Shown piece after piece: positions 1-33,285 of a DNA stretch of 33,285 nt. The notes under the pieces are model-generated. The model searched no databases. It was not told where the DNA came from and worked only from the letters and a program-made list of their open reading frames with translations. A program made the translations under genes and the position numbers. The stretch lies in the NCBI GenBank assembly GCA_029856105.1, contig JAHQWH010000107.1, positions 1 to 33,285 on the forward strand, read 5' to 3'. Origin of the DNA: Promethearchaeia archaeon. Its GTDB lineage: Archaea; Asgardarchaeota; Lokiarchaeia; Sigyniarchaeales; SOKP01. The stretch's first letter is position 1, and each line of letters opens with the position of its first letter.

Positions 1-1
1 A

Positions 2-214
2 ATCTTTGTAAATTAAAGTCGCCCTGGTTAAAGAGTCGGTCTCGAAAAAATCTTGAGCTTGCCTCGCAACCCCGTAAAGAGCGGCGCCGATCGAGCTTAA
101 GTCCCAATAATTTAACTTACGGTCGAACCGGGAATCGATCGCTATTATCTTTGCGTCTTGGTCGATGGCAATTAGCCCGTAAATGTAGTTGGATATATAG
201 TTGGATATAACCAT
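2..214 (-). CDS. Roadblock/LC7 (LAMTOR/MglB-like) domain protein, partial (runs off the window edge; 5' end probably fused or truncated)
   Basis: Not in the ORF track because it has no stop in the window. Hand translation: MVISNYISNYIYGLIAIDQDAKIIAIDSRFDRKLNYWDLSSIGAALYGVARQAQDFFETDSLTRATLIYKD. This matches the roadblock pattern: beta-hairpin (YGLIAIDQDAKIIA), long amphipathic helix (LSSIGAALYGVARQAQDFF), then a beta strand (LTRATLIY). The in-frame ATG at 214 lies inside the neighbouring ORF. Confidence 0.7.
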   Translation of the reverse strand, partial: MVISNYISNYIYGLIAIDQDAKIIAIDSRFDRKLNYWDLSSIGAALYGVARQAQDFFETDSLTRATLIYKD

Positions 215-3200
215 CCAGTAATTACGAATTCGTCGTTAAAGTCGCCTAAAGCATCGTCTAACACGTCCCCGAATTGAACGTAATCAAAGTCCGAATAAAT
301 AGCAGCTCCTTGCTCGGGATCTGGCCTTTCGGATTCGAATTTAATTTTCATGTTATCTAAATCGGTTTGAGTCGCGGATAGACCCGTCCACGTGAAAGTG
401 TGCCAACCAGGACTAGTTCCCAAATCGAGCTGTTTTGCCCCAAGCCAACTTCCGCAATACAAATTAATTGTAGAATCAATAATAGTTTCATTGCCATACA
501 CTTTTACTTGAACCTGATTTACTGTTCCACTTTGCACGTCAAGATAACCCATGTTAAACTCGTCAGTAACATTTCCAGAACCAGTACTTACGGTATAAAT
601 AAAATCGCTCGAGGTACTAGGAGCGGTAGGCTCTTCGACTGCATCGTTTAATAGGTCCCAATGATTGCTTCCGCCAGATGTTTCCCATTCTGTAGTTACG
701 TCGCCATCAGGACGCACAACGCCACTATCTTGAACTTGGCTTCCACCCCCAACTGAGGGAAATTGCACGATCGATGCCGAGTAAAGTTTTTCCTGACCAT
801 TATCGCTTTCGGTAAAAGTTATCGTATCGACCGCGGTAAGTTGATACATTATGCTACCCCTAGGTAGTGCGGTTCCAGTCCCGTCCATCGATGCTTGAGC
901 ATATATGCTCGTTGTATCCATACTATCAACGCTTGTAATCGTTTCTGTCCACACGTTTTCTTCTGAGCCTCCAGAACCTTTGTAAAAGGAATAATGATCG
1001 ACTTTCATGACAGCCCCTGTGGATTGCGTGTTTTCAACTATCCAGCACACTTTATAGCGATTGCCAGAAGTTGCAGAATTTCTGATGCGGATTTGCGTAT
1101 TACTGATTATTTCAATGTTGTCCCCCGCATCATCGAGCCCCGTCGCGTCGTTGTCGGTTCGGTATTGCTGGTGCATAAAAGCTTTGGAATAGTTAAGCAA
1201 ATTAACTCCTCCCTCGCTGGTCAAAGAAACATCGCTATAAGCAGTATTATAATTCGAAGTAGTCCATGCCGTAGAGCATTCTGTAGATATATCTAACCGT
1301 TGAACGTCTCGCCAATTCGAGCCAGTAAACTCTACTACTGCGTAAGAGACGCCATCGGCACTATCTACGGATTTACCGCGAGTGAATCTCGGAGTGTAGG
1401 GTCCAGAACCCGTTAGCTCGGCGGAAAATAACGATTCCCACCAGTCGCCCCTTCCCGTATCAGCTGCTTTCTGACCAGTAATGAATACAACAACTCGATT
1501 AGGATTAGACACGGTTGATATCGAAGAACCGTCGCAAGTTGCGGTTGTCCCGCTACAAGTCGCAGTATCAACGCCTCTTACTATCAGTTCGTTGGCACCT
1601 CCGCTAGACCCTATATATTGAAGAATCTCCCAAGTAACTCTGCAATCGTTGGAAGTTCCAGTTCTTTCGAAAGTTATAGAAGTTCCAATATTGCTTGGGT
1701 TTTGTATTCTTACTCCAAAATCGTCCTGATTCTGGTTTCCTCCTGCACTAGTCCTACCCATTCCGGTTAATCTCGTGTTAGTAATGCGAATAAAACAAGT
1801 GGTTGAATCTTGACCGGATTCTAAGGCGTAATCGGTTCCTTCGGTAATAGTTACCGTACCAGAACTCGAACTAATGATGGTTGTCCCCCTAATAACTTTA
1901 AAATCTTGACCACCTCCTCCTCCTGTAGAATATTCGTAGGAAACATTAGCATAGGCGGCAAATACATTTGATCCGACAGTTTCTATTTCTTGATAATCAA
2001 TAATGCCAGTTCCGTCAAATTCAAGACCGTAATCGTTTTTTCCGTCCGTCCAAGTCGTATTACCTTCTAACGTGCCCTCGTAATTGTGATGAGTCGAATC
2101 GAAGGTGCTATATCCTAAGTTTTCGTCAAATTTTGCCCAGAAATCTAAAGAATCAGGAGGGGTGTAACTACTCTGGTGCGCTTTCAAAAGGTCGTATATG
2201 GTAAAAGGCCAGTCAGGATAGAGGTCTTCGTTATTATCGAGGAAATATCTCCCATTTTCTGCGTCAAACTCTAATCCGGCATACTCGACGTAGTTCATAT
2301 GGTTATAAAAACCGTCTTCTGCCCGAGATATCTTAACTAACATATTCTGCTCGATCGAGCCGTAAACTTTATGGGTGTAATAAAAGGTTCCGTCTTTTTT
2401 TGTAGTAACGGTTGCAATCTTTTCGTAACGATCGTTTTGTTCTAAGTATAAATCTAACTTTTCGACAGGTAAAGGTTCTTTAATGGTGTTCACTAGCTTT
2501 CCATCGAACACGACCGTCCACGAGCCGTCGTCGGGGTGCTCAAAAGTGTATACAGCGCCGTAATATTTCGAATCCAATACGTCTTCAAAAATATCGTTTG
2601 AGATTACCGTCAAGTCGTCTTTAGCGATATTTATTTCGTAAACTTTTGGAATAGAGGTTCTAAAGGAAAACCCAGTGAGAACGGTGTAAGTAATTTCTGC
2701 TTCGTAGGTTCCAGGCATAAGGTCAAGCTCGTTTAAGTTTACTTCGGTTATTAACTCGCGAGCTTCTAAAGGACCGTTTAAGTAAGGAGAAAGAACGCTG
2801 TAGGACCTCTTTGCGTAATATCCTTCTATAGGGAGCACTTCTTTTGGGATTAATTCCAGCCGAACCCGAGCAGATTGCCCAAGTAACGGCGATACGTCGC
2901 ATTTAATTACGAACTTACCGTTAATCGAAAGCTCTTCCAAGTCGTCTAAGCCGGGAAGGTAATTTAAGCTAGAAAAATCTATCGAGCTTGTAGATAACCT
3001 TTCTTCTGGAGATACGTATGCGAACTCGTACGCTGGGTTTTGAACCGAGAACATTGAATTAACTCCAAAAGTTATCGGAAATATTATGAGAAACACTAAA
3101 ATTAAAAGAGCTGCTCGCATGTTTTTGTCGTAAACGACCACTACGCTTTTCTTTGGGGTTCTAATTCCTCTGCTTTTTTGTTTTTGTCTTTTTAATTCTC

Positions 3201-4083
3201 TAACTATCTTACGAGTTATCGTTTTGCTCTTAAAAGTAAAGGCAAAAATTATTAAAGTTAACATTGCTGGAGCCACGACAGAAGAGTAAGGGTCGAAAAA
3301 ATAAGTCCAAATAAAAACTCCTCCTAAGATTAGCGATAAAACCGTCAATATTGGGAACTTAAACTTGTGATAAAAGATCGAAAGAGTTCCATACCTAAAA
3401 CTACCTTTCGAGTTTAGCGGAATTTTGTTTGTATTGATCCTAAGCCGTCTTTTTTTCATACGATGGGATTGAAACGCGGCTAAAGGAGTGCAAGTCGCTG
3501 CCACAACCATCCACTCTAAATTAACGAATAGAGCCACGATGGCAAACAGTAAAATGGGGGATATAAACAAGTAAAAGAGACTTTTAACTGAAAACACGTA
3601 ATTTTCGATAGAAAGGTAAAGATATACCAAATAAACGAATACTTGCAGGTAAAGAAATCCAGAAATAACTTCCAACGGAAAAGAAAACGTCTCGGGAGAA
3701 ATAAAAGTCATTAACGATAGAAAAGTTATCCCAAAAATCGCTAAAAATTTAGCCGTATTTGGCGCGATAGATTCTTTAAAAGTTTTTTTAACTCGTTTTT
3801 TTACAGACCTTGATTTTTTATTCGCTTGATATTTTTCGTAGGAACGACTAACCGACTTTCTTTTCCTTTTAACGCTTTTTAGAACAGACCTATGGTTTTT
3901 TAATTTTCTTAAACGCTTTCGAACCTTCTTTTTTAGAATTTTTGCCTCAACAACAACGCGTAAGACATCTGAACCTCCCGAATACCCTATACATTCTTGA
4001 ATAATATTGCGGATTAAAATCTTCTCGGTTGAAATAATATTTTCGTTAAAATAAGACTCAAAACTTACTGTTCGACGCAGAAC
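172..4083 (-). CDS. Fragment of a giant membrane-anchored surface protein (Lys/Arg-rich region, ~6 TM helices, beta-rich ectodomain, LamG-like jelly-roll with nested insertions); truncated at both ends
   Basis: Track ORF is 172..3711, but the frame stays open for 124 more codons to 4083 without an ATG (...ESYFNENIISTEKILIRNIIQECIGYSGGSDVLRVVVEAKILKKKVRKRLRK...TAKFLAIFGITFLSLMTF). The LamG start motif FWAKFDENLG...GTLEGNTTWTDGKNDYGLEFDG is present, and its continuation DYVQFG...FVITGWLYPT is cut off at the 12-bp repeat. Confidence 0.7.
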   Translation of the reverse strand, partial: VLRRTVSFESYFNENIISTEKILIRNIIQECIGYSGGSDVLRVVVEAKILKKKVRKRLRKLKNHRSVLKSVKRKRKSVSRSYEKYQANKKSRSVKKRVKKTFKESIAPNTAKFLAIFGITFLSLMTFISPETFSFPLEVISGFLYLQVFVYLVYLYLSIENYVFSVKSLFYLFISPILLFAIVALFVNLEWMVVAATCTPLAAFQSHRMKKRRLRINTNKIPLNSKGSFRYGTLSIFYHKFKFPILTVLSLILGGVFIWTYFFDPYSSVVAPAMLTLIIFAFTFKSKTITRKIVRELKRQKQKSRGIRTPKKSVVVVYDKNMRAALLILVFLIIFPITFGVNSMFSVQNPAYEFAYVSPEERLSTSSIDFSSLNYLPGLDDLEELSINGKFVIKCDVSPLLGQSARVRLELIPKEVLPIEGYYAKRSYSVLSPYLNGPLEARELITEVNLNELDLMPGTYEAEITYTVLTGFSFRTSIPKVYEINIAKDDLTVISNDIFEDVLDSKYYGAVYTFEHPDDGSWTVVFDGKLVNTIKEPLPVEKLDLYLEQNDRYEKIATVTTKKDGTFYYTHKVYGSIEQNMLVKISRAEDGFYNHMNYVEYAGLEFDAENGRYFLDNNEDLYPDWPFTIYDLLKAHQSSYTPPDSLDFWAKFDENLGYSTFDSTHHNYEGTLEGNTTWTDGKNDYGLEFDGTGIIDYQEIETVGSNVFAAYANVSYEYSTGGGGGQDFKVIRGTTIISSSSGTVTITEGTDYALESGQDSTTCFIRITNTRLTGMGRTSAGGNQNQDDFGVRIQNPSNIGTSITFERTGTSNDCRVTWEILQYIGSSGGANELIVRGVDTATCSGTTATCDGSSISTVSNPNRVVVFITGQKAADTGRGDWWESLFSAELTGSGPYTPRFTRGKSVDSADGVSYAVVEFTGSNWRDVQRLDISTECSTAWTTSNYNTAYSDVSLTSEGGVNLLNYSKAFMHQQYRTDNDATGLDDAGDNIEIISNTQIRIRNSATSGNRYKVCWIVENTQSTGAVMKVDHYSFYKGSGGSEENVWTETITSVDSMDTTSIYAQASMDGTGTALPRGSIMYQLTAVDTITFTESDNGQEKLYSASIVQFPSVGGGSQVQDSGVVRPDGDVTTEWETSGGSNHWDLLNDAVEEPTAPSTSSDFIYTVSTGSGNVTDEFNMGYLDVQSGTVNQVQVKVYGNETIIDSTINLYCGSWLGAKQLDLGTSPGWHTFTWTGLSATQTDLDNMKIKFESERPDPEQGAAIYSDFDYVQFGDVLDDALGDFNDEFVITGWLYPTIYPTTFTG
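186..209. repeat. Perfect 12-bp tandem direct repeat (TAGTTGGATATA x2) at a gene-fusion junction
   Basis: 186-197 and 198-209 are identical. The repeat sits exactly where the LamG-coding frame stops looking like LamG and the roadblock frame begins. Confidence 0.9.
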
Positions 4084-7000
4084 CTAATTACGAGCGATAC
4101 ACCCCCGTTTTTGGTCAAGAACCCATGCTCGAATACATTACTGGACCAGAATACGCGTTAGATCAAATCAAATTGCGAGATTCTTATTTGTTTAGGCAAA
4201 ACACTTTAGGCTATTTAACTAAGAAAGTCAGGCAAGCGTCGAACGGAAGTTTAACAACCATTAAAGCCACTTGCGTAGACGGACAGCCTCAATACGTTTT
4301 TACCACGGGAAACGACGTAGTTCCAAATTCAGCTTTGTTCCAACCTCTAATCGTTAGCCCTGAGAGGTACGAAGAATTGGAGAGTAGAAATTTAGTAGAC
4401 GGGTATATCGTAGTAGACGTGCAAGCTTCAAGCTCATCCAGCTCGCAAGGCATTGATTCCAACGAATTGACAACCGAAGAGAGGAGCTTATATTTCGGAA
4501 AGATACCCCTCGCAGACGTTTTTGGAGGGTTTGATTACCCGATTAAAAGCATCGAAATGTTTGGAATCAGCGACGACCAAGTTGTCGATTCTCGCTCGCT
4601 TACGACCTCAGAATACAACGTAAGCTTGGGCAACTTGTATTTTACCCGCGAGCTGAAAGAATTAATACCGTTTTTTGCCAACAAAATACCAATATATTCC
4701 CAAGAGTGTTATTATAAATTCGTAATAAAAGTGGCAAAAATAGTTCCCGACGACGGTTCCGAAAACGCCAATAGAAACGCCCTTAGCATAGCAACTACTT
4801 ACGCGGTAATGGATTATTTCGACCAGTACACCTACGCCCAGACTTCTGCTCAGATGATCGCAGAGGTGGGATATACGGAGATTATGACGATTACTTCGAC
4901 CGCGATCTCGGCTCCGTTCGTAGCTTTAGGGGCCTACGCTGCAAAAGTTTCGCAAGAAGCCTCGGCAACAGCCACCAAAATCGTGGTGAAAGCCACGTCA
5001 AAGACCACTCAACAAGCTACAATATTCGCTTTAGATACCCTAATTTTCGAGATAGTTAAGCGAGCGGTTATAGGCACGATTGCAGAAACCGTGGAAGAAA
5101 TCGTGGTTGACGGGTTCTTCGAGACCGCCATCCAGAGCGCAGTGCGAATGGCTGGGGGGTCCAGCGCCGCTGGGCACTGGGTTTCGACTCTGTTTACTTC
5201 TCTCAGAGAGACCGCAAACTTTGGCTACTTAACGGGTAGCACCGGAGTACAAGCGCAACAAGGGTTCGCTGGACAAGTTCAGAATCTTGAAACTTACGTT
5301 TCGAATGGGATGGCGTTAAAAGGCGAAACGTCTTTAGCGCGGTTCTCAACCGATTACGAACAATATATAACGGCAAAAATGGATGAGATAGGGAATATAG
5401 GAGAGACCTTGACGGAATCTAAAATCTCACTCGGACGAATACTTGCCACCGGAATCTTTACGGGGCTTTCTTTGTTAGCGCCTTCTCTCGCCGGGTTTAA
5501 CTTGTACGCCATCAGCAAACTCGTTGGGGGTATCGGCACCAGAATCGACGCGAAAACGCAGAACAAGTTCTTAGCCTCGAGAAACTCGATGATGCTATTA
5601 AAAGACGCTATAGAGATTGAGAAACAAGAGGTAGATCTGGGCAAGAAGCCTATAAATACGCAACCCGAAAATAATTTGCCAAAAAACATTCTTAGAGTTT
5701 CAAACTTGCAAGAAGGCCCATTAAATGTAGAAAACAATTTTTTTGGTGCTAAAGGTGCAATTTCTACAGGAATTGTTGCGCTTGATCCTACAGATAAGTA
5801 CGCCGCAATGGATAAAGAGCAAGAAATTGCCGAATCGCAAAGAATTAAAGCACATTTAGCAAAAGTTGCTGAGATTGATAAAGGGTACAACGCAGAAGGA
5901 GAATTTGCAGGAATAATCTCTAAATTAGAAGAAAGTGGAAAGTTCAAGAAAAGTCAATTGACCAGAATTCAAAAGGCTTTAGAAAAGTTAAAAGGAAAAT
6001 ATTACGACGAAAAAACTATTCTCGATTCCTCTACAGAAGGTCTCTATGGGGCTATTAACCTACACGTTATGAAAGCCGTTGAAGAAAAAATTATTAATCA
6101 AGAACTACTTTCTCCAGTAGAGCGCGATATTTTTAATGCGAAAATCTTGTTATTAAATATAAAGACAATGTCCTCCGGAAGATATCCCGCCCAGTATCTT
6201 AGAAGAGAATGGGATGGTTTAAGTCCAAGTCCTTACTATCCCGCACTTAAAGGCTTTGCTGATAACTTGGCTGATATTTTGAGTTACTATAAAGTCGCAA
6301 AGACGGATTCGGAGATTGATTCAATCCTCGGTTTTGATCCTAAACACTCGTTAAATGAGATGGTTTCAGTTTTGAGTGGGTATACTTTGAAAGGAACAAA
6401 ATTGAAATCCTTCAGCTTTCAGATTGATGAAAAAACATTAGATCGTTGGTTTGTGCGTTTAGAAGAAGAAATTAGTCTTGATTCTAAGTTTAAGTTAAGG
6501 GACAAGAGATTAATAATGAGAGATCTAAAAGATTTGTTTGACGCGACTTATAAGAAGTTTGGTTACGAAGCTTATCATCCTTTGTATAGATCTGTTCGAT
6601 TGATGCTTGCAAGGGTTGGGGAAGTCTTAGTAGACGCTGGAGCAATTGAAAAAAATACTTTCAGTAATTTAGAGGAGTTAACTGGTTTGAATTTAATAAA
6701 TTTATATAATTATCTACTGACAAATCCTAGATGCAATCCTGATATTGATCCTACTCTAGCTCTAAAAGGTAAAGCAATAGAAAAAGCAATTGAGAAAACT
6801 AAAAAAGGGAACGCTGAATTTACATCTGAGCACGAGAAACAAATAGAGGAAATTATAGGTAATCATATAGTTCAACTGCTAGACTTTAGAAAAGGTAGAA
6901 AACTTTTAGAGAGTTATCGGCCCTCCTATCGTTTAGATTTGCTTAGGAATATTGTTGATAGATGCAGTATATTGCAAAAGGTTCGGTATAAATATGAATT

Positions 7001-8375
7001 GGCAAATCTCTTATTAGGCGATTTTGATTTTAGCACTAATTTTCTTAAGCCGCATAAGGACATGGATCAGAGTAAACCTCATTTAGAAGAAGTTTTCCAG
7101 ATTATAATTAACTCGTTCAGGTGGAGCAAAAAAACATTCTCAGACCTAGGAATATCTGTTACTGACTCTGAACTGAGAATTTTTAAATTTATTATAAACA
7201 AGGAAGTAAAAAAATGGGTTTTTAACGTTGAGAATCTTGAGACAAGTTGGGTTCGATATATCTCCAAGTTAAAACCCGAAAGAGTTATAGGAGCCCCAAC
7301 ATCAATGAAGATGGACTATGATCTCGTTTTTGCCCTTTTCCAAGCATCCTTAATTCACGAAGATAATCCAAAATTAACTTTTAGTGATATGGCAGCTAAC
7401 AAATTTTTTGATCGTTCCAAAAATCTTATAGCAAATCTAAGGCGGGGGATAGGATTCAGTCCCGAAGCGGTTAGGAAAATGTTAATTACCACCATTGCTT
7501 GGATCAAAACGGAAGCTGCGAAAGACCCGAATAGCTATAAATTGAAATATTATTTTAGTCTTCAAGCTCACATCCAATTTTACGCTATGAAGCATCATAT
7601 GAGTCTCATGAAGCCCAAAGGCGGTGGAAGCACAAGATTCTTCAATGGAAGAAGATTTGGATACGATTATATCGTAGCTTATCACGTTGTTGAGGGGATT
7701 GGAAAACATTTAGGAATTGATCCGTTATTTTTCTCCGCAATAAAAGACGAATCGTTTCATATGACTAAAACACTTCGTAACAAGCTTAAGGATTTAGGAG
7801 AAAAAGTTCTAGTATTCATCAGACACCATTTTCGGGACGACCCAGTGGGTAGGGATTCGTTCTTGGCTAAAGATAACTTGATTACTGACGCTTCAAAACA
7901 CGTTTCATGGGAATCTCTTGACGAGAGAGATTCTTTAATCGTTCTCGAAGGATACGAAAAATTGATCCGTATGAAAGGCACAGGTCAGAGAATGCCTGGA
8001 ACTTCGGGAATCAACGAGATTACGAGAAAAGACATCGAGCAAGTCTTCCGCGGAGAAGAGTGGGTATACGCTCGGTGGTATTCGGACAGAGATTTTACTT
8101 CCAATCTTAAAGAATTTAACAACAAGAGACGAGATATTCGATCAATGACGCTTGATAAATTTATCAAAACATATAATCCCATTGCTTACGCTAGGTTTTA
8201 CGAAAACATCCTTAAAGATAAACGACCTCAACTTCAATTATTTCTGTCCGAACTTCACCCCACCCTCGATATATCAAGCGTAATTGCCGCTGGAACGGAC
8301 AGCATCTATCTTAAGGAAATAACGAGAGCTTTCAGCTGGCTTCTGCGACAAGATAATTACCCGATTAAGATCTAA
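4050..8375 (+). CDS. C-terminal fragment of a giant protein; candidate polymorphic toxin with Ala/Gly-rich hydrophobic helices and a C-terminal HNH-like motif
   Basis: Track ORF is 4125..8375 (1416 aa); the frame is open back to 4050 (NKTQNLLFDAEPNYERYTPVFGQEPM) and no SD or promoter is evident. Hydrophobic segments include TAISAPFVALGAYAA and ILATGIFTGLSLLAPSLAGFNLYAI. RHHFRDDPVGRDSFLAKDNLITDASKH lies at 7821-7901. The CDS is well supported; the toxin call is inference. Confidence 0.6.
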   Translation, partial: NKTQNLLFDAEPNYERYTPVFGQEPMLEYITGPEYALDQIKLRDSYLFRQNTLGYLTKKVRQASNGSLTTIKATCVDGQPQYVFTTGNDVVPNSALFQPLIVSPERYEELESRNLVDGYIVVDVQASSSSSSQGIDSNELTTEERSLYFGKIPLADVFGGFDYPIKSIEMFGISDDQVVDSRSLTTSEYNVSLGNLYFTRELKELIPFFANKIPIYSQECYYKFVIKVAKIVPDDGSENANRNALSIATTYAVMDYFDQYTYAQTSAQMIAEVGYTEIMTITSTAISAPFVALGAYAAKVSQEASATATKIVVKATSKTTQQATIFALDTLIFEIVKRAVIGTIAETVEEIVVDGFFETAIQSAVRMAGGSSAAGHWVSTLFTSLRETANFGYLTGSTGVQAQQGFAGQVQNLETYVSNGMALKGETSLARFSTDYEQYITAKMDEIGNIGETLTESKISLGRILATGIFTGLSLLAPSLAGFNLYAISKLVGGIGTRIDAKTQNKFLASRNSMMLLKDAIEIEKQEVDLGKKPINTQPENNLPKNILRVSNLQEGPLNVENNFFGAKGAISTGIVALDPTDKYAAMDKEQEIAESQRIKAHLAKVAEIDKGYNAEGEFAGIISKLEESGKFKKSQLTRIQKALEKLKGKYYDEKTILDSSTEGLYGAINLHVMKAVEEKIINQELLSPVERDIFNAKILLLNIKTMSSGRYPAQYLRREWDGLSPSPYYPALKGFADNLADILSYYKVAKTDSEIDSILGFDPKHSLNEMVSVLSGYTLKGTKLKSFSFQIDEKTLDRWFVRLEEEISLDSKFKLRDKRLIMRDLKDLFDATYKKFGYEAYHPLYRSVRLMLARVGEVLVDAGAIEKNTFSNLEELTGLNLINLYNYLLTNPRCNPDIDPTLALKGKAIEKAIEKTKKGNAEFTSEHEKQIEEIIGNHIVQLLDFRKGRKLLESYRPSYRLDLLRNIVDRCSILQKVRYKYELANLLLGDFDFSTNFLKPHKDMDQSKPHLEEVFQIIINSFRWSKKTFSDLGISVTDSELRIFKFIINKEVKKWVFNVENLETSWVRYISKLKPERVIGAPTSMKMDYDLVFALFQASLIHEDNPKLTFSDMAANKFFDRSKNLIANLRRGIGFSPEAVRKMLITTIAWIKTEAAKDPNSYKLKYYFSLQAHIQFYAMKHHMSLMKPKGGGSTRFFNGRRFGYDYIVAYHVVEGIGKHLGIDPLFFSAIKDESFHMTKTLRNKLKDLGEKVLVFIRHHFRDDPVGRDSFLAKDNLITDASKHVSWESLDERDSLIVLEGYEKLIRMKGTGQRMPGTSGINEITRKDIEQVFRGEEWVYARWYSDRDFTSNLKEFNNKRRDIRSMTLDKFIKTYNPIAYARFYENILKDKRPQLQLFLSELHPTLDISSVIAAGTDSIYLKEITRAFSWLLRQDNYPIKI

Positions 8376-8376
8376 A

Positions 8377-8409
8377 TTTTTGTTTTATTTTTTTGTTTTA
8401 CGGTTTTTT
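8377..8409 (+). terminator. Oligo-T tract, possible archaeal terminator
   Basis: TTTTTGTTTTATTTTTTTGTTTTACGGTTTTTT immediately follows the stop at 8375. Confidence 0.35.
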
Positions 8410-8454
8410 AAAAGACTATCTACATTTAAATAAGAACAATGCGGTGTTATTATT

Positions 8455-8886
8455 GTGAAAGATAAAAGAATTATCAGCGTAAAGAATCCTAAATTGCGGA
8501 AAATCCGCAACGAGATGCGAGAAGTGCTACTTCAAGCTAGAGATGCAGAGTTAGATAAAATAACATATGAAATGGAATTAATGGAATTCGATAAAGATGA
8601 CAATCGAATAACTATCGATGATTTGACTCCTTCGCAACTAGAGCGGTTTAGAGAACTCCAGCATTTGAAGAACGAGAATAGAGAGATCGGTCGGAAGTCG
8701 ATTTGCATGTGTTATAACTGCGGCAAACCTGACCAAGACATGTTTTACAACTATCCTTACCGTGCGTGGTTCTGCGTCGAATGCGTGAAATTCTTAAAGA
8801 AGGGGCACGCAAAGATGAAGGTCAAGAAAGCCCACGGTGAATACACTTGCGATCCCGACGACGATTTCGGTCAGAGCTTTTTCTAA
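8455..8886 (+). CDS. Small zinc-binding protein (CxCxxC...CxxC), candidate immunity or partner protein
   Basis: 143 aa, GTG start, helical N-terminal half, motif ICMCYNCGKPDQDMFYNYPYRAWFCVEC. Co-oriented 79 bp downstream of the giant ORF and with the same CG-rich codon style as that ORF's 3' end. Confidence 0.65.
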   Translation: MKDKRIISVKNPKLRKIRNEMREVLLQARDAELDKITYEMELMEFDKDDNRITIDDLTPSQLERFRELQHLKNENREIGRKSICMCYNCGKPDQDMFYNYPYRAWFCVECVKFLKKGHAKMKVKKAHGEYTCDPDDDFGQSFF

Positions 8887-8943
8887 ATTTCTCAAAATTT
8901 TTTCTTTAATTTTAATTTTTTTTATTTTTTCTCAAAAAAATTT
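8887..8943. terminator. T/A-tract region between convergent genes; right boundary of the island
   Basis: Long T runs plus an A7 run between the stops at 8886 (+) and 8944 (-); composition changes across it. Confidence 0.45.
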
Positions 8944-9825
8944 TTATTTTTCTAAAATCCCCGAAAAATAACCCACACAATATCCATATCCACCCTTAAT
9001 ATCGCTACTAGTATAATATTTTAATAATTTACCTTTTTTTCCGTTTAATTTTTCACAAATTAACATTAAAGTTGTTATTGTTTGGGCTCCGCATACGGTT
9101 GTTTTTGAAGCAGCTGAAAGAGTTTTTTTAGAATTAAATTCTACAAAAGCATCAATAACATCTTGATCAAATTTCTTAAACTCTTTTAATTGATTTGTAT
9201 TAAAAATTTCTTTATGTGACATATCAGACGATGCAATAATAACAACATCTTTATTTAACGTCTTAATTGCAGCAGAAATATCAGAAGCTATTTTTTCAAA
9301 TACGCTATAATCCCTTCTAATTCCTATTTTAAGCGTTACTATTTTTACGTCTTTATCTTTAGCACAATATTTAATGAAGGGTAATTGTATTTCAATATTG
9401 TGTTCTTGTTCCATGGAGCCGGTGAAGGCAGAAGGATCTTCTACAATAATTTCACTTGTATCTAAAATCTTTTTAGATAATTCATCGTCAATTTGTAAGT
9501 TTCCTAAAGGCGTTTCCCAGGCGCCATCTCCTAACAGAGCCACCTTTCCATAGCCAACATGATCAGTCCCTAATACGATTACTGTATCTGGGATTTTCTC
9601 TTTAAATAAATTCAAATACGTAAAGGCGGCACATCTTCCAGAAAAAGTATATCCCGCATGAGGAGATACCCCTCCAATTATAGTCCTACTGTCTTGATTT
9701 AGCGTTTCAGGTAGTTTACCAGGTCCAAACTCTTTATCGGAAAAAACATATTCTAGGTTTTTTATTAAATCTTCTTTTTTACCAGGGTACCAACTTCCCG
9801 CATGTGATGCTTTTCTTATAACCAA
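8944..9825 (-). CDS. MEMO1 family protein (AmmeMemoRadiSam system protein B), intact metal site
   Basis: Motifs RKASHAGSWYP, SPHAGY, GTDH, EHNIEIQLPF, ASSDMSH, TVCG, VGY. The start is more likely TTG at 9825 after AGGTGA than the track GTG at 9834. Confidence 0.92.
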   Translation of the reverse strand: MVIRKASHAGSWYPGKKEDLIKNLEYVFSDKEFGPGKLPETLNQDSRTIIGGVSPHAGYTFSGRCAAFTYLNLFKEKIPDTVIVLGTDHVGYGKVALLGDGAWETPLGNLQIDDELSKKILDTSEIIVEDPSAFTGSMEQEHNIEIQLPFIKYCAKDKDVKIVTLKIGIRRDYSVFEKIASDISAAIKTLNKDVVIIASSDMSHKEIFNTNQLKEFKKFDQDVIDAFVEFNSKKTLSAASKTTVCGAQTITTLMLICEKLNGKKGKLLKYYTSSDIKGGYGYCVGYFSGILEK

Positions 9826-9865
9826 TTTTATCACCTTCTTCTAATTAATTATTGTTGTTTTCCTA

Positions 9866-10774
9866 TTAAATATCTTTTATAATTATCCCCGAAAAATATG
9901 AAGCATTATATTTACAAGGACCAGTACCTCCACCTTTGTCATAACTAGTGTAATAATTTAATGCTCTATATTCGTTTGCACCCATCCTTTTACATATTAG
10001 CATTAATGTGGTAAGGATTTGTGGCTCTTTTATAGAAAATCTTGACGCGTCAAAAAAAGTCTTCTTTGGGTTAAATTCTGTAAACGATTTGATTACTGAT
10101 TTATCTGCTAAGAGCATTTCTTGCATTTCAAATTCAGCAGTAAATTCATCTTTGCAAATAATATGACTCATATCTGTAGAACCTATAAATACTATATCTT
10201 TGTTTAAGGATTGGACTGCTCTCGCGATATCTTCGGATAATTTATCTAATTTATCATAATCCATTATAGAAATAATAATTGGCAAGATTTTTATCTCTCT
10301 TTTTAACGCACAATATTTAATAAACGGCAATTGTACATCAATATAATATTCTCTTCCAAAGGGAAATCCAACAAAAGCAGAATCATCTCCTTTAACCATG
10401 CTACTCGTTTTTAGCAATTTTTGAGATAAATCGCTATCAACTTCTAGGTTACCTAACGGAGTTTCCCATTCGCCTACTTCTAGTAAAGCAATGTTGTTAT
10501 ATCCTAAATCTTCAGTGGCTAATATCACAACTGTATCCGGGATTTTTTCCTTAAACAAATGTAAATATGTATATGCCGCACAGCTACCAGAATAAGCGTA
10601 ACCCCCATGTGGAGATATTCCACCAAATATTGTTCTTGTTTTTTGGTTTAAAGAGTCGAATTTTTTACCTGGTCCAAATTCTTTATCTATAAAGGATTCA
10701 TCTATCATTTTAAATAAATCCGATTTGGATCGTGGATAATAAATTCCCGCGGCAGAAGATTCTCTTAATACCAA
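9866..10774 (-). CDS. MEMO1 family paralogue with degenerate metal-binding site
   Basis: Colinear with the neighbour (FGPGK, SPHGGY, LFKEKIPDTVVIL, WETPLGNL, QLPFIKYC, STDMSH), but GTDH>ATED, EHNIE>EYYID and TVCG>SIKE. Confidence 0.88.
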   Translation of the reverse strand: MVLRESSAAGIYYPRSKSDLFKMIDESFIDKEFGPGKKFDSLNQKTRTIFGGISPHGGYAYSGSCAAYTYLHLFKEKIPDTVVILATEDLGYNNIALLEVGEWETPLGNLEVDSDLSQKLLKTSSMVKGDDSAFVGFPFGREYYIDVQLPFIKYCALKREIKILPIIISIMDYDKLDKLSEDIARAVQSLNKDIVFIGSTDMSHIICKDEFTAEFEMQEMLLADKSVIKSFTEFNPKKTFFDASRFSIKEPQILTTLMLICKRMGANEYRALNYYTSYDKGGGTGPCKYNASYFSGIIIKDI

Positions 10775-10899
10775 ATTTAATTTTGAGTGAATGATTTAAA
10801 TTATTCTATTAAATCAATTGTATTAAAAATTTATATAATTATATCTATTGTTCGTTAAATTGGAAGAATTATTAAATTATCCGTTATACATCTAATTAG

Positions 10900-11502
10900 A
10901 TGAGTAAAGAAAAAGAGACTCCCATTTCGCTGGAGGATATAAACGAAGACGACATCCCAGAAAAGATTCCAACTAAATTTATTAATAATCGCGTAATTGT
11001 GTTTAATCCTTTGTTTGCTTCCTATTTATATGTCAAACAAAAGTTTTTTGGGTCTCCTCTCGGGATTAGTAAACCCCGCTTAGAATATTTTTCTAAACCA
11101 TCGGAATTATCCCTAATTGAAGCTCTTTACTTGTTAGAAAAAGAAAAAATTACTATATTTGACGCTAAGAACGATAAGTACCTTTCTCCCAAAGAATTTC
11201 ACGAAATCGGAAAAAAAATACATCATAAATTTGAAGAAAAATATCTTATTTATCAAGATTTAAGGAAAAAGGGATATGTACCTCGTCCGGGGCTAAAATT
11301 TGGCGCTGATTTTGTAGTATATAAAAAAGGACCGGGGTTAGAGCATTCAGCGTTTATTGCTCATGTATTACCTCATGATGCAAAAATAACTGCGATTGAT
11401 ATGGTTCGAGCTGGAAGGTTGGCAACATCTGTAAGGAAGAAATTTGTAATTGCCAATCCACTAACAATGAGTTATTACTTCTTTGAATGGTTTAAACCCT
11501 GA
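10900..11502 (+). CDS. endA: tRNA-intron (splicing) endonuclease, single-unit catalytic subunit
   Basis: LSLIEALYL, YQDLRKKGY, GLKFGADFVVY (Tyr), GPGLEHS (His) and RLATSVRKK (Lys) give the catalytic triad motifs. Confidence 0.95.
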   Translation: MSKEKETPISLEDINEDDIPEKIPTKFINNRVIVFNPLFASYLYVKQKFFGSPLGISKPRLEYFSKPSELSLIEALYLLEKEKITIFDAKNDKYLSPKEFHEIGKKIHHKFEEKYLIYQDLRKKGYVPRPGLKFGADFVVYKKGPGLEHSAFIAHVLPHDAKITAIDMVRAGRLATSVRKKFVIANPLTMSYYFFEWFKP

Positions 11503-11535
11503 GACATAGATAAACCTTAAAATTTAATGATAGTT

Positions 11536-13350
11536 TTACTGTCTTCGATGAACGTTAAAAACTAAACCTAAAGATTCATTATTAATTTTATCCCTTAGCT
11601 CTTCAATTTGTTCAAAGTTTTCATTAGGAACATAATGGCTAATTCTCATAACCTCATTGAGAACTTCATCACACTTCTTCTCATCAATTAGAAATCCTCG
11701 TTTAACGAGTGATTTACTTTTATTATATAATAAAAGTATTACTTTTACTAACCCTAGCAATTTTCCACTACTCGTATAACAATCTACTTTGTTGAAAGCA
11801 TTTTGAATTAACAATGCATTTCTTATTAGATTGGCTGTAAAGATTTCTAACCTTTGATCTTCAGCTAAATTTTTTAGCCCTAGTAGCTGGATAATATATT
11901 TCAACTCGTTTTCTTTTGCTAAAATCTCATTTACTTGTTTTCTACACTCAAACCAGTTTAAATTAATCTCGGGCCAAACAATATCTCTCTCGTCCCACCA
12001 TTCTGCTACATATTCAGGATAATTAGAGTATGAACTGATCCAACTAATTGCAGGATAATGTTTTAGATATGCTAGTTTAGGATCTAAAGCCCAAATCCCT
12101 TGAACAACACGTTTAGTAGCTGCGGTAACTGGTTCGCTAAAATCTCCAGCTGGTGGTGATATCGATCCTAAGATTGTTATGGATCCTTTTTTTTTTCCTA
12201 AAGTTGTAATAACGCCAGCTCGCTCAAAGAAACTTGATAATTTCGATGGTAAATAGGCGGGATAACCCTCTTCAGCAGGCATTTCCTCTAATAACCCTGA
12301 AATCTCTCTTAAGGATTCTGCCCATCTTGAAATACTATCTGCTACAACGGCAACATCATATCCCATATCTCTATAATATTCTGCTATTGTAATACCTGAA
12401 AAAAGACTTGCTTCACGAGCAGACACAGGCATATTTGAAGTATTGGCAATAAGAACAATATGTTCTAATAAAGGTTTTCCTGTTTTGGGATCAATAGTTT
12501 CCGTGAATTGTTTTAGAAAATTAGCAACTTCATTTCCAGGTTCTCCACAGCCTATAAAAACGCATATTTCTGCGTTACAAAATTTAGCAATATGTTGTGA
12601 GATAATTGTTTTACCAGTTCCAAAACCGCCCGGAACCGCAAAAGTACCACCTTTTGCTACGGGAAACAATAAATCTACAATACGCAAGCCAGTTAGTAAA
12701 GGTTCGTTAGGTTGATTTTTTTCACTATAAGGCTTTCTCTTTGTAACTGGCCATTTTTGTAACATACAAAAAGATTTATCTACATTCTCCTTTCTCAAGG
12801 TATATATTTCATCGACAATTGTATAATCACCTTCGTCAACAATAAACAATAAAACACCAGAATTTTCAGGAGGAACCATTATTTTATGTTCAAAAAAGGA
12901 TGTTTCTTGAACGGTCCCAATTTCATCTCCACTACTTAAAGAATCTTTTATTTTTTTCGATGGAATAAAATGCCATTTTTTTGTTCTTGATAAAGAGGGA
13001 AATTCGAGACCTCTTCCTAATCTTCCTTCTTTAAAGTGGCTGAAAGTAAGATCTAAAGGTCTCTGAATTCCATCAAAAACATTTGCTAACAAACCTGGTG
13101 CTAACTCCATAGATAATGGTTCGTTAAGATTAATTACTTTATCGTTCAATTTTATACTATTAGTACTTTCAAAAGATTGGGCTATTACACGATCCGAGTA
13201 GATTTGAATTACCTGACAAATAATGTTATAGTCACAAATCTTAATTAAATCATGAAGCCGAACCTGATTTTCTAATCCTTTAAACTCCACTAATGATCCA
13301 TTAACAGCAGAAATAAAACCCAAATTAGAATCATTTGTTTCTGTGACCAT
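11536..13350 (-). CDS. atpA: A/V-type ATPase subunit A, second divergent copy (GEPGNE variant)
   Basis: 604 aa. Walker [47 protein letters not shown] and HYPAI are present; the catalytic motif reads GCGEPGNE. Confidence 0.92.
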
Positions 13351-13392
13351 TTTTTACTTATCCTACCATGTAAGCTAACATTATGTTTTTTA

Positions 13393-13920
13393 TTATGTTG
13401 TTCGTTTTCCACAAATTGGACATATTTTCACAGACTTTGTAATTAGCATCCCACAATTTTTACATTTCTTAACAATTTCTTTCAGTTGAATTGTTTGACC
13501 ACATGTAGGACATTTTTTCCTATAGCCTGTTATGAGCATCCCACAATTTTCGCATTTATTGATAAGGGATTTGCGATACTTAAAGTTAAGATTAGCTTCT
13601 TTAAAATTTTTTTGAACCAGTTTCTCAGGTTCCGTTTCTATCTTTAATTCCAATTTTCGATGAAAATCTTGACTTCTTCTTTTTTTTTTATCAGGAAACA
13701 TTTCTGAATAAATTGAGCTTTGCTTTTTTTTAATAAAAAAGGACCCTACAAACAGCAATAACATGAATCCTAGTATTAAAATAATGAGAAGGGGATTTGT
13801 TCCAAATTCCATCAATATAAGATATAAAAAGATTAATATAATTAGATAAATAATCAAAAGTAACATTTTGAGAGAAAAAGTTTTCTTGGATGAGCTTTCT
13901 TTCGTGTTTTCGTTTTTCAT
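13393..13920 (-). CDS. Membrane protein with two N-terminal TM helices and two tandem zinc ribbons
   Basis: Two hydrophobic helices, then KCENCGMLITGYRKKCPTCGQ and KCKNCGMLITKSVKICPICGK. Confidence 0.85.
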   Translation of the reverse strand: MKNENTKESSSKKTFSLKMLLLIIYLIILIFLYLILMEFGTNPLLIILILGFMLLLFVGSFFIKKKQSSIYSEMFPDKKKRRSQDFHRKLELKIETEPEKLVQKNFKEANLNFKYRKSLINKCENCGMLITGYRKKCPTCGQTIQLKEIVKKCKNCGMLITKSVKICPICGKRTT

Positions 13921-13939
13921 ATTTTATAATAAATCTACT

Positions 13940-16228
13940 TTATAAATATTTTTTAGAAATATATTGTTCTGCCTTAATTATATCCTCATGAGTTTTCTTT
14001 GATTCGATCTCTCTATCTATTTCTTCGGAAATAACATCTTTTATGGTGCTTATTTTAAAGGAAACAATAGAATATTTATCGTCTAAATAAAAAGGAATAT
14101 ATGTAACTCCGGTTCCTTGATAGAATTTGAAGAAAAATTCATAAAAATGGAGCCTAATGGCATTTATAAAAACAAGTAATCCTTCTAATAAAATAACAAC
14201 TATATTGCCAAAAATCAATCCTACAATATTTATTATCTCGTTAAAAATCCCCTCGCCTTGAATTAAATTCCCCATTGCTTGAATTGCGACCATTAAAGAG
14301 ATATGTGCTAAAGCTAACGCTAGTAATCTTATATAAGATGCTACATTGCTCATTATCGACAATAACGTTTCAAATGACTCCATTGTACCTTCCCCTATAA
14401 GCCCTCCAATTGTCTCTTCTTTCAAATAAGAAACATGGAAAATCTTGCCAAATGGTTTTAAGAGTATTAATAATATACCTGGGAGCAAGGGCAACAAAAT
14501 TGGGTAAGGAGGTGCTATCCATACATATATGTTAAAACCAAAAGTAAAAATTAAAATAGTTCCTCCAGTTAATAACCATATTTTAATTAATGAGTCAGTA
14601 AAACCTATATATTTTCTATGCTGTTTCCAATAATTCAAAAATTGTATAAACCAGCCCAAATTAATATGTACTACTCCAATTAATACAGCAAACTTAAAAA
14701 CGACCATAATATTATTTAACGGATTGTATAAAGTGATATTTATTATTGGAATGGTAACAGGTTCTAAGTGTAAAAAAACCGTTCCAAATAATTCAATGTC
14801 ATGCATCCCAAAAAATTCGCCATATAAAAAACCCACGAGTATAGAACCGATTCCACAATAAAAAATAATCCAGCAAAAATTTAAGAAATCTTTACTTTTT
14901 TTGTTCCTAAAGATAAATGCTCCAATCAAACCTGAGATAATTAATGTAATACCATGTCCTATATCCCCAAACATCAATCCAAACAAAAGTGGAAAAGTTA
15001 TTGCCAAAAACGGAGTGGGATCAATTTCTGAATAAGCAGGAACACCGTACATTTTAGTAATAGTTTCAAAGGGTCTCACAAAGAAATTATTCTTCATAAT
15101 TGTAGGAGCTGTATTTCTTAAATCCTTTTTATCTTCCTTGTTATTATTCGTCGGTTCTTCCTTTAATGAAGAATCCTTCCTTTTGGAATCTTGTGATTTC
15201 CCTGAATGTACATGGCTTATATCTTCTTTTAGGCTAACAGATTTATTTTTTGTAATAGCGATTGATTCAATTGTTATTTGATCTTGGAACTTTTCAATCA
15301 ACCCCTTTTGTATTTCTTGTTTTTTTTCTTGTGGAACAAAAAAACTCAAACTTAGTCGATTTAAAGATAAATCTTCGAATTGATGTGAAGCCCAGTTATA
15401 TTCTTCTATATTTTGCATGATCTCATTCGTAGCAGCAAATAGCAGTATGTTATCATCTCTTAATCGTTCTAATTCCTTTTGATATTTATTTAAAGACTTC
15501 ACAATAAACCTAATTTCATCTGCTATACGAGGAAAGTTTATCCCGTTTGAGAGCAAATATTTTTTAAGAATCGGTACTTCTTCGGCATGAATGATGCGTA
15601 TCCTCTCTCTAAATGCCTCTTCTTGTTCTTTTGGATAGATTACGAAAAAGGCAATTCTTTCATCGCTTAAAAAATCATACTGAAAAAAATTCGGAAAATG
15701 AGAAAATTCAAAAAGATTCTCTATATTTTCGAGGTTCTTTGAGAATGTTGTAAAGGCTTTAAATTCTAAACGATCAAATTTCGATAATTTATCTCGCGTT
15801 AGCTCATATTTTTCCAAAAAAATGTAACTTACATGAATCAAATTTATTTTATCCAATTCCACTTTGATAGTGATCATATATTTTTTTAACTCATTAACAC
15901 GGTTTGAATAGTAATTAATTTCACTCAATATTTGATTTAACAAATCGTTAAAATCCTTAACTTCAAATTCTTTTCTCTCTTCTTTTTCAAGTATTAATTT
16001 TTGGAAGTCAGATTCAGTAAGATTAAGGTTTTTGAATAAAGTTTCTAAATTTTGGCTTAATTTCTTAATTCTATCAAACAAAACTTTATCTTTTTCAATT
16101 ATGTCGCTTATTTCAGGTTTCGTTTTAATGTGAACTAGGTTAAGCTGGTATAGGTGTTGTAGTAGAAGATCCTTGTAATTATGATTAATATTTACCTTAA
16201 ATAATTCCATTGAGCTTTTTTTTGTCAT
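13940..16228 (-). CDS. atpI: A/V-type ATPase subunit I (a)
   Basis: PTIMKNN, YGVPAYSEIDPT, FGLMFGDIGHG, essential Arg in SYIRLLALALAH, and RLHFYEFF. ATG at 16228 follows GTGAGG (the track uses GTG 16246). Confidence 0.95.
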   Translation of the reverse strand: MTKKSSMELFKVNINHNYKDLLLQHLYQLNLVHIKTKPEISDIIEKDKVLFDRIKKLSQNLETLFKNLNLTESDFQKLILEKEERKEFEVKDFNDLLNQILSEINYYSNRVNELKKYMITIKVELDKINLIHVSYIFLEKYELTRDKLSKFDRLEFKAFTTFSKNLENIENLFEFSHFPNFFQYDFLSDERIAFFVIYPKEQEEAFRERIRIIHAEEVPILKKYLLSNGINFPRIADEIRFIVKSLNKYQKELERLRDDNILLFAATNEIMQNIEEYNWASHQFEDLSLNRLSLSFFVPQEKKQEIQKGLIEKFQDQITIESIAITKNKSVSLKEDISHVHSGKSQDSKRKDSSLKEEPTNNNKEDKKDLRNTAPTIMKNNFFVRPFETITKMYGVPAYSEIDPTPFLAITFPLLFGLMFGDIGHGITLIISGLIGAFIFRNKKSKDFLNFCWIIFYCGIGSILVGFLYGEFFGMHDIELFGTVFLHLEPVTIPIINITLYNPLNNIMVVFKFAVLIGVVHINLGWFIQFLNYWKQHRKYIGFTDSLIKIWLLTGGTILIFTFGFNIYVWIAPPYPILLPLLPGILLILLKPFGKIFHVSYLKEETIGGLIGEGTMESFETLLSIMSNVASYIRLLALALAHISLMVAIQAMGNLIQGEGIFNEIINIVGLIFGNIVVILLEGLLVFINAIRLHFYEFFFKFYQGTGVTYIPFYLDDKYSIVSFKISTIKDVISEEIDREIESKKTHEDIIKAEQYISKKYL

Positions 16229-16246
16229 TTTTTTTTCTTTCCTCAC

Positions 16247-16885
16247 TTAAGCATTTTTTGTAATCAAATCTTTTGTATTTTTCAAACGTACATAATTTTC
16301 TCTTTCAATTTCTTCTAGTACAGCTTTAATTTTTTTAATGTCTATATGTAGTTCAGGAATTATTACATTCTTCAGACCATTTATCCTACGATTTATTTTT
16401 TTAAAAGTTTGAGAGAGTTTCAACAATAGGTCTTCAGTCTGTGCAACAATTATAATGCTTTTAAAAAACTTTATTAAAAGAATAATCAAATCATCAAGAT
16501 AATGAGATGTATTTTCAAAAGAGTAAGCTGGAAGTAATTCTTCCCGTATCAGTTCATAATCTATTATTGGCACTAATGTTCCAATCTTTTTTATATAGTT
16601 TACAGCAATCTTTGGATTATATTGGATTTTACTTAATTTACTTATCAAATTAAATTCTCGTTTACCCATTTCTTTATAGGTTTGATTTAGTTTAATCATA
16701 GTCTCTTTATATAATTTTAAAAAGATTTCACGTTGTTTTAAATAATTATCCCAATTTTTTTTTATTTCAAATATTATTTGTTCTAATTTAAATTTTAGAA
16801 AATTTTCGCCTTTTACAGCAAAAGTTAACCTTTTTTGTAGACTCATTAAATTTGTTTTTGTGGGCTTAAACTCTCTAAAACTAAT
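16247..16885 (-). CDS. atpD: A/V-type ATPase subunit D
   Basis: C-terminal KINRRINGLKNVIIP...LEEIERENYVRLK. The conserved N-terminal KPTKTNL lies upstream of the track ATG (16846), implying a start near ATT 16885. Confidence 0.9.
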   Translation of the reverse strand: MSFREFKPTKTNLMSLQKRLTFAVKGENFLKFKLEQIIFEIKKNWDNYLKQREIFLKLYKETMIKLNQTYKEMGKREFNLISKLSKIQYNPKIAVNYIKKIGTLVPIIDYELIREELLPAYSFENTSHYLDDLIILLIKFFKSIIIVAQTEDLLLKLSQTFKKINRRINGLKNVIIPELHIDIKKIKAVLEEIERENYVRLKNTKDLITKNA

Positions 16886-16891
16886 TGATAC

Positions 16892-18283
16892 TTACACCTC
16901 TTCAATATAATACTTATCAATAAAATCTTCCCGTATTCTAAATAATTGGTTTTTAGGCAAATTAGATAAAGCATGCCAAGCAATATTGAGAGTAGTTGAA
17001 AAATCCCTTTCTTCTGTGTAACCTTGATTTAAAAATTTTTGTTCGAAAAAGTTACCAAATCTTAATAACGATTTTTGATTTAAATTTAATCCATCTTCCC
17101 CTACAATCGACATAAGATCTCTAACTTCAAGGGCAGCTGAATACGATGCTAATAACTGAGAGTTAACATCAGCATGGTCTTCCCTAGTAGTATTTTTACC
17201 TATTGAATCTTTCATAAGTCGAGATATGGACGCTAAGACTTCAAAAGGGGGATATATTCCCTTTTTTTCCAAGTTTCGATTTAGAACTAATTGCCCTTCA
17301 GTTATGTAGCCCGTCGTATCCGGAATTGGATGAGATATGTCATCATTAGGCATCGTCAAAATCGGTAATTGGGTTATTGTTCCTTTTTTACCTTTAATTT
17401 TACCAGTTCTTTCATAAATAGATGCGAAATCAGTATATAAATAACCCGGATACCCTTTTCGGCTAGGAATCTCTTCTTTGGCGGAGCTTAGTTCTCTTAA
17501 AGCTTCAGCATAATTCGTCATGTCTAATAAAACAACGAGAACATGCATCTCTTTTTCAAATGCAAAATATTCCGCAGTAGTTAATGCTACTCGCGGAATT
17601 ATTAGTCTTTCCATTATTGGATCGTCGGCAAAATTGATAAAAGAAATGATATTTTGTATGTTTCCACTTTCTTTAAAACGATTCATAAAAAAAATCGCTT
17701 CATCTTGGATAATTCCAATTCCACAAAAAATTATTAAGAATGGTTCTTCTGTCAAAACCTTTGCTTGAGTAACAATTTGAGCAGCTAATAGATTATGGGG
17801 TAATCCTTGACCACTAAATATAGGAAGCTTTTGTCCTCTTATTAAGGTAAAAAGACCGTCTATTACCGATATTCCCGTTTGGATGACTTGCGTTGGATAC
17901 TCTCTTGCAAAAGGATTAATTGGTAAACCGTTTATATCTCGTTCAATTTCGGTAAAAATGTCTGAATCTAGCATTTGTTTCGTATTAATGTCAATAGGTT
18001 TTCCCATTGAGTTAAAAACCCTTCCAATCATATCGCTTGAAATTTTTATCTTAAAAGAATCTTCAGTAAAAGTAATTGTAGAATTTTCTGAAGAAATCCC
18101 AGCTGTATCTTCAAATACTTCAATTGTGATTATTTTTTCATCCATTTTTACGACTTGGCCTGTGCGTTCTTTTCCATCGTCAGAATGGATTTTAACGATT
18201 TCACCATATTGTACATCGTGTCTATTATCTATAATTATTAAAGGTCCAACAATTTGTTTTATTTTTCTATATATTACGCTCAT
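16892..18283 (-). CDS. atpB: A/V-type ATPase subunit B
   Basis: [46 protein letters not shown], and arginine finger SISRLM. Confidence 0.96.
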
Positions 18284-20121
18284 TTTTTCTTAAAAACCCC
18301 ATATGTTAATTTTAATGACTCTATTTCGTTTAGCATTTTCTTTCTTAATTTCTCTATTAGATCAAAGTTATTATTAGGAACAGAACGGCAAGTCCTAAGA
18401 ATATCATTTACAACATCGAGTTCTTTGATATCTTCAATTAGAAACTTTTGCTTTAGGAGTTGTTGACCCTCTTTAAATAGTAATAGAATGAGTTTTACTA
18501 GTCCAATTAATTTTTTAACATCTGTAAAACAATCTATTGAATCAAAGGCATTTTGAATTAGTAAACCATTTCTAATCAATTTTGAAATGAAAAGGATAAA
18601 TTGTTGATTTTCTGGTAAGTTTTCTTCACCAACTAATTGAGTGACATTTTTCAGCTCGTTTTCTTGAGATAGGATGCTATTTATTTGTTTCCTAGATTCG
18701 TACCAATCTATATCTATCTCAGGCCAATAAATATCTCTTTCAAACCACCAATCTGAGATGAATTCAGGATATTTTGAATATGAATTTAACCAATTAATCG
18801 CGGGATAATGTTTAGAATACGCTAAACTCGCATCTAATGCCCAAAAAGCTTGAACAAAACGCTTTGTGGTTGAAGTAACGGGCTCACTGAAATCTCCTGA
18901 AGGCGGTGAAACTGAACCAATAATTGTTAAAGACCCGTATTTCTCTTTTCCAGAATCGTTTTCACCCAATATCTTAACCACACCGGCTCTTTCATAAAAG
19001 CTAGAAATTTTAGATGGTAAATAAGCGGGATATCCTTCTTCAGCTGGCATTTCTTCTAATAATCCTGAGATTTCTCGTAAGGATTCTGCCCATCTTGAAG
19101 TACTATCCGCTAAAACTGCAACATCGTACCCCATATCTCTATAATATTCCCCAATTGTAACTCCAGAAAAAATACTTGCTTCTCGCGCAGATACGGGCAT
19201 ATTAGATGTATTAGCTATGATAACAATTCGTTCTAATAACGGACGCCCACTTTTTGGGTCTGTTATTTCAGAAAATTGTTTTAAGACATCTGCAATCTCG
19301 TTCCCACGCTCCCCGCATCCAACAAATATAATTACATCTGCGTTGCACCATTTTGCTAGAGACTGTTGGATTACCGTTTTACCCGTTCCAAAACCTCCAG
19401 GAACGGCAACTGTCCCGCCCTTTACTATTGGAAATAATAAATCGATTACCCTCATTCCCGTAATTAGTGGTTCATTAGGAAACCCTCGCTCTTGATATGG
19501 TCTATTTTTAGTAATTGGCCATTTTTGAATCATATTAAACGATTCTTCTTTGGAACCATTTTTCATGCGGTATAGTTCATCACTGACTGTATATTCTCCT
19601 TCTTCTGCAATATAAGTTATTTTTCCAGAAACACCTAATGGAATCATAATTTTATGTTCAATAATTACTGTTTCCTGAACGGTTCCAACGACATATCCCG
19701 TACTTACATAATCATTTATCTTTTTTGTTGGTTTAAAATGCCAAACTTTCGTTCTTGATAAAGCGGGTAAATCAACGCCCCTCTTTAAGAATCCTCCGCC
19801 TTTAGCATCCAAAAAGGTTGCTTCCAATGGCCTTTGAATACCATCAAAGATATTTCCTAATAAACCTGGACCTAATTCCATTGATAAGGGTTCTTGTAAA
19901 CTAATAATTTCTTCATTTAACTTTAAATTAGAAGTATTTTCAAAACATTGAGCAGTAACATGATCTGAATAAATTTGGATTACTTCACCTAAAATTTTAT
20001 GTTTAGACTCCTTAATTAAATCGTTTAAGCGCACATAGTTCTCCAAGCCTTTTATTTCTATTAAGGATCCGTTTATAGATGAAATATATCCGGACTTAAT
20101 TTTTTCGTTAGTTTCATTCAT
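18280..20121 (-). CDS. atpA: A/V-type ATPase subunit A (canonical catalytic copy)
   Basis: [25 protein letters not shown] and [12 protein letters not shown]; ATGA overlap with subunit B; no intein. Confidence 0.97.
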
Positions 20122-20818
20122 ATTTCTTTAAATATTCGTTTACAGCTAATTTTTGATTTTGGATAAATTGTATATAATTATTTTCTAGAGCTCTAATATC
20201 AGGCTCGGAGTCAGAAAAAATCTTTGAAAACTCAATTTCTATAATCGATACGCTCTTTTTTAATTGATTGTCAATCGTATGATCGTAAGATAAATGTCCG
20301 GCCATAATTACACACTTAAAACCTCCAGTAATCTCTTCTTTTGACCTGATTAATCTTACTTTATTTTTTAATATACTTTCAATCTTTCCCAGATTATTGC
20401 TAAAATATTTGAAATCTATTGAATTTAAGTGAATGATAATCTCTGGTGGTTTATCCACAAAATGTTTTATATTTTCAAGATTTTTTAGTAAAAGGCTAAT
20501 GTAGCTCGAATAATTATTTTTTATTTTGTCTTTTATTAAGTCTGTTAAATCTGAAATAAGTTCTAACATTAACTTGTTTTTTGATTTCAGCACTTCTTCT
20601 TTAATTTTCAAGAGATAAGAAGATAGAGAATTATTTAATAGTTTATTGTATGTTTCGTTAAAATGCGCTTTCATTTTTAAAGAGCTTTCTGAAGTTCTTT
20701 CCCTAGCTTTTTTTCTAACTTCTGCCATTTGAAAGAGGGATTGTTGATTGATCTTCTTTATCTCATTTTCAGCTTGATTTATTAAATACAAACTTAGTTT
20801 TCCAAATCTCTCTTTCAT
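20114..20818 (-). CDS. atpE: A/V-type ATPase subunit E
   Basis: N-terminal coiled coil, C-terminal ITGGF...YDHTID motif, and operon position. Confidence 0.85.
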   Translation of the reverse strand: MKERFGKLSLYLINQAENEIKKINQQSLFQMAEVRKKARERTSESSLKMKAHFNETYNKLLNNSLSSYLLKIKEEVLKSKNKLMLELISDLTDLIKDKIKNNYSSYISLLLKNLENIKHFVDKPPEIIIHLNSIDFKYFSNNLGKIESILKNKVRLIRSKEEITGGFKCVIMAGHLSYDHTIDNQLKKSVSIIEIEFSKIFSDSEPDIRALENNYIQFIQNQKLAVNEYLKKYE

Positions 20819-20852
20819 CTCATTTCCTTCACTAATGGCCGATCATCTCTTG

Positions 20853-21170
20853 TTATATAATTTCTTCTATTAATTCGTGAATTTTGTTGAAAATCTTATC
20901 TTGATTCTTTATATCTTGTTGAAAAATATCTGGTAATAAATATACAAATGGCGTCCTATTATTTATTTTAAAATCTGTTAGAAATTCGAGAATTTCGTCT
21001 GTCATATCTATGTATATAATTATCATAGCAACAGAAGTTTTTTTTATTAAATTTTTAAAAATTTTTAAAAAATCTTCATTATGTTCAATTATCGTTCCAT
21101 CGATTCCTAATAAACCAAACATTAAGACTATTTCGTCGTAGCCTAATACATGTATTTTTTTATCCGGCAT
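20853..21170 (-). CDS. atpF: A/V-type ATPase subunit F
   Basis: KIHVLGYDEIVLMFGLLGIDG...PFVYLLPD pattern, 105 aa. Confidence 0.88.
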   Translation of the reverse strand: MPDKKIHVLGYDEIVLMFGLLGIDGTIIEHNEDFLKIFKNLIKKTSVAMIIIYIDMTDEILEFLTDFKINNRTPFVYLLPDIFQQDIKNQDKIFNKIHELIEEII

Positions 21171-21487
21171 TAAAAATCAAATCCTAATTTCTCAAATATT
21201 AAAATCATTAGTTCTTCCTTATTTTCATAAAAATTTTTTTCTATATTGCTACATAATTTAGATATTGACTCTCCAAATTTTGACGATTTTTCATTAACTT
21301 CTTTTGAAAGTGTTGCTAAGGCAGAATTAATAATCTCCTGATTGTGATGATTTTTTTTTTCTACATCTTTTTCTATTGAAGCCTTTAATTTCTCAATGTC
21401 ATCTAAACTTTCTTTTTTAGCGTTTTCAATCAAATTTTCGTAAATTTCTTCGATTTCTTCAACCCATTTAAAAATTGGCATTATCAC
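21170..21487 (-). CDS. A/V-type ATPase peripheral stalk subunit G/H
   Basis: About 105-aa charged coiled coil (EEIEEIYENLIENAKKES) between C and F; assigned by size, composition and position. Confidence 0.65.
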   Translation of the reverse strand: MIMPIFKWVEEIEEIYENLIENAKKESLDDIEKLKASIEKDVEKKNHHNQEIINSALATLSKEVNEKSSKFGESISKLCSNIEKNFYENKEELMILIFEKLGFDF

Positions 21488-21533
21488 AACTCCTACATCA
21501 TTATCTATTAAAGATTTTATTTCATAATTAACT

Positions 21534-22595
21534 TTAAAATTTCTGCGTTTTTAATGCTTTAAACTTATAGTGAAGGATTTTAATTACTTTTGGCAAAATA
21601 TCGAATTTTATTTCTTTTTCTTTTTTTATAAGTATTTCTAAAATTTTGTAAATAGTGAAAAAATCAATGTCGTCAATTTTAATTTCAAAATTCTTAAAAT
21701 AATAAGTTATATAGAATTGTTCAATTGATCTAATTAAGTGTTTTTGATCAATTCTTAGCTTGATAAAAAATGGTTTTATTTCCTTAATATTCTTCAAATA
21801 TTCTTCTATAACTGATATAAATTCATCAAGATTATCAAGATTTAACAAACGATCTAATTTACTTTCATTTAGGAATAAATAATTATTTACAAGAAATTGA
21901 GATAATAATTTTCGATCAATATTATTTTTTATTCCCCTGTAAATCACATTTATATTATAAATTTCAGTTTTATATCTCACAAACAATGAGATCATTGTTT
22001 TTTCTTTTTTATTTAAATTTTCCAGTTGTACATTAAGTTGCTTATAATATAATTGATCTAAAAAAGCTTCCAGGATAAAAATTTCTTTATTTTTCTTAAA
22101 GTAAAGAATCCCTTCTCTAGTAGCAATATTATATTTAGTTCTTTTTAAAAATAATTGTATTTCATCTAAAGAAGTAAATTTAAGCAATTCTTCTATGAAT
22201 TCCGTGTTATCTAAATATTCTTCAACTAAAAAATTAATGTATTTTCTTCTTTCTTCTTGATTAATTCCTAAAATTAAACTAATGATTATTTGTTTGAGAT
22301 TTTGTATTTCAAATTTCATGAGATAATTTCTTAAAAATATTCTCATGTTTTGGGGTGAATAATGTAAAATTTTACCAATTAGCTTAATATAATTATTATT
22401 AAGAGCTACTTCAATGTCTTCAATGGTGTTTTCTTTAAAATCTAAATTAGGATAATAAGGTCTAATAGATTCCATGAAATCATCAATATCGTCGATCTTT
22501 TTAAGTTTTAGTATAGTATCATCATCAATTATTAATGGTTTTAAATAATCGATTTTAATATATGTATAAGCATAAGACGGAATAATTTCACTCGT
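21534..22595 (-). CDS. atpC: A/V-type ATPase subunit C (d)
   Basis: FEIQNLKQII, LEAFLDQLYY and EIYNINVIYRG. The frame extends 40 codons above the track ATG (22475) through the typical N-terminal SYAYTYIKI to ACG at 22595, which is preceded by AAGGTG. Confidence 0.88.
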   Translation of the reverse strand, partial: TSEIIPSYAYTYIKIDYLKPLIIDDDTILKLKKIDDIDDFMESIRPYYPNLDFKENTIEDIEVALNNNYIKLIGKILHYSPQNMRIFLRNYLMKFEIQNLKQIIISLILGINQEERRKYINFLVEEYLDNTEFIEELLKFTSLDEIQLFLKRTKYNIATREGILYFKKNKEIFILEAFLDQLYYKQLNVQLENLNKKEKTMISLFVRYKTEIYNINVIYRGIKNNIDRKLLSQFLVNNYLFLNESKLDRLLNLDNLDEFISVIEEYLKNIKEIKPFFIKLRIDQKHLIRSIEQFYITYYFKNFEIKIDDIDFFTIYKILEILIKKEKEIKFDILPKVIKILHYKFKALKTQKF

Positions 22596-22635
22596 AAAAA
22601 AACACCTTCTTAACGATTTTAAATGTAAATCTAAA

Positions 22636-23007
22636 TTATGCTGGCGTAGGAATTTTTGTCCACAAAAGGATCGCTACAATTAAACCGTATACTGCTAATG
22701 CCTCACATAAAGCAACGACTAAAAATGATTTAAAGAAACTTTCTTCTCTTTCGGATAAAGAGGAGATTGCTGCTGTACCTACTGTTTTTAAAGCGATTGC
22801 ACTTCCTAATACTGATGCTGAAAGGGAGATTGCTGCTGAAATCGCTAAAATCGCCGCTGTTGGAGAATTATAGTAATCAAAACTCTCTGTTTGTGCTGCA
22901 ACCATAGTGATAATTCCATCTACACTAAAAAACACAATTAATATAAGCACTAATTGGAAAAATCCTAACAATGAATAAAATTTCATTTTTCCGTTCATAG
23001 TATTCAC
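22636..23007 (-). CDS. atpK: A/V-type ATPase proteolipid subunit K (c), single hairpin with an extra N-terminal hydrophobic segment
   Basis: VGTAAISSLSEREESFFKSFLVVALCEALAVYGLIVAILL with the ion-binding Glu. Exact start is uncertain (GTG or later ATGs). Confidence 0.92.
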   Translation of the reverse strand: MNTMNGKMKFYSLLGFFQLVLILIVFFSVDGIITMVAAQTESFDYYNSPTAAILAISAAISLSASVLGSAIALKTVGTAAISSLSEREESFFKSFLVVALCEALAVYGLIVAILLWTKIPTPA

Positions 23008-23070
23008 AAATTGTACTTGTTTTATATTTTAACTCATTAAAGTTATTTTAAATAGAATAATACATATTTA

Positions 23071-23085
23071 CGTATAAATTTTTCT
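23071..23085 (-). promoter_or_regulatory. Candidate BRE/TATA for the ATPase operon
   Basis: Minus strand AGAAAAA-TTTATACG about 65 nt upstream of atpK; weak evidence in AT-rich DNA. Confidence 0.3.
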
Positions 23086-23205
23086 AAATTTTATATTAAT
23101 ACTTAGAATTTGCTAAAAACTAATAGAGTTGATTCGATTTTAAGAAAGAAGTTGATCTTTGGTTTAAAATAGAACAAATTTGATGCAATATATGGTGAGA
23201 TTTAT

Positions 23206-23847
23206 TTATTGGTATAGCAATACTCTCATTACATCAGCAATATCGTGGATACGGTCTGCCAACTGCTCCAGTAGAACAATACTATCCCTGATTCGTAGTA
23301 AAGTTCTTATATCTTCAACATTAGAATATAAAAACTCAAGAAATTGCCTGTAAGTTCGGTCAATTTCAGATTCAAGTTCATGAATAGTAGTTGTGTTATC
23401 AAAGACTTTATCCTGATTATCCCTTAAGTTTTTTATAGCTGTTTTTAAGATACCAGCCATTTCCAAAATTTGATTTATTAACTTATTATATTTCTTCTTA
23501 ATCTCTTTTGCACTTTTACCAGTTAAGCTAATTTTTGTCAACATATCGACAAATTCGAGGGGATAATTAATAACATTATCCATCTTCAACACTAGTGCTA
23601 CGTAATCTCCGAGATTGAAAGCTTCTGCCTCTGAAAAGTTCTGTATTAAGCGAATTTTTATCTCGTCACCTTCTTCTTCTGATAATTGCATTTTACTTTT
23701 TTTCTTTTCTAAACTTTTTTTATTAGCCTCAAAGTCTTCTGCCCAGGTGGTGTAATAGACGCCCATGTCACTAATAATAGAGTAAACAATCCGAACATGA
23801 TCTATTAGTAAGGAAATTATTTCTTCTTTGATTTTTCTGTTTGTCAT
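23206..23847 (-). CDS. DUF47 / PhoU-like phosphate transport regulator family protein
   Basis: Two helical repeats with EEEGDEIK...MDNVIN and IHELESEIDRTY...LEQLADRIHDIAD. Confidence 0.85.
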   Translation of the reverse strand: MTNRKIKEEIISLLIDHVRIVYSIISDMGVYYTTWAEDFEANKKSLEKKKSKMQLSEEEGDEIKIRLIQNFSEAEAFNLGDYVALVLKMDNVINYPLEFVDMLTKISLTGKSAKEIKKKYNKLINQILEMAGILKTAIKNLRDNQDKVFDNTTTIHELESEIDRTYRQFLEFLYSNVEDIRTLLRIRDSIVLLEQLADRIHDIADVMRVLLYQ

Positions 23848-24068
23848 AACTAGTATTCAATTCCATAATTTTTAATATTCTATGAATATTATATGATTAA
23901 ATAAATAAAAATCATCAGTTTTTACTGAAATTTAATTCAAAAAGATTAACAGCATCAAATATTTATAAAGATTATAACAGATTCCCTTTTAAATTTAAAA
24001 TATATGTCATTTAACATAAGAGATTTATTGTTTGAACAAAATGCGAAAAAAGGTGTTATTTAAATAAA

Positions 24069-24818
24069 ATGGGTTTAAAAGATTTAATCAAGAAATGGCA
24101 TAAGTACGGCGAACTCTCTAATTTAGGAATAATAGTTCGTCGTAAATTTTTTAATAACTGTTTTGACGGAGCTTTAACTTGTGCGGGAATAGTTAGCGGA
24201 AGTTTCATCATATTTCTTGCAAATCCAGCTCAAAATTTAACTTCAGCTATTATTATAATAACTGGTTTTTCTACTGCTTTAGCAATTGGTATTAGCGGCT
24301 TATGGGGCGCCTTTCTCTCTGAAGAAGCCGAAAGAAAGAAAAAAATGATTGATCTAAAAAAGGACATGGTAATTTTTGAAGAAGAAGAAGAAGAGAAAGA
24401 ATTTATAGAAGACCAAGAGATTCAAGAAGCAATGGTAACTCCCATAAATATAAATCATGCTAATAACAAAAGATTTTTTTCTTTAAAGGGTAATCCAAAG
24501 GGAAAAAAAAATAATAATAATAAATCAATAATCGAACAATCAGAAAGATTTGCCACTATTGTCGCATCTTTAGTCGACGGGGGTGCTCCTGTTTTAGGAT
24601 CGATCCTTCCATTAATTCCGTTTTTCTTTGGAGATACATTATCCATATTTCATTTTTTAGTTTCTTACGCCGTTTTGGTAGCTATATTAATTTATTTAGG
24701 TATATTTTTAGGAAAAATCTCTGGCGGGGGACATGCTAAGTACGCGATTCATTTAGTTACAGCGGGCTTTACGACATTACTTGTTTCTCTATTGCTACAA
24801 TTAGTAATTCCTACTTAA
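24069..24818 (+). CDS. VIT1/CCC1-like (TIGR00267-type) membrane transporter, copy 1
   Basis: RRKFFNNCFDGALT, GISGLWGAFLSEEAE, acidic cytoplasmic loop, LPLIPFF, 5 TM layout. Confidence 0.8.
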   Translation: MGLKDLIKKWHKYGELSNLGIIVRRKFFNNCFDGALTCAGIVSGSFIIFLANPAQNLTSAIIIITGFSTALAIGISGLWGAFLSEEAERKKKMIDLKKDMVIFEEEEEEKEFIEDQEIQEAMVTPININHANNKRFFSLKGNPKGKKNNNNKSIIEQSERFATIVASLVDGGAPVLGSILPLIPFFFGDTLSIFHFLVSYAVLVAILIYLGIFLGKISGGGHAKYAIHLVTAGFTTLLVSLLLQLVIPT

Positions 24819-24885
24819 GTTAGCCTTCAACTAAAATAAAATTGTAATTAATAGAAGTAATATTTCGAAAAAAACTTAAAATAAA

Positions 24886-25608
24886 ATGATAAAAAAATTT
24901 AAAACATACGCGAAAATTACTGATTTTGGATCTATTGCCCGCCGTTATTTTGTAAATAACTTTTACGACGGAATGTTAACTATTTTAGGTATTTTATTAG
25001 GATTTTTTATACTTATATTTAAAGATGGACAACAAACAGTAGATAGTCATATTGTAATATTAACTGGGTTCGCAACATCAATTTCAATGTTCATGTCGGG
25101 ATTAAGTGGTTCGTATATATCTGAAAAAGCAGAACAGAAGAGATTGAAAACAGAATTAGATAAGGCTATGGTAATAATAAAGGAAGAGAGAAAAAAAGAA
25201 GAGGGAGATGAGTTATTAGAAGACGAAGAAATCGAGAAAGCGATGTTAACGATTCATTTTAATGATAAAAATAATAATAAAAAACTAAATCTAAAAAAAT
25301 CAAATAATAAGAGAAGGAAAGCAAAGACATTGCAAGAAAAGGCAGAAAGATTTGCAAGCATAATTGTATCGCTAGTAAATGGATGTGCGCCGCTTTTAGG
25401 TGGAATTGTTCCATTAATTCCGTTTTTTTTTACTATAAAAGCAGGATTTAATTTTTTCATTTTTTCTTTTTTAATTATTTTTGTATGCATTGTTCTTCTA
25501 GGCATTTTTGTAGGTTTCATTTCTCGAGAATCTTTATGGAAAAATGTTCTTGAAATGTTAGTTGCTTTTGGTCTAACTATAACAGTTTCAATTCTTCTAT
25601 TAAATTAA
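24886..25608 (+). CDS. VIT1/CCC1-like (TIGR00267-type) membrane transporter, copy 2
   Basis: ARRYFVNNFYDGMLT, SGLSGSYISEKAE, acidic loop, VPLIPFF. Confidence 0.8.
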   Translation: MIKKFKTYAKITDFGSIARRYFVNNFYDGMLTILGILLGFFILIFKDGQQTVDSHIVILTGFATSISMFMSGLSGSYISEKAEQKRLKTELDKAMVIIKEERKKEEGDELLEDEEIEKAMLTIHFNDKNNNKKLNLKKSNNKRRKAKTLQEKAERFASIIVSLVNGCAPLLGGIVPLIPFFFTIKAGFNFFIFSFLIIFVCIVLLGIFVGFISRESLWKNVLEMLVAFGLTITVSILLLN

Positions 25609-25687
25609 AAAATTATTTGGTTTTATCGAAAATTTAAAATTTTTTAAAAAATTTTAATTATATAATTATATTTTTAAATGATTTAAA

Positions 25688-26467
25688 TTGAAGAGTTTTA
25701 TTGGTATAGATATTGGTTCTTTAGCAACAAAAGTTGCTCTTATTAACGATGGGAAATTAATCGATCACCGAACAGAAAGATCTACATATGATTTCAAAAG
25801 AATTGGACATGATTTATTTAATGAGCTATTAAATAAACACAATTTGAAGAAGGAAGATGTACACCTTATGAGTACTGGATACGGACGAAACACAATAGAC
25901 ATAGCGGACGATCGTGTGACGGAAATTACAGCTCACGCTAAGGGTGTGCAATTTTTCTTTCCAGATGCCCATTCCGTAATAGATATTGGGGGTCAAGATA
26001 GTAAAGCAATTGTAATGTCTGCGAAAACTGGGAATGTTATTGACTTTCAAATGAATGACAAATGCGCAGCAGGAACGGGACGGTTTTTAGAGGTCATGGC
26101 TAACGCGTTGGAAGTCCCCATTGATCAATTTGGAAATTTAGCCTTGCGATCTAACAAGTCAGCTTCAATAAGTTCAACTTGTACAGTTTTTGCAGAAAGC
26201 GAAGTAATAAGTTTATTCGCTCGAGGGGCTTCTAAAGAAGAGATTGCAAGTGGAATACACAAATCAATTGCGAGAAGAGTTGCTGGAATGGCAAAACGTA
26301 TTGGAGTTGGACCCAAATTAATTTTCTGCGGTGGAGTCGCCAAAAACCCTGCCGTAAAAAAATATTTAGAAGACGAATTTGGATATGGAATCGAAACACC
26401 CGAATTTCCTCAACTAACGGGAGCTATTGGTGCCGCATTAATAGGTCAAGAAAACAATTCTAATTAA
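25688..26467 (+). CDS. 2-hydroxyacyl-CoA dehydratase activator (HgdC/HadI/FldI-type ASKHA ATPase, [4Fe-4S])
   Basis: GIDIGS, TGYGR, DIGGQDSK, MNDKCAAGTGRFLE, SSTCTVFAESE, GGVAKN, GAIGAAL; TTG start. Confidence 0.95.
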   Translation: MKSFIGIDIGSLATKVALINDGKLIDHRTERSTYDFKRIGHDLFNELLNKHNLKKEDVHLMSTGYGRNTIDIADDRVTEITAHAKGVQFFFPDAHSVIDIGGQDSKAIVMSAKTGNVIDFQMNDKCAAGTGRFLEVMANALEVPIDQFGNLALRSNKSASISSTCTVFAESEVISLFARGASKEEIASGIHKSIARRVAGMAKRIGVGPKLIFCGGVAKNPAVKKYLEDEFGYGIETPEFPQLTGAIGAALIGQENNSN

Positions 26468-26515
26468 ATTAATTTTATTTAGGCTATTTTTAATATTTTT
26501 ATCTATATTTTAAAT

Positions 26516-26531
26516 CGGTAAACTTTTATAA
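26516..26531 (+). promoter_or_regulatory. Candidate BRE/TATA
   Basis: CGGTAAAC-TTTTATAA about 50 nt upstream of ATG 26582. Confidence 0.4.
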
Positions 26532-26581
26532 GGAATTAAGTCTTTTCAAATAGATAATTTCACACTACTCAAGCTAATATT

Positions 26582-27721
26582 ATGGTCGATCCCATTCTTC
26601 TCCCGGATTTTTCCTTATTTCTCAAAGAAAAAAAGCAAGAAGGCGTTAAAATTATTGCTTTTTTGGCTCACGATAATATTCCCGAAGAGCTGATAGATGC
26701 AGCGGGTTTCTTTCCTTTAAGGATGATGTTTGGAGGGAATGACGATTTGATGGAAGCTAGTCACGATTTTTTACCTCCATCTACATGTGCATTTGCTCAA
26801 TCTTGTATTGGATTATTTTCTGCTAAACCAAATGACTTCAGATTTTTAGATTTGGTGGATTATTTTATCGTTTCAAACCACTGCGTATCAGATGTTTGTG
26901 CTTCAGAAATAATTACTAAATATTTTAATATCTCTCGTTTAAATTTTTACGTACCGTATATGACGGATGAAAGTAGTTTAAAATATTTCAAGTTAGAACT
27001 ACAAAATTTAAAGGAGAAGCTTGAAGATATTATTGGAGAAAAAATTTCTGACGAAAAATTATCTGAGAGTATTAAGAAGTATAATGATTTTAAGAAAAAA
27101 ATATCGCAAGTTAATGATTTAGAGATTTTAGGCTCAGAAAAATTAAAAATAATTCAAAAAGCAATATTATATGGTCCAACATTCCTACCTGATTTAGAAA
27201 AGTACATTGAAGAAGTTAAAAACAGTCCACCTCAAAACCTTGGTACATCTAAAGATATTTTATTTACAGGATGTTCGATCTTCATCAATGATAACTTAGT
27301 TGATTTAATCGAAGAAGGAGGGGGAAATATTGTTTATTTCGATACATGGATTGGAAATCACTATTATTCACAAGTTATAGATGATGCCTTGATAAATTCA
27401 AACAAAGATCCTTTAGATTTATTGGTGCTGAGATTTAAAAATAACACGTATGGAGACCATTCAGTACCCAACTTCTTGCAACAAAAAGTATCTTTGATTG
27501 AAAATTATTCTAAGAACTATACAAGAAAGACGGGTAAAAAATTAGGCGTATTCAATCATATAATTAAATTTTGCGACCACATATCGTTAATGGCTTCTTT
27601 CTTGAAAAATGAGTTACAAGAAAAAGGAATACAAGTATTGAATTTAGAGAGAGATTATTCTCGGGCTAATCGAGGGCAGCTCTCAACAAGAATAGAAGCG
27701 TATTTGGAGATGATGAGATGA
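26582..27721 (+). CDS. 2-hydroxyacyl-CoA dehydratase family subunit (HgdB/FldC/BcrC-like)
   Basis: PEELIDAAG, Cys ligand motifs STC / NHC / KFCD, and C-terminal GQLSTRIEAYLEM. Confidence 0.88.
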   Translation: MVDPILLPDFSLFLKEKKQEGVKIIAFLAHDNIPEELIDAAGFFPLRMMFGGNDDLMEASHDFLPPSTCAFAQSCIGLFSAKPNDFRFLDLVDYFIVSNHCVSDVCASEIITKYFNISRLNFYVPYMTDESSLKYFKLELQNLKEKLEDIIGEKISDEKLSESIKKYNDFKKKISQVNDLEILGSEKLKIIQKAILYGPTFLPDLEKYIEEVKNSPPQNLGTSKDILFTGCSIFINDNLVDLIEEGGGNIVYFDTWIGNHYYSQVIDDALINSNKDPLDLLVLRFKNNTYGDHSVPNFLQQKVSLIENYSKNYTRKTGKKLGVFNHIIKFCDHISLMASFLKNELQEKGIQVLNLERDYSRANRGQLSTRIEAYLEMMR

Positions 27722-29073
27722 GTTTAATTGCTGACGAAATAATAACATTTAGCTCCGTACTAAGAATTGCTTACAATTTTTTAGCTGGTCGTAATGATTT
27801 AAAAAGGAAAAAGTTCCGAGAGAAAAAAAAATTAGTTGGAGTATCCTTACCATTTTCAGATCTAGCTTTCGCGGCAGATACTGTACCTGTATTTCCTATA
27901 AGGATGCACACTTTTGAAATAAGTAATTATCTCGCGTATTTAGGTTCTGCGTCTAGTATTTTAGGCTGGAATAATGTTTCTAACATTTTAAGTTTTGTTA
28001 AAAAACTTGGAATATCAGAAATCAGTAAAATTGTTGATGATATTATTGAAGATGTAATTGACACGATTAATAAAAAATACAACGAGATGTATGATATTGC
28101 AATTGAGAATGGCACCTCAAGCGACTTCTGTTATGGTTTAAAGGGTTTAACTGGTATGCATTTTTCCAAAGGTCGCAATTTAGACGCGTGTCTTAACCTT
28201 ACGATTCGATGTAGCGCTTTTAATAAATATATGGAATCCCTAAAATGTATTAATCAAGATCCCAAGCAAATTTGGATCGATATTCCCCCAAGAAATATTG
28301 GAAATGCTTTAGAAATTTTAACTGATAATATAACAAACGCCATAAGAGAATTTAAGAATTTGACTGGCAATACGATAACAGATAATCAATTGAGAGAGCA
28401 TTTTAAAATTAGTAATCAAGTAAAAAAATCATATAAAACAATAATTTACGATATTAGCACTTCTGATTTTTATCCGTGCAATCCAGCAACATTTAGCGAA
28501 ATTATGTCTTTAATGAATATTACCTTTAATGATTATAACTCTAATTCGATACGATACAGGGATAATTTAGCATCGCTAGTAAAAGAAATGCGGGAAAGAA
28601 TAAGAAAGGGAATTGGAATGGACGTGTCTAAAATGCCACGTATTTTTGTAACGCCCATATTCGGAGGATGGGAACCAAAAACCCACGATATTATATATGA
28701 ATTAGGCGGGAGAGCGATTTATGCTGACTGGGAAATATTAAAATTATTAGAGGAAATACCCGTAGCTAATCATTTAAATCCTTTTGAAGAATACGCTCGA
28801 TTTCTTTTAAATGCAACAGAATCAGGGATTGGTTGCGATAACGACACTTTAACTGACTCATATTTGAGAGTGGCTAAAAAATTAAATGCTGATGGTCTTA
28901 TATTTATTCAATTGTTTGGATGTCATTCTATTTCAAATTGTTATACAATGCTGAGAGAGAAAGTGCGTCGAGAACTTGAAATTCCCACAACAGCAATCAC
29001 ATTTAATAAAATTGGCGAAAATGTCGAACAGGTCAAAACTAGGCTCGGGGCTTTCATGGAAATGTTCAAATAA
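27718..29073 (+). CDS. 2-hydroxyacyl-CoA dehydratase family subunit (HgdA/FldB/BcrB-like)
   Basis: ATGA overlap with the previous gene; SDFC, IRC and FGCH cysteines; QVKTRLGAFMEM terminus. Confidence 0.85.
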   Translation: MSLIADEIITFSSVLRIAYNFLAGRNDLKRKKFREKKKLVGVSLPFSDLAFAADTVPVFPIRMHTFEISNYLAYLGSASSILGWNNVSNILSFVKKLGISEISKIVDDIIEDVIDTINKKYNEMYDIAIENGTSSDFCYGLKGLTGMHFSKGRNLDACLNLTIRCSAFNKYMESLKCINQDPKQIWIDIPPRNIGNALEILTDNITNAIREFKNLTGNTITDNQLREHFKISNQVKKSYKTIIYDISTSDFYPCNPATFSEIMSLMNITFNDYNSNSIRYRDNLASLVKEMRERIRKGIGMDVSKMPRIFVTPIFGGWEPKTHDIIYELGGRAIYADWEILKLLEEIPVANHLNPFEEYARFLLNATESGIGCDNDTLTDSYLRVAKKLNADGLIFIQLFGCHSISNCYTMLREKVRRELEIPTTAITFNKIGENVEQVKTRLGAFMEMFK

Positions 29074-29075
29074 TT
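28669..29075 (+). repeat. ~400-bp direct repeat, copy 1 (copy 2 at 31272-31678)
   Basis: Long identical runs, e.g. TGGGAACCAAAAACCCACGATATTATATATGAA and GAAGAATACGCTCGATTTCTTTTAAATGCAACAGAATCAGGGATTGGTTG. Confidence 0.9.
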
Positions 29076-29098
29076 TTGAATAATTATGGAATAATACC

Positions 29099-30406
29099 TT
29101 AATATGTAGGTACCTCCTCTTTTACGATAGTAATACTTTTGTCTAATTTCTCATTATCCTTATTGATTTTTAGAATTTCCGTTGATTTAGAAACATCGAG
29201 TATAAAATGCCACTTATTTAAAAACTCACTATCCATTTTAACCATTTTATTTCTTTTCATTATTTCGCCATATTCGCTTTTTGCTGATTTTACCATATTA
29301 TTTTTAAATGAAGATGATGAATGCTCACTATTACCTATTCGCATAATATTTTCCAAATCATTTTGTTTTTGTGGTTTTGAATCCTCGTTTTCGTCAAAAT
29401 TATGCCACAATTCATTATTGAAAGGAGGTACTACCATTATAGGAATAATATAATCTACTTCTCTAACCAAATGGGTTCTCAAATAGTTTTTAATTTCTAG
29501 GTCATATCCAAATTGGGATACTAAAATTAATTGTGGAATGATAATATTACATTCATTTTTTTTATCATTCTTGAATTTCTCCGAAAACGACTTAATTTCA
29601 TTAACTAACTTCAATAAGTTCATATATTTAAATGGATTTGATGTTCTATTACAATAGATAAAAATAATCTCATAATCATAGGGATTAATATCTTCAGTAC
29701 CTTGAGTGTTGAGTGTTGATTTAGATTCTTTAGTAGTAATTATCAATAAATCTATTATCCTTTGAAAAATATCACTCTCTATTGCAAAATTATAATTACG
29801 ATACACTTTTGTGTCCTTTATATTGGTCTTAATTATATTATTTTCAATTAGTTCAATATAAGGAAAATAAATTTTATCCCATTCTTCCCACTTTCCATCA
29901 ATTTGGTTTATAGAAAAAGGAAATTTCATGATTTCATCTGAAAAATCAATTGTATGATATAAGTGCTTAACTATAACATTTAGCATCCTTGTTTCGAGCG
30001 AAAATATCTTCCTTTTTATTTGAGCTTTCTCTAATTGAATTTTAGAAAGTTCTGTAAATGTGTTGCAAAATTTATTTTTAACTCCCTCCTTTAATAATCG
30101 AATCAATTTTCCTTCAATTAGGTTTAAACAATTATGCGATTCTTGTTGTATATTTAATTCTTCAGCTAATGATTGAGTTCTGAACACTAAAATGGATATG
30201 CAGGTCCTCTCAAAATTATTATTTATTGAAGACTGAACCACTGAAATAAGACCTTTTTCACTATGACCTATAATTAATAGATAATCCTCAGAAATAATAG
30301 ATTTCTTAGAAATCTTGAATTGAGATTTAAAAATTTTTTGGATAGTTGAAGAAATCTGGTTTATCTTTATTAATTTCTCAATAATTTTTGTCCTTATTAT
30401 AATCAC
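29099..30406 (-). CDS. Hypothetical protein, possible degenerate PD-(D/E)XK (Mrr-like) fold in the C-terminal half
   Basis: 435-aa ORF in very AT-rich DNA, so likely real. IIDLLI...IIFIYCN...LILVSQFGYD echoes the Mrr-like pattern, without ExK. Confidence 0.55.
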   Translation of the reverse strand: MIIIRTKIIEKLIKINQISSTIQKIFKSQFKISKKSIISEDYLLIIGHSEKGLISVVQSSINNNFERTCISILVFRTQSLAEELNIQQESHNCLNLIEGKLIRLLKEGVKNKFCNTFTELSKIQLEKAQIKRKIFSLETRMLNVIVKHLYHTIDFSDEIMKFPFSINQIDGKWEEWDKIYFPYIELIENNIIKTNIKDTKVYRNYNFAIESDIFQRIIDLLIITTKESKSTLNTQGTEDINPYDYEIIFIYCNRTSNPFKYMNLLKLVNEIKSFSEKFKNDKKNECNIIIPQLILVSQFGYDLEIKNYLRTHLVREVDYIIPIMVVPPFNNELWHNFDENEDSKPQKQNDLENIMRIGNSEHSSSSFKNNMVKSAKSEYGEIMKRNKMVKMDSEFLNKWHFILDVSKSTEILKINKDNEKLDKSITIVKEEVPTY

Positions 30407-31097
30407 TCTCCTATTTTTTTCATTTTTTTTACGAAAATATCACATGAGAGTATTTGATTGCTAATTATACCTTAAGAAATTAGTCATATTATAATTAACA
30501 ATTTAGCTTTTTTCTATCGAAAAAAGACAAAATTAATTTGATACAAACAATGCCTTTCTTATTATTATTTAAGCCAAATTCCTAAAAATTTTACAGATGT
30601 GACAAAATCAAATACTCAATATATCTAATATATATAAAGGAGTGATGTTATTTAATTTTATGCATAAATATATAATTTTATAAATACAGAGAATTGAGAA
30701 TTAAATATTTTATAAGATTTCAATTAGTAAACTAATAATTTTAAAAATAAACCTTTTATTTAAAACTCCAAAACATTTTGTTATGATAATCATGCATTAA
30801 TTAAATAAAATAGTTTAATCCTTGAACTAATTCTGTAAAAAGTGTTGTACCTGTCGCAATACCAATACTTCCAGTTAAAAAAAATTTTGTGATTGTTCCT
30901 AAGACAAGTGTTATATTTCTTTATATTATACTTTTAATTCAACTATTTTTTCACTCGACTTTACTAGAGTCCATGATGATATAGTAATTTGAAACCTTAC
31001 AATTTAGCTCATAGTTTTTATTACATCTAAATAATTAGATTTGAATTGTAGTCCTAAAAAATTATTAATTTTAATAGCAACCTGAGATGATCTTAAA

Positions 31098-31676
31098 ACG
31101 AGTTTATTCGCTGATGACGTTGTAAGTTTCACATCTGTTCTTAAAATGGCTTATAACTTTTTAACAGGTAGAAGTCAATTAGTTAAAGAAATGAGAGAAA
31201 GGATCAAAAAAGGTATAGGAATAGATGTTTCTCAAATGCCAAGGGTGTTATTTGCCCCAATGTACCAAGGGTGGGAACCAAAAACCCACGATATTATATA
31301 TGAACTAGATGGGAGAGCGATTTATGCTGACTGGGAGATATTAAAATTTTTAGAGGACATACTCGCATCAAATCATTTAAGTCCTGCCGAAGAATACGCT
31401 CGATTTCTTTTAAATGCAACAGAATCAGGGATTGGTTGTGATAACGACACATTAACGGACTCATATTTGAGAGTGGCTAAAAATTTAAATGCTGATGGTC
31501 TTTTATTTTTTCAATTGTTTGGATGTCACTCTATTTCAAATTTTTATACAATGCTAAGAGAAAAGGTACGCCGAGAACTCGAAATACCAACAACTGCAAT
31601 TACTTTTAATAAAATTGGAGAAAATATCGTACAAATGAAGCCAAGGCTCGGGGCTTTCATGGAAATGTTTAAATAA
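31098..31676 (+). pseudogene. Internally deleted copy of the 27718-29073 dehydratase subunit (192 codons)
   Basis: From ACG 31098: TSLFADDVVSFTSVLKMAYNFLTGRSQL|VKEMRER aligns to MSLIADEIITFSSVLRIAYNFLAGRNDL...LVKEMRER with 259 codons missing in frame. Confidence 0.8.
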
Positions 31677-31678
31677 TT
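31272..31678 (+). repeat. ~400-bp direct repeat, copy 2
   Basis: See copy 1 at 28669-29075. Confidence 0.9.
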
Positions 31679-31758
31679 AAAAAATAAAGATTTTAGATAT
31701 AGCTACTTAATTTGGAAGAAACTAAAGTTTCATAATATCATCATAAAGTAAAACAAAT

Positions 31759-32865
31759 TTAAGTACTGATTTGTGCTTTTGAACTTTTCTTTACTTCAAA
31801 CTTATCTTCTCCTTTGATCTGTTTCGTTATATAGTTAGCTAAATTTAAGTTCAAAATACTTCTTCCCTCTTTTTTAAAATCAATTCCACATAAAATCGAA
31901 GATAAATTTATGATAGAATCAATTATAGGTGTAGAAATTTCTAAGAATTCTCCTAATGACGCCATAGGTACAAGTCCTGTTGGAACATCTTCAGTGAAAT
32001 ATCTAGTTATTAATTCTTTTGGAGCATTAATATTTTTGTATACTTTTATTTTTTTTATAGCTTTATAGATACTGTTTGCTTTAAATCCATAAGATTTCTC
32101 CACCCATTCACAAAAATTTATTTGTCTTAAATTTAACTTTTCAAAAATCTTTCTGAATTCCATTTGAAGAGTTTCAAGAATTTCACAAGTATGTGGAGAT
32201 GCCCCTTGTGCATAAAATTTGAACTTTCTTCCATAATCTATAGCACTAGCATTCAATAATGAGAGAGTTGGATGCAACAACATCCCCATATTATTTAATG
32301 TAACTTGCAGATAATTATCACTAGGATTCATTTGGGGGAAAACATCTCTCAAAGTATCACTAATGAAAAATGTATCCTTTTCTGGAAAAGCCGAAAAATT
32401 AACAGAATCCTTAATTGTAAGAATTTGAACCTCATTTTTTTTCAATTGTCTTGATGTAAAAAGTAATGTTTGGGTTTCAGCAATAAAAATAGGGAGATTC
32501 CCTCTTTCCTTTTCTATTATACTTCTAAACTCTACAGCTCCAAAAGTTCTACCGGGATTCAACAATATTATATGATCGCTTGTTAAAAAATGTGCAATGT
32601 TTTTTGCAATACTTTTATGTGCTGAAGCAGGAGTTACTATTAAAATAATATCTACATCCTTAACTGCCAAATTTAGATTTTGTGTAATCAGATCAATTGG
32701 GAAAAAGCCTTTTAACTTCCCTTTTACTTTTATTCCCCCTTTCTTTCTAATATCACAAATTCTAGAATATGAACGGTTATAAAGGTTCACATAATGTCCT
32801 TTTGATGATAAATATGCCGCAAACGCTCGTCCACCATTTCCGGCTCCAATAACGCAGAATCTCAT
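31759..32865 (-). CDS. NAD/NADP octopine/nopaline (opine) dehydrogenase family protein
   Basis: VIGAGNGG Rossmann motif, LNPGRTFGA, AETQTL, LNNMGMLLHP, RYFTEDVPTGLVP, GIDFKKEGR. Confidence 0.9.
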   Translation of the reverse strand: MRFCVIGAGNGGRAFAAYLSSKGHYVNLYNRSYSRICDIRKKGGIKVKGKLKGFFPIDLITQNLNLAVKDVDIILIVTPASAHKSIAKNIAHFLTSDHIILLNPGRTFGAVEFRSIIEKERGNLPIFIAETQTLLFTSRQLKKNEVQILTIKDSVNFSAFPEKDTFFISDTLRDVFPQMNPSDNYLQVTLNNMGMLLHPTLSLLNASAIDYGRKFKFYAQGASPHTCEILETLQMEFRKIFEKLNLRQINFCEWVEKSYGFKANSIYKAIKKIKVYKNINAPKELITRYFTEDVPTGLVPMASLGEFLEISTPIIDSIINLSSILCGIDFKKEGRSILNLNLANYITKQIKGEDKFEVKKSSKAQIST

Positions 32866-33284
32866 TCATCCATCACCTTTGTGATGGATTTTTCTTTTTG
32901 CTGTAATGAATCAGAAATATTTTTAAATGGGCTATTAAAAATAATGTCTTTTATTCTTTCAATTTCATCGTAAATTTTTTGCTGAGATTCATTCCATGAA
33001 TAGCAAGCACCATTAATTATTTTGGTTTTAATTTTACCTAACGCAAATTTATTATTTTTCAAATGTGGAGCATCAAATATACCATATTTTACGAGTCGAT
33101 TTAAGACTTCATAATTGGTATATGGACTTTTCGATTCATCTTCATTTTTTGTTAAATATGGTATTAAGTCAACTATCCATTTGGCTTGTCTTATTAATTC
33201 TTCTTTCCTTTCCTCAATTTTTTTATCTATAATGTTAATTTTACTGGAATAAACTTTATCTATAACTTGATCCACAATTTTACA
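32862..33284 (-). CDS. C-terminal part of a larger protein (runs off the window); resembles uncharacterised cobalamin-binding proteins found next to opine dehydrogenases
   Basis: The frame is open to the window edge (CKIVDQVI...) and overlaps the opine dehydrogenase by ATGA. The motif LVKYGIFDAPHLKNNKFALGKIKTKIINGACY is recognised from memory only; no B12 motif is visible in this fragment. Confidence 0.45.
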   Translation of the reverse strand, partial: CKIVDQVIDKVYSSKINIIDKKIEERKEELIRQAKWIVDLIPYLTKNEDESKSPYTNYEVLNRLVKYGIFDAPHLKNNKFALGKIKTKIINGACYSWNESQQKIYDEIERIKDIIFNSPFKNISDSLQQKEKSITKVMDE

Positions 33285-33285
33285 A

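Follow-up and report, generated by a model that had tools for sequence, protein, structure and literature searches.

[quoted passage not shown] We put the probability of this reading at roughly 55%. The truncation of the gene, the joint, its family membership, the boundary of its cassette, the conservation of a site in its tip, the linkage to a small partner gene, the predicted binding of the two products and the avoidance of N-glycosylation sequons were all computed directly. From these, we infer that intact members of the family would be exported and would deliver into another cell a tip that is toxic through nuclease activity, with the small partner having a role in immunity. The sequence-only reading had taken the window copy to be a candidate giant toxin. 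It is not an intact one but a 5'-truncated cassette that lies head-to-head with an inverted fragment of an anchor region. The features are as follows.

193-4063, minus strand: inverted N-proximal fragment of a giant gene (multi-TM anchor cluster and start of the ectodomain), truncated at both ends
4063, no strand: head-to-head joint of two giant-gene fragments (structural-variant breakpoint), placed by the start of homology and by contig breaks
4125-8375, plus strand: 5'-truncated C-terminal part of a giant surface protein (P0001), consisting of a conserved trunk module and a type-A cassette
4242-4754, plus strand: beta-rich domain of the trunk, aa 40-210 (AF2 model m1836fdcad01a, pLDDT 83-93 over most of the span)
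4761-5498, plus strand: long Ala/Gly/Thr-rich helices (aa 213-369) and a hydrophobic helix (aa 434-458), from composition and hydropathy
5715-8372, plus strand: exchangeable C-terminal cassette, aa ~530-1416, from the identity step, alternative continuations and lack of N-glycosylation sequons
7617-8372, plus strand: conserved C-terminal domain (CTD), aa 1165-1416, candidate metal-dependent nuclease tip, from residue conservation and the AF2 model
7815-7913, plus strand: predicted beta-beta-alpha element of the CTD, aa 1231-1263, from DSSP of the model
8455-8886, plus strand: zinc-ribbon partner (P0002), 143 aa, candidate immunity protein or inhibitor, from its GTG start, family alignment and linkage

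Two giant-gene fragments joined head to head

P0001 is the C-terminal end of an incomplete giant protein. It has 1,416 aa from the first ATG (4125), and its reading frame is open back to 4050. Residues 22-1414 align with residues 11296-12744 of an ORF of 12,745 aa, and the relatives P0004, P0005 and P0008 have 274-1,015 additional N-terminal residues. Because homology to the relatives begins at nt 4063, upstream of the ATG, we conclude that the gene is 5'-truncated; what is left is the C-terminal ~1,437 codons of a member of a Lokiarchaeial giant family. Intact Lokiarchaeial relatives are single ORFs of 12,000-20,000 aa, and the trunk was found within ORFs of 9,240-20,619 aa. The intact relatives have N-terminal clusters of transmembrane segments, as expected from the proposal of a membrane-anchored giant protein. 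The window copy has no anchor or export signal, and no giant ORF was found in its MAG (238 contigs, 6% contamination). Nearby in the window are Memo genes, a gene for a tRNA-intron endonuclease and the operon of an A-type ATPase.

The other arm is derived from the N-proximal part of a giant gene. The called ORF (172-3711, minus strand, 1,179 aa; frame open upstream to 4083) is, over aa 3-569, 37% identical to aa 1009-1557 of the giant protein of genome G068 and 39% identical to aa 479-1044 of that of genome G062. The frame upstream of the ORF aligns with aa 398-525 of the G062 protein. Contigs of other samples part from the window at about 188-193 and at 4063.

The two arms meet at nt 4063, where the plus-frame homology (LLFDAEPNYERY; P0004 counterpart, VLFDAEPIYERY) begins directly after a stop codon. 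Contigs from runs X2, X4 and X5 break exactly there and carry uninterrupted upstream sequence instead, encoding TYLENPALI, a match to P0004 and P0006. The joint was bridged (contig 1175-5684) only in run X1, the probable source of the assembly. This contig is from Logan's independent assembly of X1, which has no alternative end at 4063, and we found no repeat common to both arms at the break. The left joint (1-1778) is contiguous also in a second sample, X5. A rearrangement has probably taken out the middle of the giant gene, so that only the inverted anchor fragment and the last 1,437 codons remain, joined at nt 4063.

Trunk, cassette and conserved tip

The trunk is the constant part of the family. 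Fold searches with its beta domain (aa 40-210) gave no match. The helix region (aa 213-458) is the family's most conserved part, with near-invariant Y250, T255, D329, E333, S354, T358, R361 and E362, and was modelled by AF2 with low to moderate confidence. Composition agrees with an Ala/Gly/Thr-rich region followed by a Lys-rich one, as the sequence-only reading had it: A+G+T+S make up 0.41-0.44 of aa 201-400, and K is 10-12% in aa 501-1100. The hydrophobic helices that it placed at ~aa 240-480 are present, but clearly hydrophobic 19-mer windows are found only at aa 298-316 and 434-458, and these segments are weak and not present in all relatives (for example, G062).

The conserved trunk is followed by C-termini that vary, as had been predicted from the layout alone. 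P0001 is 72-94% identical to P0004 and P0005 in the trunk and 20-37% identical past aa ~500-530. For P0004, identities in successive 100-aa segments were 94, 74, 80, 75, 80, 37, 25, 29, 27, 20, 26, 23, 31 and 29. The same step was seen against P0005, P0006 and P0008; identity to G068 was flat (20-45%), without a step. Several unrelated C-terminal types are attached to one trunk, the sequence in runs X1 and X2 can continue differently from nt 5715 on, and branch points of population contigs lie at nt 5715, 6146 and 8393. The identity step, the unrelated ends and the contig branches together give the constant stalk and recombination-varied C-termini that define polymorphic toxins. The cassettes are unusually long (700-1,900 aa), Lys-rich and helical; that of P0001 has K 8-12% and is almost wholly helical. 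No known toxin domain was matched in the 14 alternative C-termini that we scanned.

The cassettes avoid N-glycosylation sequons. There were none in aa 471-1416 of P0001 (5.2 expected), and three cassette types had zero N-X-S/T sequons against 5.2, 7.4 and 17.2 expected. Ectodomains had 140 (113 expected) and 203 (178 expected), and the genome-wide ratio of observed to expected was 1.09. Only four long ORFs had zero sequons, and three of these are family members. This pattern suggests that the cassette is exposed to the glycosylation machinery. The region after the hydrophobic helix (aa 434-458) has a net positive charge; this flank and the long, Lys-rich, helical cassette would suit a tail in the cytoplasm, and how such a tail would reach another cell is difficult to envisage.

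The cassette ends in a conserved domain of ~250 aa that also exists as stand-alone ORFs (186-279 aa). The motifs noted from the sequence were correctly placed (GIDPLFF at aa 1197, RHHF at 1233-1236, D1250/N1251 and H1259), except that the protein does not end at H1259 and extends 157 aa beyond it, to residue 1416. The site pattern R-H-H...S...D...T...H is near-invariant: among 50-52 aligned homologues, R1233 was conserved in 48, H1234 in 49, H1235 in 44, S1245 in 44, D1250 in 42, T1254 in 41 and H1259 in 46. Y1186, H1187, G1197, D1199, D1208, R1237, D1303, W1313, W1318, N1332, R1357 and D1382 are also conserved. Judged from the alignment, the motif exceeds chance.

The secondary structure modelled around this site is consistent with that of a metal-dependent nuclease. 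In the AF2 model (mean pLDDT 84.9), DSSP gave a strand at 1231-1235 that ends in R-H-H, a second strand at 1251-1255 and a helix at 1256-1263, the two strands being the only ones in the CTD. The helix metal ligand of HNH and His-Me finger nucleases has a counterpart in H1259 (46 of 50), on the predicted helix. Because the conserved R-H-H...D...H falls on a predicted beta-beta-alpha element, the domain is most likely a His-Me-finger-type metal nuclease. Of the HNH-like tip described earlier, the conserved domain and the placement of H1234/H1235 and H1259 in a modelled beta-beta-alpha element stand; the Asn of the HNH motif does not. The supposed Asn, N1251, lies in a variable column (most often L, 21; Q, 13; or I, 11), and it is the adjacent D1250 that is conserved (42 of 50). 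No match to HNH or another toxin family was found in Pfam, PHROGs, NCBIfam, PADLOC or PDB sequences. A search of 64 family members against Pfam at E ≤ 1 gave no match among the listed families, and a profile search of PDB sequences gave none. Foldseek and VIA searches with the whole 757-aa model returned only helical-bundle matches, and the tip is barely probed by such a query.

A zinc-ribbon protein encoded next to the tip

The gene for P0002 starts 79 nt past the P0001 stop codon, in the same orientation, and both it and the 1,416-codon frame are intact. Family members share invariant R22, C86, C89, W105, C107 and C110, the four cysteines forming a ribbon of the type CxxC-x17-CxxC. The pattern first read as CxCxxC...CxxC therefore holds for the zinc-ribbon cysteines but not for C84, which is not conserved.

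The partner is linked to the tip across the family. In 19 of the 22 CTD loci, a P0002-like gene follows at a distance of 22-105 nt, which confirms the suspected co-occurrence; in two others, an LRR protein takes the partner position. There are also CTD-only ORFs (186-279 aa) followed by P0002 (L036, L037 and L050) and arrays in which as many as five P0002 paralogues stand in tandem (G072:C35). The window copy and its C114 paralogue are trunk-truncated cassettes. Such orphan cassettes and extra immunity genes are characteristic of polymorphic toxin loci. The P0002 family itself shows fair conservation, and a member is also found behind at least one C-terminus in which no CTD was detected (L061).

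P0002 is predicted to bind the CTD over its H-H/H site, in line with the co-folding proposed earlier. The predicted complex had an ipSAE of 0.90 (best control, 0.00). In the ipSAE benchmark, 58 of the 80 solved complexes attained this mark, as did 2 of the 110 mismatched pairs; the counts are only approximate here because custom alignments were used. Runs shared at least 93% of contacts, the partner had a pLDDT of at least 89, and the predicted interface takes in aa 1225-1235 and 1256-1261. A cognate gene directly downstream, as in polymorphic toxin loci, is thus represented by position and predicted binding only.

Known systems and alternative explanations

The family is like CdiA-CT/CdiI, Rhs, MafB and LXG systems (Zhang et al. 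2012, PMC3482391) in having a long protein at the cell surface whose conserved stalk or trunk gives way abruptly to variable cassettes, a small gene directly downstream, orphan cassette-partner modules and multi-copy partner arrays. The LRR alternative partner is comparable to Imm-LRR. Unlike the bacterial systems, it has no known secretion system, RHS/FilH repeat or VENN/PT-TG pre-toxin motif; the carrier has 12,000-20,000 aa and its own N-terminal transmembrane clusters; the cassettes have 700-1,900 aa; and the tip and partner, from an Asgard lineage, match no Tox, Ntox or Imm family described so far. In archaea, classical polymorphic toxin systems are reportedly rare, and Tox-ColE7 is listed with a conserved 'HH, H, H' (PMC3482391).

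The tip is like the colicin E7/E9 DNases in having H-H at a predicted strand end, a second predicted strand, a predicted helix with a conserved His and a small, tightly bound inhibitor encoded downstream (here a candidate with predicted binding). H103 and H127 of ColE9 are 24 residues apart, the same spacing as between H1235 and H1259. There is no detectable sequence similarity, however. The central Asn is variable here and D1250 is conserved instead, the element lies within a mostly helical domain of ~250 aa, and the partner is a Cys4 zinc ribbon rather than helical like Im7/Im9.

Two archaeal comparisons are relevant. In VARTIG of Thermococcales (PMC8416519), too, a large surface protein has a C-terminus that recombines and is hypervariable, with downstream genes to match, and the layout is likewise polymorphic-toxin-like with no toxin demonstrated. 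The variable part of VARTIG is an Ig domain with a putative sorting signal in proteins under about 2,000 aa, in contrast to the helical cassette, enzyme-like tip and zinc ribbon described here. The aloposons Otus and Ephialtes of Heimdallarchaeum (PMC8813620) also have very large Asgard ORFs, and were compared by context. An aloposon is integrated at a tRNA site and has tandem genes of 3,000-6,000 aa, with four genes upstream, one of which encodes a ParA-like ATPase (PMC8813620). The window has no tRNA, tandem giant genes or ParA-like gene, and the giant relatives are single ORFs; we found no link to the giant-protein mobile elements that the sequence-only reading had mentioned.

We considered whether the cassette might act inside the cell that makes it. 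If the cassette were the part of a giant adhesin or receptor that lies inside the cell, its tip would act in the producer (examples are signalling set off by contact or damage, suicide and abortive infection), and P0002 would be a resident inhibitor or regulator rather than an antidote against an incoming toxin. The Lys-rich (K 8-12%), nearly all-helical cassette, the positive flank past aa 434-458, the Cys4 ribbon of a kind typical of cytoplasmic proteins and the lack of a known toxin domain in any scanned C-terminal type all favor this, and inhibitor-like binding is equally compatible with it. We nonetheless consider it unlikely. Zero sequons in three cassette types would be unexpected for cytoplasmic proteins, given the genome-wide ratio of 1.09; the identity step, unrelated cassettes, orphan CTD-P0002 pairs and P0002 arrays point to inter-strain conflict; and the hydrophobic segments are weak and absent from some relatives (G062). 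Very improbable, in our view, is a surface protein with no antagonistic function, whose variable ends would serve to adhere, to recognise kin or to vary antigens, which is the proposal made for VARTIG (PMC8416519), and for which P0002 would be an assembly factor, chaperone or regulator. In its favor, the C-termini are polymorphic, no toxin domain is recognisable in them, and VARTIG has a comparable layout without identifiable toxins (PMC8416519). The dense catalytic-type residues of the tip (R, H, H, R, S, D, T, H) are unlike a binding surface, the predicted cover by the partner falls exactly on that site, and the cassette avoids the sequons in which the exposed ectodomain is rich.

The window copy could also be a chimera made by the assembly, or a dead remnant that now has no function, its ORF from ATG 4125 being fortuitous. 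Both fragments are truncated, no promoter or start context is established, the fragmented MAG (238 contigs, 6% contamination) has no giant ORF, and the 4063 joint is bridged only in X1, the possible source of the assembly. The Logan assembly of X1 bridges the same interval without an alternative end, the arms have no common repeat at the break, the P0001 frame and the P0002 gene are intact, and the left joint recurs in X5, so we think this explanation quite improbable. The conclusions about the family stand even if the window copy is dead.

Based on these comparisons, we favor a broken copy of a polymorphic toxin/immunity-like system. An intact relative would be one protein of 12,000-20,000 aa, held by its N-terminal transmembrane clusters, with an ectodomain that can be glycosylated and measures at least about 10,000 aa and, at its end, the trunk module (beta domain, Ala/Gly/Thr-rich helices and one hydrophobic helix) and a cassette of 700-1,900 aa. 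A type-A cassette would end in the enzyme-like domain of ~250 aa, and the adjacent zinc-ribbon protein would cover its site and neutralise it, acting as an immunity protein. The window copy would not be displayable on the cell surface. As an orphan cassette with its immunity gene, it may be kept as a reservoir for recombination, as retained protection, or both. Its layout is that of bacterial toxin/antidote weapons, with a swappable end-piece, a candidate nuclease-like tip and a small partner.

The first 9 kb of the window and its giant relatives

The locus under study occupies the first ~9 kb of the window and differed in composition from the sequence that follows it. G+C content was 0.35-0.44, versus about 0.30 in the remainder, which was ordinary archaeal chromosome containing two Memo genes, a tRNA-intron endonuclease, an A-type ATPase operon, VIT1 genes, and 2-hydroxyacyl-CoA dehydratase genes. 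The ORFs of the locus are:

172-3711, minus strand, giant-gene fragment, 1,179 aa
4125-8375, plus strand, P0001, 1,416 aa
8455-8886, plus strand, P0002, 143 aa, GTG start

The sequence-only reading had placed the features of P0001 correctly: an Ala-, Gly-, Thr-, and Ser-rich composition at aa 201-400, a Lys-rich one at aa 500-1100, and the motifs GIDPLFF (aa 1197), RHH (1233-1235), D1250/N1251, and H1259. That reading had missed that P0001 extends on to aa 1416. Searches of Pfam, PHROGs, NCBIfam, and PADLOC yielded no match for P0001, P0002, or the protein P0003 beyond noise level (e.g., ERCC4 at E 0.085 and PDC-S64 at E 0.001). Membership in an aloposon was rejected on context, including the absence of tRNA genes from the window.

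P0001 corresponds to the C-terminal end of far larger proteins. Among 1.84 billion representative proteins there were only 163 matches at E <= 0.001, and matches were present in 34 of the 101 genomes of the order, nearly all inside one family. In relatives, the same sequence ends single ORFs ranging from 9,240 to 20,619 aa; over its aa 22-1414, P0001 aligns with aa 11296-12744 of a 12,745-aa ORF in genome G068 (G068:C7:19221-57455). The database homologues P0004, P0005, and P0008 have 274-1,015 extra N-terminal residues, and the frame upstream of the P0001 ATG is still homologous (LLFDAEPNYERY in the window versus VLFDAEPIYERY in P0004), reaching nt 4063, directly after a stop codon. The homologue of the minus-strand ORF in the same giants is the second transmembrane cluster with the first part of the ectodomain (37% identity to aa 1009-1557 in G068; 39% to aa 479-1044 in genome G062), and the frame of this ORF also continues, homologous, to nt 4063. 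Thus, nt 4063 is where two truncated giant-gene pieces meet head-to-head. No ORF in the MAG exceeded 1,911 aa. The window copy, which is missing the anchor and most of the protein, is at most an orphan cassette with its partner gene. For annotation, ORFs of ~1,400 aa like P0001 are fragments or orphan cassettes of far larger genes, and the module boundaries of giant genes are points where MAG assemblies break and rearrange.

We mapped Logan contigs from four public sequencing runs onto positions 1-9200 of the window. In run X1, a single 4,510-nt contig spans 1175-5684, across the joint; this bridge is not independent because X1 may be the source of the assembly. Contigs from runs X2, X4, and X5, which come from other samples and studies, ceased matching exactly at 4063. 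In these runs, sequence encoding TYLENPALI, which matches P0004 and the homologue P0006, precedes the right arm, indicating that an uninterrupted gene exists in those populations. The left arm in X2 runs on into another open frame. Further alternative continuations were at ~188-193, 5715 (aa 530), 6146 (aa 674), and 8393 (just past the stop codon). No repeats or recombination sites were found at the joints (about 190 and 4063), and the alternative upstream and downstream arms from the reads were absent from the MAG, except for the sequence after 188 (on contig C35). Our reading is that the locus is prone to recombination and that the window carries a genuine structural variant of it, with some chance left of a chimera.

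The first ~190 nt of the window (1-192) have a context different from that of the giant-gene fragment. Contigs of X1 and X4 exit the window at 188, and the continuation is in the same MAG (G000:C35, around 35003). The ORF at 2-214 (minus strand) had no Pfam match at E <= 0.01.

Trunk and exchangeable cassette

P0001 has a conserved trunk followed by a divergent C-terminal cassette. Identity to P0004 in successive 100-aa windows was 94, 74, 80, 75, and 80%, then 37, 25, 29, 27, 20, 26, 23, 31, and 29%. The same step was found against P0005, P0006, and P0008; the distant G068 protein had a flat 20-45% identity to P0001, without a step. The step, at aa ~500-530, falls where the reads branch (nt 5715). 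Unrelated C-termini are on the same trunk in the type B homologues (P0006, P0009, P0010, P0012, and P0013), in a paralogue on contig C143 of the same genome, and in several types of 1,650-1,900 aa. These alternative types have segments in common, in a mosaic pattern. No Pfam match was obtained for any of them, and known toxin domains were absent from 8 representatives of the other types (9,340 aa) and from 6 type B proteins.

The last ~200 aa of type B proteins (P0006, P0009, P0010, P0012, P0013, and L068:6452-8680) had no Pfam match and contain conserved H..YE, D..IER, VDYT, K..YQS.D, and LLGQK motifs, which we take to resemble those of PD-(D/E)xK nucleases.

The MAG has other partial copies. 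A second trunk-truncated cassette of the P0001 type (type A) is at G000:C114:26814-31642 (loci L003 and L004; frame 26929-31182), with its own P0002-like gene at 31220-31642. A fragment with a match to RVT_N (Pfam, E 4.8e-27), the N-terminal domain of reverse transcriptases of the group II intron type, lies directly before the cassette, and a retroelement may have cut this copy. Apparently the same 1,041-aa paralogue, with a partial trunk and another C-terminal type, is on two contigs (G000:C10:55532, plus strand; G000:C26:7302, minus strand). Both are equally long, start with the same 50 residues, and have identical profile scores; they represent either a duplicated locus or redundant MAG contigs.

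The tip and its partner gene

The conserved C-terminal domain of P0001 (CTD, or tip; aa 1165-1416) has a predicted beta-beta-alpha arrangement. The confident AF2 model of aa 660-1416 (pLDDT 84.9, pTM 0.71) was almost wholly helical, and its sole strands, aa 1231-1235 (F-I-R-H-H) and 1251-1255, are directly followed by a helix (1256-1263) containing H1259. R1233, H1234, H1235, S1245, D1250, T1254, and H1259 were each kept in 41-49 of 50-52 homologues. Many more polar residues are conserved over aa 1186-1382, as would be expected of an enzyme. The sequence-only reading had called the tip HNH-like. The modeled arrangement and the conserved H-H/H residues make this a reasonable description, although its central Asn fails (N1251 was not conserved among the homologues) and no known family matches: sequence searches of the PDB (single sequence or profile) gave no match, the tip had no usable hit in the ESM Atlas, Colicin-DNase (Pfam PF12639) had no match in the whole genome at E <= 10, and fold searches with the whole model, which scarcely tested the tip, found no known family. 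The label is reasonable but unproven.

A P0002-like gene usually follows the CTD. Among 22 CTD-bearing ORFs in the fetched loci, 19 were followed on the same strand by such a gene at a distance of 22-105 nt; in two, a leucine-rich repeat (LRR) protein took this place, and one was a fusion scar. P0002 proteins have a basic helix at the N terminus and, in the alignment, an invariant CxxC-x17-CxxC ribbon. They occurred in 45 of the 101 genomes of the order, all of which belong to the same taxonomic family, in up to 7 copies per genome. There are also CTD-only ORFs (186-279 aa) paired with P0002, and in one locus an orphan CTD is surrounded by five tandem P0002 paralogues.

Co-folding of the tip with the 143-aa protein, put forward in the sequence-only reading as its immunity partner, predicted a complex with an ipSAE of 0.90 (runs of 0.90, 0.90, and 0.88), versus 0.00 for the best control. 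Among solved complexes, 58 of 80 attained this mark, as did 2 of 110 mismatched pairs; with our own alignments, these counts hold only roughly. The runs had at least 93% of contacts in common, with partner pLDDT of at least 89, and the predicted interface takes in aa 1225-1235 and 1256-1261, the H-H/H site. The model lends support to a putative binding of P0002 to the CTD.

Where the P0002-like gene is absent, an LRR protein follows the cassette (L008:4825-6087, L056:4720-6399, and L071:4847-5728), matching Pfam LRR_14 and LRR_8 with E down to 1e-70; the L008 protein also has an N-terminal zinc ribbon. An LRR protein is also downstream of the C143 paralogue, which has a different C-terminus. 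A 281-aa ORF (L044:5867-6709; G003:C10) combines a P0002-like N-terminal part with a segment similar to the CTD's C-terminal subdomain (W..W..F..L..FN.RK) and has the look of a scar left by recombination between toxin-like and partner genes. In G068, the next gene beyond the giant ORF and its partner (L028:3277-4428; G068:C7:58276-59427, minus strand) has a start resembling an actin-like N-terminus (..VVDNGTG..). Genomes G003 and G067 have a P0002-like gene standing alone beside four ORFs that match or nearly match in length four ORFs beyond that G068 gene (279, 342-345, 354-360, and 371-372 aa; lengths only compared); the stretch fetched there contained no giant gene.

Possible export and antagonism, and a cytoplasmic alternative

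In the main alternative to a delivered toxin, the cassette would be a cytoplasmic effector tail restrained by P0002. The Lys-rich helical composition of the cassette and the positive flank after the hydrophobic helix at aa 434-458 are in keeping with a cytoplasmic location. However, cassettes of three types had no N-X-S/T sequons: 0 versus 5.2 expected in P0001 aa 471-1416, 0 versus 7.4 +/- 2.2 in G068 aa 11740-12745, and 0 versus 17.2 +/- 4.1 in G062 aa 18700-20619. Ectodomains had at least the expected number (140 versus 113 and 203 versus 178), and the genome-wide ratio of observed to expected was 1.09 (ORFs of at least 400 aa). Among the 156 ORFs for which 5 or more sequons were expected, only 4 had none, and 3 of these 4 are family members; the only long non-family ORF with none is G000:C14:15535 (minus strand; 993 aa, 5.8 expected). 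Such avoidance is hard to explain for a cytoplasmic domain and fits an exported segment that is necessarily glycan-free.

Conflict-type genetics also argue against a cytoplasmic tail. Judged from gene layout, the family is organized as are polymorphic toxin/immunity systems (PMC3482391), with a conserved carrier, recombining C-terminal cassettes, a small cognate gene alongside, orphan modules, and surplus partner genes in arrays. Carrier, tip, and partner each represent a new family, in an Asgard lineage. Our literature search found no account of this system; a 2019 survey of archaeal polymorphic toxins (Makarova et al., mBio) was outside its reach. Predicted archaeal polymorphic toxin systems have so far had no experimental characterization (PMC8416519).

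We tentatively propose, with a probability of about 0.3, that this Lokiarchaeia family mediates contact-dependent antagonism without a dedicated secretion machine; toxicity, export topology, and delivery are what we infer. A self-anchored surface protein of 12,000-20,000 aa would bear a glycan-free, exchangeable cassette of 700-1,900 aa, which the conserved Ala/Gly/Thr-rich helical module would put into the neighbor's membrane. The cassette would deliver a new class of His-Me-like nuclease, neutralized by a new zinc-ribbon immunity family or else by LRR proteins, and truncated copies like that in the window would be a cassette store recombining into the master gene.

As a small, soluble pair, the tip and its partner could be tested directly in E. 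coli or Haloferax. The giant genes are some of the largest Asgard ORFs and are at present without explanation. If the proposal is true, they would function as weapons or in kin discrimination, with delivery working on a principle unseen in bacteria; the system would also add one nuclease-like fold family and one inhibitor family, both of them new.

Follow-up and report, generated by a model that had tools for sequence, protein, structure and literature searches.

The head of a rotary ATPase is thought to be fixed, built from three copies each of one catalytic and one non-catalytic subunit, and its known regulation is by small inhibitors, MgADP inhibition, disassembly and c-ring size. The window (the whole stretch of DNA analysed here, 33,285 nucleotides from a Promethearchaeia archaeon) raises the question of what role there is in such a machine for a second copy of the catalytic A subunit, hereafter A', in which the phosphate-binding arginine has become a proline. 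The genes concerned are all on the minus strand and are as follows.

11536..13350, minus strand: A' gene, second A/V-ATPase A subunit, 604 aa, terminal in the operon (ORF, Pfam, NF003220, 61% identity to A)
13351..13392, minus strand: spacer before A', 42 nt, AT-rich, with SD-like GGTAGGA; putative promoter (from the sequence)
13393..13920, minus strand: membrane double zinc-ribbon protein, between I and A' (Pfam zinc-ribbon families)
13940..16246, minus strand: subunit I (a), stator/ion channel (PF01496)
16247..16846, minus strand: subunit D, central shaft (PF01813)
16892..18283, minus strand: subunit B, the genome's sole non-catalytic head subunit (Pfam; single B-like match in the genome)
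18280..20121, minus strand: canonical catalytic A, 613 aa, GCGERGNE with CGT at 19306-19308 (ORF, Pfam)
20114..23007, minus strand: upstream operon genes E, F, stalk-like, C/d and c (Pfam; order as in 20+ related genomes), which are
20114-20818, minus strand: subunit E
20853-21170, minus strand: subunit F
21170-21487, minus strand: 105-aa stalk-like protein
21534-22475, minus strand: subunit C/d
22636-23007, minus strand: c proteolipid

Read along the minus strand, the gene order is c, C, the 105-aa stalk-like protein, F, E, A, B, D, I, the membrane double zinc-ribbon protein and A', and A' is the last gene of the operon both here and in 20+ related genomes of four genera. The source genome (3.66 Mb, 92% complete) has two A genes, A and A', but a single B gene, and a single set of B, D and F. 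In 12 orthologous operons the spacer upstream of A' measures 35–50 nt, and several of these spacers contain TATA-like runs. The zinc-ribbon gene is found in operons with and without A', and also in the sister family f2; the zinc-ribbon protein was considered as an A'-specific partner and rejected, since operons lacking A' carry it too.

The A' open reading frame (11536-13350, minus strand) is uninterrupted, and its 604-residue product is 61% identical to the first A of the operon (18280-20121, minus strand). Matches to PF02874, PF16886, PF00006 and PF22919, each above its cut-off, make up a complete A architecture, and A' aligns full-length to P. horikoshii A, which agrees with the original prediction of a full-length, uninterrupted A paralogue ending the operon. 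Structurally solved catalytic A subunits (P. horikoshii 3M4Y/1VDZ, T. thermophilus 3A5C, E. hirae 3VR2-3VR6) are likewise matched over the full length with E values of 1e-151 to 1e-167, and A' has the same four domains, P-loop, Glu, Walker B, bulge and operon location; it differs from them in that their Arg (P. horikoshii R264 by alignment count; E. hirae R262) is Pro, in the further changes I317L, S436L and D278N that characterise its clade, in a DELSEED-like loop that is basic where theirs is acidic, and in being a second copy without a B partner of its own. A' passes the NCBIfam subfamily model NF003220 with 701 bits against a cut-off of 470, and neither A' (691 bits) nor the canonical A of the same operon (746 bits) reaches the cut-off of 972 for the equivalog TIGR01043. 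A' is not B/alpha-like, being 61% identical to A and 31% to B (nucleotide domain) and having its P-loop and Glu intact. By architecture, score and phylogeny A' belongs to the A family, with one catalytic feature missing, and it is best called a pseudo-catalytic A paralogue.

The missing feature lies in a single codon. Positions 12538-12540 read CCT, encoding Pro271 of A' within GCGEPGNE, whereas the counterpart in A at 19306-19308 is CGT, within GCGERGNE; both codons are as originally read. The residues that are kept or changed in A' are these.

12607..12630, minus strand: Walker A/P-loop GGFGTGKT, A' residues 241-248, intact (100% conserved in the A' clade save T to S in a few members)
12538..12540, minus strand: CCT, Pro271, replacing the phosphate-binding Arg (Pro in 68/68 clade members; four Pro codons among orthologues)
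12520..12522, minus strand: Asn277 of A' (Asp278 in A), same 'arm' helix, six residues past the lost Arg (D 100% in A, N 82% in A')
12403..12405, minus strand: Leu316 of A' (Ile317 in A), REAS(I/L)FSG, clade-defining (I 100% in A, L 98-99% in A')
12064..12066, minus strand: Leu429 of A' (Ser436 in A), LAY(S/L)KHYPAI, clade-defining (S 94% in A, L 100% of 68 A'; lone Q in G213)
11860..11880, minus strand: DELSEED-like rotor-contact loop, GLKNLAE in A' and GEENLPE in A (acidic pair lost, Lys gained)

Only a few columns separate the A and A' clades (the numbering is that of the A in the window). Position 272 is R in 100% of A and P in 100% of A', and the clade signature of A' combines R272P, I317L and S436L with D278N in most members and a DELSEED-like loop that is without its acidic pair. 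The counterpart of D278 falls within the E. hirae 'arm', residues 261-275 (PMC5095293), and in genus g12 A' retains D at this position. The rotor-facing loop is GEENLPE in A (E 97%, E 100%) and G-x-K-N-L-(P/A)-E in A', with K/R in 88% at the second position, and by our own alignment it would correspond to the DELSEED of F1 beta.

The remainder of the catalytic site is retained. The catalytic Glu (E270) and the Walker B Asp (D338) are present and do not vary within the A' clade; conservation is 98–100% for these two residues, the P-loop and the GCGE-GNE flanks, and SPPxGDFSEPV is also kept. The observation that Walker A and the catalytic Glu are retained thus holds clade-wide as well as for the GGFGTGKT and E270 of the window. 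Three further differences that had been pointed out, DSISR, SQHIAKF and a shortened loop, are real in the window (the last is a 6-residue deletion relative to ENDSGKEKY), but they are lineage-specific and vary within the clade, and do not define it. We found no conserved A'-specific Lys or Arg gained in the nucleotide-domain core that might compensate for the lost basic residue, and as B is common to A and A', nothing obvious stands in for the lost guanidinium. Arg directly follows the catalytic Glu in all 34 A sequences of the family and in 127 of the 146 covered A-family representatives (50%-identity). An AlphaFold2 model of A' from a 29-row alignment (mean pLDDT 60, pTM 0.34) is too poor for placing the substitutions.

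Conservation of the proline is extensive but restricted to one family. In a collection of 5.8 billion proteins, 91 of the 120 best matches read GCGEPGNE and three more carry Pro in variant contexts (GEPGSE, ACGEPGNE, GEPDNE); among about 70 non-redundant A' orthologues (68/68 clade members) the Pro is invariant. A degenerate DNA pattern for CGEPGNE has a single match in each of 79 genomes, spread over 7 genera, among the 134 others of this family, and none in an ATPase gene among 266 genomes from other families of the phylum; the lone out-of-family match (G324) sits in a non-ATPase ORF and was dismissed as chance. When all GTDB species genomes are searched for CGEPGNE, the matches listed are nearly all chance ones in unrelated bacteria, and among the tblastn matches listed, ATPase genes occur only at Promethearchaeota loci (Promethearchaeota/Promethearchaeia MAGs, Loki_b31). 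All four Pro codons (CCT, CCA, CCG and CCC) are in use across the species, so selection acts on the amino acid. Ratios of dN/dS (Nei-Gojobori, seven species pairs) are 0.08–0.15 for A', 0.06–0.15 for A and 0.03–0.07 for B, and A' has lost an essential catalytic residue while staying under purifying selection, as is characteristic of a pseudoenzyme.

Since CGT and CCT are one base apart, the Pro could in principle reflect a sequencing or assembly error, or the second copy could be a decaying duplicate, but the ORFs are intact, dN/dS is about 0.1, and the same residue recurs in about 70 orthologues from many independent assemblies with four different codons; we regard error or decay as almost certainly wrong. 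The doubts attached to the original prediction were that the Pro is a misread base, that orthologues of the second copy retain Arg, and that the copy evolves neutrally. None of these is borne out, given the independent assemblies and codons, the Pro in 68/68 clade members, and the dN/dS of 0.08–0.15, which indicates purifying selection equal to that on A. That A' is a genuine A paralogue, lacking the Arg and kept by selection, is nearly certain.

A tree of 105 non-redundant sequences puts the 68 Pro-bearing proteins, without exception, in one group with SH-like support of 98. We also built a mixture-model tree from 40 sequences, taken from genomes in which both copies are known, and here a topology with a single A' clade (19 A') is better than the free search by 2.57 lnL (p-AU 0.525). 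As the constrained topology is better than the free tree, the best-fitting history, as reconstructed from these sequences, is that A' arose once, inside one Lokiarchaeial family. The segment WW(D/F)ERDI(V/Y)WPEI(N/D) is present in A, in A' and in the A of families f1 and f4, and is not in the A of the sister family f2, which includes single-contig genomes without A'; this distribution of the WWxERDIxWPEI insertion places the duplication within this ATPase lineage, after its split from the f2 type. The proposal that the shared segment reflects a lineage-level duplication is thereby supported.

The order A-B-D-I-Zn-A' is found in genera g1, g12, g21 and g22. In genus g17, A' stands alone on another contig and is more diverged, reading CCGEPGNE with GKS, and in G217, on a closed 3.34-Mb contig, an I-Zn-A' cluster is located 860 kb from A, with A' linked to I and Zn and not to A, B or D. 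Other genomes have no A'. In G020 and G003 the operon runs through I-Zn and then directly to the next conserved gene, and five more genomes of the same genus, all at least 92% complete, have one A-like gene each, giving at least seven well-assembled genomes of that genus without A'. In the A tree, G020 is sister to G018, which has A'. A' has thus been lost repeatedly, and on this distribution it is to be seen as an accessory modulator and no core part; as A' is missing in some species, the ATPase works without it.

The relationship of A to A' is unusual in genus g12, where over the first 500 columns the two have 81% identity, more than either has with its orthologues elsewhere, and where A' keeps P272, L317, L436 and K500. 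An independent duplication in g12 was considered as the source of this similarity and rejected, as the A' signature residues are kept there and the tree comparison allows a single A' clade. The pattern is better explained by gene conversion in which selection has preserved the signature.

The consequences expected of the Arg loss can be drawn from better-studied enzymes. In E. hirae, three residues, A-Arg262, the P-loop Lys and the Arg finger of subunit B, make contact with the gamma-phosphate (PMC5095293). The E. coli F1 equivalent of A-Arg262, beta-Arg-182, is required at every stage; with R182Q or R182K ATP synthesis is absent, ATPase activity is low and Pi binding is lost, and R182Q additionally loses the transition state, whereas MgADP binding is independent of beta-Arg-182 (PMC3268026). 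We infer that nucleotide binding persists in A', that Pi binding is impossible and that turnover is negligible. When other key catalytic residues of F1 are replaced by Ala, the enzyme continues to rotate, 10^3-10^4 times slower (PMC5380711), and as these mutants do still rotate, 'very slow' is a safer description of the A' site than 'dead'. The catalytic Glu, 100% conserved in A', is not needed by a purely structural subunit, and residual or altered chemistry may matter.

We compared the divergence of A' and A domain by domain, using A and A' from the same 15 genomes so as to control for phylogeny. The A'/A ratio is 1.06 for the N-terminal crown and 0.94 for the bulge, and rises to 1.50 for the nucleotide domain and 1.31 for the C-terminal domain; the largest excess in A' is just past the P-loop (A 0.09 vs A' 0.23) and around the rotor loop (0.26 vs 0.51). 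Such a pattern is to be expected if A' must fit the hexamer and stalks and is partly freed from catalysis and torque transmission. The single B/D/F set, the operon position and the constraint on crown and bulge make it plausible that A' is a member of the head.

A co-fold of B (residues 1-390) with A' gave an ipSAE of 0.57 compared with 0.00 for the best of three controls, a result that the method rates as weak support, and likeness to solved A-B complexes may explain the score. The runs share at least 94% of their contacts, with partner pLDDT of at least 84. Of the 80 solved complexes 58 reach the co-fold mark, as do 2 of the 110 mismatched pairs; passing scores of 0.60 or below come from only 7 of the solved complexes and from both of the mismatches that pass. 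Because A-B complexes have already been solved, the co-fold shows likeness rather than binding.

Taking these observations together, we consider A' to be probably a nucleotide-binding, catalysis-impaired head subunit of the cell's sole rotary ATPase, paired with the single B and braking hydrolysis. A' keeps what is needed for folding like A and for binding Mg-nucleotide (the P-loop Lys/Thr, the Glu, the Walker B Asp and SPPxGDFSEPV), and would bind MgADP and, more weakly, MgATP; without Pi binding or transition-state stabilisation, it should support neither synthesis nor useful hydrolysis at its site. It would pair with the genome's single B and replace one or more A in the A3B3 head. ATP-driven rotation would then stall once per turn at the dead or very slow A' site, putting a brake on wasteful hydrolysis, and ion-driven rotation could still go through that site. 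The basic rotor-facing loop of A' suggests a changed contact with the shaft subunit D. If this is correct, a third type of head subunit, in which a single site is precisely disabled, would introduce a new principle of regulation, and would offer a route to how organisms at the thermodynamic limit tune ATP yield per ion or avoid ATP waste. Hybrid F1 with one slow beta, as made by Ariga et al. in 2007, reportedly makes one long pause per turn, and A' would be the natural counterpart of such hybrid-motor experiments on F1.

A more specific version of this idea, which we hold to be doubtful, is that A' acts as a gear-shift or one-way valve, in which an A2A'B3 head makes 2 rather than 3 ATP per turn and ATP-driven reverse rotation is stalled once per turn. 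Were it true, the ion/ATP ratio would rise by half and ATP could be made at a much lower ion-motive force in energy-starved syntrophic archaea, and rotary ATPase stoichiometry would be tuned at the head and not at the c-ring, which would be a new way.

Other explanations differ in where A' is placed and what it does there. A-type subunits never touch each other in the alternating ring, and with A-type subunits not in contact, the sequences force no mixing and cannot tell mixed heads from all-A' heads. Whole A'3B3 heads might therefore sit on the same stalks and membrane sector, either as inert parked complexes (e.g. in starvation) or as plugs of the ion channel. The crown and bulge, constrained as in A, would suit such heads equally, and condition-specific expression would be permitted by the separate transcription unit in g17, with the short AT-rich spacer that A' has to itself, including TATA-like runs in several species, pointing the same way. 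In most genomes, however, A' lies 35–50 nt behind the previous operon gene, which suggests co-expression with A, and no regulator is linked to A'; we judge all-A' heads to be unlikely. Alternatively, A' could act outside the ATPase, as a free nucleotide-binding protein or with another partner such as the zinc-ribbon membrane protein. The stand-alone A' of g17, the repeated loss of A' from operons that are otherwise kept, and the conserved adjacency of A' to the zinc-ribbon gene are in keeping with such a role, but the zinc-ribbon is equally present in operons without A' and in f2, and A' has the full A architecture, with the crown and bulge, meaningful only in a hexamer with stalks, constrained as in A. 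An outside role thus seems very improbable.

It could also be that A' is still an enzyme, with the Pro reshaping the loop to give altered chemistry or affinity, for example by hydrolysing slowly as a timer or by sensing nucleotide and so setting the state of the complex. Across 68 diverged sequences the Glu, the P-loop Lys/Thr and the Walker B Asp do not vary, which goes beyond the needs of mere nucleotide binding, and F1 mutants lacking key catalytic residues do turn over slowly (PMC5380711). Against this, beta-R182Q abolishes transition-state formation and Pi binding (PMC3268026), A' has no compensating basic residue and shares its B with A, and its nucleotide domain is 1.5x relaxed relative to A, so that an enzymatic A' appears quite unlikely.

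A nucleotide-binding, catalysis-impaired A' braking the head has partial precedents in known systems. The B and alpha subunits are likewise old duplicates of the catalytic subunit, located in the same hexamer, nucleotide-binding and non-catalytic, and in function they are analogous to A'; however, both are without the catalytic Glu and B is also without a canonical P-loop, whereas A' keeps both, and B and alpha alternate with the catalytic subunit whereas A' would fill an A position. The suggestion that A' replays the ancient catalytic/non-catalytic duplication is therefore apt as an analogy but not in the details of the site, where A', with its P-loop and catalytic Glu, is unlike B. The E. 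coli F1 beta-R182Q/K variants are altered at the same residue position as the A' Pro, but those are laboratory mutants and A' is natural and family-conserved. Hydrolysis brakes such as IF1, bacterial epsilon, alphaproteobacterial zeta and MgADP inhibition resemble A' in that it too may limit hydrolysis more than synthesis; they are small inhibitor subunits or a kinetic state, whereas A' is a substituted catalytic subunit whose role we infer.

The 19 of 146 covered A-family representatives without E-R in the loop are divergent A-like proteins. These include Paramecium tetraurelia XP_001447142.1 (GCAESGNE), amoebozoan transcripts and an Oscillospiraceae MAG protein (ACGGRSGG). The divergent proteins are only 33–41% identical to A' and come from unrelated lineages, and what most of them have lost is the Glu and not the Arg. 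Ten of these degenerate proteins were looked up, and their 90%-identity clusters contain one or two sequences each. Pseudo-A proteins may thus be a wider, unstudied phenomenon, with none of those seen here being related to the A' clade.

Our search of the literature on Asgard or Lokiarchaeota ATPases, atpA paralogues and GERGNE/GEPGNE found no description of A', nor was there a mention of it in the text searched in two papers on ATPase evolution. A passage in one report credits a Loki MAG with 'both an A-type and a V-type ATPase' (PMC7997004), and the A/A' pair might lie behind this statement. As A' passes the NCBIfam subfamily cut-off and is annotated as subunit A, it is invisible in annotations, and if unnoticed it can bias copy counts or phylogenies of Asgard ATPases. 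The automatic annotation of A' is 'V-type ATP synthase subunit A'.

The canonical catalytic subunit A has a paralogous second copy, A'. In genus g12 (loci L177 of genome G175 and L185 of G174), the A and A' of the same genome are 81% identical over their N-terminal and nucleotide domains, a value exceeding the identity of either copy to its orthologues elsewhere, and these A' copies still carry the signature proline (position 272, numbered on the A of the window), L317, L436 and K500. From the alignments, this similarity looks like gene conversion between the copies, with the signature residues seemingly held by selection. A comparison of loci L037 (G015) and L038 (G014), from two species, gives dS values of 0.05 for A and 0.075 for B, against 0.31 for A'; the history of the operon differs from one part to another, which points to recombination.

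The position of A' also varies. In genus g17 it is a stand-alone gene outside the operon (L178 on contig 8 of G191, L183 on contig 35 of G190), with greater divergence, the loop CCGEPGNE and a P-loop with GKS. In genome G217 the ATPase operon is split, with 860 kb between the A gene and the block of subunit I, zinc-ribbon protein and A'. The coordinates of these loci, and of the zinc-ribbon gene in the window, are as follows:

G217 contig 1, 2194014-2195831 and 3056003-3057787: loci of the split operon
Window 13393-13920, minus strand: membrane-anchored double zinc-ribbon protein, directly after subunit I

A zinc-ribbon gene follows subunit I in all operons examined from the A'-bearing family, with or without A' behind it, and the sister family also has a homologue, located after I in G032 and upstream of c in G030. 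The zinc-ribbon protein is a conserved member of the ATPase operon and is not tied to A'. Genome G008, assigned to the same genus as that of the window, has only one A subunit (G008, contig 24, 190858-192465), which is only 48% identical to A'; the ATPase of this genome appears to be of a different type, or to have been replaced.

Degenerate catalytic loops are also present in other divergent A-like proteins outside the A' clade (P0228, P0254, P0227, P0207 and others), and the loops of A-like sequences in other lineages include:

Paramecium tetraurelia XP_001447142.1: GCAESGNE
Amoebozoan transcripts: WIGEQSTN and GSGDRSME
Oscillospiraceae MBP1737147.1: ACGGRSGG

The report of both A-type and V-type ATPases in a Loki MAG (PMC7997004) could be a best-hit artefact of the A/A' pair.

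The c subunit (22636-23007, minus strand) begins with an additional hydrophobic segment, after which comes just one hairpin, bearing a single carboxylate (ALCEALAVYG); a c subunit of this form, with one site in each hairpin, fits an enzyme capable of ATP synthesis. The longest ATG/GTG/TTG open reading frame for subunit C (21534-22475, minus strand, and relatives) differs in length between closely related genomes (268 to 381 aa), and the true start is therefore uncertain; the original prediction had proposed an ACG start from the sequence. Downstream of the operon (8944-10774, minus strand) lie two tandem paralogous genes of ~300 aa each, put forward in that prediction as a candidate MEMO1 enzyme/pseudo-enzyme pair; both copies are found only in some relatives (G017, G023), and most have one.
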